64,000 nucleotides of DNA, taken from positions 960,001-1,024,000 of the forward strand of contig OY761159.2 of the NCBI GenBank assembly GCA_963664395.2. Direction: 5' to 3'. Both the position numbers and the translations under genes were made by a program. Origin of the DNA: Candidatus Binatia bacterium (lineage in GTDB: Bacteria; Desulfobacterota; Binatia; Bin18). The stretch's first letter is position 1. The number at the start of each line of letters is the position of its first letter. Shown here piece after piece: positions 1 through 64,000 of the stretch. Under the pieces are notes generated by a model. That model was not told the origin of the DNA. It worked only from the letters and a program-made list of their open reading frames with translations, and did not search any database.

Positions 1-572
1 TGGCCGCACAAGCCGGTTCCGCAGCCCAGGTCAAGAATAGAGACTTTTTCCTGGCAGTGCCGCTGCACTGCCGCCCGGATAAGCTGCGGACACTGGTAGT
101 GCAGACTGCTGACTAGCTTCTGATCGTATGAGGCCGCGTAGGTGTCGTAGAAGCGTGTAATATAGGCTGGTGCCGGTCGTTCCGGGACCGCTTCTGCGCC
201 CGTATAGGCGAGCAGCATCCTGGCCCCCATGTGATCCTCCGGCACCAGGCGCAGATAGTGGCGCAGGTGCAGCGTAGCCCGTTGCAAATCATTGCCCGAG
301 ATGAAGAGCCGACTGAGATAGGCGTGGGCAACAGGCTCATCGGGTTGGATGGCCAAGACGCGCTGAAAGCTCCGGATGGCTTCCGGGTCGCGGCCTGTTT
401 TCATCAAAGCCAGGGCCAATTCGAGATAGGTGCGGAGGATAGCCGATATGAGGTCTGCGGCCCCTGGAGTCTGCGGGTCCTCTTGGAGTGCCTGCACGTA
501 GAGTCCGAGGGCTTGGTCCAACTGACCGTTGATATGATGTTCGATTGCCTGGTCGATACTGCTCGCAGCCAT
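1..572 (-). CDS. TPR-repeat SAM-dependent methyltransferase (partial, runs off window start)
   Basis: Not in the ORF track. Manual translation from ATG at 572 gives MAASSIDQAIEHH...EAIRSFQRVLAIQPD (TPR-like)...FYDTYAASYDQKLV..LHYQCP...ILDLGCGTGLCG (SAM-binding motif I). Confidence 0.85.
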   Translation of the reverse strand, partial: MAASSIDQAIEHHINGQLDQALGLYVQALQEDPQTPGAADLISAILRTYLELALALMKTGRDPEAIRSFQRVLAIQPDEPVAHAYLSRLFISGNDLQRATLHLRHYLRLVPEDHMGARMLLAYTGAEAVPERPAPAYITRFYDTYAASYDQKLVSSLHYQCPQLIRAAVQRHCQEKVSILDLGCGTGLCG

Positions 573-633
573 GCATTACTCCGAGTGGATAAGAAGGCAG
601 GACGTTATCGAAGGTCTTCCTTGCGAGACCGAC

Positions 634-936
634 TCAGGCAACAGCCCTGAAGGGGCGTATTTCTCGGGCGATTTGGTCGCCAATTTCGTCCTCAGCTACA
701 TCCATGTCGTACCGACTCTGAAGGTTCAACCAGTAACGTGGACTTTGCTTGAAGTAGCGTCCCAAGCGTAAGGCGAGTTCTGCCGTCACCGGTCGTTTCC
801 CGTGGACAAGATAGTTAATCCGCATTGCGGGTACCCCGATATCTCGCGCAAGGCGGTATTGAGTCAGGCCGACCTCGTCCAATAGTTCTTTGAGGTAGAC
901 ACCCGGATGTATCGGGTCGAGACGTGCTTTGGCCAT
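634..936 (-). CDS. higA: HigA family antitoxin (HTH)
   Basis: PIHPGVYLKE...TQYRLARDIGV...RPVTAELALRLGRYF..SPRYWLNLQSRYD is the HigA/VapI signature. Confidence 0.93.
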   Translation of the reverse strand: MAKARLDPIHPGVYLKELLDEVGLTQYRLARDIGVPAMRINYLVHGKRPVTAELALRLGRYFKQSPRYWLNLQSRYDMDVAEDEIGDQIAREIRPFRAVA

Positions 937-945
937 GTTGCCTCC

Positions 946-1143
946 TCAGTGGTAATCCACGATTTCAACGTGCTCAGCATGTCCAGCGTGCCATACAAAG
1001 CAGATGCGCCATTGGGCATTAATACAAACGCTGTGTTGCCCTTTTCGGTTCCCTTTCAAGGCTTCTAGTCGATTCGAAGGGGGAAGACGTAAGTCCTCCA
1101 GGCTGAGGGCGGCATCGATTGCGTTGAGTTTCGCAACGTGCAA
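946..1143 (-). pseudogene. higB: HigB (RelE-like) toxin, 5'-truncated
   Basis: DLRLPPSNRLEALKGNRKGQHSVCINAQWRICFVW...EIVDYH is the HigB C-terminal part. The N-terminal ~30 aa are missing and there is an in-frame TGA just upstream (1188-1186). Confidence 0.8.
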
Positions 1144-1179
1144 GGCCCCTGACTCGCTTCGCTCGTAGGGAATTGCCGT
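1136..1179. repeat. Imperfect hairpin at the higB truncation point
   Basis: acgtgcaaggcccctgactcgcttcgctcgtagggaattgccgt folds with bulged bases and lies between the HNH-DGQH gene stop and the higB remnant. Confidence 0.45.
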
Positions 1180-1190
1180 GCGGTATCATC

Positions 1191-2704
1191 CTACTCACCG
1201 GCGCCCAGCAGATATCCTGTAGTAAGGCCCTTATCCTTGAACCACTGCTTTAACGTGCTTTTATTTCCAGCGAGGGAGTTATCAATGTCACTGTTTGCTG
1301 GGGCGGACCACATTTGCCACTCAAGCAAGCGTAAGACGATAGCCTTGATCTTCTGAAAGTCTGTATCGGATAACTCCCTATAGAAGGGCATCTCACGGTC
1401 GTCGGCGTCTTCCAGTTCTATCTTGGCACAAACGGCGTCCCGCAGAAGTTCGGCCCAAGCCATGATTGACTTCGATGAGAAGACACGATTTAGCTTGACC
1501 TGACTGGTGTCATCGCGGGATGCCGGATTCCAGTTTGTAAGGCCTAACTCCCACAGTATGTTTAGAAGTCGAATATTGTTCTCGAATTCGTACTCTCGTT
1601 TGTACGCATCGGAAGCCATGTCGTCATCGACAGGATTAGTGTATAGAAAGCACTTAAACAGGGACTTGGATAGCATATCAACGGTCAATGGTTGGCTACT
1701 TGAGCTTCTATTGCTTGTAGAGACAAATTTTCGAGCCTCATTCTTCTCGTCTTCAAGGATTGAGTTGTACAGATAGCTCCTGAACCGCTTGTTACGCTCC
1801 GCGCGAGTTAATTCAGCCGCATGAACCGCCTCTAGATATCGAAGGAAGCCACTCTCGCTTTTCGATTGCTCGTCCTCGATCCGTCTGTACTCTTCGAAGT
1901 CCTTGCCGAATTGACTGCCCAGCTTCAAAATCATCACCGAAGAGAAGAACCGTGTCTGTGCAAACTTGTCGTGAGCGGCAATGTTCGTCTGGTTCAGCAA
2001 CCGAACCTCTGGGTCCAAGTATATCTTGCAGTCAATCTCCTCTCGACCATTCCAAAGCAACGCAGCCGTCTTGTGCTGACCATCGAAGAGCAGTATTCGC
2101 GTTCCGTTGAATCGGCCAAGGGACGGCTGTAGCACAGGATATATTTGGAAGTGTCGGTAGAGTTCGAAAACCTTATCGAAGATCAGAAAGCGGGGTTGCA
2201 GGCCAAACTGATGCCCCTCATCATCGTCGCTATTGATGAGCGATATCGGTAGGGTCGCATAGAGAAATACTGCCACCCGGTCTGTTCGCACGTGTGTAGC
2301 GGATGTGAGGATTTGTGGTTATAGGACTCGATCATGATTTGGCCGTCTGATTGTTCGACATTGACAGCCTGGCCGAAGACTTCGATATCTTTTCGTTCCT
2401 TTAGGTGCTTAAGCAGGTCTTGCAGAGTAAGTCGGTCGCCATGCCGGAAGAAATCCTCCAGATGTAGCTTCGTACGGAAATCCTTCAGAGGAAGGGTGCC
2501 TTTCGCCTTGTTATGCTGTTCGCACATAGGCGCAATGTTGTCGAGTTCACTAGGACCCCCACGCGAGAAGGCCACGATATGGTCGAAGTGTATTGCTTCC
2601 GACTCAGGAATAGTATGACCTGTTGCAAAGCACTTCCGTCCATGCCGACTTAGGATAATCTTCTTCTCATCGTCGCCAATCTGACGCTTGAGCGTTATCG
2701 CCAT
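1191..2704 (-). CDS. HNH endonuclease + DGQH(R/K) ParB/DndB-like domain protein, split by a 2-nt frameshift (~503 aa if repaired)
   Basis: N-part (ATG 2704): CFATGH...IHFDHIVAFSRGG..ELDNIAPMCEQHNKAKG (HNH). C-part: ILLFDGQHKTAALL. The frames join at ~2260-2266 (TAT TTC [TC] TAT GCG, giving GWQYFYATLP). Visibly AT-richer than its neighbours. Confidence 0.75.
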
Positions 2705-2897
2705 CTTTTGTCTCCTATGCTTAGAATAACTGCATTTATATCCCGTCGTACTGTATACTCCTAGGCCACTACAATTCGGTACGTGAGTATAGGTCATCAT
2801 CAAGCTTACGTATCGATGGCTGGGCAACTCATAACGGCTGGACCTCTGCCCGCTATCCCGATATGCATGCGGCATTATGCTCGAAGAGGAGAATCGA

Positions 2898-3956
2898 ATG
2901 GATTTTGGGGTGACCTTTCCGGCGCGTGTCGGCGATTTTGAACTGGTCGAACTGGCCGAGCGGCTGGGCTATAGCCAAGCCTGGTTTTATGATTCGCAGA
3001 TGATCTATTCGGACGTCTATGCGACTATGGCCCTGGCCGCGCATAAGACCTCCACGATTCGACTCGGAACCGGGGTGGCCGTGCCGACTACGCGCTTGGC
3101 CCCGACAATCGCGCATTCGATTGCGACTATCAACCAACTCGCTCCTGGCCGGGTTGAATTAGGAGTAGGCACCGGAAACACCGCCCGACTGACGATGGGC
3201 CTGCGACCTATCACGCTAACGCGCATGAAAAAGGAAGTGCGCTTGATCCAGACCCTGCTGGCCGGTGAGACGGGAACGTTACAGGAAGAGGGCGAAGCGC
3301 ATGCTGTTCGTTTTCTGCATCCGCACCGAAGTTATATCAACCTCAAAGATCACGTCACGGTCAGCATCTCTGCCTTGGGTCCAAAGACCTTGGAGTACTG
3401 TGGCTCGGAATCGGACGGCCATATCACCTGGGGCATAGACCCGGAGGGTATGCGGGCGGCACGTACAATTATTGATGAAGCTGCCCACAAGCGTGGGAAA
3501 ACGCCCGGCGACGTTCCCTCAAAATGTTTCTTCCCAACCGCGGTGCTCTCTCCTGGTGAAACAACCGCAACACCGCGCATCATGAGCCTCGTTGCCCCGT
3601 TCATCATGAATTTCCTGCATGTCCAGGTCGAGTGGGGAACCGCCCTGCTGCCGCCCATTCCGGCAGTAGCCGAGTGGGTCGAGCGGTATAAAAAATATGC
3701 CGCGGGGCTGCCCGCGGACACACGTCATCTCACGCTGCACGAAGGTCATATCATTTATCCGCGCGAGGATGAGAAAGAATTTATCGTTCCGGAGCTCGCC
3801 GACGTGGTTGCCATCATTGGCCAGCCGGACGAGATTATTGCGCGCATCCACGCCCTCGAAGATGCCGGTCTGCCGCATTTTGCCTTTCAGGTCATGGACG
3901 ACGACCCGGTCCGGCAAATGACCGACTTTGCCGAAAAGGTGATGGCCAAGTACTAA
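2898..3956 (+). CDS. LLM class flavin/F420-dependent oxidoreductase
   Basis: AERLGYSQAWFYDSQ...IRLGTGVAVPTTR...GRVELGVGTG; GAGGAG RBS before ATG 2898. Confidence 0.9.
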   Translation: MDFGVTFPARVGDFELVELAERLGYSQAWFYDSQMIYSDVYATMALAAHKTSTIRLGTGVAVPTTRLAPTIAHSIATINQLAPGRVELGVGTGNTARLTMGLRPITLTRMKKEVRLIQTLLAGETGTLQEEGEAHAVRFLHPHRSYINLKDHVTVSISALGPKTLEYCGSESDGHITWGIDPEGMRAARTIIDEAAHKRGKTPGDVPSKCFFPTAVLSPGETTATPRIMSLVAPFIMNFLHVQVEWGTALLPPIPAVAEWVERYKKYAAGLPADTRHLTLHEGHIIYPREDEKEFIVPELADVVAIIGQPDEIIARIHALEDAGLPHFAFQVMDDDPVRQMTDFAEKVMAKY

Positions 3957-3988
3957 AAAGAGAGCGTGTAGCTGGCCTCTCTATTAAT

Positions 3989-4457
<469 letters not shown>

Positions 4458-4506
4458 CTAACATTGCTACGATGAGGATATTCCAGGCCAAAAGAGGAGG
4501 GATGGT

Positions 4507-4923
4507 ATGGCTTCGTTCATGGGATCGTTCGGGGGGCAGACGTATGCGCTTATGCGTATCGTCTTTGGATTTACGTTTCTCTGCCACGGAACACAAAAGC
4601 TGTTGGGATTTCCCTTGCCGCCGCCGGAAGCACCCGCGTTTATCATCTATGGCGCGGGGACTATTGAGTTGGTCGGCGGGGCACTGGTGATGATCGGGCT
4701 GATGACCGGTTGGGCAGCCTTTGTGTGTAGTGGCCTTATGGCAGCCGCCTATTGGATGGCCCACGGCATGAATGCGCTTCTGCCGATTCAGAATCAGGGC
4801 GAGCTGGCAGTTGTGTACTGTTTTGTCTTTTTGTTTATCTCCGCGCATGGTGCCGGCATGTGGAGTGTCGATGCCGGGCGGAGCAGTGCCGTGTCTACGG
4901 AACCGTCGGTCGATTCGGCCTGA
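4507..4923 (+). CDS. DoxX family membrane protein
   Basis: LMRIVFGFTFLCHGTQKLLGFP...AGTIELVGG..AAFVCSGLMAAAY...NQGELAVVYCF..GAGMWSVD; GAGGAGG RBS. Confidence 0.9.
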   Translation: MASFMGSFGGQTYALMRIVFGFTFLCHGTQKLLGFPLPPPEAPAFIIYGAGTIELVGGALVMIGLMTGWAAFVCSGLMAAAYWMAHGMNALLPIQNQGELAVVYCFVFLFISAHGAGMWSVDAGRSSAVSTEPSVDSA

Positions 4924-4996
4924 TCCTTGGCGACCTGAACATCCCTGGGATTGCGGCCAGATTTCTTATTCTGGCCGCCGCCTGCTTTTAGTTTTT

Positions 4997-5019
4997 GCGG
5001 GCTGGAAGCCCGCACTCCC
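4997..5019. repeat. REP-like palindrome
   Basis: gcgggctggaagcccgcactccc hairpin in an intergenic region. Confidence 0.5.
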
Positions 5020-5148
5020 AGACCGGGGCTGTCCCTGCAAGAGGGGAGTCGCCCAGGGCAGGCCGGACTCTACCCGAGTCCGATGATTCCTGGTAAATTA
5101 ATCGGCCTGAAATCGTCACCCTGCGAACAGAAATTGGAGTGTATTGTT

Positions 5149-5691
5149 ATGGCTGAGCTGACTGAATCCGACGTTGCCTATGCGTCGCATGTACAAGTTG
5201 CTGAGAATCGTTTTCGAGAACGCTACGGACTCGACTTTGAGGACTTCCGGGTCGGACAGGTTTTCAAACATCGGCCCGGTTTGACTATTACCCAACAGGA
5301 CAACCTCGAAGAATCGTTCGATACGCTCAACCAGGCCATGATCCATTTTGATGCCCACTACGCCTCCAAGACCGAGTGGAAAAAACCTCTGGTCGTCAGC
5401 ACGCTGACCCTGCAACGCCTGATTGGCATGACCTGGAAAACGTTTTTCAAGAAAACGCGCATCCTTGGCTGGTCGGCGCTCAATATGACGGCTCCGGTCT
5501 TTGGTGGAGACACGCTCTATGCCGAGACGGAGATTACCGCCAAGGAGGACGTTGAGGGCGATGCCGCGTGTGGCAAGCTCACGGTCGAAACCAGAGGGAT
5601 GAACCAGGATGGGAAGCTCGTGTGTACCATGGGCTACGATATGCTGGTGTATAAACGTGACGCTGTGCCATTTGCAGACGCAAATTACTAG
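5149..5691 (+). CDS. MaoC family dehydratase
   Basis: GLDFEDFRVGQVFKHRPGLTITQQDN...IHFDAHYA...APVFGGDTLYAETE; GGAG RBS before ATG 5149. Confidence 0.85.
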   Translation: MAELTESDVAYASHVQVAENRFRERYGLDFEDFRVGQVFKHRPGLTITQQDNLEESFDTLNQAMIHFDAHYASKTEWKKPLVVSTLTLQRLIGMTWKTFFKKTRILGWSALNMTAPVFGGDTLYAETEITAKEDVEGDAACGKLTVETRGMNQDGKLVCTMGYDMLVYKRDAVPFADANY

Positions 5692-5708
5692 ACCGAAGGT
5701 AAACCACC

Positions 5709-6230
5709 ATGAGTCAGTTTCATTCGCACCGAAAACTTGAAGACAATGTTTTTATGGAGATCGCGGGCATCGAGTTTGAAGACTTTGCAGTCGGCCAAAT
5801 CTTTGAACACCGACCGGGACGAACGTTTACGGCTGAGGAAAATCGGCAACACACCTTTCGATCGGCCGACCTCTCAGCCCGTACCGCCGACGCGGTGTAT
5901 AATCACAAGGTCTATGGCGGCGAAAACGTAATCAGCGAAACCCTGGTGCTGAGTGCGGTCACCGCCATGACAACGAAAACGTTTAATAAGGTCGTGGCCA
6001 ACCTCGGCTGGACAGATGTCAAACTGCCGACTCCGGTGAAAGCCGGTGATACGATCTATGCCGAGTCCGAACTGCTCGACAAACGGGAATCGCGCTCCCG
6101 CCCGGCTCAGGCCGTTCTGCACGTCCGGACCAGGGCGGTCAATCAAGACAGTCAGGAAGTCTGCTCGTTCGAGCGGAAACTCCTGATCTATAAACGCGGT
6201 CTGGGACCGTACGAAGACGCAGGCTATTAG
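5709..6230 (+). CDS. MaoC family dehydratase (paralog lacking the His of the hydratase motif)
   Basis: FEDFAVGQIFEHRPGRTFT...VANLGWTDVKLPTPVKAGDTIYAESE. Confidence 0.85.
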   Translation: MSQFHSHRKLEDNVFMEIAGIEFEDFAVGQIFEHRPGRTFTAEENRQHTFRSADLSARTADAVYNHKVYGGENVISETLVLSAVTAMTTKTFNKVVANLGWTDVKLPTPVKAGDTIYAESELLDKRESRSRPAQAVLHVRTRAVNQDSQEVCSFERKLLIYKRGLGPYEDAGY

Positions 6231-6246
6231 GAAGAGGTGTCCCCAC

Positions 6247-6654
6247 ATGAATACCCTTGAAGAAGGCAAAGCGCTCAGCCTCGATTTTAAGAAGTTGCGC
6301 AAGGTCGCCGAAACCGACCAGGATGTCATCCCGGTCGTCTTGCAACACGCCGAGAATGGCGAGGTGCTGTTTATCGGCTATGCGAATGACCTGGCACTCC
6401 GGGAGACGTTCTCAACCCGACAGGCTGTGTTGTGGTCCACCTCGCGCAACGAGTTATGGCGCAAGGGCGCCACCTCGGGCGATGTGCTTGATCTGATCGA
6501 CGTCCGCGTCAACTGTGAACAGAATTCCGTGCTGTACCGCGTCATCCCCCGTAAAGGCGGCGTGTGTCATACCAAAGACGCCACCGGTCAGGCCCGCCAG
6601 ACGTGTTATTACCGCTCTACCACAGCCATGGACCGGGAGCTCGAATTCGTTTGA
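6247..6654 (+). CDS. hisI: Phosphoribosyl-AMP cyclohydrolase (variant motif)
   Basis: IPVVLQHAENGEVLFIGYAN...WSTSRNELWRKGATSG...NCEQN...CHT...TCYYR. Confidence 0.8.
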   Translation: MNTLEEGKALSLDFKKLRKVAETDQDVIPVVLQHAENGEVLFIGYANDLALRETFSTRQAVLWSTSRNELWRKGATSGDVLDLIDVRVNCEQNSVLYRVIPRKGGVCHTKDATGQARQTCYYRSTTAMDRELEFV

Positions 6655-6682
6655 TCCCCTTTGACCTGGAAGGAGCGAACGC

Positions 6683-7534
6683 ATGAAACTTGGCATTTTC
6701 AGTTTTAATACCGAATACACCATGCCGGCGGCAGAGTTGGCGGTCGCCTGCGAGGAGCGCGGATTTGAGTCCCTGTGGGTGCCCGAACACACCCATATTC
6801 CGGCCAGCCGGGAAACCCCCTGGCCGGCCGGCGGCCCGCTGCCCAAAGAATATATTCACATGTCCGACCCGTTCTCGAGTCTGGCCGCGGCTGCGGCCGT
6901 GACCGAGAAAATCCTGTTGGGTACTGGCGTCTCGCTGGTCATCGAGCACGAGCCCTTGTACCAGGCCAAGCAGGTGGCAACCCTGGACCGCATCTCCAAC
7001 GGTCGCTTCCTGTTCGGCGTGGGTGCCGGCTGGATTCGGGAAGAGATGCAGAACCACGGCACACCACCCAACCGGCGCTGGCAGGTCTTCAAAGAGCATA
7101 TCGAGGCTATGAAAGCCCTGTGGACTCAAGAAGAAGCCTCCTACCACGGTGAGTTCGTGAACTTCGACCGGGTCTGGTCCTACCCCAAGCCGCTGACCGT
7201 ACCGCATCCGCCCATCATTCTGGGCAGCATGAGCTCCAAGCTGGGCCGGCAGCGCGTAGCCGATCACTGCGACGGTTGGCTGCCCATCGAGACCCTGATT
7301 GACGACTGGCCGGCCGCCCTGGCCGATCTGAACGAACGTGCAGAAAAAGCCGGGCGCGCTCCGGGCTCCATTCCCATCTCGTTCTTCTGCATCGACACCC
7401 CGGACGAGCAACGCCTGGGGCGCTACCGGGATATGGGAGCCGTCCGCACCGCAGTGCGCATTCCGACCGAAGGCCGCGAGGTCATTCTGCCCTTCCTGGA
7501 CAAGTATGCCGAGATTGCGCAGCGCTTGGTGTGA
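6683..7534 (+). CDS. LLM class F420-dependent oxidoreductase (Rv2161c-like)
   Basis: EERGFESLWVPEHTHIP...DPFSSLAAAAAVTEKILLGTGV...GRFLFGVGAGW. Confidence 0.9.
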   Translation: MKLGIFSFNTEYTMPAAELAVACEERGFESLWVPEHTHIPASRETPWPAGGPLPKEYIHMSDPFSSLAAAAAVTEKILLGTGVSLVIEHEPLYQAKQVATLDRISNGRFLFGVGAGWIREEMQNHGTPPNRRWQVFKEHIEAMKALWTQEEASYHGEFVNFDRVWSYPKPLTVPHPPIILGSMSSKLGRQRVADHCDGWLPIETLIDDWPAALADLNERAEKAGRAPGSIPISFFCIDTPDEQRLGRYRDMGAVRTAVRIPTEGREVILPFLDKYAEIAQRLV

Positions 7535-7651
7535 GATAGGCTGATCCTCTAGGATAAGAGTCCCAAAACTCTTGCCGCAGCGGACCGTGTAGGTTAGAAA
7601 TGACACAGTCAAGTTTCAACTCGTAACACAGAAAAACGGAGGGAGTGCATA

Positions 7652-8809
7652 ATGGCGGCAAACGGAAAGTTTCCCTATAGCGGGACGGTTGATGCCGACG
7701 GACATATCCTTGAGCCACCTGATACCTGGGAGAAGTATATTGATCCAAAATATAAAGATCGGACCATCCGCCTGCGCACAAATGAAGACGGGCTCGAGGT
7801 CTTGGAACTGAACGGACGGCCCGCGAAGTATTCCCAGCCGGGGCAACTGGCCCAATTCGGTGCCATGGGAAAAAAGTCAGAAGCAGAAACCGCGCCCCAT
7901 CCGGACCGCACCTATGTTGGCGAAGCGCCCTTCGGCTCCATGTACCCAAAAGAGCGGCTGGCACGTATGGATCAAGAGGGTTTGGATAAGGTTATTATCT
8001 ATCCGAGTATCGGCCTCTTGTGGGAAACGGAAGAGGTTGAGGGCCTTGATTTGCAGGCGGCGTACGCCCAGGCGTATAACCGCTGGGTGGTTGATTTCTG
8101 TTCCGATTCCGATGGACGGCTGATTCCGATTGCCCATATCTCCATGGGGGACGGGAACGTGGCGGCTCAGGAATTGGAGCGGGCGGTGAAAGCCGGAGCC
8201 AAAGGCGCGTTCTTCGTGCCGTTTACGCCAACCAATAAATCTCACGCCCACCCGGACTACGATCCGTTCTGGGCCAAGGCCCAGGAGTTGGACGTCCCGG
8301 TCGGCATTCATCCGAGTGGCGAGCCACCGGCCAAGCGGGTCCACCAGCGTTTTAAGGATATGCAGAAATGGGCGCTGTGGCACTTCAACGTGCACGGCGC
8401 GCAGGGGCCGCTCCAGGCGTTTACGGCGATGTTCCAGTATGGCTTGTTTGAGCGTTTTCCCAAGATCAAAGTGGTAGTGCTGGAATCGGGCGCGGGCTGG
8501 GCCGGCTATCTGCTCAACCGCATGGATGCCGTGTTCGACAGTCCGCTGGGCGATACCGTCCGGCTCAAAGAAAAACCGAGCTACTACTTCCATCGCAACT
8601 GCTGGATTTCCGGTGACCCGGACGAAAAAGCCTTCGGGCATGTGGTAGACTTTGTCGGCGCAGACAAATTCTTCTGGGCGTCAGACTTCCCGCATCCCGA
8701 CCACCCTGACAACTATATGGCCGAGCTGGCCGAACTCGTTGAGCCCATGTCTGACTCAACCCGGCAGAAGGTGATCGGCGAGAACGCGGCACGGGTGTAC
8801 GGATTATAG
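7652..8809 (+). CDS. Amidohydrolase family protein (Amidohydro_2)
   Basis: VDADGHILEP...ERFPKIKVVVLESGAGW...WASDFPHPD. Confidence 0.9.
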   Translation: MAANGKFPYSGTVDADGHILEPPDTWEKYIDPKYKDRTIRLRTNEDGLEVLELNGRPAKYSQPGQLAQFGAMGKKSEAETAPHPDRTYVGEAPFGSMYPKERLARMDQEGLDKVIIYPSIGLLWETEEVEGLDLQAAYAQAYNRWVVDFCSDSDGRLIPIAHISMGDGNVAAQELERAVKAGAKGAFFVPFTPTNKSHAHPDYDPFWAKAQELDVPVGIHPSGEPPAKRVHQRFKDMQKWALWHFNVHGAQGPLQAFTAMFQYGLFERFPKIKVVVLESGAGWAGYLLNRMDAVFDSPLGDTVRLKEKPSYYFHRNCWISGDPDEKAFGHVVDFVGADKFFWASDFPHPDHPDNYMAELAELVEPMSDSTRQKVIGENAARVYGL

Positions 8810-8819
8810 GGAGAGGGCC

Positions 8820-9275
8820 ATGAAACTCGACTATCTGTGCGATTATACCGCAACTTTCATCACCCCGATCAGTGTCGGCAAGGGGCCGCTGGGCGAGCGC
8901 ATTGTGGCCGACCTGACCGGTGGTCACTTCGAGGGGCCGCGTATGAAGGGCAAGGTCCGAGCCAGCGGAGCGGACTGGGCCCTGGTCGGACCGGACGGCA
9001 ACCTGCGTCTCGACGTGCGGGCGGTCTTTGAAAGCGACGATGGGGCCGCGATTTATGTCACCTACCGGGCGCGTATGGAAGCCACCGAGGGTATTCGGAA
9101 AGCGCTTGAGGGCGGTGGCTCCACCAATTTCGGAGATAATTATTTTATCTCACAGATCCAGTTTGAGACCGGCGACGAGCGCTATGCCTGGCTCAATAAT
9201 CTGATGGCAGTTGGCGAAGGCAAACTCAAGCCCAACGAGGTGACCTATCGGGTATATGCCGTCGTGCCGGATTAA
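8820..9275 (+). CDS. DUF3237 (UPF0311) family protein
   Basis: GPLGERIVADLTGGHFEGPRMKG..GADW...LDVRA...FETGDERYAWLN. Confidence 0.85.
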   Translation: MKLDYLCDYTATFITPISVGKGPLGERIVADLTGGHFEGPRMKGKVRASGADWALVGPDGNLRLDVRAVFESDDGAAIYVTYRARMEATEGIRKALEGGGSTNFGDNYFISQIQFETGDERYAWLNNLMAVGEGKLKPNEVTYRVYAVVPD

Positions 9276-9298
9276 CTTGTGACCTCCCCACCTCCTAT

Positions 9299-9325
9299 GT
9301 AGGGGCAACCCCCTGTGGTTGCCCT
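9299..9325. repeat. GTAG-type REP palindrome
   Basis: gtaggggcaaccccctgtggttgccct; shares the leader tcctatgtaggggc with the REP at 17494. Confidence 0.65.
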
Positions 9326-9341
9326 CTTCTGGACCCAGTAT

Positions 9342-9380
9342 CCCCCTCACCCCAGCCCTCTCCCCCAAGGGGCGAGGGGG
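9342..9380. repeat. Intergenic palindromic repeat (ccctctccc...ggg.gaggg family)
   Basis: ccccctcacccagccctctcccccaaggggcgaggggg; a related copy lies at ~31493-31519. Confidence 0.55.
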
Positions 9381-11406
9381 CGCAAGAGGGAATCAGACCT
9401 TTACCCACACGCCTCCTGCCCCAGATGCTCTCTGAGCGTCTGCCCGGTATATTCCGTGCGGTGAAGGCCGCGTTGCTGTAATACGGGCCCGCCCGTGCCG
9501 CCTCGTTTCCCCGCCCTCGGCGTCGCCGCCTGAAGTGTTCCGTCGCCCCCGGTATGTTTGGTGAAGATTCCTCCCATTTTAGGGGGGCCAGGGGGAGCGG
9601 AATGGGGTAGAGATATATTCTCAACCCGCGATGAGTAGCGGCGCAGGTTGAAATATTCCGAACCAGGAAAAAACATGGACTTTCGCTCCCCCCGCCCCCC
9701 GTGCCTGCTGTTTGCCTCTGAAAGGCCCCTCTCCGCCTGAACATTCCGCCGCGCGCGGGGCGTGCGCGGCTCACGGATTCGGCGGCCGGTCCGGTCGCTC
9801 CGCCGCCATGCGCGGGCGGTGGCGTGTGTCGTGCTCGGTCTCGCCGCCGTGGCGCTCGCCACCCCGGCGGCCGCGCAGCCAGCGTCAGCCTATGAACACG
9901 TCAGTAATTTTCTCTCGACCCCGGACTTCCCTTTAGCCACTGTTGCGGACCATTCGCAAAGATTCACCACAGGTTCGAACTCGGGCGGGTACAAACTGTA
10001 CGATGTCTTAATAAGGACAACGGCCACACAAGGCCCCGGGGGGTATCTAATCGGCGACGTCAGGTGCACAGGCGACGAGCTTTCCCTGCTCGATTGCCCC
10101 TTCGTAGGGAACCCGTTTTTGGTCTCCGTGTGCAGGGTGCTCGCAAGTGGGTACCCGGACAGGGATTCTTGTACGCTCCTCAATCCGCCCAGCAGCTTTG
10201 AGCCGGGGAACCTGACCTTCACCGCCCCGGAAGTCGCCGACCCGAATGGGATTGACGTGGAGAAGATCGAACTGGCGCCAAATACGACCTACACCCTGCT
10301 GACGGAGGTCGCGGTGAGGGTGTTCGATGGGGTGGAAACGCCTCTTACTGTGGAGTACGGCGTAACCGACTCAGACGATGAGACTACGGAATCTTCGCCT
10401 GGGTGGTCAATCTGGAATGATTACGACAGTTACAATGGCCGCGATGACAGTTGGGGCCCCCACTATGCGCAAGCGCACCGAGTCCGGATCCGTGCCACCA
10501 GGGGCCACTCGACTGCCGTGATCACCTCGGTGGACGTGACCTCGTCGTCGTCGCATCCCCCCCTCCACGGCCCAAGCGACATTATCGAGTTCACGGTCAC
10601 ACTCAGCGAGGATGTGACGGTGGGGGGCGACCCGGTGTTCCTCTTCTCGCTCGGGGGAGCCGACACGGAAGCAAGCTACGACGCCGAACGCAGCACGGCA
10701 CGGAGCCTGGTGTTCAAATACACGGTACAGGCCGGCGACAAGGTCACCGACGGCATTCGGGTCGGCAACGGGCCGCGGACCTTCAGGCTCGACGACAACG
10801 ACCACATCCGCACGCTGAGGAGCCTGCAAGACGCCCTTCTCGACCACGACGCGCTCGGAACGCTGCTCGATGCCCCTGTTGCTACGGTACAAACCCTCGT
10901 TTCCAATTTTGGGCAACCACCAGGAACAGCGCGGCCCACTGTAGTCTTTAACACATTTAAATCTCAGGCATTTACGACCGGCTCCAATTCTGCGGGCTAC
11001 GGTCTCGACTCGATTCGGGTAAACGTTTCCTATATCGAGCCCAGACCGTCCGGATACATCACGGCATCCATCTGGACAACCAATGCCGATGGCAATCCGC
11101 TGACCAAGCTGTTTGACATGTCAAATCCTCGCTCTAACAGGTCATCACCCTGGATCCCCTAACCTTCACCGCTGCAAATACCACGCTCAATACCTCAACC
11201 AGGTATGCCTTTGTCATCACAAGCACCGGCCGCGCCGTAGGTTTCGAACCAGCAACTACTACGGCAGAGGACCCTGGCAGCGCTTCAGGGTGGTTGATTG
11301 CCGACTTTCTTCGTACTAGAACAGCGGCGGCGGCGGCAACACCAACTGGCTTTCTATTCCCAGTTTCCCGTTGCGAATCGAATTCAAGGGAACCATTCTC
11401 GACCCC

Positions 11407-13335
11407 ACCGACGCGACGCTGAGATCGCTGGCGCTGTCGGACGCGTCGGACGATTCCAGTATCGCGTTGCGTCCGGCCTTCGCGTCAAGCATCACGAGCT
11501 ACACGGCGTCAGTGGCGAACCGGGTGGACGAGATTACCATCGCGCCGACGACCACCAACAACGGCGCCCGCGTCGCATACCTCAACAGCAGCGACACAGC
11601 GATTTCCGACGCCGACACGACGAAGAACGGCCAGCAGGTGTCGCTCGCGGTGGACGCCAACACGATCAAGGTGCAGGTCACGGCCGCGGACGGCACCACG
11701 CCGCAGCCCTACACCGTGACGGTGACCCGTACCAGCACCGACGCGACACTGAGCGCGCTGGCGCTGTCGGACGCGTCGGACGATTCCCCTATCGCGCTGA
11801 GTCCGGCCTTCGCGTCAGGCACCACGAGCTACACGGCGTCAGTGGCGAACGGGGTGGACGAGATTACCATCGCGCCGACGACCACCAACAACGGCGCCCG
11901 CGTCGCATACTTCAACGGCAGCGACACAGCGATTCCCGACGCCGACGACGCGAAGAACGGCCAGCAGGTGTCGCTCGCGGTTGGCCCGAACACGATCACG
12001 GTGCAGGTCACGGCCGCGGACAGCACCGCGACGCAGCCCTACACCGTGACGGTGACCCGTGCCGAGCCCGAGCAGATCCCCAGCACCGACGCGACGCTGA
12101 GCGCGCTGGCGCTGTCGAACGCGGCGGACGATTCCACTATCGCGCTGAGTCGGCCCTTCGCGTCAGGCCCCATGAGGATCTACACGGCGTCAGTGCCGAA
12201 CGGGGTGGAGCAGATTACCATCGCGCCGACGACCACCAACAACGGCGCCCGCGTCGCATACCTCAACAGCAGCGACACAGCGATTCCCGACGCCGACGCG
12301 AAGGACGGCCAGCAGGTGTCGCTCGCGGTTGGCCCGAACACGATCACGGTGCAGGTCACGGCCGCGGACAGACACCACGACGCAGACCTACACCGTGACG
12401 GTGACCCGTGCCGAGCCCGAGCAGATCCCCAGCACCGACGCGACGCTGAGCGCGCTGGCGCTGTCGGACGCGGCGGACAATTCCACTATCGATCTGAGTC
12501 CGGCCTTCGCGTCAGGCACCATGAAGATCTACACGGCGTCAGTGGCGAACGGGGTGGAGCAGATTACCATCGCGCCGACGCGCAACAACAACGGCGCCCG
12601 CGTCGCATACCTCGACGGCAGCGACACAGCGATTGCCGACGCCGACGCCGACGCGAAGAACGGCCAGCAGGTGCCGCGCTCGTGGTTGCGACCGCGAACA
12701 CGATCAAGGTGCAGGTCACGGCCGCGGACGACACCACGACGCTGACCTACACCGTGACGGTGACCCGTGCCGAGCCCGAGCAGATCCCCAGCTCCGACGC
12801 GACAGCGCGCTGGCGCTGTGAGCGACAATTCCACTATCGCTGAGCGCTGTCGGACCGCGCGCGCGACGACGACCGCATCTTTACGAACAATCGCATATAA
12901 GCCCGCAGAGCCCCAGGGCGACCACCACAAGGTGGACGGATCCCGCGGCGGATATTCGTTGACCGCGTCCCACGCTATCGATCTGAGTCCGGCCTGAGCG
13001 CGCTCGCGTCAGGCCCGGCAACCCGCGTCGCATCACCGGCCTATCCAGTAGCGCACAGCGATTCCCGACGCCGACTGCGAAGGACGGCCAGAGGATCTAC
13101 ACGGCGTCAGATCCCCAGCTGCCGAACGGGGTGGAGCAGATTACCATCGCACCGATGACCACCAACACCGGCGCCAGCATTCGCCTACTTCAAAGGCAGC
13201 GACACAGTGATTGCCGACGCCGACGAGACGAACGGCCAGCAGGTGTCGCTCGTGGTTGGCGAGAACACGATCACGGTGAAGGTCACGGCCGCGGACGACA
13301 CCACGACGCAGACCTACACCGTGACGGTGACCCGT
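11407..13335 (+). repeat. Tandem ~330-360 bp coding repeats (cadherin-like beta-sandwich)
   Basis: Units start at 11407, 11737, 12085, 12434 and 12793, plus a final partial unit. Each encodes DATLSALALSD...YTASVANGV..ITIAPT...GQQVSL.VG.NTI.V.VTAAD...YTVTVTR. Confidence 0.9.
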
Positions 13336-13740
13336 GCGGCGGCGACGGAACCGGTACGGGCGGGGCGGGCGGGCAGGGGCGGCGGCGGGGGCGGTTCCAG
13401 CCAGGACGAGCACGGCAACACGCCAGCGCAGGCGACCCTCGTCACCCTGGACCCCACCCGGACCGCATCCGTGCCGGGGCGGCTCAACACCGCCGCCGAC
13501 GTGGATTACTTCACCGTAGCCGTGCCCCACGCCGGGGTGTTGGTCGTCGAGACGAGTGGGCCGACCGCCACCATGGGCACGGTGTGGCAAGATGGGGAAG
13601 AGTTAGCCACCGCCGCCACGGGCGGGGCCGGCCGGAACTTCCGGCTCAGTGTGCGGGTTGCCCCTGGGTCAGTCGTGATAGCCGTGGCGGGCAACGGGCA
13701 GCAGACCGGGGCCTACACCCTGCAGGTGACCTTCCTGCCG

Positions 13741-14593
13741 GGGTATCTGGAGAATCCGGGAGCGGCGTCCTTCCAGAGTGGGATTGGCGTCATCTCGGGC
13801 TGGACCTGTGACGCCGAAGAAGTGGAGATTGTGTTGAACGGGGAGCCGCAGGAGGCGGCGTATGGCACGGCGCGGCTCGATACGGAGGCGGTGTGCGGCG
13901 ACAGCCGACAACGGCTTTGGCCTCTTGTTCAACTGGAACCTGCTGGGCGACGGCGAGCATGAGGTGGTGGCCCTGGTCGATGGGGTCGAACTCGACCGGG
14001 CGACCGTGACGGTCACGACGCTGGGCGCCGAGTTTCTGCGAGACGTGACGGGGACGTGTACCGCCGCAGATTTTCCGACCGGGGACGAGACGGTCACCCT
14101 GGCGTGGCAACAGACACAGCAGAACTTTGTGATTGTGGATGGCGCGGCTCCTGCCGGTGCAACCCGGGCGGGGAGAGCCGGGGTGGGGTATCTGGAGAAC
14201 CCGGGACCCCATTCGTTTCAGAGTGGGATCGGGGTGATTTCGGGCTGGGTGTGTGAGGGGGACGAGGTCATCATCGAGCTGAACGGGGAGCCGCAGCCAG
14301 CGGCGTATGGCACCGAGCGGCTCGATACGGAGTCGATGTGTGGGGACACGGACAATGGGTTTGGGTTGTTGTTCAACTGGAACCTGTTGGGCGAGGGCGC
14401 GCATGAGGTGGTGGCGTTCGTCGATGGCGAAGAGTTAGGCCGGGCCACGGTGCGGGTGACGACGCTGGGCGTGGAGTTTGTGCGGGATGTTGAGGGAGAA
14501 TGTACAGTCGAGGCCTTCCCCATGCTCGGCGAGACGGTCACCTTGGAATGGCAACAGAATAGCCAGAATTTTGTGATTACGGACGTGGAGTAA
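13741..14593 (+). repeat. Two tandem copies of a ~135-aa C-terminal domain
   Basis: GYLENPG..SFQSGIGVISGW.C...NGFGLLFNWNLLG...WQQ..QNFVI starting at 13741 and 14186. Confidence 0.85.
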
Positions 14594-14599
14594 AGCAGG

Positions 14600-14920
14600 G
14601 GTTGGGGTGACGGCAAAGCCCAGCTTGTCGGTCACAGCGGCCAGCATGGGAACCAGGAGAACCGGATCATGCACCGGAAACTGAACGGCATGGATGAGGG
14701 CTTCGTCGGTTCGTGCTCGGTAGTTTCCATAGGTAGCAAGTTGATCTGCAAAGAATATGGCATCAAACTTGCCGCGCTCCAGCGTTTTGGCAATGTCCTG
14801 CCACAGGTCGGGTTGGGCAAAGGAGGAGCCGACTGTGCTATCCGGGTGGGTCCATGAGCCCACGGTATGATTCATCGGGCTGTGAATCATGAAGGCATTC
14901 AGATGCATGATCTTTTTCAT
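14600..14920 (-). pseudogene. NtaA/DmoA family FMN-dependent monooxygenase, 3'-truncated
   Basis: MHLNAF..SPMNH..GSW.HP...WQDIAKTLERGKFDAIFFAD...DPVLLVPMLAAVTDKLGFAVT; homology then stops at the end of the surface-protein gene. Confidence 0.85.
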
Positions 14921-14943
14921 GGCGTGGCTCCCCCGGTGAGTTT

Positions 14944-15801
14944 TTATGCGCCCAGCATCTCTTGGGCCAACCCCTCCAATTCTGCAATCACGTCCGCTTC
15001 CTCAAACTTATTGAGCCAGATAATAGCGTGCTCTGCGCCGGCGTCTTCCAGCGCTTGGGCATCGGCACGTTTGCGCAACTGCCCCGGCTGCCCGAAAGCC
15101 GTGACGGAGATCGACTCGGGATCACGCCCCGCCTGGGCGGCCAACTCGTTCAACGTCTGGCGTCCGTGTCGAATCTCATCCGGCGAGGTGCTGACCGGCA
15201 TCCAGCCATCACCCCACTCAACCGTCCGTTTGAACACATTCTTGGCCGAGCCACCCAGAATAACGGGCGGATGCGGCTTTTGGGCCGGCTTGGGAAAGCA
15301 CTTGACCGCGGGAAAGTCATAGTATTTGCCGTGATATTCGGAATCGTCCGTGGTCCACAACTCTTTCATGGCCAGGATCGAATCTCGAGTCTGAGTCCAG
15401 CGATGCGGAAAGTCTCCGCCCATGATTTCGCACTCTTCTTTTTGCCAGCCGGCACCGATGCCAAACAGAAAACGTCCGCCCGAATAGTGGTCCAGCGTGG
15501 CGATCTCTTTGGCCAGTAACAACGGGTTGCGTTCCGGCACGAGACAAATACCGGTGCCCAGCTTGATCTTCGTTGTTGTGGCCGAGGCCCGGGCCAGCGA
15601 CACAAACGGATCCGAAATAATACCGATTGTTCTCGGAATCGGCTGATCCGGGGCTGCGGGATAGCCCACGGTGGTATGGACCGGAAGAACCGGATGTTCC
15701 GGGACCCAAAACGAGGCAAAGCCCAGTTCTTCGGCCTTTTTCGCCACAATTGCGGGGTCTGCCGACTCGCCGGACGTGAAATAGAATACGCCAATGTCCA
15801 T
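14944..15801 (-). CDS. LLM class F420-dependent oxidoreductase (Rv2161c-like)
   Basis: AEELGFASFWVPEHPVLP...DPFVSLARASATTTKIKLGTGICLVPERNP. Confidence 0.9.
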   Translation of the reverse strand: MDIGVFYFTSGESADPAIVAKKAEELGFASFWVPEHPVLPVHTTVGYPAAPDQPIPRTIGIISDPFVSLARASATTTKIKLGTGICLVPERNPLLLAKEIATLDHYSGGRFLFGIGAGWQKEECEIMGGDFPHRWTQTRDSILAMKELWTTDDSEYHGKYYDFPAVKCFPKPAQKPHPPVILGGSAKNVFKRTVEWGDGWMPVSTSPDEIRHGRQTLNELAAQAGRDPESISVTAFGQPGQLRKRADAQALEDAGAEHAIIWLNKFEEADVIAELEGLAQEMLGA

Positions 15802-15907
15802 ATGTGCTTCTCCTTATTCTGAAATGCTCACTCTTATGTATCTGTCTTATTCCACTACCTGCAAGATGTTGGGCTGCCTCTTTTACGGGAATACCAGACC
15901 GTATTGT

Positions 15908-15933
15908 GTCATACCTGCGAAAGCAGGTATCCA
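15908..15933. repeat. Palindromic repeat (gtcatacctgcgaaagcaggtatcca)
   Basis: atacctgc-gaaa-gcaggtat stem-loop resembling GTCATTCCCGCGAAAGCGGGAATCCA-type small repeats. Confidence 0.6.
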
Positions 15934-15991
15934 GGTTTCGGAGATACGACGAGGTTTTGTGAAATATATGTTTTCTATAGGAGTGGAACAG

Positions 15992-16690
15992 ATGGAGCCC
16001 TATCTATATTCAGAGATCAGTCCAATGTTCGGATTTCTCGTCGGAGTCGTGTCGGGCCTTGGGCTAGTCGGACTTTGGCGCGGTATTCGACGGCTAGTAG
16101 ACTTGCGTGCCACTCGGGCGGCAGCCGATGCACTTCTTGGTCAGCCATATGGCGACAACCCACGGGATCAGGCAGCGTACGAAAGAGTCGAATCTTGTAA
16201 GAGCCGCCTCCGCTGGCAAAAGAAGCCCAATCCCGAATGGATAGCTCCTCTTATTGAAGAGATACCAAAACTCATTCGGGAGATTGCGGAGATCTATTAC
16301 CCGGACGCTGTTGATCCGATACGGGCTCCCGGTCTGAGTCACTTTGCTCGCGCCATCCACCTCGCAGCCATGGATATTGCTGATTTTCTCCAAACTCGTC
16401 GCGTTGGCAGACTTCTCGACGTTAGCGCGACCACTGCATGGAAAACCTGGGAGGTTAGACAAAGGATTGCAAATAACAAGATCGTCAAAATACTATCTCC
16501 ATACTATAAGAGAGTACGTACAGGATTGCAGATCATAAAGTATAAGTCGCCGTCCATGTGGGCCTGGCTCTTTTTGTCTAACGCGGCAGTCAGAATACTC
16601 CAGCCGGCGGTGATCGACATTGTGGCCCGGCGTGCAATTGAACTGTACAGTGGGAGACTCACTTCCAGCGCAGGGCACGTTACTTCATGA
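15992..16690 (+). CDS. Hypothetical membrane-anchored protein
   Basis: AGGAG RBS before ATG 15992; N-terminal hydrophobic helix; ends AIELYSGRL; AT-richer than its flanks. Confidence 0.7.
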   Translation: MEPYLYSEISPMFGFLVGVVSGLGLVGLWRGIRRLVDLRATRAAADALLGQPYGDNPRDQAAYERVESCKSRLRWQKKPNPEWIAPLIEEIPKLIREIAEIYYPDAVDPIRAPGLSHFARAIHLAAMDIADFLQTRRVGRLLDVSATTAWKTWEVRQRIANNKIVKILSPYYKRVRTGLQIIKYKSPSMWAWLFLSNAAVRILQPAVIDIVARRAIELYSGRLTSSAGHVTS

Positions 16691-16797
16691 GGGGAAAGAG
16701 TCTTGAATCCCCTCCCATATCATTCCTAAAGAAAGGTTATGTTATAGGTTGCCTTGCATAAGGATATTCGGCCCATCTATATCAAAGCGGGATTAGA

Positions 16798-16823
16798 GAG
16801 GGCGAAAAATTTTTCGCCCCTAC
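16798..16823. repeat. REP left of RAYT
   Basis: gagggcgaaaaatttttcgcccctac (GTAG on the minus strand). Confidence 0.85.
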
Positions 16824-16889
16824 CATGATGGCGTCTGCCCATGACCGCCAGCCTCAAACCCTGCCGGTCTACAATGATTCCGGTGTGCC

Positions 16890-17411
16890 GTGACTAAGGG
16901 GGATTTACACCAGCGCCGTTCGCTCCGTTTGGCCGGGTTTGATTACGGCCGGGAAGGGGCGTATTTCGTGACCATCTGCACCCATGACCGGACCTGTCTG
17001 TTCGGCGAAATTGTAAATGGAGAGATGCGGTTGAACGTTGCGGGTCAGGTTGCGGCCACCTGTTGGCTGGACATTCCCGCTCATTTTCCACATGTGCGGT
17101 TGGATACCTATGCGATTATGCCGAATCATGTTCACGGGATCATTTGGATTGACGCGCATCCGGTGGCGGTCCCCCCGGGTGCATTGGTATTGCGATCACC
17201 CTCGAAAACCGTTGGTTCCATCGTGCGCGGGTTCAAAATTGGCGTCACCAAATGGGTCCGGGCCAATATGGACGTTCGGGATGTGTGGCAACGCAATTAT
17301 TATGAACATATCATCCGCAACGAGGCCGCCCTGAACCGGGTCCACCAATACATCATGGACAACCCGGCCCGCTGGGCTGAAGACCCGGAGAATCCGACGC
17401 GATGGGCATAA
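16890..17411 (+). mobile_element. REP-associated tyrosine transposase (RAYT, Y1/IS200-like)
   Basis: RRSLRLAGFDY...YFVTICT...IMPNHVHGII (HUH)...WQRNYYEHIIRNE...YIMDNPARW; flanked by REPs. Confidence 0.93.
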
Positions 17412-17493
17412 TAGACCATATCGGCATTGTTTGGATTGCCGGTGACGCGCCTGTGCATAACCTGGCTGTAAATGCTGCCCCCGCGAATCCTAT

Positions 17494-17521
17494 GTAGGGG
17501 CGAAAAATCTTTCGCCCCTAC
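17494..17521. repeat. REP right of RAYT
   Basis: gtaggggcgaaaaatctttcgcccctac, a near-perfect palindrome with GTAG at both 5' ends. Confidence 0.88.
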
Positions 17522-17526
17522 CGACT

Positions 17527-17556
17527 TTGACGTATCAATCGGTTGTGGAGTAGATT
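17527..17556 (+). promoter_or_regulatory. Putative sigma70 promoter
   Basis: TTGACG-18 nt-TAGATT upstream of the 17619 gene cluster. Confidence 0.35.
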
Positions 17557-17618
17557 GGGAAAGCGCGAGGAAGGAAACAGCCTGCGGGGAGTGAATGACA
17601 CAAACAGGGAGGGACGAC

Positions 17619-18374
17619 ATGGACCCACAGCAGTGTATCGTAGAGCCCTCAGCCGTGCCTTGGAAAACCCTCCCTCTTGATGGTGGAGGAGAAGCCCAGC
17701 TTCAGCTTTACCTCACCGGCAGAGACGGTGGGCCTGAAGCCATACGGGCGCAAATCTCGGAAGACTATACGGTGGAGCCGCATTTTCATTATGCGGCGCA
17801 ATTCCAAGTCCTGCTTGAAGGCTCAATGGCCTTCCCGCTGGTCCGGCTCGATGCGCCAGCCGTGCACTATACGGAACATAACACGCCCTACGGTCCGTTC
17901 ACGGTCAGTGGTGGGCACGACATGCTTGTGCTGCATACCAGGCCGGGTGGTTTGGCTGTCATGCGCGATAAAAAACGACGCTGGCGGGCGAATGTGCGTG
18001 GCCGTGAGTTTACGCGCTGCGCCCATGAGGTCGAGTGGCAGCCCATGCCCGGCTGTCCGCACGCGCGACGCAAGCTGCTGATCCCGCCGAGCTTCGGCCC
18101 CACTGCGGAGTTGATTGCGTTTCCGGCGGGCGTCGAGTTTACTCCTCCGGTTCCGGAGTATGGCCGGTATGAGGTGGTCTATGCCGGTTCGGCCGCTCTG
18201 CTCGGCAGGCGGCTGGAACCGAAAGCGCTGCGTTTCATTCCGGGTGGCGAACAGGCCGTGCCGTTCACTGCCGATCCTGAAGGCGTGAGCATGATTTTCG
18301 TGAGCTTTGACCAAGACGCCAACTATAGTGACGCGGGCAGTACGGAAGACGCGATTGCCCGCATGGAGCACTGA
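17619..18374 (+). CDS. Hypothetical cupin-like protein
   Basis: VEPHFHYAAQFQVLLEGS...HYTEHNTPYGPF; GGAGGG RBS; ORF track start at 17595 is also possible. Confidence 0.65.
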   Translation: MDPQQCIVEPSAVPWKTLPLDGGGEAQLQLYLTGRDGGPEAIRAQISEDYTVEPHFHYAAQFQVLLEGSMAFPLVRLDAPAVHYTEHNTPYGPFTVSGGHDMLVLHTRPGGLAVMRDKKRRWRANVRGREFTRCAHEVEWQPMPGCPHARRKLLIPPSFGPTAELIAFPAGVEFTPPVPEYGRYEVVYAGSAALLGRRLEPKALRFIPGGEQAVPFTADPEGVSMIFVSFDQDANYSDAGSTEDAIARMEH

Positions 18375-18398
18375 ACAGCAAGAAGGAGAACAAGAACA

Positions 18399-18905
18399 AT
18401 GAAAGCAGAAGAACTCCGCACCCTCCAGGCACCGCTCAAGCATGCCTATAAAGACGCGCCCGAAAAGGCGGTGGTGACGCTGAACGCAGAAGGACGGATT
18501 GGCGAGGGCATTACCTGCCGCGTCGAAACGGGCAAGGCATTGGTCGAAGCCGGGTTGCACCCGGCGACTGGTGGGGACGGACTGGCGGCCTGCTCCGGCG
18601 ATATGTTGCTGGAGGCGCTCGTGGCGTGTGCCGGCGTGACCCTGCAAGCCGTGTCTACGGCGATTGGGGTGGAGCTGCGCGATGGCAAGGTGATCGCGGA
18701 AGGCGACCTGGATTTCAGGGGGACCCTCGGCGTTTCAAAAGAAGCCCCGGTCGGTTTTCGCGACATTCGCCTCCGGTTTGATCTGGACACGGATGCCGAT
18801 GCGGAACAGTTGGCAACCCTGATTCGTCTGACTGAACGCTACTGTGTCGTCTTCCAGACCATCAGCAATAGACCGGATATGAAGGTCTCGTATACCGTTG
18901 TGTAA
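18399..18905 (+). CDS. OsmC family protein
   Basis: AGLHPATGGDG..ACSGDMLLEALVACAGVTL...GDLDFRGTLGV...TERYCVV. Confidence 0.9.
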   Translation: MKAEELRTLQAPLKHAYKDAPEKAVVTLNAEGRIGEGITCRVETGKALVEAGLHPATGGDGLAACSGDMLLEALVACAGVTLQAVSTAIGVELRDGKVIAEGDLDFRGTLGVSKEAPVGFRDIRLRFDLDTDADAEQLATLIRLTERYCVVFQTISNRPDMKVSYTVV

Positions 18906-18929
18906 TAGGAGAAGTCGGCCAGCGCTCTC

Positions 18930-19520
18930 ATGGATACCGTCCGCTATAGTCTGGCTCTCCTCACGCTGGTTACCTTTATTCCGGGTATATTGTTCTGGCC
19001 GTTCGCTCACGGTCTGGTCCGTCGCTGGCGACAACTTGGATTAGCGCTCTCGTACACAGTGCTCGGGGCGATTCTCATTGCCATAGGTACCGGCGTCTTT
19101 GTGCTGCGTCAGACGCTCCTGGCCGTAGAGTTCGGCCCGCCCGGCTGGTTAGGCTGGCCGGCCTTGCTGTGCTTTGTCGCCGCCGTGGTGGTTGAGGTGC
19201 AGTGTCAAAAACATCTGACCCTGCGCACTTTGGTCGGCATTCCCGAACTGTCGCCCACGCCGACCGGCCAGCCGCTCTTGGACCAGGGTATCTATGCGCG
19301 GTTGCGACATCCCCGTTATGTCGTCGTGATCCTGAGTGTCTTCGCGCTTGCGCTCTTTACGAACTATCTGGCCGTGTATCTCCTGTGTCCTCTCGCCGGC
19401 GTTGTGCTGTATGGCATCACGCTGATGGAAGAACGCGAACTGGTCGAGCGCTTTGGCGAGGCATACGAGCAGTATCAACAGCGGGTGCCACGTTTTGTCC
19501 CCAAGATTCCCAAGCAGTAA
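18930..19520 (+). CDS. Isoprenylcysteine carboxyl methyltransferase / PEMT family membrane protein
   Basis: Multiple TM helices; GIYARLRHPRY...EERELVERFGEAYEQYQQRVPRFVP. Confidence 0.85.
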   Translation: MDTVRYSLALLTLVTFIPGILFWPFAHGLVRRWRQLGLALSYTVLGAILIAIGTGVFVLRQTLLAVEFGPPGWLGWPALLCFVAAVVVEVQCQKHLTLRTLVGIPELSPTPTGQPLLDQGIYARLRHPRYVVVILSVFALALFTNYLAVYLLCPLAGVVLYGITLMEERELVERFGEAYEQYQQRVPRFVPKIPKQ

Positions 19521-19530
19521 GGGGGGGAAT

Positions 19531-20412
19531 ATGGAAAAGTCGGTTCAATTCTACAGTGAAAGTGTCCCCATGGCCGGCGTCCTTTTTTTGCCTGAGAACA
19601 GCTCTCCCGACAGGCAAAGACCCGGCATCGTCATATGCCACGGTTTTACTGCGGTGAAAGAAATCCTGTTGCCCGATATTGCCCGGCGCGTGGCTCAGGC
19701 CGGGTATGTTGTCCTGACGTTTGATTACCGCTTCCTGGGTGCGAGTGGCGGAGAACCCCGTCGCCAGATCATCCCTATGCGGCAGATCGAAGATATCCAA
19801 AATGCGGTCACGTTCATGCAGCAACAGCCCGAGGTCGCCCCGGACCGGATTGGATTGCTCGGCGTCAGTCTCGGTGGGGCCAACGTCAGTTATGCTGCCG
19901 GGGTAGAAGAGCGGGTCAAAGCCACGGTGAGCGTCTGTGGCATCGGCGACTGTGGGCGTTGGACGCGTGACGCCTGTCATTTCTGGGAATGGCAGGCATT
20001 ACTCCGACGCCTGGCAGACAACCGACGCGAGCGCGTCCTGACCGGGCAGGAGCAGTATGTTCAAGCCAGTGAGATTGTGCCTGAGCCGGAGAGTACGACC
20101 GCCCTGTTTGCGCAGATTCTCGACCAGCATCCGCAGTGGAGCCGAGAGATCACGCTGACCTCGGGTGAAGCCTTGATTGCGTATCGACCCGAGTCCGTCG
20201 TGCATCAGATATCACCCCGGGCGATGCTATGGCTGCACGGCGACGCGGATGAGCGCGTATCCATGGAAGAGTCACAGGCCATGTATGAAAAGGCTGGAGA
20301 GCCCAAGAAGATTGTGATTCTGCCCGGCCTTGGCCATAGTGATATTCTCTCTGGTCCCGGGCTTGACCAGAGTCTGCCGCTCATCAAAGAATGGTTTGAA
20401 ACACATCTCTAA
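19531..20412 (+). CDS. Alpha/beta hydrolase
   Basis: ICHGFTAVKE...FDYRFLGASGGEPR...GLLGVSLGG nucleophile motif; RBS before ATG 19531. Confidence 0.88.
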   Translation: MEKSVQFYSESVPMAGVLFLPENSSPDRQRPGIVICHGFTAVKEILLPDIARRVAQAGYVVLTFDYRFLGASGGEPRRQIIPMRQIEDIQNAVTFMQQQPEVAPDRIGLLGVSLGGANVSYAAGVEERVKATVSVCGIGDCGRWTRDACHFWEWQALLRRLADNRRERVLTGQEQYVQASEIVPEPESTTALFAQILDQHPQWSREITLTSGEALIAYRPESVVHQISPRAMLWLHGDADERVSMEESQAMYEKAGEPKKIVILPGLGHSDILSGPGLDQSLPLIKEWFETHL

Positions 20413-20424
20413 CGAGGAAGCCGT

Positions 20425-20922
20425 ATGCGTCAGGTCCGGCGGAATATTGTACTCTCCCTCATGCTCGGCTTTTGCCTTGTCCTTCTGTGCACGCCGCAAG
20501 CGTCGTCTCAGGAGTGGGGGAAATCCTTTAATCCGTATACCGGCCAGTGGGAAGACGTGAACCCCCCATCTGCTGACCCGCCAAACCGGAAGTCGGATGT
20601 TGCCCCTGCGGAGGCAGCACAAGAAGTGCTGAAGCGAGCCGCGGACCCTGCGGAGGCGTCAGCGGAAGCGCCGCAGCAAGAACCCACGAGCAAAGAAGCG
20701 GCTCTGCAAATACTGCAACACAAAACTGCTGACGCAGCCAAGTGGGTGTATGAACAACCCGCCTGCCCGAGCATGCATTATCACAAACCCCTTGCGGGGA
20801 AAGATGTGTGCGCAAATCCCCTCGGAGACGATGTTGAGGTCAGTTGCCCTGCCGGAGCGTCACTTGTCACAGACTACCACCCGGCCGGCAGCGACGCCTG
20901 CCGAGGGGAGCGGTCTTTTTGA
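20425..20922 (+). CDS. Hypothetical secreted protein with Cys-rich C-terminus
   Basis: GAGG RBS, signal-peptide-like N-terminus and four Cys in the last ~55 aa. Confidence 0.6.
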   Translation: MRQVRRNIVLSLMLGFCLVLLCTPQASSQEWGKSFNPYTGQWEDVNPPSADPPNRKSDVAPAEAAQEVLKRAADPAEASAEAPQQEPTSKEAALQILQHKTADAAKWVYEQPACPSMHYHKPLAGKDVCANPLGDDVEVSCPAGASLVTDYHPAGSDACRGERSF

Positions 20923-21183
20923 GTCGCTCTCTCGGTGTGTCGGCAATCCGTCAATCCACTCATCATTAGATACCGGTCGGTTTCAACGCTTCGTATCGAA
21001 TGTGCCTAAGCCGGACTCGGCTCGCTTGCGCAGCGGCGTGTGGCAACTCTTGCAATTGGGCCGCATTCCGCTACAGGATGAGGATATTCGTCAACATGTT
21101 TCACCAAGGGCATGAACCGGGTGGCTATGGGGAGGAAGGGTATGTAACCGCAACTGGCTCCCATGAGCCAAAGGAGGGTTCAT

Positions 21184-22739
21184 ATGGCAGAGTACGATCT
21201 GCTTATCAAGAACGGCACGATCATCGACGGATTACAGGTGCCCCGCTATCGAGGCGACATTGCAATTCGTACCGGCAAGATCGTTGCCATGGGGAACAAC
21301 ATCCAAGGCTCGGCCACGCGCGTCCTTGATGCGACCGGCATGATCGTCGCACCGGGGTTTATAGATCTCCATACCCATTACGATGCGGCGCTCAGCGGCG
21401 GTACGGCCTGGGACCCGTATGCCACCCTGTCCGGCTGGTACGGTGTGACCACGGTGGCGATCGGGAACTGCGCGCCTGGGTATTGGGCAACGATGCAGCG
21501 CGGGACCCGGACTATAAGACAACCCCGGATCAGGTTGCGGAGCTGAAACATCTGTTGCGGGAGGGGTTACAGGCCGGCGGCTTTGGTTTTTCCGCCAGCT
21601 TCAGTATGGCCAACCGCGACTATGATGGCGGCTATCTCCCGACCCATGTGGCGCCGCGTGAAGAGTTTCTCGAAATGGCGTCCGTCATGCGCGAGTTCAA
21701 CCGCGGCTCTATCGAGTGGACGATGGGCCATGCCCTACAGGGGCTGGGGATGGACTTCTTATTGGAGTTGGCCAAGACGAGCGGCCGACCGGTGAACTGG
21801 AACGCGATTATCCACGATCCGTCCTCACCCGATACCTGGCGCGAGCAACTGGCCTGGACCGAACGGGCAAATAAAGAGGCGCCGGTCCTGCCGATCAACA
21901 TCTGCATGCCGATTGAGTTTGAGTTTACGCTGGAAACCATGGGGCTGTTTGACCAGTTGCCGGCGTGGAACGAGGCCACGGTCGGCAGCCTGGAAGAGCG
22001 CCGCATGAAGCTGGCCGACCCCGGTCGGCGGGCTGCCCTCAAGGCCGATATGGAAAAGGCGCCGACCGTCATGCCGGGCGAGCATCCCGACGGGGAACAG
22101 GGTCAGTTGCGGATGTTCCGCTGGGAGGAGACGTTTATCGATGATGTCCATCTGGAGAAGAACGCGCATCTCAAAGGCCGAACCGTCGCAGAAGTGGCGC
22201 AGGAGCAAGGCAAACATCCGGTCGACGCGCTGCTCGACCTGTCCGTAGAAGAAGAACTCAAGACCGAGTTCGCCATGCAGGGCTTCATCAATAACGATGA
22301 AGAAGCCCTGAGCACCATTCTCAAACACCCACTGTGCCTGGTCGGAGCCTCAGATGGCGGCGCGCATACCAAGTTCCTGACCCTGGGCCGCTATCCGACT
22401 CACTTCTTGACCCATTGGGTGCGCGACAAGCAGATCATGACCCTGGAAGAGGCGCACTGGCGGTTGTCGACCATGATTGGCTGGGCGATTGGCATCCGGG
22501 ATCGAGGCTGGCTGCGCGAGGGCATGCCGGCGGGCATCGTGGTGTACGACCTGGAAAAGCTGGCCGTGCGTCCGATGGAGAAGATCAGCGACCTGCCCGA
22601 CGGCGACTGGCGGCGGGTGCAGAAGGCCGACGGCTATCGGTATTCGATTATCAATGGCCAGATTACGTTTGAAGACGGTGAGTGCAGCGGCGCCCTGCCG
22701 GGCAAAATGCTGCGCAGTTACGATATGGTTGCCGGATAA
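21184..22739 (+). pseudogene. N-acyl-D-amino-acid deacylase family, internal deletion with frameshift at ~21470-21485
   Basis: N-part YDLLIKNGTIIDG...APGFIDLHTHYD...TTVAIGNC jumps into another frame at GNDAARDP...GLQAGGFGFS...SDGGAH. Confidence 0.8.
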
Positions 22740-22769
22740 CGTATCCAGCCACAGATCTCACCGAGAACA

Positions 22770-22797
22770 AGGCGCCGGGTTTCGACCCGGCGTTTTG
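22770..22797 (+). terminator. Intrinsic terminator
   Basis: gcgccgggt-ttcg-acccggcgt followed by a short T run, just after the stop at 22739. Confidence 0.65.
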
Positions 22798-22831
22798 GTG
22801 TAAAGCTGCTGAATAAGGAGGATCGTGGAGC

Positions 22832-23353
22832 ATGACGTCTTCGGAACAACGAGTTGTCGACGCGCTCGAAGAACTTGGGCTGCCCTTTGAGCGGATTACT
22901 ATAGATCCGGCCCATGCCGATACGGCCGTGTTTTGCGAGAAATATGGCTATCCGCCGGAAACGTCCGGCAACACGATTATTGTGGCGTCCAAGAAAGAGC
23001 CCAAGCAATTTGTTGCCTGTGTGGTCCTGGCCACAACCCAGCTTGATGTGAACAAACGGGTGCGCAAACTCATGGGTGCGTCCAAGGCGTCTTTTGCCTC
23101 CGCCGAGGAGATGAACGCGCTGACGAGCATGGAAGTCGGTGGCGTGACGCCGTTTGCGTTGCCTGCGGATATGCCGTTATATGTTGATACGCGAGTGATG
23201 GGGCTGGAAACTATTATCCTGGGTGGTGGGGGACGCGGTCTCAAGATCGGGATTTCGCCACAAGTTTTCCACAAGCTGGGAGCTGAGGTTGTCGCGGATT
23301 TAGGTATCCGCCCGCATACAGGAGCAACAGGAGCAACAGGAGCAAAACCATGA
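22832..23353 (+). CDS. YbaK/EbsC (aminoacyl-tRNA deacylase-like) protein
   Basis: ADTAVFCEKYG...NTIIVASKKEP...KASFASAEE...MEVGGVTPFALP...GGGGRGLKI. Confidence 0.88.
   Translation: MTSSEQRVVDALEELGLPFERITIDPAHADTAVFCEKYGYPPETSGNTIIVASKKEPKQFVACVVLATTQLDVNKRVRKLMGASKASFASAEEMNALTSMEVGGVTPFALPADMPLYVDTRVMGLETIILGGGGRGLKIGISPQVFHKLGAEVVADLGIRPHTGATGATGAKP
23319..23345 (+). repeat. 3 x 9-bp tandem repeat (caggagcaa) containing the SD of the next gene
   Basis: caggagcaa x3 immediately before ATG 23350. Confidence 0.85.
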
Positions 23354-23688
23354 GTATTTTTCATATGTATACCGGGGATGATGGACAGTCGCATATCGAG
23401 GAGCCGGCGTTGAGTGCGCAACCGAGTCAGGAAGCGCCTCAAGCGACACAGGAGATTTTCTTTCGGGAACTTCCGGTCGGAACCGCCATGGATTGGCATA
23501 ATGCCCCGCGGCGACAGTACGTGATCGTCTTCAAAGGCCAGATGGAAATCGGCTTTAAGGACGGATCGGTCCGGCGTTGTGGAGCGGGGGATGCCGTGCT
23601 CGCCGCAGACCTGACCGGTAGCGGGCACACGACCCGCGTGGTCGGAGACGATCCTGCTGTCGTTGGTGTCGTGCCGTTGGCAGACTGA
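23350..23688 (+). CDS. Cupin domain protein
   Basis: YTGDDGQSHIEE...WHNAPRRQYVI...DLTGSGHTTRVVG. Confidence 0.85.
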   Translation: MSIFHMYTGDDGQSHIEEPALSAQPSQEAPQATQEIFFRELPVGTAMDWHNAPRRQYVIVFKGQMEIGFKDGSVRRCGAGDAVLAADLTGSGHTTRVVGDDPAVVGVVPLAD

Positions 23689-23701
23689 CTTTTAGACAGA
23701 C

Positions 23702-24565
23702 ATGGAACACAACACTACCCTGCGGATCTTTGACGGTGCCGTGGCGATTATGACCGGTGGGGCCTCGGGTATTGGCCGCGCGCTGAGTGAGGCGCTGGCC
23801 CGGCGCGGGGCGTGTGTTGTCCTAGCCGACCGCCAGTTTGCGCTTGCCCAGGAGGTCGCGGCTGGCATTCAAGCAAGAGGTGGCAAAGCGTCTGCGGTTG
23901 AATTGGATGTCACGAACTTCACTGCGGTGGACCAGTTCGTCCGGGCGACGGCCCAAGCTCAGGGCCGGCTGGACTATATGTTCAACAACGCCGGCATTGC
24001 GATTGGGGGAGAGGTGCGGCTGTGTCAGATTGAGGACTGGGACGCCGTCCTGAATGTGAATCTGCACGGTGTGGTCAATGGGGTACAGGCGGCCTATCCG
24101 GTTATGCTCAGCCAGGGCTACGGCCATATTGTCAATACCGCTTCCATGGCCGGTCTGCTGCCCATGCCAGCGGCCGTTAGTTATGCGACCACAAAACATG
24201 CGGTGGTCGGTCTTTCCAAATCACTCCGGGTTGAAGCCGTACCGTATGGTGTCCGTGTCAGTGTGCTCTGCCCTGGGTTTATTCGGACGCCCATCCTGTA
24301 CGGCGGAAAATACGGCAAGCAGTTGCAGCCCATGCCGCCAGAGGTCCAGGAAAAATTCATCCGACAATACCGGCCCATGGACCCGGCTGTGTTTGCCGAA
24401 AAAGTGCTGGACGCACTTGCCCGGAACAAAGCGCTGATCATTGTTCCGGGCTGGTGGAGGCTGTTGTGGTGGATCAGTCGCCTCTCCCCAGCCTTGGAAT
24501 TTTCTCTCGCCCAGCGCGGCTATCGGTCGGCGCGCAGGGCGATGCAGTCTGAGACAGACGCATAG
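23702..24565 (+). CDS. Short-chain dehydrogenase/reductase
   Basis: TGGASGIG, NNAG and YATTK motifs. Confidence 0.92.
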   Translation: MEHNTTLRIFDGAVAIMTGGASGIGRALSEALARRGACVVLADRQFALAQEVAAGIQARGGKASAVELDVTNFTAVDQFVRATAQAQGRLDYMFNNAGIAIGGEVRLCQIEDWDAVLNVNLHGVVNGVQAAYPVMLSQGYGHIVNTASMAGLLPMPAAVSYATTKHAVVGLSKSLRVEAVPYGVRVSVLCPGFIRTPILYGGKYGKQLQPMPPEVQEKFIRQYRPMDPAVFAEKVLDALARNKALIIVPGWWRLLWWISRLSPALEFSLAQRGYRSARRAMQSETDA

Positions 24566-24584
24566 CATGCGCCGCGGGCCCGAG

Positions 24585-25163
24585 TCATGCGACCTGTTCA
24601 GCCCCGTTCGTATGCGCCTCCGACAGCGGACACACGCCGCCTTTCTCTAACCCGAGCGCGCGAATAAAACGACCAAAGCCAACAAAAGCCGTAATCCGAA
24701 ACCCGAGGTCAATGATCTCCGGCTCGGTGAAGTGCTGGCGCAGTTCGTCAAACAGTTCTTGTGACGCTTGGGTATGATCTCCGGCTAACACGTCGGCATA
24801 CCGGACGGCAGCCTTTTCACGCGGTGTGAGAACCGTGCTGTCGTTATAGGTCAACAGTTCTCCGATTTGTTCTTCCGTCAGACCTTGTTGCTTTGCCAAA
24901 GCAACGCGCCCGTTGATTCAAAGGGCGCAGTCGTTTCGTTCTGCCACCTTCAAGCGCACCATCTCGGTCAGCTTCATATCGATACTGCCGCGTGTCTCAA
25001 AGATGAGCGGGAAATAATAGTTGACGAAGGATTTGAATACCTCAGGAGCATGGGCAAATACCTGCAAGAACGCCGAGCCGCCATACTCGGTGTCATAGGT
25101 CTGCATGACCTTCTGAACCTCAGGGTCGATATGAGCAAACGGGACTGGACTGACATGCGCCAT
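24585..25163 (-). CDS. AhpD/carboxymuconolactone decarboxylase-like selenoprotein (CxxU), 192 aa
   Basis: The two ORF-track pieces are one frame interrupted only by TGA at 24920-24918: RLKVAERNDCAL-U-INGRVALAKQQG. The TGA sits at the second Cys of the AhpD CxxC motif and is followed by a hairpin. Confidence 0.88.
24887..24905 (-). promoter_or_regulatory. Candidate bacterial SECIS element
   Basis: GTTGCTTT-GGC-AAAGCAAC perfect 8-bp stem starting 12 nt after the UGA, with G first in the loop. Confidence 0.78.
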
Positions 25164-25332
25164 AACACTTCCTCCTTATGCGGTTGTGTGTACTCCTTTT
25201 GGGGGTGAGGAAGCAAGGGGAAATCGTATTCCCTCTCCTTTCAGAGGGCAGCCTACCTGCTATCCTTCAAAATGAAAAAGATACTGCCCCACCTGCCTTC
25301 CGTATTGTCCAATAGCGATCGAACCGATTCCG

Positions 25333-26097
25333 TCACTTCTTCTTCCCCCCCGGCCAGTATTCCTGCGCGCCCAAACCTTCAAGCGCCAGGCCGTAGCCAA
25401 GGTTATCGAGCATCAGCTTCTTGAGCTGCTGGGTCAGGGCAACGCGGGCATAGCGGACGGTCAGGGGCGGTTGTTTGGAGACGAGCTCTGCCAACTCCCA
25501 GGCTCGTTCCAGAAGCTTGTCGCGCGGCATGACCTCGTTGACCACCCCCAGCGTCAGCGCTTCTTGAGCCGAGAGTTTCTGACCGGTGAGCAGGAAGTAT
25601 CGCCCTCGATTCACTCCCAAGAGCAACGGCCAGACAATATGCACCCCGTCGCCTGGAACAATACCGTTGGGAAAATGCGGCGCGTCTTGGAAGACGGCAT
25701 CGTCTGACGCAATCACAATGTCACACAGAACTGCCAGCTCAGCGTGAATCGTAGCCGGACCGTTGACGGCGGCGATCATTGGGACTTCAATGTCCAGGTG
25801 GTTCATTAAGAGCTTTTTGGCATCCCAATAAATATGATCCCAGAGCTGAGGGGACATATCCCATTGGTCCTCTCGGGCATAGCGGGCAATAAACTTGTCC
25901 TCCGTGCCAGTAATAATGACAGCTCTGTTCTCCGGGTCGCTGCCAACGTCGTAGAAACATTTACCCAACTCCGAGTGCGGGCCTTCTCCCCAGTGTAAGG
26001 TTTTTCCATCGGTGTGGAGCGTGAGTTGCAGAATTCCATTGCGCCGCTCCATCCGAACGTGATTATACTTATTGCTGTATTCATCGAATGTTGCCAT
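25333..26097 (-). CDS. Enoyl-CoA hydratase/isomerase family (6-oxocamphor hydrolase-like)
   Basis: [26 protein letters not shown]...[16 protein letters not shown]...[11 protein letters not shown]. Confidence 0.88.
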
Positions 26098-26190
26098 AGT
26101 GTCCTCCCTTCTGCATTCGGTTAAACCACGCTCGCTCCGGGAGGACAAGGTTTGGGAGCATTCCCAGCCGGTCTCAAAAAGGAGGGAGAG

Positions 26191-27234
26191 ATGGACTTTG
26201 GACTGTTGTTCGCGTTTGAGAATCCACCGCCCTGGCAGGTTTCATCGGCTCAACTGTGTCGGAGTATGGTCACCCAGGCGGTTCTGGCCGAAGAGTTGGG
26301 CTACGACCATATTTGGACCGCCGAGCACCACGGCACCGACGACTATTTCCCGTCCCAGTTCCCGCTGCTGGCCGCAATGGCGACCCGGACCAGCCGTATT
26401 CGGCTCGGAACCTATATCGTCATCTTACCGCTCTACCATCCGCTCCAGGTCGCGGAAGAAGCGGCCACGCTCGATGCCTTGTCAGACGGCCGCTTCGATT
26501 TAGGTCTGGGCCAAGGCTATGTGGTAGACGAGTACGCAGCCTATAACATTCCCCGCACACAGCGTCCGGCGCGGATGGAAGACGGACTGGCGATTATCAC
26601 CGGGCTGTGGACACAGGAGGAGTTTAGCTACGCTGGCAAGCATTTCACGATCGGGCCGATTTCTCTCCGCCCCCGGCCCGTGCAGACCACCCCGCCGTTG
26701 TGGGTTGCCGGGCTGACTCCGAAATCGATCGATCGCGTTGCACGCTACGGCTGTCATTTTGCTGGTGCAGGCAGTGCGCAGACCAATCAACTGTACGAAG
26801 ACAGTTTACGCCGCCACGGTCGTGATCCCAAAAATTTCAATAAAGCCGCCCTGCGCTTAGTCTACGTGTCCGACACGCGCGAACGCGCCTGGGAAGACTG
26901 CGCCGCCCACGTGCGGCATCGTATGGCCGTCTATACCCAAAAGCTCGACGAGGCCGGAGATTTTCAAATCCCTGGAGGTTATTTTGGCGTAGAGCCCTTA
27001 CCCCCAGCCGAAGAACTTGGAAAGGCCCAGGGACTCCACTTCTTTGGCGCACCGCCCATTATTGGTACGCCAGAGGATGCTATAAAAGAAATTACGCGCT
27101 CACAACAAGAAGCAGGCGTGACCCATATGGTCATGTGGATGCAAATCGGCGGCATTGACCCACGCCGAGCAGAGCATTCCATGCGCTTGTTTGCCACAGA
27201 GGTTATGCCGCACTTTGAGGCACAGGAGGGCTAA
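26191..27234 (+). CDS. LLM class flavin-dependent oxidoreductase
   Basis: [15 protein letters not shown]...[41 protein letters not shown]. Confidence 0.9.
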
Positions 27235-27238
27235 CAGT

Positions 27239-28813
27239 ATGCTCCCCCGACTCGGTATCGAAGACATCGCCCACTACAGCCAGGAACTCGGCTTGGAACT
27301 CACTCCGGCTGAAATGCGCAGCATGCAATCTCGCCTGCTTGAGCACATTGCAACGTTCGAGACCTTTCAGGAGCTGAGAATCGAGGAGCAACGTCTGCCC
27401 CTCCGCTATACCGATCGAGACCCCGGCTATCGGCCAACCGCGGAAGAAGACCCGCTGAACGCCTTCATTCGGAAATGTCGGATCAAGGGCGCGAAGGATG
27501 GACCCCTCGTCGGCAAGACCATCGGCCTGAAAGACCACATCAGTGTGGCTGGCGTACCCCTGACGCTAGGCTGCCATTTCATGGACGGCTATATCCCGGA
27601 CTTTGACGCACCTCTCGTCACTCGACTGCTCGACGCCGGAGCCACAATCGTGGGAAAAATGAATATGGAAGACTTCTCCTTTGGCGGCCCGGGTCTCAGT
27701 GGGGTTGGCGACTTTGGGCGACCCCTGAACCCGCATAATACTGCCCATGTCACGGGTGGGTCTTCTTCGGGGTCTGCTGCGGCTGTCGCCGCAGGGCTCG
27801 TTGACGTTGCCTTTGGCGGAGACCAAGGCGGGTCGGTACGGTTGCCGGCTGCGTGGTCGGGCACCCTGGGCCTTATGCCCACACATGGGCTGGTTCCCCA
27901 TACGGGCGTGGTCGGCCTGGACCCCACTATCGATTATGTGGGCCCACTCGCTCGGACGGTCGAAGATATTGCAGCCAGCCTCGAATGTGTGGCAGGTGCG
28001 GATGGCTATGATCCAAGGCAGACCTACCTGCCGGCCCAACTGCCGAGCTACACACAGGCGTTAGCTCAGGATATCAAAGGCGTCCGGATTGGTATTTTAT
28101 CTGAGGGCTTTGGTTTTCCCGGTAGTGAACCCGAGGTTGACCAGACCGTCTTGGACGCACTCACCACCCTGGAGCAAGCCGGGGCTCAGCTTGAGCGCGT
28201 GTCCATTCCTCTGCATGACAAAGCCACGTTGGCCCTGCTGCCTATTTACTTTGAAGGCGGCAAGCATATGTTCGATACCAATCTGGGTGGTGCTGGTACG
28301 AAAACCTATTATCCGACCTCGCTCATCTCCACCTTTGGTCGCTTTAAGCGCAGCCATGGACACGAACTCCCCCTGAACTACAAACTCCATTTGATCCTCG
28401 GCACCTACCTCGCTCGTTTTACGCACGGACGGCTGCATGCCAAGGCACATAATGTCCGGCCCACTTTTGTCAAACAGTATAACCAGACCTTTGCTCAGAT
28501 AGATGTCCTTGCCATGCCAACTGTTCCTATCAAGGCTCCACGCTATCGCGAGCCCACGGATTACGAGGAAGCGATTGAGCATACTCTTTTCGGGGGACAA
28601 CTGGGGTTAGACCTCGGTCTGGTCATCCGTAATATGGGACCGTTTAATCTGACCGGTCATCCCGCGCTCAGCGTGCCCTGTGGGAAGGTTGACGGCCTGC
28701 CAATCGGCCTGATGCTGGTCGCCCCGCATTTCCGTGAGGACCAGTTACTCAGAGTCGCGGCAGCGTATCAGCGTTCAGTGGATTGGGAGAGCATGCTCCC
28801 CTCTTCTCTTTGA
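27239..28813 (+). CDS. Amidase (amidase signature family)
   Basis: GLKDHI...GGSSSGSAAAVAAG...GGDQGGSVRLPAAWSG. Confidence 0.92.
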   Translation: MLPRLGIEDIAHYSQELGLELTPAEMRSMQSRLLEHIATFETFQELRIEEQRLPLRYTDRDPGYRPTAEEDPLNAFIRKCRIKGAKDGPLVGKTIGLKDHISVAGVPLTLGCHFMDGYIPDFDAPLVTRLLDAGATIVGKMNMEDFSFGGPGLSGVGDFGRPLNPHNTAHVTGGSSSGSAAAVAAGLVDVAFGGDQGGSVRLPAAWSGTLGLMPTHGLVPHTGVVGLDPTIDYVGPLARTVEDIAASLECVAGADGYDPRQTYLPAQLPSYTQALAQDIKGVRIGILSEGFGFPGSEPEVDQTVLDALTTLEQAGAQLERVSIPLHDKATLALLPIYFEGGKHMFDTNLGGAGTKTYYPTSLISTFGRFKRSHGHELPLNYKLHLILGTYLARFTHGRLHAKAHNVRPTFVKQYNQTFAQIDVLAMPTVPIKAPRYREPTDYEEAIEHTLFGGQLGLDLGLVIRNMGPFNLTGHPALSVPCGKVDGLPIGLMLVAPHFREDQLLRVAAAYQRSVDWESMLPSSL

Positions 28814-28866
28814 AAAAAACCAATCCGCTCTAATCCATTCCAATCCACTCTTGGAGGAAACCGTCT

Positions 28867-29862
28867 ATGGAAACACGTTCGCTGGGTGCATCAGGAATCC
28901 AAGCCAGTCTCGTAGGTCTTGGGTGTAACAATTTTGGGATGAAGATTGATCTGGCCGCCAGCCGGGCCGTGATCGACACGGCCCTGGATGTAGGCATTAC
29001 CTGTTTTGATACCGCAGACATGTATGGCAAAGGCCAGTCTGAAGAGTTCCTGGGCAAAGTGCTAGGCCCGCGGCGCAAGGATATCGTTCTGGCCACAAAA
29101 TTCGGCGGCGCCGCCATGCTGGCCAAGTCCGGCGAACGTTGGGGCTCCCGCGAGTATATTCTCCGTTGCATTGAGGACAGTCTCCGCCGACTACAGACAG
29201 ACTGGATTGATCTGTATCAAATGCACTATCCCGACCCGAACACGCCGGTGGAAGAGACACTCGAAACGCTGCACGAGTTGGTCCAACAGGGCAAAGTACG
29301 GGCAATCGGGCATTCAAATTTCTCTGGTGAGCAGATTAACCAAGCAGGAGATGCATCCACGGCACGTAATTTTTCTTACTTTGTCACTGCGCAGAATGAC
29401 TGGAGCCTCTTAAACCGTACAGTTGAAACAGATGTGATCCCAGCCTGCGAACAACATGGACTCGGCCAGTTACCCTACTTTCCACTCGCCAGCGGCATGC
29501 TGACTGGGAAATATCGACGCGGAGAAGATTTTGCTCCGGGGACACGCCTGGCCGTCCTGAAATTTGTACGCAATATGGCCTCCGAGGAAAATTTTACCAA
29601 GGTCGAAGCGTTACAGGATTTTGTTGCCCAGCGTGACCGCACCCTGCTCGAACTCGCCTTCTCCTGGCTCGCTACCCAGCCCTGCGTGACCTCGGTGATT
29701 GCCGGCGCCACGACGCCTGAGCAAGTGCGCGCCAATGCGGCTGCACCGAACTGGCCGCTCTTAACAGAAGAGTTAGCTGAGATTGATGCTCTCGCTCCTT
29801 TTATTCCGGCGCAGGAAAACCAGTCAGACAGCTCTGCGCCAAGAGCCGTGGAAAGGTCATGA
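28867..29862 (+). CDS. Aldo/keto reductase
   Basis: GLGCNNFG...FDTADMYG..SEEFLG...ATKFG...IDLYQMH. Confidence 0.92.
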   Translation: METRSLGASGIQASLVGLGCNNFGMKIDLAASRAVIDTALDVGITCFDTADMYGKGQSEEFLGKVLGPRRKDIVLATKFGGAAMLAKSGERWGSREYILRCIEDSLRRLQTDWIDLYQMHYPDPNTPVEETLETLHELVQQGKVRAIGHSNFSGEQINQAGDASTARNFSYFVTAQNDWSLLNRTVETDVIPACEQHGLGQLPYFPLASGMLTGKYRRGEDFAPGTRLAVLKFVRNMASEENFTKVEALQDFVAQRDRTLLELAFSWLATQPCVTSVIAGATTPEQVRANAAAPNWPLLTEELAEIDALAPFIPAQENQSDSSAPRAVERS

Positions 29863-29967
29863 CCGATACATTGATAAGTTCCGAGAAACTTTCTATGGTC
29901 TTCAGACTGACAGAGCAGAGCAGCGCAATCATTTGATACGGCAGACCGGCAGCCAAGGAGGGAAAAG

Positions 29968-31482
29968 ATGAGTAGTAACGGACACGCAACAACAGCACAG
30001 GTACGGGCACAGTTCGATCATCCCATCATCGACGCGGATGGACACTGGCTGGAATTTGGCCCCTTGGTCAGGGAGGAAATGCGAAAAATCGGTGGCGATA
30101 AGGCCGTCGAAGGATTCTCTTTTTTCCCCGAACTGGTTCAAAAAGAATTGGCCATGTCAGTGGCCGAGCGCCGGGCTAACGGGACCGGACAGCAGGCGTT
30201 TTGGGCGCTCCCGACCAGGAATACACGCGACCGGGCCACCGCCGTCATGCCGCAGCTCTTGTATGAACGGCTGGACGAATTTGGCTTCGACTTTAGTGTG
30301 ATGTACCCCACCGCCGGCCTGGGCCTTCCTCTGATTCCTGATACGGAGCAGCGCCAGGCCGCCTGCCGCGCGTTCAATACCTTTAGCGCTGATTATTTTG
30401 GCAAATATGCGGATCGGCTGACACCGGCGGGGGTTATTCCCATGCACACCCCGGACGAGGCCGTTGCAGAGCTGGAATATGCAGTCACGCAACTGGGCTT
30501 GAAAGTCGTCATGTTGGGTAGCCTGATCCGGCGCGATGTTCCGGCCGCGACTGAGGTTCACCCCGATGCTGCGAAATTTGCCGCATATCGGGATGTCCTG
30601 GGTCTCGACAGCGACTATAACTATGATCCGGTCTGGGCCAAGTGCGTGGAACTCAAAGTCGCGCCCTCCTTTCATTCCGGCGGACGCGGATTTGCCATGC
30701 GCATGTCGCCGAGCAATTTTACCTATAATCACATCGGCCATTTCGCGGCCGCGAACGAAGCGGTGTGCAAGGCCCTATTCTTAGGTGGGGTGACGCGACG
30801 CTTCCCGCAGCTCAAGTTCGCCTTTCTCGAAGGCGGCGTGGGCTGGGCCTGCCAGTTGTACGTCGATCTGATCGAACACTGGGAAAAACGCAATATCAAT
30901 GCTCTGGCCGAAGTTGACCCGGCCAACCTCGACCATACGCTGTTCCGTGAACTCGCCGAGCAATACGGCAATGCCACCATTGTTGAGGCGCTATGCCAGC
31001 GGGAAGCCGCCCTTGATACCGCCATGCCGCCCAAGGGTTCGGTCGATACCGGTGGCATTGAAAATCTGGATGACTACTCGGCCTGCGGCATCACCAAGGC
31101 CGAGGACATCAAGGACCTGTTTGCCACGAACTTCTACTTTGGCTGCGAGGCGGATGATCGGATGAATACCTTAGCGTTCAACCGCAAGAACAATCCGTTT
31201 GGCGCGCAGTTGCATGCCCTGTTCGGTTCCGACATCGGTCATTTCGATGTCCCGAATATGGCCCATGTCCTGCCCGAAACCTACGAGTTCGTGGAAGATG
31301 GGCTGATGACTGCGGAGAACTTCCGCGATTTCACCTGCGATAATCCGATTCGGTTTTTGGGTGGGACGAATCCGGACTTTTTCAAGGGAACGGCTGTGGA
31401 AGAGACTGCCGCTGCCGTCCTGGCGAAAGGTAGAGCCACAGTCAACGTGAACGGTCAGGCCGAGGGCCAGGTGGCAAAGTAA
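29968..31482 (+). CDS. Amidohydrolase family protein (Amidohydro_2)
   Basis: IIDADGHWLE...RRFPQLKFAFLEGGVGWA...FGSDIGHFD. Confidence 0.88.
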   Translation: MSSNGHATTAQVRAQFDHPIIDADGHWLEFGPLVREEMRKIGGDKAVEGFSFFPELVQKELAMSVAERRANGTGQQAFWALPTRNTRDRATAVMPQLLYERLDEFGFDFSVMYPTAGLGLPLIPDTEQRQAACRAFNTFSADYFGKYADRLTPAGVIPMHTPDEAVAELEYAVTQLGLKVVMLGSLIRRDVPAATEVHPDAAKFAAYRDVLGLDSDYNYDPVWAKCVELKVAPSFHSGGRGFAMRMSPSNFTYNHIGHFAAANEAVCKALFLGGVTRRFPQLKFAFLEGGVGWACQLYVDLIEHWEKRNINALAEVDPANLDHTLFRELAEQYGNATIVEALCQREAALDTAMPPKGSVDTGGIENLDDYSACGITKAEDIKDLFATNFYFGCEADDRMNTLAFNRKNNPFGAQLHALFGSDIGHFDVPNMAHVLPETYEFVEDGLMTAENFRDFTCDNPIRFLGGTNPDFFKGTAVEETAAAVLAKGRATVNVNGQAEGQVAK

Positions 31483-31492
31483 TAAGCAATTG

Positions 31493-31519
31493 CTCCCTCT
31501 CCCCTGGAGGGAGAGGGGG
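31493..31519. repeat. Palindromic repeat / hairpin between convergent genes
   Basis: ctccctctccc-ctgga-gggagagggg; same family as 9342-9380. Confidence 0.55.
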
Positions 31520-31563
31520 ACGAGGTAAACTCAGACACGACCATCCGCCCTCCCCGTTTGTAT

Positions 31564-31650
31564 TTATTTTGCGCGGCGTCCGGCATCCGGAGCCATATAC
31601 GCGAAAGCGAACACAACGGCGAGCAAAACGATAGTAGAAAGAATATCCAT
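31564..31650 (-). CDS. Small 28-aa single-TM protein (unannotated)
   Basis: MDILSTIVLLAVVFAFAYMAPDAGRRAK*; GGAGGAG Shine-Dalgarno 8 nt upstream. Confidence 0.65.
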   Translation of the reverse strand: MDILSTIVLLAVVFAFAYMAPDAGRRAK

Positions 31651-31718
31651 GCCTACAACTCCTCCAGCATTCGAGATGAGCCAACCTATAGGGACAGATT
31701 ATTGTGTCCGACACGTGT

Positions 31719-33089
31719 TCACAATTCGTCTGCCGGCCCTACCCGTATGACTGAAAATTCACCCTGCTGAAACAGAATACGATCCGGGGGAGGGTCTCGC
31801 AACACAAAGCCCTCGCGACTCCCCCGCGCCCATTGCTCTTGGGTTACGGCATAGAACGGCTGGAAGTAGAGACTCTTACCCGGAGCGTAGCGACCCCGGT
31901 TGACGACAAAGACATCGACCCCATACCGAGCGTGAAGCCGATCAACCGTTGCAAAATCAGTGGCGTGAAAGGCCGCCAAGGTGGCGTCCAGGCGTTTCGC
32001 CATTATCTGATAATACCCTACGTACAGCGGCAGAGACGTTTCCATAGACGCCAAGACACCCCGGCGAGCGCGAGCAGACCGCACACAGGAAGCGCGTAGA
32101 GCGTATACCGATTGGGGTAATGCAGAACGAATAGGGTGAGGTGGGCGCTGATGAAGAGTCCGATTGAAACGCCGGCCAGTGCCCAAGCTTCCCGACCGAT
32201 CACACCAGGGAGAAACCGCCAGGCGGCAATCAGCAGACCGCTGAGGAGAAGCGCAACCCAGGGATCAATACCTAAGCCGTTCCGCTTGGAGAAATAGAAG
32301 TGCCACGGGTCGGGATTAAAGAAATGACTCCGCCCGCCGGGCCAAAACTTCGGCATGGCATATGCCTCGGCAAAGGTGACTGTGCGGCCAAGCTCGGGCG
32401 GAAAGGGACGAAGATAGGCCAGGCCCAGGACCACAAGCGCCAGGCAGCCCAGCCCCACAAGAGCGAGCCGCCGCTCGGGCAGCTGCCGTTCTTGCCAATC
32501 TTGCCAAACGCGCAGCGCCAAAACAATCGCAGCACACAGGCCCAGATTTGCAGCTACTCGGGTAGAAGAGAACAGCCAGGAGCAGGGCACACCCGAGCGC
32601 GGTCTGACGCTGCGTGAGCAAGGCCCACATGCCGAACAGGAGAATCGGGGTGGCAAAGGAGCGCGGCAGACCGGCGTGCAGGAAGCGTAGTTCCGCCAGA
32701 ATGAAAAAGGTCGCTCCGACGACTCCGCCCGGCAGCCCTTGACCAACACGCTGTCCAATAAGAAAGGCGAGTACCGTCCCAGCCGGAACCAGCAGCAATG
32801 GGACTGCCTCTGCGAGATGCTGCGGATCAACGACAGGGACAAACAGCCGAAAGAGGAATTGATAGCCATAGGGGGCGAGAATCGGCTGAGAAAAAAACTC
32901 CCGAGCGAGATCGTTTGGGAAGAGTGCGGGATCAATCCAGCGATACGTCCACCAGATGTGGTGCGCGAAGTCCTCATCATGCAGATCGGCCCGCAGCAGG
33001 GCGGGCAGAAATTCGCGGACAGCTACAATGCCAGCCAAACACGCGATCCAGCCGAGTGCGAAGCGTCGTCCCTGAGAATTTCCGTCCAT
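31719..33089 (-). pseudogene. Multi-pass membrane protein (possibly GT-C-like), broken into three frames
   Basis: DEDFAHHIWW...DPALFPND...GLPRSFATP..LFYP / VAANLG...LHYPNRY...GLLALA / RGVLASMETSLP...RYGVDVFVV; breaks near 32555 and 32065. Confidence 0.7.
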
Positions 33090-33125
33090 ACCCTGCGTTC
33101 ACGAATCGGCAAAGGCGCTTCTCTC

Positions 33126-34493
33126 CTACAGCGGCTCAAAGCGTTTCCTTTTCAGCAGCTTCCCTCTTCCCGCGTTTCCCAACACATGCCCGTTTTCCAC
33201 AATCACCTCACCCCGCGATAGCGTATGCGTCGGCCAGCCCGTCACCTGAAAGCCTTCGTACAGTTCATAGTCTGCGCGCGAATGCATATCACGGTGACGG
33301 ATGGTGGTGTCTTTTTTGGGATCAAAGATCACAATGTCGGCATCCGCTCCAACGGCAATCGTGCCCTTTTGCGGATAGATACCAAACAGCTTGGCCGGGT
33401 TCGTGGCACTCACTTCGACAAAGCGGTTGAGTGAAAGTTTGCCTTGGCCAACGCCTTCGGAGTAGAGCATGGGGATAAGGGTTTCTAGGTTGGACATGCC
33501 GGGCAGCAAGTCATCGACCGTCTTCCCCGCTTTTTTCTGGGCCAGATTCCACCCACAATGATCTGTGGCTACAGTCTGCAAATTATCGGTGCGCAAGCCG
33601 TCCCACATGACCTGCATTTGGGACGCTTCTCTGAGCGGCGGCCAGCCAACGTAGCGTTCAGCGTCCGGCTCTTCAAAGCGTTCGCGGGAGAGATGCAAAT
33701 AGAGGGGCCGTGTTTCGCCGTAGATGATCTGGCCGCGCGCGCGCGCCTGACGAATCGGAGCCAGCGCTTCCTCACATGACAGATGGACCAAGTAGATGGG
33801 GGCTTCGGCGTACTTGGCCATACTGATGGCGCGCTGCACCGCCAACCCTTCGGACTCTCGGGGACGCGAGTCGGGGAAATACTTTGGTCCGAGCTTTCCC
33901 GCTGCCGTCATTTGTTCACACAGATAGCCGATCAAACATTGATCTTCGGCGTGGATATTGGTCAGCGCACCGTGTTTGCCGGCCTGGGCCATAACCTTGA
34001 GATAGTCGACGGCCAGCTCGTCAAAACGCGCCATGCCGATCATGAACAACTTGAAGCTCGTATGGCCTTCAGCAATAACGTCAGCCATTTCATCAATAAT
34101 CTGCTGAGTCGGCTCCAGGATGACAGGATGAATGCCGTAGTCGATGAGGGCTTTGTCTTTCGCTTTCTCCTCCCAGGCTTCAACACTGCCTTGGATCGAT
34201 TGGCCCGCTTCGGGTAAGGCATAATCAACGATGGTTGTCACCCCGCCACACGCCGCCGCAACCGTTCCGGAGTAAAAGTCGTCAACCGAGCGGTGGCCCA
34301 TCAACTCGATGTCAACATGGGTGTGGACATCCACCCCGCCGGGGAAGAGATAGTTGTCTGTCGCGTCGATTTCCCTAGCTGCCGGCCCAAGGCCCTGGCC
34401 GATCTGTTTGACTTTCCCCGCTTCAATCCCCACATCGGCTTGCGCGATTTCTCCAGCAGTCACCACTGTACCGTTGCGAATGACGAGATCCAT
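33126..34493 (-). CDS. hydA: Dihydropyrimidinase / D-hydantoinase
   Basis: FPGGVDVHTH...GTVAAACGGVTTIVD...SFKLFM...HAED...VATDHC...NPAKLFGIYPQKGTIAVGADAD. Confidence 0.9.
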   Translation of the reverse strand: MDLVIRNGTVVTAGEIAQADVGIEAGKVKQIGQGLGPAAREIDATDNYLFPGGVDVHTHVDIELMGHRSVDDFYSGTVAAACGGVTTIVDYALPEAGQSIQGSVEAWEEKAKDKALIDYGIHPVILEPTQQIIDEMADVIAEGHTSFKLFMIGMARFDELAVDYLKVMAQAGKHGALTNIHAEDQCLIGYLCEQMTAAGKLGPKYFPDSRPRESEGLAVQRAISMAKYAEAPIYLVHLSCEEALAPIRQARARGQIIYGETRPLYLHLSRERFEEPDAERYVGWPPLREASQMQVMWDGLRTDNLQTVATDHCGWNLAQKKAGKTVDDLLPGMSNLETLIPMLYSEGVGQGKLSLNRFVEVSATNPAKLFGIYPQKGTIAVGADADIVIFDPKKDTTIRHRDMHSRADYELYEGFQVTGWPTHTLSRGEVIVENGHVLGNAGRGKLLKRKRFEPL

Positions 34494-34519
34494 GCTGTCC
34501 TCCTTTGTATGCAGATCGA

Positions 34520-35014
34520 CTAACGCTCCACTCTTTCCCCCAGCTTGCGCGCCGCCTCAACCAGCGATTCCACAAGAACGGCGACATCAGGGTCGGCAAT
34601 ACTTGTAATCCCCGTGGGATTGGAAGCGAGTTGGTCCGTCTCTACCAGCCGGTGGGCAATACGCCACTGACCGCTATGTTTCACGAGGCGATCAACATAG
34701 CGGCCCTGGGCAAAAATTTTATATCCACCGGCAGTCGCCAGCGTGGCCAGCATACTGCACTGACCGGTCGCTGCGTCTCCGCTCACCTCGTACAGAAAGT
34801 TGGCCATCATATGTCGGCAGCGGATTTCCTGTACGTGGACATCGGCATAGCCGCGCAGGGCGGCCTGACCACGCATGGCCCGCGGGCCGACCTGAAAAAT
34901 GCCGTCCGGCGTGAAGCAGGCGACCCAGGCTTCGGGGTTGAGGTCGTCAATCGCGTGGGCGTAGCGGGCAAAGAGTTCTTGGATAGCCAGTTTTTCAATC
35001 CATGCGTTGTCCAT
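34520..35014 (-). CDS. Nuclear transport factor 2 / SnoaL-like protein
   Basis: AIQELFARYAHAID...GRYVDRLVKHSGQWRIAHR. Confidence 0.85.
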   Translation of the reverse strand: MDNAWIEKLAIQELFARYAHAIDDLNPEAWVACFTPDGIFQVGPRAMRGQAALRGYADVHVQEIRCRHMMANFLYEVSGDAATGQCSMLATLATAGGYKIFAQGRYVDRLVKHSGQWRIAHRLVETDQLASNPTGITSIADPDVAVLVESLVEAARKLGERVER

Positions 35015-35032
35015 CTATTACCTCCTTAGACC

Positions 35033-35056
35033 ATCAGATCATCAGATCATCAGATC
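35033..35056. repeat. 3 x 8-bp tandem repeat (atcagatc)
   Basis: Directly visible at the junction of the AKR stop codon and the NTF2 RBS region. Confidence 0.8.
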
Positions 35057-36080
35057 AGACCATTTTGGCCGGGTTCGGTTGCTCATGCCCCAGGATGGGG
35101 TGGGGCTGATACGGCGCTTCGAGCGTCGCGACTTCCTCATCACTCAGGGCCATATCCACCGCCGCGAAGAGTTCTTCCAGATGATGTATCTTCGTGGCTC
35201 CGATTATGGGCGCTGTAACGCCCGGCGCCTGGAGTACCCAGGCACAGGCAATCTGGGTCGGGGAGACACCCCGCTGTTCGGCGACCTTTTCTACTGTCGC
35301 GGCAATAACGAAATCGTTCTCACGAAAATAATTGTTATGCGCAAACGCATCGGTTTCGGCGCGCTTGGTCAGGGCCGTGCTCCCCTCGGGCTGACGGTTA
35401 CCGGCAAAGAAACCGCGCGCCAGCGGGCTCCACGGAATGAGCGCCACGCCTTGATCGATACACAGCGGATTCATCTCCCGTTCTTCCTCACGATAGATCA
35501 GGTTGTAATGGTTCTGCATGGTCACGAAGCGATGCCACCCTTCTTCCTTGGCCAGAGAGAGCGCCTTGGAAAACTGCCAGGCCGCCATGCTGCTCGCGCC
35601 TACATAGCGTACCTTGCCGCTGCGCACGAGGGAGTCCAGGGCTTCCAGGGTTTCTTCAATCGGAGTGGAAAAATCCCAGCGGTGGATCTGATACAGGTCG
35701 ATATAGTCCATCTTGAGACGGCGCAAAGAATGCTCGCACGCCTCAATAATGTGCTTGCGGCTCAGCCCACCACGGTTTGGCCCGGGGGCCATCTTGCCCC
35801 ATACCTTGGTGGCAACGACGATGTCATCGCGTACGGCCAGCTCCCCCAACCAGTGTCCGGTGATCTCCTCACTCAGACCGATCGAGTAGACGTCGGCGGT
35901 ATCGAAAAAGTTTATGCCGGCTTCGAGGGCCAGGACGAAATGCGCGCGCGCTTCGGCCTGATCCAGCGCCCAGTCGCGTGGCATCGCCCATTCGGGCTGC
36001 GGACCGCCACCATAGCTCATACAGCCGAGACAGAGCCGTGACACGGTCATTCCGGTGTTGCCAAGCTTTGTAAACTGCAT
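35055..36080 (-). CDS. Aldo/keto reductase
   Basis: LCLGCMSYG...FFDTADVYS.GLSEEI...GLSRKHI...YIDLYQIHRWD. Confidence 0.92.
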   Translation of the reverse strand: MQFTKLGNTGMTVSRLCLGCMSYGGGPQPEWAMPRDWALDQAEARAHFVLALEAGINFFDTADVYSIGLSEEITGHWLGELAVRDDIVVATKVWGKMAPGPNRGGLSRKHIIEACEHSLRRLKMDYIDLYQIHRWDFSTPIEETLEALDSLVRSGKVRYVGASSMAAWQFSKALSLAKEEGWHRFVTMQNHYNLIYREEEREMNPLCIDQGVALIPWSPLARGFFAGNRQPEGSTALTKRAETDAFAHNNYFRENDFVIAATVEKVAEQRGVSPTQIACAWVLQAPGVTAPIIGATKIHHLEELFAAVDMALSDEEVATLEAPYQPHPILGHEQPNPAKMV

Positions 36081-36095
36081 ACTTCCTCCTCTGCA

Positions 36096-36977
36096 CTATG
36101 GACGCGGTTGTCGTTGGGCGAAGTCTTCAGCAATCTCTGAAAACGTGGCCCAGCTCACTCCAGCATGACTATTGAAGTGTTCAATTAAACGCTCGTGCAT
36201 CATCAGCACCTGCGGACGGCCGCTCACGTCAGGATGAATGGTCATGGTAAACACGGCGTAGTCATATTCACGGTAGATCCAGTCGAACTGATCCCGCCAC
36301 ATTTGCTCAATGTCGCGGGGATTCACAAAGCCATGGCTATTGGGCGATTTTTTGATGAACATCATGGGCGGCAGGTCGTCGAGATACCAGTTGGCCGGAA
36401 TCTCAACCAAGTCGGTTTCTTCGCCACGCATGAGCGGCTTCATCCATTCTTCTGCCGGCTTGGAGTAGTCGATATTCGTCCAGGTATCTCCGACCCGGAC
36501 ATAGTAGGGATGGAAGTCGTTATGCATCAGACTGTGGTCATAGCGAAAGCCGTGCTTCAGCAGGAGTTCGTTGGTCACGTTCGAGAACTCCCACCACGGG
36601 GCCACATAGCCGGACGGACGTGTGCCCGCTTTTTCCTCGATGAGGCCAATTGTTTTGACCAGAACATCTTCCTCTTGCTGCGGCGTCATGGCGATCGGAT
36701 TCTCATGCGAGTAGCCGTGCGCACCGATTTCGTGTCCGGCCTCGACAATCATTTGGGTTTGCTCGGGAAACGTCTCGATTGAGTGACCGGGAATAAACCA
36801 GCTTGTCTTCATGCCATACGTATCAAACAGCTTGAGCAGACGCGGCACGCCCACTTCCCCGGCAAACAGCCCCCGCGAAATATCATCCGGCGAGTCCTCG
36901 CCCCCGTATGATCCCAGCCAGCCGCCGACCGCGTCCACGTCAATACCATACGCCAGCTTAATGTCCTTTGTGGCCAT
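36096..36977 (-). CDS. Polysaccharide deacetylase family (HP0310 / cyclic imide hydrolase-like)
   Basis: [33 protein letters not shown]...HGYSHENP...[10 protein letters not shown]. Confidence 0.9.
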
Positions 36978-37003
36978 ATCTCCTCCCTTCTTTCGTCCAG
37001 GCT

Positions 37004-38221
37004 TCAGTGTGCTAGCTGGCTCTTATCCAGCACCCGATCCATAACGTATTGCGCCAACTGGTGGATGCATTCTTCCAGATGACAGTAGCGTCCAGGTCGC
37101 GCCATGCGCGAATTCAGCCCCTGCTGAACCGACTCGCACGCCCACATGTCCTGCTTGTTTATGAACTCGAGCCCTTCGACCGCGTGTTCGAGATGTTGTT
37201 CAAAATCCGGCATCTCCATAGCTGCTGGAGGAAAGCACAGCGCCAGGCTCCACGTAATCCGGTCAGCCGCCTGCGGCAATATCTGTCCATAAAACATGCC
37301 GTCGGGTAACGGCGTAAAGAGATGCGTTGGATAGATATTAATGAAGTCACCGCGCTGGCGTTCTTCGGGAGACAAGCTCTCAATCAACGGGAAAGGAGAA
37401 GGTAACCACTCGGTCTTGCCAGGTTCGGCTTCCGTCACCCCCGGTGAATAAAATGTTGCCCCCGGTGTTGCAAAATCCCCCCAGATGATCCCAAACGCGC
37501 CGTTATACGCTGCGTTGGTAATATTGTAAGCCTGAGGCGAAGCATTATGAACGGAATGGACTGGCATCACATCGTGCGGTCCCTTATGCAGACCAAGAAC
37601 GTGGTAGGCCTCCATATAGTTCTCAACCATAATTTTCCAGTTCCAGTTACCCTCATAGACTAATGTTTTGACGGTCCGCATCTCACTGAGATTATAGTGC
37701 TGCAATCGCTCGGAGAGGGGAGCCAGCTTGGGCCCAAGCGGCTGTGCTCGCTGATCAAAATTGACAAAGATGAACCCCTCCCACGTCTCGACCCGTGGCG
37801 AGGCTAATTGACACTGTTTTTTGTCAAAGTTGTCCGTGCGTTGCATCTCGGGGGCGCCAATGAGTTCTCCTTTCAAGGAGTAGGTCCAGCCATGGTAGGG
37901 GCACTCAAAAGTGCGCCGATTACCCCGCCCTTCTACGACTTTCGTTGCGCGATGGCGGCAGACATTCGATAATACCCGGACCTGGTTTTCCTCATCTCGC
38001 ACGACGATCAGTCGTTCTCCTAGTAGGGTCAGCGTAAAAAAATCTCCGGGCTTCTCCACCTGATCTACTCGCCCGACGCACAGCCACTCTTTCAAGAAGA
38101 TATGCTCGACTTCTCGCTCATAAAACTCGCGTGAGGTGTAACAGGGAGGTGGGAGCGTCGAGGCTTGAGACGGCGGCAGCTGGGCTGCCATAAAATCACT
38201 CTTGGTCATTTCCCTAGTCAT
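37004..38221 (-). CDS. Rieske ring-hydroxylating oxygenase alpha subunit
   Basis: NVCRHR...[10 protein letters not shown] Rieske motif; [19 protein letters not shown] mononuclear Fe site. Confidence 0.92.
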
Positions 38222-38276
38222 AGTCTTCTCATCCCCCTTTCGCGAGATACTCAGGTGAGCGCTCCCCTTATGCCGG

Positions 38277-38306
38277 ACCCTAGCTGTGTCTTGCCGGGAG
38301 TGTCAA
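38277..38306 (-). promoter_or_regulatory. Putative sigma70 promoter for the Rieske operon
   Basis: Minus strand TTGACA-18 nt-TAGGGT. Confidence 0.35.
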
Positions 38307-38388
38307 GGAAAACGATGAGGGTTGCGTAAAGGCGAAAACTTTCCGACATTGCTTCTGGATGGGCATGAGGAAAAAAGGGGGGCAAAAA

Positions 38389-39390
38389 ATGAACCGAGAA
38401 GGCGGGTGGCGGGCGTGTCTTGAGGCAGTAGTGTTCACCGGTTTATTCGTCTTCTGGCTTATCTCGTCTGCCGCCCTGGCAGACGACGTAGCCAAGAGTC
38501 CGTATGGCCCGGACGATGAAATCGGAGTCCTGAACGAATTAACCGAGGCGAATACCCTGGCCGTCTTGCAGCGGGTCAGCAGCGGCAAAACCTATGATCT
38601 CAGCGTTGAGAACTTCGTTGGTATGCCCGGCCTGGCCGATCTCGGTATGGGCGACCCGCCTTTCCATATGTGGATGACGCATACGCCCCGAGGGATACGT
38701 ATCGAAAAATTATCTCCAGCCGGCGGTCCCCCCAATCTCGCCTTGTACGATGATGCGTATACGCTGTCGGCCCATACCGGCACTCATATTGATGCGCTGA
38801 ATCACCTGGGCCGGGGCGAGAAAATTTTTAATGGCTACGACGCCCCGACCTATTTGAGCGACAAAGGCTGGACCAAGGCCGGGGCGGACACCGTCCCGCC
38901 CATTATCACCCGTGGGATTCTTATTGATGTGGCCGGCGAGAAAGGCGTCGCCATGCTGCCGAACTCGTATGAGATTAGCATCGAAGATCTACAGCGAGTG
39001 ATGAAGAAACAAGGCGTCCGCCTACAGAAGAATGATGCCGTTTTAATCCGCACCGGACGTATGACGGTCTGGCCGGACCCTAAAAAGTTCGTGCATAACG
39101 ATCCGGGCATTACCAAAGACAGTGCCGCCTGGCTGGTCGATAACGGCGCGGTCATTATCGGTGCGGACAATATGGGGATCGAAAAATTTCCGATGGCAAA
39201 AGACAGTGTGCATGTCTATTTGTTTACCGAACGGGGGGTGTGTCTCCTCGAACTGCTATGGCTGGAGGATTTGGCCAAGGACCAGGTGTATGAATTCGCC
39301 TTTATCGCCGCGCCGATCAAAATGCGCGGCGCAACCGGCTCGCCGATCCGTCCGTTGGCGCTGCCAATTCGCGTAGCGCCGAGCGAATAA
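38389..39390 (+). CDS. Cyclase family (kynurenine formamidase-like) protein with predicted signal peptide
   Basis: SPYGPDDEIGVLN...HTGTHIDALNH...TRGILIDVA...GATGSPIRP; hydrophobic N-terminus ending in ALA. Confidence 0.88.
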   Translation: MNREGGWRACLEAVVFTGLFVFWLISSAALADDVAKSPYGPDDEIGVLNELTEANTLAVLQRVSSGKTYDLSVENFVGMPGLADLGMGDPPFHMWMTHTPRGIRIEKLSPAGGPPNLALYDDAYTLSAHTGTHIDALNHLGRGEKIFNGYDAPTYLSDKGWTKAGADTVPPIITRGILIDVAGEKGVAMLPNSYEISIEDLQRVMKKQGVRLQKNDAVLIRTGRMTVWPDPKKFVHNDPGITKDSAAWLVDNGAVIIGADNMGIEKFPMAKDSVHVYLFTERGVCLLELLWLEDLAKDQVYEFAFIAAPIKMRGATGSPIRPLALPIRVAPSE

Positions 39391-39426
39391 AAAGGGCGAG
39401 CGTCACAAGCCGGCCTCTCCCCTTCC

Positions 39427-40035
39427 TTGCCTGAGCCCCAGAGATATGATGGGCTGGCAGCGGTGCATACAGACCTACTTACTGTCCTCAAAAATCGTCT
39501 TCAGAGTCGAACCCGTGTCGTAGACGACGGCCAATCCGCCAAACGGGCAGCCGTGTTGGTCCCGTTCTTCGAGCGTGAGGGAGAATACCATCTCCTCTTT
39601 ACGCTCCGAACGTCACACCTTCCGACCCACAAAGGCGATGTATCCTTTCCGGGTGGACGAGCTGACAAAGAGGATGCGTCACTCCTCCACACCGCCCTGC
39701 GAGAGTCTGAAGAAGAGGTCGGCTTACACCCGTCGGATGTCCAACCTATTGGCCCGTTGGACGACTTGCGAACGCACGCCACAGACTATGTCGTCACGCC
39801 CTATGTTGGTGTGATTCCCTACCCGTACGATTTTCAACCAAGCGCGTGGGAAGTGGCAGAGATTTTCTCTGTGCCGTTCGCTTTTCTCGAAGACCTCAGC
39901 AATCTGAATGATGAAACCTGGCTGCACGACGGCGAAACCATTCCCATTCAGACCTATCGCTATCAGGGCTATAAGATCTGGGGCGCGACACAGCGCATGA
40001 TTCAGAATTTGCTGGAGCTTCTCGGCGCTTCCTGA
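39427..40035 (+). CDS. CoA pyrophosphatase (Nudix, NudL-like)
   Basis: AAVLVP...LFTLR...HKGDVSFPGG...TALRESEEEVGL...IWGAT. Confidence 0.9.
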   Translation: MPEPQRYDGLAAVHTDLLTVLKNRLQSRTRVVDDGQSAKRAAVLVPFFEREGEYHLLFTLRTSHLPTHKGDVSFPGGRADKEDASLLHTALRESEEEVGLHPSDVQPIGPLDDLRTHATDYVVTPYVGVIPYPYDFQPSAWEVAEIFSVPFAFLEDLSNLNDETWLHDGETIPIQTYRYQGYKIWGATQRMIQNLLELLGAS

Positions 40036-40076
40036 GCAGGCGAAATTCATTGCATACCGCTCTCCTGCCTGACAAC

Positions 40077-40802
40077 TTAATCTCGCCCGGCCTCAATGAT
40101 CTTCTCCGCCAATCCAATCGGATTGGTAAAAATCACCTCATGACTGCCCGGCATTTGCACCAGGCGATACAGCCCCAGGCGGTTTGACATGCGTGGATGC
40201 CAGCCCCACTCCCCCGGCGGCAGGGCGATGTCTTCGGTGCAGTTCAGGAAACTCTTGGGCATGTCCAAGGCATAGAACGGCTTCATGTCGAGCGGGTCGC
40301 AAAACGGCTGATACGGTTCAGGCGACAACCGGGCGTAGGCCGACTGTGCCAGGGCGAGATCGGCATCGTTGATGAATGCCTCACGCCAAATTGGAAACGG
40401 CAGGGTCACGGTCCTGTCGCTCGACGCGGCAACCATTTCATCAAACAGTTTGCGATAGTGATCTGGAATCTCATCCATTAAACTATTGCCGTCCTCACAC
40501 ACAAACGCATTCCAGAAGATCAGACGCCGAATCCGCTCGGGAAGCGCCGGGGCGACTTGGGAAATAATCGTCCCGCCAAAGCTATGACCGAGCAGGACAA
40601 TGTCGCGCAGGTCTTTTTCCAAGATGAAGTCGATAATCGACTGCGTGCACTGGGCATGATTGACGTTTTTATCAACGCCCTTGCCGTGCCCGGCTATGGT
40701 TGGGCTAAAGGCACGATGGCCTTTCTCCGCCAGGTGAGTCCGCACCGGCTCCCAGGCCGACCCGTCATGCCATGCACCATGAACCAAGACAAATGTAGAC
40801 AT
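40077..40802 (-). CDS. Alpha/beta hydrolase (esterase-like)
   Basis: FVLVHGAWHDG...LLGHSFGG...PGSHE. Confidence 0.9.
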   Translation of the reverse strand: MSTFVLVHGAWHDGSAWEPVRTHLAEKGHRAFSPTIAGHGKGVDKNVNHAQCTQSIIDFILEKDLRDIVLLGHSFGGTIISQVAPALPERIRRLIFWNAFVCEDGNSLMDEIPDHYRKLFDEMVAASSDRTVTLPFPIWREAFINDADLALAQSAYARLSPEPYQPFCDPLDMKPFYALDMPKSFLNCTEDIALPPGEWGWHPRMSNRLGLYRLVQMPGSHEVIFTNPIGLAEKIIEAGRD

Positions 40803-40922
40803 ACTTCCTCCCGTGCGAGTCTTGGTATGATATGCAACTACGCACTGTCAATGCACAGACCCCGGCTTACCCCGCCTCATACAGAATGATATTGATCGGA
40901 GCCAGAAATACAGGAGGGACGC

Positions 40923-42137
40923 ATGCAGCAGTTCCACACCGAGCGGGAGCAGCGCTTCATTGATCTCGCCGCTACCTTAGCCGACGACTTTGCCACCCGT
41001 GCGGCCCAGCATGATGCAGAAGGCTCGTTTCCCCATGAGAACTACGAGCGGCTGAAAGAGACCGGCTACAGCGTACTGACCATACCTGAAGAGTTGGGCG
41101 GGATGGGCGCCAGCCTGTTGGAACGTATGAAGGCGCAGGAACGTCTGGCCCAAGGCTGCGGTCCGACCGCGCTCGCCATCAATATGCATTTCAATGTGAT
41201 GAGTCTCCTCATCAACCTCTGGCAGAGGTCTCGCACGCCCCCTGTCGAAGCCATGTTGCGCCAGATCGTTGCCGAGCGTCTCATTGTCGGCGGCTCGGGT
41301 TCCGAGCCGGACAACGCCGTTTCCATCCTCCGTCCCCGGACCACGGCAGAACGTGTGGACGGCGGGTGGCGGGTGAGCGGACGCAAGATTTTCAGCACCC
41401 AGTCCATCGCCCTTGATCGTTATTTTGCAGAAGCAACCTGGAAAGAAGGCATCCACGCCGGGCAGCAGACCGGTACGATTATTTCCTTCCTGATTCCCCG
41501 CGACACTCCGGGTTTCATTATTAAAGACGACTGGCATACCATGGGCATGCGTTCAACCGAGTCGAGAAGCACCGAACTCAAAGACGCTTTTGTTCCAGAA
41601 TCCGCCGTCTTCTTGCAACGTCCGGTTTTCGCCCGAGGGGGGATAACCAATCTGTTCCCACGCGCGCCGTTTACCATAGGGAGCGTGTATATCGGCATTG
41701 CAACCGCGGCCCGCAATTTTGTGGTGGAGTTTATGCGGGACCGGCCGCGCTTCCCGCTCACCAAACCGATGAGCCATCTGCCGAGTGTCTACAATAAAGT
41801 CGGCGAGATGGACGCCCTGCTTGAAACGGCCCGCGCCGTTGTGTGGAAAGCCGCTGCCGAGGCTGACCAGGAAACCCCACGCACCTGGCTTCGCAAAAGT
41901 GTGGCCGCCAGGATGGTCGCTATGGAGAATTCCGCTCGCGTGGTTGACCTCGCCATGCGGGCCGTGGGAGGAGCCTCATACTTTAAGCGCTTTCCCTTGG
42001 AACGCTATTATCGCGATGTGCGGGCTGGTCTGTTCCATCCTTTTGACAGCGATGAAACCTTGGAACTCCTCGGTAAGACGGCCTTCGGTATAGCCATGTA
42101 CGATGAAGAGACGATTCGCGCCCTCAAGGAATTGTGA
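40923..42137 (+). CDS. Acyl-CoA dehydrogenase family protein
   Basis: RAAQHDAEGSFP...TALAINMH...GMRSTES...LERYYRDVRAGLFHP. Confidence 0.9.
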   Translation: MQQFHTEREQRFIDLAATLADDFATRAAQHDAEGSFPHENYERLKETGYSVLTIPEELGGMGASLLERMKAQERLAQGCGPTALAINMHFNVMSLLINLWQRSRTPPVEAMLRQIVAERLIVGGSGSEPDNAVSILRPRTTAERVDGGWRVSGRKIFSTQSIALDRYFAEATWKEGIHAGQQTGTIISFLIPRDTPGFIIKDDWHTMGMRSTESRSTELKDAFVPESAVFLQRPVFARGGITNLFPRAPFTIGSVYIGIATAARNFVVEFMRDRPRFPLTKPMSHLPSVYNKVGEMDALLETARAVVWKAAAEADQETPRTWLRKSVAARMVAMENSARVVDLAMRAVGGASYFKRFPLERYYRDVRAGLFHPFDSDETLELLGKTAFGIAMYDEETIRALKEL

Positions 42138-42151
42138 GAAAGGAACCCCTC

Positions 42152-42997
42152 ATGTCACATCCAGTTCGCTTTGGCATACAGATCCCACAGCAGAACGGGG
42201 ACTGGAACGATATGCTCAGGCTGTGGCAAGAGGCCGACAGTCTGGGGTTTGATACGGCGTGGGTCTTCGATCATTTTCTACCTATTTTTTCCGACCCAAC
42301 CGGCCCCTGCCTGGAAGGCTGGACTGCCTTATCAGCTTTGGCTATGGCGACAAAAAATGTTCGCCTGGGCGTCATGGTTACGGGTAATACCTACCGCCAC
42401 CCGGCCGTCCTGGCCAAGATGGCCACAACGGTGGATATCATCAGCCACGGACGGCTGATTTTCGGCATTGGCAGCGGCTGGTTTGCGTTGGAGCATGAGG
42501 CGTACGACATTCCCTTTCCCACAACAGGGGAACGGCTGATCAGTCTGGACGAATCCATCACCCTGATTAAGCAACTCTGGACCCAGCAGCGGGCAAACTT
42601 TACCGGACGCCATCACCATCTGCACGATGCGCCCTTTGAGCCCAAACCGCTCCAGCAGCCACACCCGCCGATTCTGGTTGGGGCCGGCGGAGAGAAGGTG
42701 GCTTTGGGCATTGTGGCGCGCCACGCAGACATGTGGAACACCTTCGGCACACCGGAGACCTTCCGGCATAAGATCAAGGTATTGGCCGACCACTGCGCCC
42801 ATATCGGCCGTGACCCGGACGAGATTGAGAAGTCCGTCCTCATCTCGACGACCTTCTCCTCCGATCACAATATGCGCAAGCTGATTGAAGGCTATCTTGC
42901 CGTGGGCGTGACCCATATTATCTTTTCCGTTTCCCCCTCAACCGAGCCACAGCTCTTGCGGCGTTTTGCCCGGAACATCATGGCGACATTCCGCTAA
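42152..42997 (+). CDS. LLM class F420-dependent oxidoreductase
   Basis: GFDTAWVFDHFLP...LEGWTAL...VTGNTYRHPAVLAKMATTVDIISHGRLIFGIGSGW. Confidence 0.9.
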   Translation: MSHPVRFGIQIPQQNGDWNDMLRLWQEADSLGFDTAWVFDHFLPIFSDPTGPCLEGWTALSALAMATKNVRLGVMVTGNTYRHPAVLAKMATTVDIISHGRLIFGIGSGWFALEHEAYDIPFPTTGERLISLDESITLIKQLWTQQRANFTGRHHHLHDAPFEPKPLQQPHPPILVGAGGEKVALGIVARHADMWNTFGTPETFRHKIKVLADHCAHIGRDPDEIEKSVLISTTFSSDHNMRKLIEGYLAVGVTHIIFSVSPSTEPQLLRRFARNIMATFR

Positions 42998-43041
42998 ATA
43001 GCCACACTACTTTTCAGACTGCACAGGAAAGGAGACAGTCC

Positions 43042-43323
43042 ATGCTCTATGTGGTGACAACCAAAATTCTTCGGTCCCAGATTCCCGAAGATCAGGCCGC
43101 CGAACTGATCCAAAAAGAAATGGCCCATGCGCGCCAATTTATTGAACAAAAGAAAATCCTGGCGGCCTATCGCCGGCTCGGCGGTGGCGGCTCGTTCTTC
43201 ATTGTCGATGCGGACTCGAACGAAGAGGTCCACCGGATTTTCTCCGGTCTGCCTCTGGCGCGTTATCTGGAGTTTGAGGTCACGCCGGTCCTGTTGCACC
43301 CCCTCTTTGGCGGGCCGGCATAA
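43042..43323 (+). CDS. Muconolactone delta-isomerase family protein
   Basis: DADSNEEVHRIFSGLPLARYLEFEVTPVLLHP C-terminal pattern; 93 aa. Confidence 0.75.
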   Translation: MLYVVTTKILRSQIPEDQAAELIQKEMAHARQFIEQKKILAAYRRLGGGGSFFIVDADSNEEVHRIFSGLPLARYLEFEVTPVLLHPLFGGPA

Positions 43324-43338
43324 AAGAAGGAGAGACAG

Positions 43339-44106
43339 ATGAACATCAACGAAGCTGTTGAGACCCTGTGGCAAACCATCCAGAGCGGGCAGTATCCGCC
43401 GCCAGGGTTGGAAAAAGCTCTGACTTTTGCGGATGCCTACAAAATTCAACTGGCGATTCTTGAACGACACATGACAGCGGGCGAACAGCTCGCCGGCTGG
43501 AAGGTCGGCCTTTCGTCCGATGCGACCCGTCAGATGTTTGGTCTTGATGCCCCTATCAGTGCCTATCTGCTTACCAGCCGTCGGTTCCAAAGCGGGGGCA
43601 GCTTCAACTGTGCCGACTTTCGCAAGCCTATCATTGAATCCGAGCTATGCATCATGATGGGGCAAAGGTTGAGGGGTCCCGGCGTCACCCGTGAGCAGGC
43701 TTTGGCCGCCGTGGCTGGTGCCGCTCCTGCATTGGAGTTGGTAGACATGCGGCTCAATATTGGTGCAGACCTCCCACTCGGCGTGGCCGATGGAGTGGCG
43801 CAGTGGGGATTTGTGACGGGTCCTGAGGTCACGCCCTACCCGGCTGCCTTGGACCTCGGAGCTATGACAGCAGAGACCAAGAGAAACGGTGAGGTTGTGG
43901 CAAGCGTGCAGGGCAAGGAGGCGATTGACGATCAAATTCAGACGATTGCCTGGCTGGCGAATCACCTTGCTCAGTTTGATCTGGCTTTAGAAGTGGGCCA
44001 GTGCATTATGACCGGCTCAATGACCAAGCCGACGCCCATTGAAAAAGGCGATACTTGGGAAACCACCTTTTCCTCGTTTGGAACCGTGTCGGCGACATTT
44101 TCATGA
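43339..44106 (+). CDS. 2-keto-4-pentenoate hydratase / FAH family
   Basis: AYKIQ...GWKVGLSS...IESELC...ALELVD...AWLANHL...MTGS. Confidence 0.88.
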   Translation: MNINEAVETLWQTIQSGQYPPPGLEKALTFADAYKIQLAILERHMTAGEQLAGWKVGLSSDATRQMFGLDAPISAYLLTSRRFQSGGSFNCADFRKPIIESELCIMMGQRLRGPGVTREQALAAVAGAAPALELVDMRLNIGADLPLGVADGVAQWGFVTGPEVTPYPAALDLGAMTAETKRNGEVVASVQGKEAIDDQIQTIAWLANHLAQFDLALEVGQCIMTGSMTKPTPIEKGDTWETTFSSFGTVSATFS

Positions 44107-44161
44107 AGCGGAAGAGGATGTGGAACGTCTTGTGTTTCCTGAATAGTGCCTCCCTGAAAAT

Positions 44162-46060
44162 ATGAAGCGCAAACTCGCCGCCCTCCTGAGCGCGGATGTC
44201 CAGGGCTATAGTCGTCTCATGGGCGAGGATGAAGTCGCCACGATTCGGACGCTCACCGAATATCGGGAGCTGATGTCTCGGATGATTCGGAAACATGCGG
44301 GCCGGGTGGTCGATTCTCCCGGCGATAATCTCCTGGCTGAGTTTTCGAGTGTGGTTGATGCGGTGCAATGTGCGGTTGAGGTTCAGACGGAGCTTGCCCT
44401 GCGGAACGCTGAGCTGGCTGAAGACCGACAGATGCACTATCGCATTGGTATCAACGTCGGCGACGTGGTTGTTGAAGATGAGTGTATTTACGGAGAGGGC
44501 GTCAGCATCGCAGCCCGCTTGGAAAGCCTGGCCGAGGCTGGTGGCATCTGCATCTCAGGCGCTGTGCATGAGCAGATAGAAAACAAGCTCGCCCTGGCAT
44601 TTGCGTATCAAGGCGAGCAGCGGGTGAAGAATACTGCCAAGCCCATTCAGGTCTATCAGGTGCGTTGGGAGGCGGCAGACCTCGCACCAACTACAATCGA
44701 CAACAATCTCCTCCCTCTGAGACCGGACCCCCCAGGGCCAACGGGCCGTGGCTCGCTTATCATCCTCGGCCTTGTCGTCCTCGTGATCCTCGGTCTGGGT
44801 GCCTTCGCCCTCAAAGGCTGGTATCCGCTCTTATCATCGCCGGCCTTCTGGAATCCGCCCAGCCTGCCGCTTCCTGACAAACCATCTATCGCGGTGCTGC
44901 CCTTTACGAATATGAGCGGCGACCCGGAGCAAGAGTATTTCAGCGACGGCATCACCGAAGACATTATTACCGATCTCTCAAAAATCTCGGGCCTGTTTGT
45001 CATTGCCCGTAATTCTTCGTTTACCTACAGGGGCCGAGCGGTGGATGTTGAGCAGGTGGGTCTCGACTTGGGCGTCCGCTATGTTTTGGAAGGGAGCGTG
45101 CGCCGGACCAACGACCGGGTTCGTATCAGTGCTCAGTTATTGGACGCAACAACCGGCGACCATGTGTGGGCGGATCGCTATGACGGCGAAATGCAGGATA
45201 TCTTTGCCCTCCAGGATCAGGTCACACAGCAAATTGTCCACGCCCTCCAAATCACCCTGACAGCGGATGAGCAGACTCGCTTAATACGAAAATCTACCGA
45301 GAATCTCGAAGCCTACGATTTCGCATTGCGGGGGGAAAGCTATCTGTGGCGGACAACCAAAGAGTCGGTTGTCCAAGCCCGGCACCTGTTTGAGCAGGCA
45401 ATCGCATTGGACGCGGGGTATGCCGCAGCCTATGCCTGGCTGGGCTGGGCAGAATTCTTCGGCGTTGTGATGCAGTGGGAGCAAGACCCCCAGGCCTCAC
45501 AGCGAGCGCGTGAGTTGGTGCAGCGGGCCGTAGCCCTGGACGATTCTTTGCCTGTCGCGCATAGGTTATTGGGCTATATCTATCTGTTCGAGAAACAGCA
45601 TGAGCGGGCGATTAGCGAGCTTGAGCAAGCGGTGGCTCTCGACCCAAACGATGCGGACAATTACGCCTGGTTCGGGAACGCGCTCAATTTCGTTGGGAGA
45701 CCACAGGAGGCCCTTCGATTCATACAGAGAGCCATCCGCCTCAACCCGCGTTATCCTTTTCTTTACCTTTTTTTCCTGGGGCATACCTACCGCACGCTCG
45801 GCTGGCCTGAAGAGGCAATAGCCGTACTAAAGAGAATGCTCGCGCATAACCCGGATTTTCTGCCGGCCTATTATAATCTGATTCCGGCCTATGCCGAGTT
45901 GGGACGTATTGAAGAAGCACGTACTGTGGCAACGGAGATTGTACGCCTCAGCCCCAACTTCTCGGTCGCAACCATGAACCAGGTGCTTCCGTACAAAGAC
46001 ACCGCCAGCCTCGATCGTATTCTGGCCGCCTTTCGGGCAGCGGGCTTAGAGGAAGAATGA
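44162..46060 (+). CDS. Class III adenylate/guanylate cyclase with TM helix, TolB-like region and TPRs
   Basis: RKLAALLSADVQGYSRLM...GDNLLAEF...RIGINVGDV...AARLE; KPSIAVLPFTNMSGDPEQEYFSDG; C-terminal TPRs. Confidence 0.92.
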   Translation: MKRKLAALLSADVQGYSRLMGEDEVATIRTLTEYRELMSRMIRKHAGRVVDSPGDNLLAEFSSVVDAVQCAVEVQTELALRNAELAEDRQMHYRIGINVGDVVVEDECIYGEGVSIAARLESLAEAGGICISGAVHEQIENKLALAFAYQGEQRVKNTAKPIQVYQVRWEAADLAPTTIDNNLLPLRPDPPGPTGRGSLIILGLVVLVILGLGAFALKGWYPLLSSPAFWNPPSLPLPDKPSIAVLPFTNMSGDPEQEYFSDGITEDIITDLSKISGLFVIARNSSFTYRGRAVDVEQVGLDLGVRYVLEGSVRRTNDRVRISAQLLDATTGDHVWADRYDGEMQDIFALQDQVTQQIVHALQITLTADEQTRLIRKSTENLEAYDFALRGESYLWRTTKESVVQARHLFEQAIALDAGYAAAYAWLGWAEFFGVVMQWEQDPQASQRARELVQRAVALDDSLPVAHRLLGYIYLFEKQHERAISELEQAVALDPNDADNYAWFGNALNFVGRPQEALRFIQRAIRLNPRYPFLYLFFLGHTYRTLGWPEEAIAVLKRMLAHNPDFLPAYYNLIPAYAELGRIEEARTVATEIVRLSPNFSVATMNQVLPYKDTASLDRILAAFRAAGLEEE

Positions 46061-46072
46061 GATCAGATTCTC

Positions 46073-47026
46073 CTAGGCCGGCAGCCCCGCTGTCTCGGGC
46101 AGCCCTAACATTAAATTCAAATTCTGAATGGCTACGCCGCAGGCACCTTTCCCCAGATTATCAAGAATGGCTATCAGCAAGACATGGCCGGCGGGATGAG
46201 ACGCCACGTAGATCTCAAGTCGATTGGTATCGTTACAGGCCTGCGGGTCGAAGCTGTGTTCGTTGACTTCCAGTGACTTCTCGTTGGGCAGAACCTTCAC
46301 AAACGGCTCATGCTGATAGCGCTCATAGAGGACTTCCCAGACCGTGTCGCCCGCTCCATGTTGTAGCAGACTGGTATGAATCGGCACCTGGACCCGCATC
46401 CCGTACCGGAACGGACCGACCGCCGGCACGAGGTGGGGTGCAGAGTCGAGCAGGCTGTACTTTGTCATTTCCGGAACGTGCTTATGCACCCGCTCCAGGG
46501 CATACGGCGCTTCGTACACCAACGAGCCCAAGCCCAGTTCGGTGTCCTCCCATTTTTCAATCAGCGGCCGTCCGCCGCCCGAATAGCCGGACAGCGCATG
46601 AATTGAAATCGGCGTGTTCTTCTCAATCAAGCCGGCATCAAGCAACGGCCGGACTAACAGCAGAAAAGCCGAGGAATAGCAGCCAGGGTTGGCAACATAC
46701 TGTGCGTGTCGAATGGCATCTCGTTGGTGTGGCTGGAGTTCTGGCAGACCATACACCCAGCCGGCCTCGACGCGGTGCACCGAACTCGCGTCAATCAGCC
46801 GTGTGTTCGTGTGCGCTGCCCAGCCCGCAGCCTCTCGTGAAGCATCATCGGGCAGACATAGAATAGCCACGTCAGCTTCAGCCAACAACGCCCGACGCGC
46901 GGCCTCACTCTTGCGCTGTGCGTCGGGCAACGTCAATAATTCTACGTCGTGTCGTCCTGCCATCCATTCCCGGATGCGCAGTCCGGTCGTGCCAACATGA
47001 CCGTCAATGTAGACCTTCGGGGGCAT
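46073..47026 (-). CDS. argC: N-acetyl-gamma-glutamyl-phosphate reductase (type 2)
   Basis: KVYIDGHVGTTGLRI...ILCLPDDASR...VANPGCY...SGYSGGG...LDNLGKGA. Confidence 0.93.
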   Translation of the reverse strand: MPPKVYIDGHVGTTGLRIREWMAGRHDVELLTLPDAQRKSEAARRALLAEADVAILCLPDDASREAAGWAAHTNTRLIDASSVHRVEAGWVYGLPELQPHQRDAIRHAQYVANPGCYSSAFLLLVRPLLDAGLIEKNTPISIHALSGYSGGGRPLIEKWEDTELGLGSLVYEAPYALERVHKHVPEMTKYSLLDSAPHLVPAVGPFRYGMRVQVPIHTSLLQHGAGDTVWEVLYERYQHEPFVKVLPNEKSLEVNEHSFDPQACNDTNRLEIYVASHPAGHVLLIAILDNLGKGACGVAIQNLNLMLGLPETAGLPA

Positions 47027-47291
47027 GCTCCTCACCTTCTTTATCCTGCTTCAGCTTCAGTCTGCTTCAGCCTGCATCAGCTTGGCTGAATGTTTTATCA
47101 TACTGAGTGATCTCCCGCTAACGAGGATCACTCCCGGCATCGACAAAATCAAGAGGATCAAAAAAACTGAACGCTCACTCAACATGTCTTGCCCTATGTC
47201 TTGACAGACCGCTTCAGAGTATGCGACAGGTTAGGCGTGAGTGCATACAGTGGCGTAGAGAAGCAATTTTTTGTTTGAAAAGGAGGGTAGT

Positions 47292-48401
47292 ATGGCAAAG
47301 TTACGCGTGATCTCGGCAGACTCGCACATGATGGAGCCGGCCGATCTGTGGCAGCAACGTCTGGACAACAAATTCCGTGACCAAGCGCCGAAAGTAGTCG
47401 AAAACCCAAAGAATCCGGGCTTTATCTTTGTGGCGGATGGCATTGACCCCTTTCCCGTCGCCGGTGGGTTCGGGGCCGGACGGTCCGGAGAAGAACTGAA
47501 AGACCATATGAGCAAAGGCTACGAAGCCGCCCGTCCGAGCGGCTGGGACCCGGTCGAACGCATCAAAGACCAGGAGATCGACGGGGTAGAAGCCGAGGTG
47601 CTCTACACCACACTCGGTATGCCGCTCTTCGGGCTACCCAATGCCGACCTGCAACGGGCCTGCTTCCGCTCCTATAACGACTGGGTCGCCGAGTTCTGTT
47701 CGCATAGTCCCAAACGCTTGTATGGCATCAGCCTGATCTCCCTCGAAGATATTGATGCGGGCGTCAAAGAATTGGAGCGGACGCAGAAGCAGGGTCTGCG
47801 CGGTGCCATGATTTGGGGCTCGCCGCCGGAGGACAAGCCGTATAGCAGCCACGAGTATGATCCCTTTTGGCAGGCAGCCGCGGAACTCCACATGCCGCTC
47901 TCACTCCACGTGATTACCGGCAAGAGTAAAGAGAGCAAGATCGATTTTTCGCAGATCAGCCTGTTCTATATGAACGTGATCCACGAGGTGCAACGTTCCC
48001 TGTCCACCATCGTTTTTGGTGGTGTGTTGGAGCGTTTTCCCGAACTGAAAATTGTGTCCGCAGAAAATGACACGGGCTGGTTTCCGCACTTCATGTATCG
48101 TATGGACCATGCCTACGATAAATTCCACGCTATGGAAAAAGAGCCCCTGCCGATGAAGCCGAGCGAATATGTCCGGCGGCAGGTCTGGGCGACCTTCCAG
48201 GACGACCCGGTCGGTCCGGCGACCTATAAGATCTTTGGCGAAGACAATTACATGTGGGCGTCCGACTTCCCGCATACCGACTCCACCTGGCCGGAATCCC
48301 GCCAGTGGATCAAGAAGGACTTCAACGGCGTGCCGGAGGAGGTCACCCGTAAGATCGTGTTTGAGAATGCGATCAAGGCGTACCGGATGGATGTGGACTA
48401 G
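47292..48401 (+). CDS. Amidohydrolase family protein (Amidohydro_2)
   Basis: VISADSHMMEP...ERFPELKIVSAENDTGW...WASDFPHTDSTWP. Confidence 0.9.
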   Translation: MAKLRVISADSHMMEPADLWQQRLDNKFRDQAPKVVENPKNPGFIFVADGIDPFPVAGGFGAGRSGEELKDHMSKGYEAARPSGWDPVERIKDQEIDGVEAEVLYTTLGMPLFGLPNADLQRACFRSYNDWVAEFCSHSPKRLYGISLISLEDIDAGVKELERTQKQGLRGAMIWGSPPEDKPYSSHEYDPFWQAAAELHMPLSLHVITGKSKESKIDFSQISLFYMNVIHEVQRSLSTIVFGGVLERFPELKIVSAENDTGWFPHFMYRMDHAYDKFHAMEKEPLPMKPSEYVRRQVWATFQDDPVGPATYKIFGEDNYMWASDFPHTDSTWPESRQWIKKDFNGVPEEVTRKIVFENAIKAYRMDVD

Positions 48402-48428
48402 TCGGCGTCGCTGATTCGTGCGAAGCGG

Positions 48429-48464
48429 AAAGGGTCAGGGAATCTTCCTTGGCCCTTTTGTTTG
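48429..48464 (+). terminator. Intrinsic terminator
   Basis: aaagggtcaggga-atct-tccttggcccttt followed by tgtttg, after the stop at 48401. Confidence 0.65.
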
Positions 48465-48496
48465 TCTTCATCCTGAACCGGTAGGAGGAGAGTCTG

Positions 48497-48807
48497 ATGT
48501 CTATTTCAAGAAGCTGGCTGTACGGCACATTCAAGCAGATGATGGGATCCGGGAGCGGCTCTACGAGTTTGAGACTGTACGGGTGACGCTGGAGGTCAAG
48601 ACCCCGCTTAAGGCAGCAGATGAATCTCCACTGATTATCGAAACGCTCGCCTCACAAGAACAGTGTGGTGTACCGTTTCGGGCCGGAGAAGAATACTTCG
48701 TGTATGCCTACCGCAGTCCGGAGGGCGATTTGAAGACTGATATGTGCACGCGGACGGTCACTGTCGCCCAAGCGGCTAAAGATGTTGCAGACCTAGTCAA
48801 GCAATAA
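48497..48807 (+). pseudogene. TIMP/NTR-like domain protein, probable deletion remnant
   Basis: AGGAGGAG RBS + ATG 48497 (MSISRSWLYG...) is out of frame with the domain part VTLEV...QCGVPFRAGEEYFVYAY...MCTRT. The ORF-track start (48418) overlaps a terminator. Confidence 0.55.
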
Positions 48808-48893
48808 GAAGCTGTTGGCACATCCCTTCCGCTTGGAATAACGGCGCTGTCAGAGAATGCAGACTGCATAGTTTCCGTCCCGGCGTGTGCGCT

Positions 48894-49709
48894 TCAGGCA
48901 GCCTCTCCGCCTTTCAAGAAAACGGTAATTTCCTCAAATGCGCGGGGGTCCTGCATAAAGAACAAATGGCCGCCTTCAAAGAGTGCCATTTGGGCAGTCG
49001 GAATCTGTCGGAGCAGCGCTTCCTGATTCTCGACCGGGGCGACTCCGTCATACCGTCCGCCACAGATCAACACCGGCATAGTGAGCTGAGGCAAGCGGCT
49101 ATAGGTAGCGTGTCCTTGGCGGGCTTCGATCTGGCGGCGCGCCCCAACGACCTTGCCGGGTTCGTCAGCGCCTACTGTTCGAATAGCCAGCATCTCGTCG
49201 GTTAAGGTCCGGAACTCCCGGACGTTGGCTGCTTGCCAGGCCGTGTCACGTCGCAGATCACTCAGCTCAACCACCCGCCGAGCCCAGTCTTGCGCGGAGA
49301 GATGAGACAGTTCGTGCAGGGGATACGAGGCGCCGCCCTCCCCGCCGCTGCTTGTACAGCCGAGCACTAACCGCGCAACGCGGTTCGGATAGCGCAGGGC
49401 AAATTCCTGCGCGACCATGCCGCCGAAAGAGATCCCCATGACCAGGCAACGCTCCCACCCGACCGCGTGGAGCAGCCCGTCCGCATCAGCCGCATAGTCC
49501 GCCATGGTGTAGGCAACGTCAGGTTTGTCCGTTTGGCCCAGGCCACGTTGGTCATAGGCGAGCACTTCAAAATGCTCGGTGAGAGGCGAATCAAACGCAT
49601 TCGGCGAGCGCCGCAGATCCCCACCCGTTCCGCTTATGTACAGGAGGCGCGGGCCAGCCCCGCGCAGTTCGTAATACATCTGAATGTCGCGGACAGCAGC
49701 AAATGGCAT
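48894..49709 (-). CDS. Alpha/beta hydrolase
   Basis: AYDQRGLGQTD...GISFGGMVAQE...GGHLF. Confidence 0.9.
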   Translation of the reverse strand: MPFAAVRDIQMYYELRGAGPRLLYISGTGGDLRRSPNAFDSPLTEHFEVLAYDQRGLGQTDKPDVAYTMADYAADADGLLHAVGWERCLVMGISFGGMVAQEFALRYPNRVARLVLGCTSSGGEGGASYPLHELSHLSAQDWARRVVELSDLRRDTAWQAANVREFRTLTDEMLAIRTVGADEPGKVVGARRQIEARQGHATYSRLPQLTMPVLICGGRYDGVAPVENQEALLRQIPTAQMALFEGGHLFFMQDPRAFEEITVFLKGGEAA

Positions 49710-49911
49710 AGTGGTCCTCTTCTACACGCCCAGGGGAGCTACTATTTTCCATGAATCCGTTTATGGCACCCCCCGCACATTGCGGTCAGGTCACGGAGTC
49801 GCTCCCTGCCGTCGTGCCTATAAGTTTCATGCTGTACCTGAGGCATTGGCACCGTTCGCCTGTCATGACACCCTGCACGGGCAAAGTCAAGGAACATGTC
49901 GGCGCAGCGCG

Positions 49912-49940
49912 TTGACGCTCACTAGGGGGAGCGATAGGCT
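49912..49940 (+). promoter_or_regulatory. Putative sigma70 promoter of the SfnB pair
   Basis: TTGACG-17 nt-TAGGCT, 54 nt before ATG 49995. Confidence 0.5.
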
Positions 49941-49994
49941 ACGAAGCTCTCACAGCACCGGCTTTAAGAGCTATGCAAAGGAGTTGGAGCGGCT

Positions 49995-51275
49995 ATGAGC
50001 ACAGAAAATATTGGAGCGCAAACAGACCATCCAGTAGCGAATGGAGCATCTCGGACCGAGAACCTGGAGGCCTCAGGTCCGCCGCGTCCAACCATACCCG
50101 CCCATATTATTCAGAACGATCAAGAAGCTATTGAAGTCGCGCACCGTTTAGCCAAAAGCTTTGCGCAAGAAGCGGCTGTTCGTGACCGAGAACGTCGCTT
50201 ACCGCTCGCCGAGTTGGACGAATTTTCGCACAGCGGCCTGTGGGGCATGACCGTGCCCAAAGCCTATGGCGGCGCTGAGGTTTCCTATGTCACGGTGGGC
50301 GAGGTGATTAAAATTATCTCCGCGGCCGACCCGTCGCTCGGGCAAATTCCCCAAAACCATATTGCCGTGCTGGATATGATTCGTCTGTGTGCCAGCGAGG
50401 AGCAAAAGAATTTTTTCTTTAGCGAGGCCCTGAAAGGCGTGCGCCTCGGCAATGCGTTTGCCGAGAGAGGCAGTAAAACCGCCGGTCATTTTGACACGCA
50501 GATACGTCCCCACGGGGACGGCTATGTCGTAAACGGCCAGAAGTTTTATTGCAGCGGCGCGCTGCTCGCGCACCTGGTGCCGGTCGTAGCGACCGATGAG
50601 CGCGGCAAAGCGCAGCTTGCCTTTGTGGAGCGCGTCGCGCCGGGGATGCGCATTATCGATGACTGGTCGAGTTTCGGCCAACGTACCACGGCCAGCGGGA
50701 CGGTTCTGCTGGAGGACGCATTTGTGCCGGCTAGCCATGTGATCCCAGCGCATGAGGCGTACGACAGACCAACCGCGAACGGGGGAGTCTTACAGATTAT
50801 TCATGCCGGAATCGATCTCGGTATTGCCCAAGCTGCCATTGACGAAACCATCCACTTTGTCCGCAGCTATACCCGTCCGTGGATCGATAGCGGTCAGGAG
50901 CACGGCTATGAGGACATGTACTCCATTGCCCAAATAGGAGACCTGAAAATGCGCTTGCACGCGGCAGAGGCTATCCTGGACCGGGCTGGCCGCACGGTCG
51001 ATGCGGCAATGGCCAATCCGAATGAAGACACTGTGGCCGCGGCCTCAATTTCCGTAGCAGAAGCAAAAGTTCTGACCACGGAAATTGCTATTCAGGCGAC
51101 CAATAAATTGTTTGAACTCGCCGGCACTCGCTCAACATTAGAGGAGTACAACCTGGACCGTCACTGGCGGAATGCCCGTACCCATACGCTGCACGATCCC
51201 GTCCGGTGGAAGTTTCAGGCAATCGGCAATTACTATCTGAATAATATCAAGCCGCCACGCCACGCCTGGATATAA
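49995..51275 (+). CDS. sfnB: SfnB family sulfur-acquisition oxidoreductase (DszC/acyl-CoA dehydrogenase fold)
   Basis: AADPSLGQIPQNH...DDWSSFGQRTTASGT...LDRHWRNARTHTLHDPVRWK. Confidence 0.88.
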   Translation: MSTENIGAQTDHPVANGASRTENLEASGPPRPTIPAHIIQNDQEAIEVAHRLAKSFAQEAAVRDRERRLPLAELDEFSHSGLWGMTVPKAYGGAEVSYVTVGEVIKIISAADPSLGQIPQNHIAVLDMIRLCASEEQKNFFFSEALKGVRLGNAFAERGSKTAGHFDTQIRPHGDGYVVNGQKFYCSGALLAHLVPVVATDERGKAQLAFVERVAPGMRIIDDWSSFGQRTTASGTVLLEDAFVPASHVIPAHEAYDRPTANGGVLQIIHAGIDLGIAQAAIDETIHFVRSYTRPWIDSGQEHGYEDMYSIAQIGDLKMRLHAAEAILDRAGRTVDAAMANPNEDTVAAASISVAEAKVLTTEIAIQATNKLFELAGTRSTLEEYNLDRHWRNARTHTLHDPVRWKFQAIGNYYLNNIKPPRHAWI

Positions 51276-51297
51276 AGAAACAGGCCAAGGAGAATAT

Positions 51298-52557
51298 ATG
51301 AGCCAGGTGTCCTCGCAGGCCACCGCTCCAGCGGAGCAAGATATTCGAGTCGCCGCGCCAATGGCGCGGGTTGAGGCTCCGGCCCACATTATTCGTGACG
51401 ATCAGGAAGCCATAGCAGTGGCCCAGCGTCTGGCCGAGCGCTTTCGGCAGGAGTCGGACAAACGTGACCGGGAGCGCCGCCTGCCGCGCAAAGAACTGGA
51501 CGAATTCTCCCAGAGCGGATTATGGGGCATCACTATTCCGAAAGAATACGGCGGTGCGGGAGTATCGTTCTCGACCGCGGCCGAAGTGGCAACGATTATC
51601 TCTGCCGCGGATTCCTGCCTGGGCCAGATTCCACAGAACCATTACTATATGGTTGAAGCCCTCCGGCTGGATGGGACTGAGGAGCAGAAGCAATTCTTTT
51701 TTCAGCGGGTGCTGGAGGGCGATCGTTTTGGGAATGCCTTTGTCGAGGTTGGCACCAAAACCGTCTTTGACTTCCAGGCGCGTCTCACGGCCAAAGGCGA
51801 TACCTATATCTTGAACGGTAAAAAGTTCTATTCCACCGGCGCGGTGTTTGCCCACTGGGTGCCCGTTGTCGCCAAGGACGACCGGGGCCGCATCGCCATC
51901 GTCTTTGTCAAGCGCGATGCTCCGGGCGTGACCATCATCGACGACTGGTCCAGCTTCGGCCAGCGCACCACAGCCAGCGGCACGGCTGTTTTCGAGCATG
52001 TCGCAGTCAACGCTTTTGATGTTATTGATCACCATGCCGCTTTTGACCGCCCAACGACGATGGGCGCAGTGGCCCAAATTTTTCATGCCGCGGTCGATGC
52101 CGGTATCGCGCGGGCGGCCCTGGCCGATACGATCAATTTTGTCCGCCAGTATACGCGCCCGTGGATTGATAGCGGCCAGGAGCACGGCTACGAAGACCCG
52201 TACACTATTTATCAAATTGGCGAGCTCGAAGTCCGCGTGCACGCTTCAGACGCATTGCTCGAACGGGCCGGCCGTTATGTTGATGCTGCCGTAGCAGCAC
52301 CGACACAAGAGACGGTTTCCGCAGCCTCGGTTGCCGTAGCCGAAGCCAAAGCCATGTCCACCGAAGTCTCTCTTCTGGCAACAAACAAGTTGTTTGAGTT
52401 GGCCGGAACACGCTCAACGCTGGAGGAGTACAATCTGGACCGCCACTGGCGCAACGCCCGCACCCATACGTTGCACGATCCGGTGCGCTGGAAATACCAC
52501 ACCATTGGGAACTATTGGCTGAATGGCGTCCCGCCGCCCCGCCACGGCGCGAGTTAG
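51298..52557 (+). CDS. sfnB: SfnB family sulfur-acquisition oxidoreductase (tandem paralog)
   Basis: Same motifs as the upstream gene. Confidence 0.88.
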   Translation: MSQVSSQATAPAEQDIRVAAPMARVEAPAHIIRDDQEAIAVAQRLAERFRQESDKRDRERRLPRKELDEFSQSGLWGITIPKEYGGAGVSFSTAAEVATIISAADSCLGQIPQNHYYMVEALRLDGTEEQKQFFFQRVLEGDRFGNAFVEVGTKTVFDFQARLTAKGDTYILNGKKFYSTGAVFAHWVPVVAKDDRGRIAIVFVKRDAPGVTIIDDWSSFGQRTTASGTAVFEHVAVNAFDVIDHHAAFDRPTTMGAVAQIFHAAVDAGIARAALADTINFVRQYTRPWIDSGQEHGYEDPYTIYQIGELEVRVHASDALLERAGRYVDAAVAAPTQETVSAASVAVAEAKAMSTEVSLLATNKLFELAGTRSTLEEYNLDRHWRNARTHTLHDPVRWKYHTIGNYWLNGVPPPRHGAS

Positions 52558-52627
52558 TCCACTGCTTTGATAAAGAGTTTTCTCTGTCTATAGGGGGTCA
52601 GGTAGTACCATCCACTGCCAAACCGGC

Positions 52628-52867
52628 TTAAACCCGCTCCCTGCCCGCCGTCGCAAGCAGCCGAGTTCGCACCTCATCAGAAAATGTTACCCGGACGAAA
52701 CGACTCGTCGGATAAAGGTAGTCCTCCCCTGACTCATCAACCACGCGTATGCAATCGACCTCTGCTGCCTTCTGGTCTGGAAGGACTTGGTACACCTTCC
52801 AGACTTCCAGGTCTTCGTAGCTTTCATTTGTCACGCAAATGGCGAATTCACATTGCTCTGTTGGCAT
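52628..52867 (-). CDS. Small acidic hypothetical protein (second gene of a TA-like pair)
   Basis: FAICVTNESYEDLEVWKVYQVLPD...IRVVDESGEDYLYP; 79 aa. Confidence 0.75.
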   Translation of the reverse strand: MPTEQCEFAICVTNESYEDLEVWKVYQVLPDQKAAEVDCIRVVDESGEDYLYPTSRFVRVTFSDEVRTRLLATAGRERV

Positions 52868-52878
52868 ATATACCAGCC

Positions 52879-53130
52879 TTAATCTAAGACTCGTTTGACC
52901 TTCATCTTCTGCCGACCAACGCCATGAGCTTCATACCAGTGCAACTCTGCCAGGCGGACCTCGTGGTTGGGGAAACGCACGCGGCCAATACCTTTGAGCT
53001 TACGCCACCGACGCCCGCCGAATTGTTCCCTCAATCGCTGCCGCTCGCGGATGGACAGATTGACAGCGATAATTTCAATATCCGTTAATTCGCCGAGGAG
53101 TTCAAAGCCGATCCCTACGCTGTGGAGCAT
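52879..53130 (-). CDS. Small basic hypothetical protein (first gene of a TA-like pair)
   Basis: FELLGELTDIEIIAV..SIRE...WRKLKG...AELHWYEAHGVGRQKMKVKR; 11 nt from the partner gene. Confidence 0.75.
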   Translation of the reverse strand: MLHSVGIGFELLGELTDIEIIAVNLSIRERQRLREQFGGRRWRKLKGIGRVRFPNHEVRLAELHWYEAHGVGRQKMKVKRVLD

Positions 53131-53215
53131 AACCGTCGTTCAATTCACATTCAAGATACAAGCCTGCCTGCGACGCCTGAACGTAAACCGGAAATCACCA
53201 ACCCGGCGCCACCAC

Positions 53216-54622
53216 TCACTTCGACCGTCTGAGACAAGGAGGTAACCGACGAAACGGACTATATGGATTTTCGCAACCGAGAGCAGAAAACCCCTCCACG
53301 AAGACCGCACTTAGTCGAGCGATAGACATGTTATTCATTTCCCACACTTGGATCGTGGTAAAGATTATAGAGACAGATAAGACGGTTGCTCCAAACAATA
53401 CCCCAATTGGGCGAATTGGACGGGGGTCAGGCATTGGTTGTACAGGCGGTACTTCGCTGGTCGCAGAGGCGCGACCGGCTACCGTAGGTCCAGGGAGTAA
53501 AAGGCGAGACTTTGATGTTACCTGCCTGGTAAAGCCCCGATGAGTTAATAATTTACCGACCTTCTGAATGTTCTGTGTGAAGCTATCCCGTGCAGCTTTA
53601 ACGACGTAGACACGCTGTTCTTCGATCCACACTAGAATGCGTCTGTTCAGCTGTTGAATTCCAGCGTTTAGGTCTCCAATAATCTGCGCCTCTACTCGCT
53701 CTTTAATGTTGTCCAGATTCTCCCCCGCAAATAGCCCGACGAGTGCCCCGACTCCCGCACCTATGAGTGTCCCTACCCCTGGAGCGATGAAGGTTCCGAT
53801 GATCGCACCCGCACCAACTCCGCCAGTCGTGGCGGTCATCCTATCTATCCCTATATTTTTTGCCGCGGCACTGATCGTAGCCTGTATCCCAGCCGACGAG
53901 AATCGTGGAGGCATAAATTGTCTCTTGGGGTTCAATCCGCGATATTGGAAAATGAGAGCGACCAGACAAAGAGCGAGAGGAATGAAGAGGAGATAGGGTT
54001 GCTTAAACACGATGGCCGGGGGATTCGGGAGAACAACGCAGACTGTAGGCACAAGGAAAGAAACCAGTAGAAACGAATTCCGATATAAGGTGGCCCACCA
54101 GTAACGACGACGCGCGGTATAGAGGTCACGAAAGAGCGAGAACAGAAATTCATCGTCGGCCACCTTCGCACGCTTGCAGAGGCGATCTACTTCCGACTCA
54201 ATGTCGTTAACCAACTCGACCCAGAGATCCTTGATGCGCTCTTTAACAGCCGTATCCAAGTCCGAACTCGATCCTGCTACGTGGATACAATAACGAATGT
54301 TCTCTTTAGCATCCGCAACCGCCTGTTTGTAAAATTCCTCATATACCTTTCCCATCTTTAAGAAGCTCATGTTGATCTGTTCATCAATGTGAGCTTCGTC
54401 GAAAATGTCTGTAGTAACCTCTGCCGTCCGCCCCGAACTAGCAGTTAGACTTTCTGCGATCAGAGTATAAGCCGTTGTGAGCAGAATAAACGGCTGCGCG
54501 TCGGCTGTTTTCGATGTGTCAGGGTGAAGCTGTTTGGCTCGCTCTCGGTAGCGAACCTTGACTTGATCGAGTGAGGCGTTTTCGGGAACGCCGAGAATGG
54601 CATAGGCGGTCGTGAGGTCCAT
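53216..54622 (-). CDS. J-domain (DnaJ) membrane protein with glycine zipper
   Basis: AYAILGV...VKVRYRERAKQLHPD (HPD motif); two TM helices; GGVGAGAIIGTFIAPGVGTLIGAGVGALVG; AT-richer. Confidence 0.8.
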   Translation of the reverse strand: MDLTTAYAILGVPENASLDQVKVRYRERAKQLHPDTSKTADAQPFILLTTAYTLIAESLTASSGRTAEVTTDIFDEAHIDEQINMSFLKMGKVYEEFYKQAVADAKENIRYCIHVAGSSSDLDTAVKERIKDLWVELVNDIESEVDRLCKRAKVADDEFLFSLFRDLYTARRRYWWATLYRNSFLLVSFLVPTVCVVLPNPPAIVFKQPYLLFIPLALCLVALIFQYRGLNPKRQFMPPRFSSAGIQATISAAAKNIGIDRMTATTGGVGAGAIIGTFIAPGVGTLIGAGVGALVGLFAGENLDNIKERVEAQIIGDLNAGIQQLNRRILVWIEEQRVYVVKAARDSFTQNIQKVGKLLTHRGFTRQVTSKSRLLLPGPTVAGRASATSEVPPVQPMPDPRPIRPIGVLFGATVLSVSIIFTTIQVWEMNNMSIARLSAVFVEGFSALGCENPYSPFRRLPPCLRRSK

Positions 54623-54636
54623 AATGTCATTTTGCC

Positions 54637-55359
54637 CTACGCCGGTGTGTGCTCGGCCAGAAAGCGCTCGACGGCCTGCTTGGCAGTCGGGATATGCTCG
54701 GGCTCTTTCCAGTGCTCGACCAGCGTTGCCTGTGGGGCGATCTCGGCAATCTCTCGGGATGTCTCCTGCGGATGATAGAGGTCGTCTCCCAATAATACTA
54801 ACAATGGCGTTTGACAGTTTGAGACAAACTCTTTCGAGACGTTGAAGAGGAAGTCTCCACTATACATGTTTGTTTTGAATGACTCCCACGCCTCGTCACC
54901 AACGTCGGGCCGGGAGGGTTTCAGCTCGGCGGCCCAGCCATCAAACATTTCAAAAAACGCCTGACGATTGTTAGACAGACCAATAGTCTGAAAGAGAATA
55001 GCCGATGCGACACGTTGCGGCGCGGCCTGGATGAGTCCCATACAGTATGGTCCGCCAATGCACATGCCGGCCACATGGAAATTCTCAACCCCCAAATGAT
55101 CCATCAATGCCAGTTGGTCTTCCGTGTAGGTATGCCAACTGTCCGCAGCACTGATCGGGGCGGTTGATTGTCCAGCGTTGCGTTGGTCCATTGCAATAAC
55201 GCGATAGCTGGGTGAAAGTTGCTCAATCGGGTTCCAGGGGGTTTTCTCCCAAAAGGACACGGACGAACGCATGCCGCCCGGTGCGATGAGTAAGATCGGA
55301 AATCCTGCGCCCTGCTCTTCGTAATACAACTTGGTCTCGCCACGTTCGAATATCGGCAT
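54637..55359 (-). CDS. Alpha/beta hydrolase (Cys nucleophile, GMCIG)
   Basis: LLIAPGGMRS...AMDQRNAGQS...AGMCIGGPY...DDLYHP. Confidence 0.88.
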   Translation of the reverse strand: MPIFERGETKLYYEEQGAGFPILLIAPGGMRSSVSFWEKTPWNPIEQLSPSYRVIAMDQRNAGQSTAPISAADSWHTYTEDQLALMDHLGVENFHVAGMCIGGPYCMGLIQAAPQRVASAILFQTIGLSNNRQAFFEMFDGWAAELKPSRPDVGDEAWESFKTNMYSGDFLFNVSKEFVSNCQTPLLVLLGDDLYHPQETSREIAEIAPQATLVEHWKEPEHIPTAKQAVERFLAEHTPA

Positions 55360-55529
55360 ATATGTCTCCCTTCGCCTTTTTTCACCAGAAGATAGAAACT
55401 TCCAACGTCCTTTTCAAGCTGCGCCCGGACCTGAGCAGGCCGGACGCTTGACATGGGTCTGCCTCAATAGGGTAGAGTGGCCCCAAATTGAGTAGAAATC
55501 CCGAATCTTCCGGACGAAAGAAGGAGTGG

Positions 55530-56666
55530 ATGATGAAACAGCATCGCGTCATATCCGCCGACTCGCACGCCATCGAACCCCCTGACCTGTGGCAACAATA
55601 CCTGCCCTACGCCTACAAAGACCGTGGCCCCCATGTTGTTTCGGAATCTACGGGAGATATCTGGGTGTGTGAGGGCATGCAGTCGCACGTTGCAAAACGT
55701 CCGATGGGCGCGGTGGCAAGAAACAGAGAGAAGGCATATGCCGCGGCGGCAGCAGGCGATAAACGCTACGCCACGGATGCGAACGATTGGAACCCGGATG
55801 CACGGGTGAAGTATATGCGGCAGGACGGAGTGGATGCCGAGGTGCTGTATCCTAACTACGCCATGCGGGCCTTTGGCATCCCCGACCAAGACCTACAGCA
55901 GGCCGTCTGCCAGGCGTATAATGACTGGCTGAGCGACTTTTGCAGCGCCCATCCAAAGGAATTATTCGGTATTGCCGTGGTGCCGGCCTTTGATGTTGAC
56001 TGGGCAATACGGGAGTGCCGGCGAGCCAAGGAAAAAGGACTCGTCGGTGTACTTTTGCCTCAAGATACCCCCGACGGCTCACGCTATTCGGCAGCGCACT
56101 GGGACCCGCTGTGGGCCACGCTGGCCGAACTCGGTATGCCGCTCAGCCTGCATATTATTGCCTCTGGCCATGCCAACACCAATTGGACGCGGGATGAGAC
56201 TGGCGAAGAAAGTGCGGCGGTCGGCTACGCGGTCCTGCCGGTACGCATGGCGCGGGCGTTTGGCACTTTTATCCTGGAGGGCGTGTTTGACCGTCATCCA
56301 GGCTTGAAACTGATTTCAGCCGAGAATGAACTTTCGTGGGCCGCCAATTTTCTGAGTCGCTTGGACTGGGGCTATCACCGCCGCACCATGGCCAAAGACC
56401 CCATGGTCAGGTGTCAGCGCTTACCCAGCGAGTATTGGCACGAGCACTGTTATCTGACGTTTATCGATGACCTGCCGGGAGTCATGCTGCGTGAGTTTAT
56501 CGGGGTGGATCGCATCATGTGGTCGTCAGATTTTCCCCACCTTGACAGCAGTTGGCCCGAATCCCAGCGCTTCTTGGAGAAACATCTGGCCGCTGTCCCC
56601 GCAGATGAGGCCCGACCGATTGTCGCGGAGAATTGTATGCGCCTGTATGGTTTGGGGGAGGTTTGA
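55530..56666 (+). CDS. Amidohydrolase family protein (Amidohydro_2)
   Basis: VISADSHAIEPPDLW...DRHPGLKLISAENE...WSSDFPHLDSSWP. Confidence 0.9.
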   Translation: MMKQHRVISADSHAIEPPDLWQQYLPYAYKDRGPHVVSESTGDIWVCEGMQSHVAKRPMGAVARNREKAYAAAAAGDKRYATDANDWNPDARVKYMRQDGVDAEVLYPNYAMRAFGIPDQDLQQAVCQAYNDWLSDFCSAHPKELFGIAVVPAFDVDWAIRECRRAKEKGLVGVLLPQDTPDGSRYSAAHWDPLWATLAELGMPLSLHIIASGHANTNWTRDETGEESAAVGYAVLPVRMARAFGTFILEGVFDRHPGLKLISAENELSWAANFLSRLDWGYHRRTMAKDPMVRCQRLPSEYWHEHCYLTFIDDLPGVMLREFIGVDRIMWSSDFPHLDSSWPESQRFLEKHLAAVPADEARPIVAENCMRLYGLGEV

Positions 56667-56691
56667 TCTGAGGGTCTTCCGGAAAGAACAA

Positions 56692-56711
56692 GATGGGTCC
56701 GGGGACCCATC
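56692..56711. terminator. Hairpin between convergent genes
   Basis: gatgggtc-cggg-gacccatc. Confidence 0.45.
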
Positions 56712-56724
56712 CTCCTCTCAATAT

Positions 56725-57186
56725 CTACGAATCGGCACTCAACAATTCGGCCAGCCGCTCGTCCGCGTAATACACGACAATCGCACGTTCGGCGAAGTAC
56801 CATTCCCCACCATCACGGACAAAGCGGTCGTCATATCGACCAATTGCCTGACGCGGTGTGGTTTCGTCTTTAGCGATGAGGTCGGCGTCCATATAAGACA
56901 CCACCCGCGCTTCGTCTCCGTTCAGATCAATCTGAATGTTGGATATCTTATGGCGGAGGTGGGTCAGTTTCGCCCGGAAGTATTTATGGTAGTTCGCATA
57001 CCATTCGCGCACAGCCTCACGACCGTTATAGCCGTCGTTGTCTTCAAGGCTGACCACTAGCCGTCCGTTGGGATGAAAGAGCACGGCCACATCATCCGCG
57101 CTGCCGCGATCGACCGCATGACAATAGCGATCAATCACCCGACGAATGGCGGCTTCGTCCATGACCCGACGCATTTCGTCACTCAT
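56725..57186 (-). CDS. Nuclear transport factor 2 / SnoaL-like protein
   Basis: DEAAIRRVIDRYCHAVD...GRYDDRFVRDGGEWYFAER. Confidence 0.88.
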   Translation of the reverse strand: MSDEMRRVMDEAAIRRVIDRYCHAVDRGSADDVAVLFHPNGRLVVSLEDNDGYNGREAVREWYANYHKYFRAKLTHLRHKISNIQIDLNGDEARVVSYMDADLIAKDETTPRQAIGRYDDRFVRDGGEWYFAERAIVVYYADERLAELLSADS

Positions 57187-57296
57187 TGGCTTGCCTCCTT
57201 GTCAGTAGTTTACGATTCCATGCTTCGACTGGACCTAGCCCTATAGGCTAGGCGATACATAACCGGAAAAAACAAAAGGGCACAATCGCGCCTCAC

Positions 57297-57740
57297 TCAT
57301 GCCCTTGTCGGGTCCACAGCAACAATTCCTTCTGTACCATAGCGAACGAAATCAGAGGTGTTCAATGTAAGGATATACGTCACGCTGTGAACCCTCATGG
57401 CAGCCACAAGGCGGGCGTCATATACTTGAACACCTGAAACTCCGAAGGAAACGACAAGCCGACGCCATTCAGTGTATACCGCAGGTGAATCCGGTAAGAG
57501 GGGGAAAAGCCGCTCCACAAAGCGCAGGAGTCGGTCAGCTTTGGCAGAGACCAAACCAAATCCGTTCCTTTCTATTGGCCGAGTAGCGACATTCCAGAAT
57601 TCGACAAAGTTCTGGGGCGTAGCACGCAACCGGTGTCCACCGGCACGGAGCTTCCGCACTGCGGCGCGGATAGTTGCATGAAGCGGGTGAGCGCGGTCTG
57701 CAAATCGCAGCAGGACGTTTGTGTCTACGAGGTAGGTCAC
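57297..57740 (-). CDS. vapC: PIN domain (VapC) toxin
   Basis: YLVDTNVLLR...QNFVEFWNVATRP...VYDARLVAAM...TLNTSDF; acidic catalytic residues present. Confidence 0.9.
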   Translation of the reverse strand: MTYLVDTNVLLRFADRAHPLHATIRAAVRKLRAGGHRLRATPQNFVEFWNVATRPIERNGFGLVSAKADRLLRFVERLFPLLPDSPAVYTEWRRLVVSFGVSGVQVYDARLVAAMRVHSVTYILTLNTSDFVRYGTEGIVAVDPTRA

Positions 57741-57742
57741 AG

Positions 57743-58324
57743 CTAGGGGTGGTCTTCGTAGATGCCCTTACGACTAACGGCGTAGTCTGAGAGCGAAGGA
57801 GCATTAGGGTCAAGGTCCGCCGCAAGAGTATCGGCCAGTTGGTCTGTTGTCACTTCAAATTCAGCCTCTGTCAGTTCGGCGGGTATTTCCTGAAACGCTT
57901 CCCCTCCAAGATGCTTTGCAAGGCAAGTGACGAAGGTCTTGATCTCGTCTAGGGAAAGCTTGGCACGGAATCCATCCCTATCTTCAAATGAGAAGCCACC
58001 CACTTTATCGCCTGCGTTAAAGGGTTCGACTTTGAAGTGCGCGACAGCATTTCTCAACTTCTTGACCACCTGTCTTAGGTTGGGCTGGTGTTCGTGACCA
58101 TACGCGCACTTGCCAGGCTTTATAGAACCCGACCTTATACCCCACTTAGAGAGCGAGTCGAAGTCGTCTTTCGGAATCTTTTCATACAAGGTCTCCTTTG
58201 GAAGGACGAGCAAGCCAAGAAGGCAGTTGACGAGAAGGGTCGCGTCTAGGTTTCCCCCATAGTCATTGACGAGGGTGAGCGTACGACGCATGAAGTCCTG
58301 TTCGAAATCATTTTCGTACTCCAT
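57743..58324 (-). CDS. HEPN nuclease (pEK499-p136-like) fused to an acidic antitoxin-like C-terminal tail
   Basis: TLLVNCLLGLLVLPKE...LRNAVAH (RxxxxH), then ELTEAEFE...PSLSDYAVSRKGIYEDHP*, ending 2 nt before vapC. Confidence 0.8.
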   Translation of the reverse strand: MEYENDFEQDFMRRTLTLVNDYGGNLDATLLVNCLLGLLVLPKETLYEKIPKDDFDSLSKWGIRSGSIKPGKCAYGHEHQPNLRQVVKKLRNAVAHFKVEPFNAGDKVGGFSFEDRDGFRAKLSLDEIKTFVTCLAKHLGGEAFQEIPAELTEAEFEVTTDQLADTLAADLDPNAPSLSDYAVSRKGIYEDHP

Positions 58325-58423
58325 GGGTATCTCCTGAGGATATAGTCTATGACATATGCCCTATTGAGGATGGCCAAGCCTAGCAACTGTTGCAGTATTT
58401 AGCCATCCAATAGTGACAGTCCA

Positions 58424-58882
58424 CTACGCCATCGGCTCTAACACCACCACCGGAATCTCGCGCTCGGTCTTAGCCTGATAGTCGTTATAGGGCGGATAAA
58501 TGACCGCCATTTTTTCCCATAGCGCAGCCCGCTCTTCTCCACTGGCGGTTCGTGCCTTGGCCTTAAAACATCTGTCCAGCACCTGCACCTCAACCTCTTC
58601 GTTTGCGGCCAGATTCAGATACCAGCCGGGATGTTTGGGTGCGCCGCCTTTGGAGGCGACGATAATATAGTTTCCATCAGCCTCGCCGTAAATTAAGGGC
58701 ATGATGCCCGTCTTGCCCGACCGACGACCCGTTGTGGTCAGCAACAGTGTCGGGAGGAGCCCTGGCCCGCCAACCGGCGCGGAATCCCACATATGCCCGT
58801 CGGCGCCATCCGTATCGAGGTAGCGCTGTAAATGGTCTGCAATCCAGCTTGGTAGATTATCCGGTACTTTGACATCACTCAT
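58424..58882 (-). CDS. Deazaflavin (F420)-dependent nitroreductase family (DDN)
   Basis: LLLTTTGRRSGK...IVASKGGAPKHPGWYLNL...YQAKTEREIPVVVL. Confidence 0.92.
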   Translation of the reverse strand: MSDVKVPDNLPSWIADHLQRYLDTDGADGHMWDSAPVGGPGLLPTLLLTTTGRRSGKTGIMPLIYGEADGNYIIVASKGGAPKHPGWYLNLAANEEVEVQVLDRCFKAKARTASGEERAALWEKMAVIYPPYNDYQAKTEREIPVVVLEPMA

Positions 58883-58926
58883 ACTATTCTCCTTTTCCTT
58901 TGATTGACTATCTGACACACTGAAAC

Positions 58927-59322
58927 TCACTGTTCCGGCAGGTCTTCCAATAGCAGGGTTCGAGCCGCCATGATGACATGCTTTTCAACCCCATTCCGCC
59001 GATGTTCATTGGCCGCTAAAAACTCCTTGCTTTCCACCATATCAATAAACGCTGCGCGGCTTGGATAATAGACGAGGATCGCCCAGTCCCAGTCCACATC
59101 GCCCCCTTCATGCAGGGCTGCTTCTGCTACAGGCCCCGCCCAGAGCACCCGTCCGCCTCGGTCTTCAACGAGCTTCTGGACCGGCTTGGTATACCGAGCG
59201 TAGGCTTCCCGGCCCGTTCCGTCTCCGTCCAGCGACTGCGCCCGATACTTGATCAGATTGATCATCGTGACCGGGCCTTCGTCGGGCGACTCGCGAAGTA
59301 CATCGACGTTGAATGTGCTCAT
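58927..59322 (-). CDS. DUF1330 domain protein
   Basis: GPVTMINLIKYR...TGREAYARY...WDWAILVYYPSRAAFIDMV. Confidence 0.85.
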   Translation of the reverse strand: MSTFNVDVLRESPDEGPVTMINLIKYRAQSLDGDGTGREAYARYTKPVQKLVEDRGGRVLWAGPVAEAALHEGGDVDWDWAILVYYPSRAAFIDMVESKEFLAANEHRRNGVEKHVIMAARTLLLEDLPEQ

Positions 59323-59357
59323 AGGCTTCTCCTCTTGAAATGCTCAGATTGAAATAC

Positions 59358-59774
59358 TCAGAACAGGTCAAGCTGCTTCTTCTCTTCACTCGCGTTTTCC
59401 AAAGGATGGAAACCCTGCGCTTCAGCCCACTCCGGATCGGGGCCCTGCCAACCGAAGCGTCCGAGATCGGTCACTCCTTTGACACTAAAAGTGATCCCTT
59501 CCTGCTCAAGCAAGGTCTGCTGACGTTGCCCGGTACTCACTCTGCCTTGCGCATTGATAACCCGCTGCCAAGGAACGGGAGGGTCAGGCTGTCCATCCCG
59601 TAGAGCGGCCATGGCGTCACCAACTTCCCGTGCGGTCACAGACGCGCCCATGACTTGTGCGATTTGGCCGTAGGTGGCGACACGCCCGTATGGAATCTGC
59701 CGGGCAATCTCGTAAACGCACGAAAACACCGAACGCGGCCCGTCTGCTTCTCCGTCTCGATCAGGATGGTGCAT
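59358..59774 (-). CDS. Alkyltransferase-like (MGMT family, Atl/YbaZ type) protein
   Basis: VYEIARQIPYGRVATYGQIA...VPWQRVINAQG (PWxR instead of PCHR). Confidence 0.88.
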   Translation of the reverse strand: MHHPDRDGEADGPRSVFSCVYEIARQIPYGRVATYGQIAQVMGASVTAREVGDAMAALRDGQPDPPVPWQRVINAQGRVSTGQRQQTLLEQEGITFSVKGVTDLGRFGWQGPDPEWAEAQGFHPLENASEEKKQLDLF

Positions 59775-59800
59775 TCGGCTTCCTCTCCGTCTCGATCAGG
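59749..59800. repeat. 17-bp direct repeat spanning a gene junction
   Basis: tctccgtctcgatcagg at 59749-59765 and 59784-59800. Confidence 0.75.
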
Positions 59801-60920
59801 TAAAGCGCGGCATCACTTTCGTGGCGAAGAGTTCGAAGCTGCGCAGAATGGTATCACGCGGCAGGAGCCCATCGCCTAACAGGAAAAACATTTCGTCCGT
59901 CCCGATTTTCTGGGCCAGCTCGATTTTGCGCGACACGCTGTCCGGGTCCCCGATCAACGGCTCGGCAACACCTAGTCCGAACGGAATGCCCCACTTTTCC
60001 CAGAACCAGCGGGTGTCCGCCATGATCTGGGGCGTTTCCGAGGGGTTCTCCGTGAGTACGAGTTGGCCGCCTAAGGCCAATTCGGTGCCAGGTTTCACCG
60101 TCCGCCCCGCCTTTTCCGCCTCTTCCCGATAGACACCTTGGAGGCGGGCACATAACTCCTCGTGCAGGAGAATAATAATCGGTTTGCCGCCTTCTCTACC
60201 CCAATAGCGAATGGATTCCGTATTATGGGTAAAGCCAGCATACAGCGGAGGGTGAGGATTCTGGTACGGACGTGGCGCAATGCCAATCTCTTCGATGCTC
60301 ATATCGTCCTTCACCCCAGCGCCAAACTGTGTATACGCTTCCATGGGATGCGGATTTTTTGCGCCCTCGGGTGGGAACTGCCAGAACTCGCCTTTATGTG
60401 AAAACGTGTCGTTGCTCCAGGCTTTCTTGATGACCGCGACCGATTCTTCAAACGCTCTACGGTTTTTGAGATCGGACTCTTGTTTCTTATTCCAATGGCC
60501 GACGGCTTCGACGCCGGGCAGGCTGCCGTAGTTCTGGACCCAACGGGCTTGGTAGCCGCGCACAAAAGCGACATTCAGGCGGCCCTCCAGCATATGATCC
60601 AGCATGGCCACATCTTCGGCTACGCGCAGGGGGTTGTGGGTGCTGAGGACGTAGCCAAGGATGTCCACTTTGAGGCGCTTTGAGTTTTGTCCAATAAACA
60701 TGCTCAGCAAACCGGGGCTGCCGGTGGCTTCCATACCCTCAATCTGAAGGTGATGCTCGGGGTGTCCGAAGCCTTCAAAGCCAGATTCGTCACAGACCGT
60801 GACGTACTCTTTGAGATCTTTAAGCATGCGCTGGTAGAGCTCGGGCCGCTTACCCGCCATGCCGCCTTCGAGCTCTTTTCGGGTTCCCACCGTACAATAG
60901 GCAATCGCGTGAAATTTCAT
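59796..60920 (-). CDS. LLM class flavin-dependent oxidoreductase
   Basis: GFGHPEHHLQIEG...HNPLRVAEDVAMLDHMLEGRLNVAFVRGYQ...FATKVMPRF. Confidence 0.88.
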   Translation of the reverse strand: MKFHAIAYCTVGTRKELEGGMAGKRPELYQRMLKDLKEYVTVCDESGFEGFGHPEHHLQIEGMEATGSPGLLSMFIGQNSKRLKVDILGYVLSTHNPLRVAEDVAMLDHMLEGRLNVAFVRGYQARWVQNYGSLPGVEAVGHWNKKQESDLKNRRAFEESVAVIKKAWSNDTFSHKGEFWQFPPEGAKNPHPMEAYTQFGAGVKDDMSIEEIGIAPRPYQNPHPPLYAGFTHNTESIRYWGREGGKPIIILLHEELCARLQGVYREEAEKAGRTVKPGTELALGGQLVLTENPSETPQIMADTRWFWEKWGIPFGLGVAEPLIGDPDSVSRKIELAQKIGTDEMFFLLGDGLLPRDTILRSFELFATKVMPRFT

Positions 60921-60954
60921 AGCGTTTTTACTGTAGCCTTTCGTGTCTTCATCT

Positions 60955-61803
60955 TTACGCCGGCACAGCACCCTTGAGCAGAATGCGCTGATGGATACGA
61001 CGTTGGCCTGGAGGAAAGTCCATATTGACCGAATGCGTCACACTGCGGTTGTCCCACATGAGCACGTCGCCGACCCGCCAGGCATGATGATACTGATATT
61101 GTGGCTGCGTCATGTGGGCATGGACGTGATCGAGCAGGGCGTCACTTTCTTCCCGTTTCATATCCGGGATGCGGTCAGTCCGGTTTGAGTTGAAATAGAG
61201 CGCTTTTCCCCCCGTCTCGTCATGCGTGCGAATCAGGGGATGAACGACATCCGGCGTTTCGGCCGCTTCTTCCCTGGTGCGCTGAACCGCCCGGGCCGGG
61301 GCGCGCAGGGTGTCATAGCTGTGAATGGCCCGCAGTCCGTCGAGGCGGGCTTTCATGTCTTCAGATAAATCTTCGTAGGCCGCGCGCGCATTGCAAAAAC
61401 GGGTTTCTCCTCCCTGTTCGGGGATTTCCAATGCCTGCAAGAGCGTCACTTTTGCCGGAACCGCAAAATACGAGTCGTCCGTATGCCAACCCGAGCGCCG
61501 GTCGAAGAGCAAGTCCGCTGGTTTGTCTTCCGCTTTTTTATACGTACTGTTAAAGACTGAGACTTCCGGGGCCGCCTCAATACGCATATTACGCAGCAGT
61601 TGCACCTGCGGCTCTCCAAAATAGCGGCTGACTTGGGCAAAGGTCGTGGGTGCCAGCGGCTGTGTCCGTAAGCACAGCAGGTGATACCTCAAAAAGGCAG
61701 CTTTGAGTGCCGCTACGGTCGTGGCGCTGACCGGCTGTGTCCAATCGACACCTGAAACCTCGGCACCGAGGGCATCACTTAATGGAGTAATCTGAAGCGT
61801 CAT
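60955..61803 (-). CDS. TauD/TfdA family 2-oxoglutarate-dependent dioxygenase
   Basis: LGAEVSGVD...WHTD (HxD)...GGETRF...VVHPLIRTH...WDNRSVTH. Confidence 0.92.
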   Translation of the reverse strand: MTLQITPLSDALGAEVSGVDWTQPVSATTVAALKAAFLRYHLLCLRTQPLAPTTFAQVSRYFGEPQVQLLRNMRIEAAPEVSVFNSTYKKAEDKPADLLFDRRSGWHTDDSYFAVPAKVTLLQALEIPEQGGETRFCNARAAYEDLSEDMKARLDGLRAIHSYDTLRAPARAVQRTREEAAETPDVVHPLIRTHDETGGKALYFNSNRTDRIPDMKREESDALLDHVHAHMTQPQYQYHHAWRVGDVLMWDNRSVTHSVNMDFPPGQRRIHQRILLKGAVPA

Positions 61804-61904
61804 AACTATTCCTTCCACATCGCTGGACCCATTCCAGTGGGCCCATCTCACGAGTCAGTTTTATCTTTCTCTTTATGCCAGGCAGGTGAGAAGAAAATCA
61901 AGCA

Positions 61905-62684
61905 TCAGAAATGTGCCAGATAGCCACCGTCAACCGCAAGAACTTGTCCAGTGATGTACGAGGCCGCTGGCGATGCCAGGAAAACTGCCGCGCCCGCGAT
62001 TTCCGACGGCTCGCCCCAACGCCCGAGAGAAGTCCGACGTTTCAGCATGTTGGCAATTTTCCGGTCCGCGACAAGGGCCGTGTTTGTCTCTGTGGCAAAA
62101 AATCCCGGCGCGATGGCGTTGACGGTAATGCCGAATGGCCCCAGTTCAGCCGCCAAGGCCCGCGTCAGCGCTTCGAGACCACCCTTGGTCGCGGTATAGG
62201 CGGCATCCCCACTATTGGCAATCGGGCCGGCGATTGAGGTGATATTAATAATGCGCCCACCACCCTGTTCGATCATCAGGCGGCCGGCTTCCCGGCTCAC
62301 ATTGAACGGCGCAAGCAGGTTCACGGCGATCATCTGGCGGACCGCGTCCAGCTCGAAGTCAAAGAGTTTGCGACGATCGCGCCGGCCAACGTTGTTCACC
62401 AGAATATCGAGCCGACCGTAGGTAGCTCGAATGTGTTGGAAGGCGGCAGACACGGCCCCTTCGTCGGCAATATCGCATACCAGCGCCTCGGCCCGGCCAT
62501 CCTCAGCGGTAATGGCGGCCAACGCCGGCTCAATCCGGTCCCGACTGCGGCCGTTGACCAACACCTGGGCGCCATGCCGCCCAAAGGCCCGGCCGATTTC
62601 CAGGCCCAACCCACGTCCCCCGCCGGTAATCAGCGCGATTTTTCCCTCAAGCGAAAAGGCGGCTGGTGTCACGACCGTCGGCAT
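61905..62684 (-). CDS. SDR oxidoreductase (gluconate 5-dehydrogenase-like)
   Basis: TGGGRGLG...NNVG...YTATKGG...NAIAPGFFATETN. Confidence 0.9.
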   Translation of the reverse strand: MPTVVTPAAFSLEGKIALITGGGRGLGLEIGRAFGRHGAQVLVNGRSRDRIEPALAAITAEDGRAEALVCDIADEGAVSAAFQHIRATYGRLDILVNNVGRRDRRKLFDFELDAVRQMIAVNLLAPFNVSREAGRLMIEQGGGRIINITSIAGPIANSGDAAYTATKGGLEALTRALAAELGPFGITVNAIAPGFFATETNTALVADRKIANMLKRRTSLGRWGEPSEIAGAAVFLASPAASYITGQVLAVDGGYLAHF

Positions 62685-63517
62685 CAGGCGCTGTGATCGC
62701 AGCCCCACTCGATGCCATTGCGGAGCAGTTGTTCAAACGGCTGGGTATCCCATGAGCCGCGAAAAACCTGAGGCGTTGTGCTCCCAGCATCGACACTCGT
62801 ATCGACAAACGGCTGCATATTGCTAGTCGTTGAGTGGCAGTGCCCCAGCGCAATATAGGCGACCCCTCCCCGGCCTAAGGCGCGGGAAAAACCCAGCACC
62901 CGAGTTTTTCCATCCGCTTGCAGGGCAGTGTCCTCATCGTACACAAAGCCAAAGCCCGGAGGGGACGGGTCTTTTGCCAGCTCAGTGGTCAACAGGATAT
63001 CTGAAGCCGCCGGCTCCTGGAGTTCAATCAGATACAACTCGTCCATGACCTCAAACGAGGCGGGCAGGCCCTTGGTCAGGATATGCTGCTGATTGACCAC
63101 ATCAACCCGGAACTTGCGTAGCGGCGGATGGTTCAGAAAGAAGCCTCCCAGGGTCTTATGATGGTCGGCCTTGACCATCTTGCGTACGCGCCGATCATCG
63201 CCGACCGGCGCAGCCTTTCCGCCACTCGTGCCGTGCAGCCCCAGCCAACGACCGCCGTCTTCGAGCCATTTTCGGAGGAAGCTATTCTGTGCTTCGTTGG
63301 GGAAAGGACCGGCGACATAGGTCATCAGCAATTGACACCCAGGCAGCCATTTGTCTATGTCCGTGAAGTCCCCGCTGACTGATGTCGTGACATGTGGCTG
63401 ATCTTGTAAAAGCTGAAGAATCCGCAGCCGGGCATAGTCCATATCGTGTCCGGCTGGAGAGCCAACCGGGAATCCGCCAGCAATCACGTGTACGCGAATG
63501 GGTTGAGGATTACTCAT
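62684..63517 (-). CDS. ThuA (trehalose utilisation-like) domain protein
   Basis: HDMDYARLRIL...GGRWLGLHGT...FLNHPP...DELY...GGVAYIALGHCH...RNGIEWG. Confidence 0.8.
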   Translation of the reverse strand: MSNPQPIRVHVIAGGFPVGSPAGHDMDYARLRILQLLQDQPHVTTSVSGDFTDIDKWLPGCQLLMTYVAGPFPNEAQNSFLRKWLEDGGRWLGLHGTSGGKAAPVGDDRRVRKMVKADHHKTLGGFFLNHPPLRKFRVDVVNQQHILTKGLPASFEVMDELYLIELQEPAASDILLTTELAKDPSPPGFGFVYDEDTALQADGKTRVLGFSRALGRGGVAYIALGHCHSTTSNMQPFVDTSVDAGSTTPQVFRGSWDTQPFEQLLRNGIEWGCDHSA

Positions 63518-63717
63518 AATACTATCTCCTTTTTCCTGGTTTTGCCATTCCAATCCTCCTGGTAGTCGTCACCCTACCAAACCTTTTGTCAGGCCACTAC
63601 CGAACACAGCCCCTCTTTTGACAGCGAGGAAAAACCCATACTATTTCGGCGGCCGGAGAAGCGCCACACTTCCCTCGTCCAAAAGAAACGGAGAAATAGA
63701 GGAATACGAGGAGCACA

Positions 63718-64000
63718 ATGTCAACGCAAGCCATTGAGACTACCCGCTTTCTTTCTCACAACGCCGTGCGGACAATCGCGCACCAGTTCGGGACACCGGT
63801 GTATGTCTACGACGAGGCGCGACTCACGCAGGCGGCCCAAGAGGTTTTGCACTTTCCAAACGCCTTCGGCCTGACCGCGCGCTACGCCATGAAAGCCCTG
63901 CCCAACGGCAATATCTTACGTTTGTTTGACCGCCTGGGCCTCCACTTTGACGCCAGCTCCGGTTTTGAGGTCGAACGGGCGATGAAAGCCGGCATTGCCG
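63718..64000 (+). CDS. lysA: Diaminopimelate decarboxylase (partial, runs off window end)
   Basis: Manual translation gives ...[11 protein letters not shown]...[10 protein letters not shown] (PLP Lys)...[13 protein letters not shown]; GAGGAG RBS. Confidence 0.88.

Follow-up and report, generated by a model that had tools for sequence, protein, structure and literature searches.

The locus described here is probably a type II toxin-antitoxin operon of the VapBC kind that carries a chimeric antitoxin. The protein encoded by its upstream gene ends in the ~43-50-residue C-terminal module of the ordinary ~92-aa antitoxins of this VapC subfamily, and the gene is placed where those antitoxins are, with an equal 2-nt spacing to the toxin gene. 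The N-terminal part of the same protein is assigned to a HEPN family. The operon lies in a 64,000-nucleotide stretch of DNA, called the window below. It is a genuine though rare variation on a module that is very common in bacteria.

Organization of the Operon

Both genes are encoded on the minus strand, and their features are as follows.

58331-58335, minus: AGGAG, Shine-Dalgarno-like, separated by six bases from the fusion-gene ATG (seen in the upstream sequence)
57743-58324, minus: HEPN-tail open reading frame in the ORF list, 193 aa, ATG start, TAG stop at 57743-57745
57746-58324, minus: coding sequence of the putative chimeric antitoxin (HEPN domain and VapB-type tail), 193 aa
57911-58324, minus: HEPN domain, residues 1-138, pEK499_p136 family (PF18736)
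58037-58054, minus: RNAVAH, the Rx4H catalytic motif, residues 91-96 (read from the sequence)
57746-57910, minus: linker and acidic tail, residues 139-193, 55 aa (tblastn and the tail search)
57746-57793, minus: terminal motif, LSDYAVSRKGIYEDHP, residues 178-193, where conservation of the tail is highest
57741-57742, minus: 2-nt spacer from the antitoxin stop to the VapC start (read from the sequence)
57300-57740, minus: PIN/VapC coding sequence, 147 aa, GTG start, stop at 57297-57299
57279-57292, minus: terminator-like hairpin followed by a T-run, directly 3′ of the VapC stop (consensus scan, a pattern match only)

A sequence-only reading of the window had described a HEPN domain with an intact RNAVAH motif running in frame into an acidic tail, followed 2 nt later by an intact vapC. 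The ORF list and Pfam confirm the former, and the latter is equally correct, with bases 57741-57742 between the stop and the GTG. The fusion gene thus holds the position of an antitoxin: directly upstream of the toxin gene, on the same strand, with a 2-nt gap. No Shine-Dalgarno sequence is visible at the spacer, and this arrangement suggests that vapC may be translationally coupled to the upstream gene. Scanning upstream of the fusion gene returned no sigma-70-like promoter, and the promoter scan identified no operator for the operon. The upstream region contains an 11-nt palindrome overlapping a 10-nt inverted repeat. A hidden third gene was considered and rejected, as the ORF list has no such frame between 57186 and 58424.

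The neighbors of the locus are metabolic and include hydrolases, an F420H2-dependent quinone reductase, TauD and an SDR; no defense genes are found among them. PADLOC-DB 2.0 yields 0 families for the fusion or the PIN protein at E≤1, and again 0 for the fusion at E≤10. The window has no Rfam or otherwise conserved RNA element.

The Downstream Putative Toxin

The second ORF matches the PIN domain PF01850 (E 5.4e-10; 40.4 bits, cut-off 23.6) and retains D6, E47, D108 and D130, four acidic positions that do not vary in an alignment of 33 family sequences. With TIGR00028 (Mtu_PIN_fam) it scores 49.2 bits, below the curated cut-off of 73.6, which places it, by sequence, among VapC-like proteins of another subfamily. 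More than 4401 relatives were found, with 72-100% identity among the 120 matches listed. As judged from these comparisons, the window VapC is an intact PIN RNase of a very large and highly conserved subfamily. The only PDB match in a sequence search is the VapC structure 5k8j (E 8.6e-4), and tblastn against phages gave no match. The opposite assignment, PIN as the antitoxin of HEPN, was rejected: the PIN catalytic residues are all kept, and the tail of the upstream protein is of antitoxin lineage.

An Antitoxin Tail on Many Heads

The tail is strongly acidic, with 13 Asp/Glu against 2 Arg/Lys in residues 141-193 as counted from the translation. Fusion residues 144-193 correspond in alignment to positions 43-92 of the ordinary antitoxins of 92 aa; the putative toxin-binding C-terminal region is homologous to that of antitoxins paired with the same toxin family. 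By tblastn, four of these antitoxins (L003-L006) match the window with 68-76% identity over 50 aa, solely at 57895-57746, and no remnant of an ordinary antitoxin head was found anywhere in the window. Searched alone among 1.84 billion representatives, the tail has 79 cluster matches at E≤1e-3 (best 1.9e-10), which argues from sequence that it is not a chance read-through. Most of these proteins are small (74 of the 79 have at most 110 aa), and they align mostly at their very C-terminus. Five residues, L178, S179, S184, R185 and Y189, are invariant in the 31-sequence tail alignment A2, and all ten variants of the fusion cluster share the same final 21 residues (173-193). In an AF2 model the tail is of low confidence (pLDDT 37-62), contains a helix at 151-171, and is predicted to be flexible beside a confident HEPN core. 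The tail family has no Pfam, NCBIfam or PDB entry; a profile of the antitoxins against the PDB gave nothing significant (best E 0.73), and the tail found no match among plasmids by tblastn. A weak search of the tail against longer proteins returned P0001 as the sole hit among 116 candidates.

Gene order in reference genomes follows the same plan. Among the best 80 of 202 confirmed tail-bearing loci, which were the ones examined, 61 have a PIN match by tblastn that starts within about 16 nt after the stop (48 full-length, 13 partial or split). The remaining 19 have no PIN match, and at least six of them keep a visible 5′ remnant of a PIN gene. A 2-nt gap separates the two genes in 37 of the 49 related loci that have a called downstream PIN ORF. 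The nearest relatives of the window PIN in these loci are 80.7-84% identical to it and are paired with ordinary 92-aa antitoxins; four such antitoxins have tails that are 70-77% identical to the window tail. The earlier reading had stated that tails of this sort form the ends of small proteins whose genes precede those of this PIN subfamily, and the tail matches, the loci and plasmid relatives bear it out. It had proposed searching the tail separately, and that search does return PIN-associated antitoxins. Its anatomy, two RNase domains with a PIN antitoxin module carried on a HEPN protein, agrees with the domain matches and the tail homology.

Sorting the N-terminal sequences ourselves, we find the tail on at least six kinds of head. 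Residues 1-42 of the relatives form a ParD-type RHH (TIGR02606, E 1.7e-9, below the cut-off), a Phd domain (TIGR01552, above the cut-off), a DUF2281-like domain or another small domain. In the window protein, residues 1-138 are HEPN and contain no DNA-binding domain of the RHH, AbrB, Phd or HTH type. Because the tail is homologous to antitoxin C-termini and is followed by the same PIN gene at the same spacing, it follows that a complete HEPN domain has replaced the N-terminal head of the antitoxin. The tail itself, on this sequence evidence, is a portable module. It offers a compact, portable candidate VapC-neutralizing peptide of ~43 aa (EFE..DQLAD......P.LSDYAVSRxGIYEDHP) that occurs with many different heads.

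Another large head is found in cyanobacterial proteins of 523 aa (L014 and L023), which have the same tail at their end and the same PIN gene after it. A language-model Atlas places their region 1-470 with ApeA (score 0.96, 209 of 256 features) and assigns the part from 265 to 425 to HEPN_Apea (0.95, 30 of 30 matches). An Rx4H-type motif, RDRNAH, is present in this head and invariant in six sequences. No ApeA_NTD1, HEPN_Apea or PADLOC ApeA match was obtained for these proteins (Pfam E≤10, PADLOC E≤10, NCBIfam); the p136 family and the L014 cluster, compared by hhalign, reached a probability of 0.3, the L014 profile found nothing significant in the PDB (best E 0.9), and the L014 N-terminal region has no plasmid match by tblastn. 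The ApeA-like assignment is therefore a language-model lead only. The PIN of each fusion is nearer to PINs with ordinary antitoxins (80-84% and 78-81%, respectively) than to the PIN of the other fusion (73%), which suggests that the two fusions arose separately.

The HEPN Head

Residues 1-138 match PF18736 (HEPN pEK499_p136) with an E of 1e-27 and 97.1 bits against a cut-off of 26.6, spanning profile positions 1-144 of 152. The HEPN assignment is that of Pfam only: a PDB sequence search with the fusion protein gave no match, and Foldseek of the AF2 model against the PDB, with the floppy tail in the query, gave a best E of 0.32 and nothing at E≤0.001. The model, built on a 95-sequence alignment, has a pLDDT of 78.7 overall and of about 90 in the HEPN core, with block means between 71 and 97 for residues 11-140, most of them near or above 90. 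The model shows helices and a three-stranded sheet.

All ten family-invariant residues are present in the window protein (F11, L31, N33, G37, L38, P42, G62, R91, A95 and H96). R91 and H96 are invariant in A7, an alignment of 95 HEPN relatives from which three H96Y variants and 13 short matches were left out. H96 is Tyr in 3 of the 10 near-identical natural variants of the fusion, so HEPN catalysis may be dispensable for keeping the gene. About 100 HEPN relatives are stand-alone proteins of 144 aa.

Distribution and Age of the Fusion

The fusion was found in 10 sequence variants, all of 193 aa, on 29 contigs (up to 5.0 Mb) from several sources. A stop between HEPN and tail, which the earlier reading named as a finding that would tell against it, is absent from all ten. 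A diverged fusion of 185 aa, P0003, is present on five further contigs, has an intact RNAVAH and matches PF18736 at E 1.8e-27. These copies practically exclude a sequencing or assembly frameshift that joined two separate genes. Among the clusters of HEPN relatives the fusion is rare, with 2 of 105.

The age of the fusion is read from two comparisons. P0003 and the window protein are identical at 93 of 138 HEPN positions (67%) and at 35 of 43 tail positions (81%). The window gene is identical to the HEPN-only protein P0002 at 125 of 128 positions up to residue 128 and differs from it after that point; given this mosaic, its present form may be young. The suggestion that the fusion is a recent chance event therefore stands in part. 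The window gene does look like a recent mosaic with a HEPN-only relative, but P0003 keeps the fusion, with a tail better conserved than its HEPN domain.

Two pattern scans of 185,579 species genomes gave no match covering the HEPN domain. The first used both fusion proteins as queries; its patterns were poor and nothing was confirmed, yet they fit the window protein, which indicates that the locus of the window species is absent from the reference-genome collection. The pattern of the second scan, SD[YFA]A[VIM]SR[AE][GS]I, misses the SDYAVSRKGI of the window, so that P0003-like fusions could be found and window-like ones could not. By tblastn, the fusion has no match among plasmids and phages.

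How the Operon May Work

From homology and gene order we infer that the tail would neutralize VapC. The tail, flexible alone, would fold onto VapC and plug its acidic active site, with the invariant Ser-Arg and Tyr as candidate contacts. HEPN domains generally dimerize, and the HEPN domain is therefore proposed to act as a dimerizing scaffold, taking over this role from the lost head. Operator-based autoregulation would have been lost together with the DNA-binding head. Degradation or truncation of the fusion protein, or an end to its production, would release VapC. HEPN itself is most likely a latent RNase and not constitutively toxic, as its ~100 stand-alone relatives suggest, and the complex would hold two RNases if this is so. 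Truncation or deletion of the HEPN gene would then free VapC, and only missense loss, such as H96Y, would be tolerated. Dimerization, RNase latency and the logic of truncation-proofing are our inference.

Known antitoxins offer precedents for such an arrangement. VapC toxins are wrapped by VapB antitoxins (PMC3384007), and antitoxins are described as modular, with a neutralization domain separable from its carrier (PMC10440598). For instance, the C-terminal part of Phd fused to SUMO neutralizes Doc, so a small neutralization domain works on an unrelated carrier (PMC10440598).

Alternative Readings

The HEPN domain might instead be a passenger. Under this unlikely reading, a HEPN gene became linked to the 3′ half of vapB through recombination or a deletion, HEPN has no role and is decaying, and the tail is kept to check VapC. 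The fusion is rare, and the mosaic with P0002 (98% identity over residues 1-128, then divergence) fits such an event, as does GC3, which is 0.61 in HEPN residues 1-128 (0.60-0.66 in host genes) but 0.51-0.52 in tail and PIN. H96Y occurs in 3/10 variants while the last 21 residues of the tail do not vary, and PIN genes of this family often decay (32 of the best 80 of 202 loci are without an intact PIN). However, P0003 has kept both parts, with the RNAVAH motif, through about 33% HEPN divergence, and the window protein has lost none of the family-invariant HEPN residues. The only other large head on this tail also has an Rx4H-type motif (RDRNAH, six sequences), which would be an odd coincidence. 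A more improbable alternative, the guard-like design proposed in the earlier reading, gives HEPN a role in defense, as an anti-phage RNase whose degradation, cleavage or sequestration by a phage frees VapC as a second abortive layer. Two RNases are physically coupled here, and R-M, ART/Macro, NamA and Pgl genes have been reported as operon partners of pEK499_p136-like HEPNs (PMC3710099). The second, independent large fusion, ApeA-like by language model, joins the same tail and PIN, and ApeA is described as an abortive tRNA anticodon nuclease (bioRxiv 10.64898/2026.01.26.701840). Against this, the neighbors of the locus are metabolic with no defense genes, no PADLOC model matches, the fusion has no phage or plasmid matches, and three of its ten variants carry H96Y. 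The ApeA-like call is negative in Pfam, PADLOC, NCBIfam, hhalign, the PDB profile search and plasmid tblastn. Release of the toxin upon antitoxin loss holds for any type II system and does not by itself make a guard.

A very improbable third possibility is regulation at the RNA level, in which HEPN, besides binding of VapC, binds or cuts the mRNA of its own operon in a type V-like manner. The protein lacks a DNA-binding head, the scan detected no operator-like promoter, and there is a precedent in a BrnTA-type antitoxin that both binds its toxin and cleaves the toxin mRNA (PMC10714953). The lack of any Rfam or conserved RNA element in the window speaks against it, as does an upstream region with just the overlapping palindrome and inverted repeat. 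A VapBC-type operon with a chimeric antitoxin remains the preferred explanation. A bolder reading, which we regard as doubtful, is that tethering a latent HEPN abortive-infection RNase to VapC via a grafted VapB tail is a recurrent and selected design, arisen at least twice (p136-type and ApeA-like), in which the state or integrity of HEPN controls release of the second RNase. If true, this design could back up the HEPN effector when a phage attacks it, or serve as an addiction device by which a costly defense gene could be neither truncated nor deleted. Should the coupling prove functional, the locus would offer a simple case, open to testing, in which one immune or toxic effector polices another and a toxin-antitoxin module protects a neighboring domain from loss. 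Even if HEPN is only a passenger, the locus shows cleanly how antitoxins swap domains in nature.

Relation to Known Systems

Antitoxins are conceived as a DNA-binding head and a toxin-binding tail. The head of the antitoxin in the window would itself come from a superfamily of toxin and defense RNases, so that one complex would hold two RNases. The operon resembles canonical VapBC systems, such as Shigella VapBC and Neisseria FitAB, in its PIN RNase toxin with four acidic residues, in an antitoxin gene directly upstream (here with tight 2-nt spacing), and in a tail homologous to the C-terminal tails of the ordinary partners. It differs from them in that the DNA-binding and dimerization head is replaced by HEPN, with operator binding presumably lost. 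The PanA/Panacea antitoxins of the NetFlax network (PMC10440598) likewise have a short neutralization element separable from a larger, swappable N-terminal domain, but the window protein has as its accessory domain a putative nuclease from a toxin superfamily instead of Panacea or a DNA-binding domain. The available part of the NetFlax account describes no HEPN-headed antitoxin of a PIN toxin (PMC10440598).

Another small Rx4H HEPN in a two-gene toxin-antitoxin operon is found in HEPN-MNT (HepT-MntA). There, HEPN is the toxin and is described as neutralized by a nucleotidyltransferase through AMPylation (PMC3710099, PMC10714953), whereas in the window HEPN forms part of the antitoxin chain, no MNT gene accompanies it, and the domain belongs to PF18736 instead of DUF86. 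ApeA, an anti-phage system encoded by one HEPN gene, is an Rx4H HEPN RNase too, one that forms dimers, but the window HEPN is of the p136 family; the words "antitoxin" and "VapC" have 0 occurrences in the accessible text of the ApeA preprint (bioRxiv 10.64898/2026.01.26.701840). The double-ribonuclease BrnTA-like pair Aave_1720/1719 includes an antitoxin reported both to be an RNase and to bind an RNase toxin (PMC10714953). That pair has BrnT/BrnA folds, however, and the RNase activity was found experimentally in an ordinary antitoxin with no fused domain. CapRel also carries toxin-type and antitoxin-type elements on one polypeptide (PMC10440598); its antitoxin element silences the toxin of the same chain, whereas silencing of a separate VapC in trans is predicted here. 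In Swt1-type eukaryotic proteins (PMC3710099) PIN and HEPN are physically combined as well, with PIN covalently fused to an inactive HEPN, in contrast to the two proteins that would be joined by an antitoxin tail in the window.

A HEPN Domain Carrying a VapB-type Tail

The locus has two genes in tandem on the minus strand, with 2 bases between the stop codon of the first, which encodes a HEPN domain with a VapB-type tail, and the start codon of the second, which encodes a PIN/VapC toxin.

58324..57746, minus strand: ORF A, fusion gene, 193 aa, ATG start, TAG stop at 57745-57743
57740..57300, minus strand: ORF B, PIN gene, 147 aa, GTG start, stop at 57299-57297

Residues 1-138 of ORF A belong to the pEK499_p136 HEPN family (PF18736, E 1e-27 in Pfam). 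The RNAVAH motif occupies residues 91-96 (window 58037-58054), and ORF A has all 10 HEPN residues that do not vary across an alignment of 95 family members, from which the three H96Y variants and 13 short matches were excluded. ORF B is a PIN protein (PF01850, E 5.4e-10 in Pfam) whose D6, E47, D108 and D130 are invariant in an alignment of 33 sequences; in NCBIfam it returns a sub-threshold VapC match alone. Given this ORF layout, the Pfam domains, the RNAVAH motif and the acidic PIN residues, the sequence-only reading was right in every particular when it described a HEPN domain with intact RNAVAH, an in-frame tail, a 2-nt gap and an intact PIN gene. PADLOC has no match for either ORF. An AGGAG lies six bases upstream of the ATG of ORF A, no Shine-Dalgarno sequence is visible ahead of the GTG of ORF B, and a terminator-like hairpin lies 3′ of ORF B. 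A promoter scan found no sigma-70-like promoter upstream of ORF A. Upstream of the fusion gene, a 99-nt gap holds a 10-nt inverted repeat (arms 58368-58377 and 58399-58408) and an overlapping 11-nt palindrome at 58348-58363.

The Tail as an Antitoxin Module

Residues 139-193 of ORF A match no family in Pfam or NCBIfam. As a query on its own against 1.84 billion cluster representatives, the tail yields 79 matches at E<=1e-3 (best 1.9e-10), 74 of them to proteins of <=110 aa, mostly reaching their extreme C-terminus. The other five proteins are 123, 132, 143, 656 and 895 aa long; the matches to the two largest consist of multi-stretch alignments and look spurious. Among 31 aligned tail-bearing proteins the consensus is EFE.LADQLAD.......P..P.LSDYAVSRAGIYEDHP, with L178, S179, S184, R185 and Y189 invariant. 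In a pattern scan covering 185,579 species, with one genome apiece, 202 tail-bearing loci were confirmed and the best 80 retained; a script located the motif-ending ORF in 79 of these. In 61 of the best 80, tblastn places a match to the window's PIN directly after the tail ORF (48 full length, 13 partial or split), and 37 of the 49 pairs with a called downstream PIN ORF show the 2-nt spacing. Together with the small size of the matching proteins, this bears out the earlier reading's statement that such tails end small proteins encoded upstream of this PIN subfamily. Two relatives on plasmids, whose PINs are 53% and 48% identical to that of the window, likewise have upstream "hypothetical" proteins ending in LSDEAISRESIYGERG and LSDEAISRESIYGDRG.

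Ordinary 92-aa antitoxins match the window through their residues 43-92 alone, which correspond to ORF A residues 144-193. Their heads leave no trace elsewhere in the 64-kb window; the ordinary head has been lost. By our own sorting of the sequences, the tail occurs on many heads.

Examples of head types found on the tail
M-x-ITLELSP type
ParD-type RHH (TIGR02606, E 1.7e-9, below cut-off)
Phd-type, at locus L079 (TIGR01552, above cut-off)
DUF2281/VapB-like helical heads
DUF7336, in the 132-aa protein P0237 (weak match, E 2.8e-4, below cut-off)

In these comparisons the tail behaves as a portable, putatively toxin-neutralizing module.

Orphan antitoxins are common in this tail family. In 32 of the 80 loci (L003-L082; including L013, L022, L024, L032, L037, L045, L055 and L067) the antitoxin ORF is intact but its PIN partner is split, truncated or missing; 19 have no PIN match, and at least 6 of those retain the opening codons of a PIN gene that has decayed. 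In the 108-aa protein P0298, the antitoxin tail (…HAVSRAGIY) runs directly into an apparent PIN end (…EGIVAVDP…), and this protein appears to be a deletion derivative joining the antitoxin to the C-terminus of the toxin. A 7-member cluster of 108-aa antitoxins that includes P0105 has a linker nearly identical to the window's (FQEIPAELTGAEFEATADQLADTLAAD), followed by an unrelated C-terminus with no LSDYAVSR motif; these genes lie on Mb-sized contigs.

Persistence and Mosaic Origin of the Fusion

Among 5.8 billion clusters, 105 relatives of ORF A were found, of which 101 are tail-less HEPN proteins, mostly of 133-149 aa, and two are 108-aa antitoxins matching the tail or linker only. The remaining two are fusions: P0001, representing the window's own 90% cluster, and the diverged P0003 (185 aa; PF18736, E 1.8e-27). 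The fusion is persistent. The window's cluster holds 10 distinct variants, all of 193 aa, which come from several sources and occur on 29 contigs, the longest 5.0 Mb, so the fused reading frame is not an artefact. ORF A and P0003 share 93 of 138 HEPN residues (67%) and 35 of 43 tail residues (81%), making the tail the better conserved half; their linkers differ by 12 residues, that of P0003 being shorter. The last 21 tail residues are identical in all 10 variants. Among the tail-less HEPN proteins, the 300-aa P0100 has a p136-family HEPN at residues 7-140 and a 160-aa C-terminal extension with no Pfam family; it is a different C-terminal fusion whose extension is unrelated to the tail.

By its pattern of identities, the window's fusion gene is a mosaic. 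Residues 1-128 are identical to the HEPN-only relative P0002 at 125 of 128 positions, and residues 129-140 agree with P0002 at 5 of 12 positions and with P0003 at 9 of 12. GC3 (window 57300-58324) is 0.61 in HEPN codons 1-128 and 0.51-0.52 in the tail and PIN gene, against 0.60-0.66 in neighboring genes; the HEPN codons are host-like, and the difference fits a separate history for the two gene halves. The simplest reading is that fusion-type and solo-type alleles recombined within the HEPN gene.

Proposed Mechanism and Role of the HEPN Domain

In an AlphaFold2 model of ORF A built on the 95-sequence alignment, the HEPN core is confident (block means 71-97 for residues 11-140, mostly ~90+). The tail is of low confidence (37-62) with one helix at residues 151-171, which fits a segment that would fold only on its partner. 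A Foldseek search with this model matched no solved structure at E<=0.001. In a PDB sequence search the fusion protein had no matches, the antitoxin profile had no significant match, and the PIN protein matched the remote VapC 5k8j only (E 8.6e-4).

FitA uses an Arg to block the acidic site of its toxin. The tail would similarly bind VapC and block its acidic site, for which its invariant Arg is the natural candidate. The HEPN domain would supply dimerization, operator control would be lost, and loss of the fusion protein would free VapC. It is established that antitoxins are modular and that a small element can neutralize a toxin from a foreign carrier (PMC10440598). The locus has the gene order and tail of a VapBC module and is no HEPN-MNT system; ORF A lacks the DNA-binding head of a VapB antitoxin. 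In their Table 1, Anantharaman et al. (2013; PMC3710099) list pEK499_p136-like HEPNs with R-M, ART/Macro, NamA and Pgl genes and give no PIN or antitoxin tails for them. A full-text literature search, judged mostly on titles and the starts of abstracts, returned no description of a HEPN-headed VapB.

The HEPN domain itself may be a second effector, a scaffold, a passenger, or an RNA-level regulator by analogy with the double-RNase BrnTA pair described in PMC10714953. It is probably not constitutively toxic, since about 100 of its relatives are stand-alone HEPN proteins. Three of the 10 near-identical variants (P0001, P0311 and P0312) carry H96Y in RNAVAH, P0001 with an additional D115Y, and these argue that in the short term HEPN catalysis may be dispensable. 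The diverged P0003 keeps the motif intact, which argues for its retention in the long term.

A Second Large Fusion

Another example comes from two cyanobacterial MAG loci, L014 and L023, which encode proteins of 523/524 aa, 90% identical to each other, with the tail at the C-terminus. In both, a PIN of ORF B's subfamily follows at 2 nt.

L014:1591-3162, large fusion; L014:3165-3608, PIN
L023:1609-3183, large fusion; L023:3186-3629, PIN

The protein cluster has 7 members. A language-model Atlas search relates residues 1-470 to ApeA_NTD1 and HEPN_Apea clusters (score 0.96, 209/256 features) and residues 265-425 to HEPN_Apea clusters (0.95, 30/30 matches), and all six aligned members share an RDRNAH motif at 354-359 without variation. 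HMM-based tools assign these proteins no family, and an hhalign comparison with the p136 family is negative; the ApeA-like call is that of the language-model search only. ApeA, whose HEPN domains dimerize, is described as an abortive tRNA anticodon nuclease (bioRxiv 10.64898/2026.01.26.701840); the words "antitoxin" and "VapC" do not occur in the text of that preprint. The window PIN is 80.7-84% identical to PINs with ordinary antitoxins and the L014/L023 PINs are 78-81% identical to such PINs, against 73% between the two. Each is thus nearer to ordinary-antitoxin PINs than to the PIN of the other fusion, and the two fusions are therefore independent. That HEPN heads are favored partners of the tail is a lead. 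The locus, a variant of the VapBC module, would gain interest if the coupling of HEPN and VapC proved functional and recurrent.

Genomic Neighborhood

There is no defence island around the locus, no further PIN or HEPN domain within the 64-kb window and no Rfam family within it. The neighbors are metabolic and include alpha/beta hydrolases, acyl-CoA dehydrogenases, an amidohydrolase, a SnoaL-like protein, an F420H2-dependent quinone reductase, DUF1330, a methyltransferase-like DNA-binding protein, a luciferase-like monooxygenase, TauD and an SDR. A minus-strand ORF at 53216-54622 (468 aa) combines, unusually, a DnaJ domain at its N-terminus with a glycine-zipper segment.
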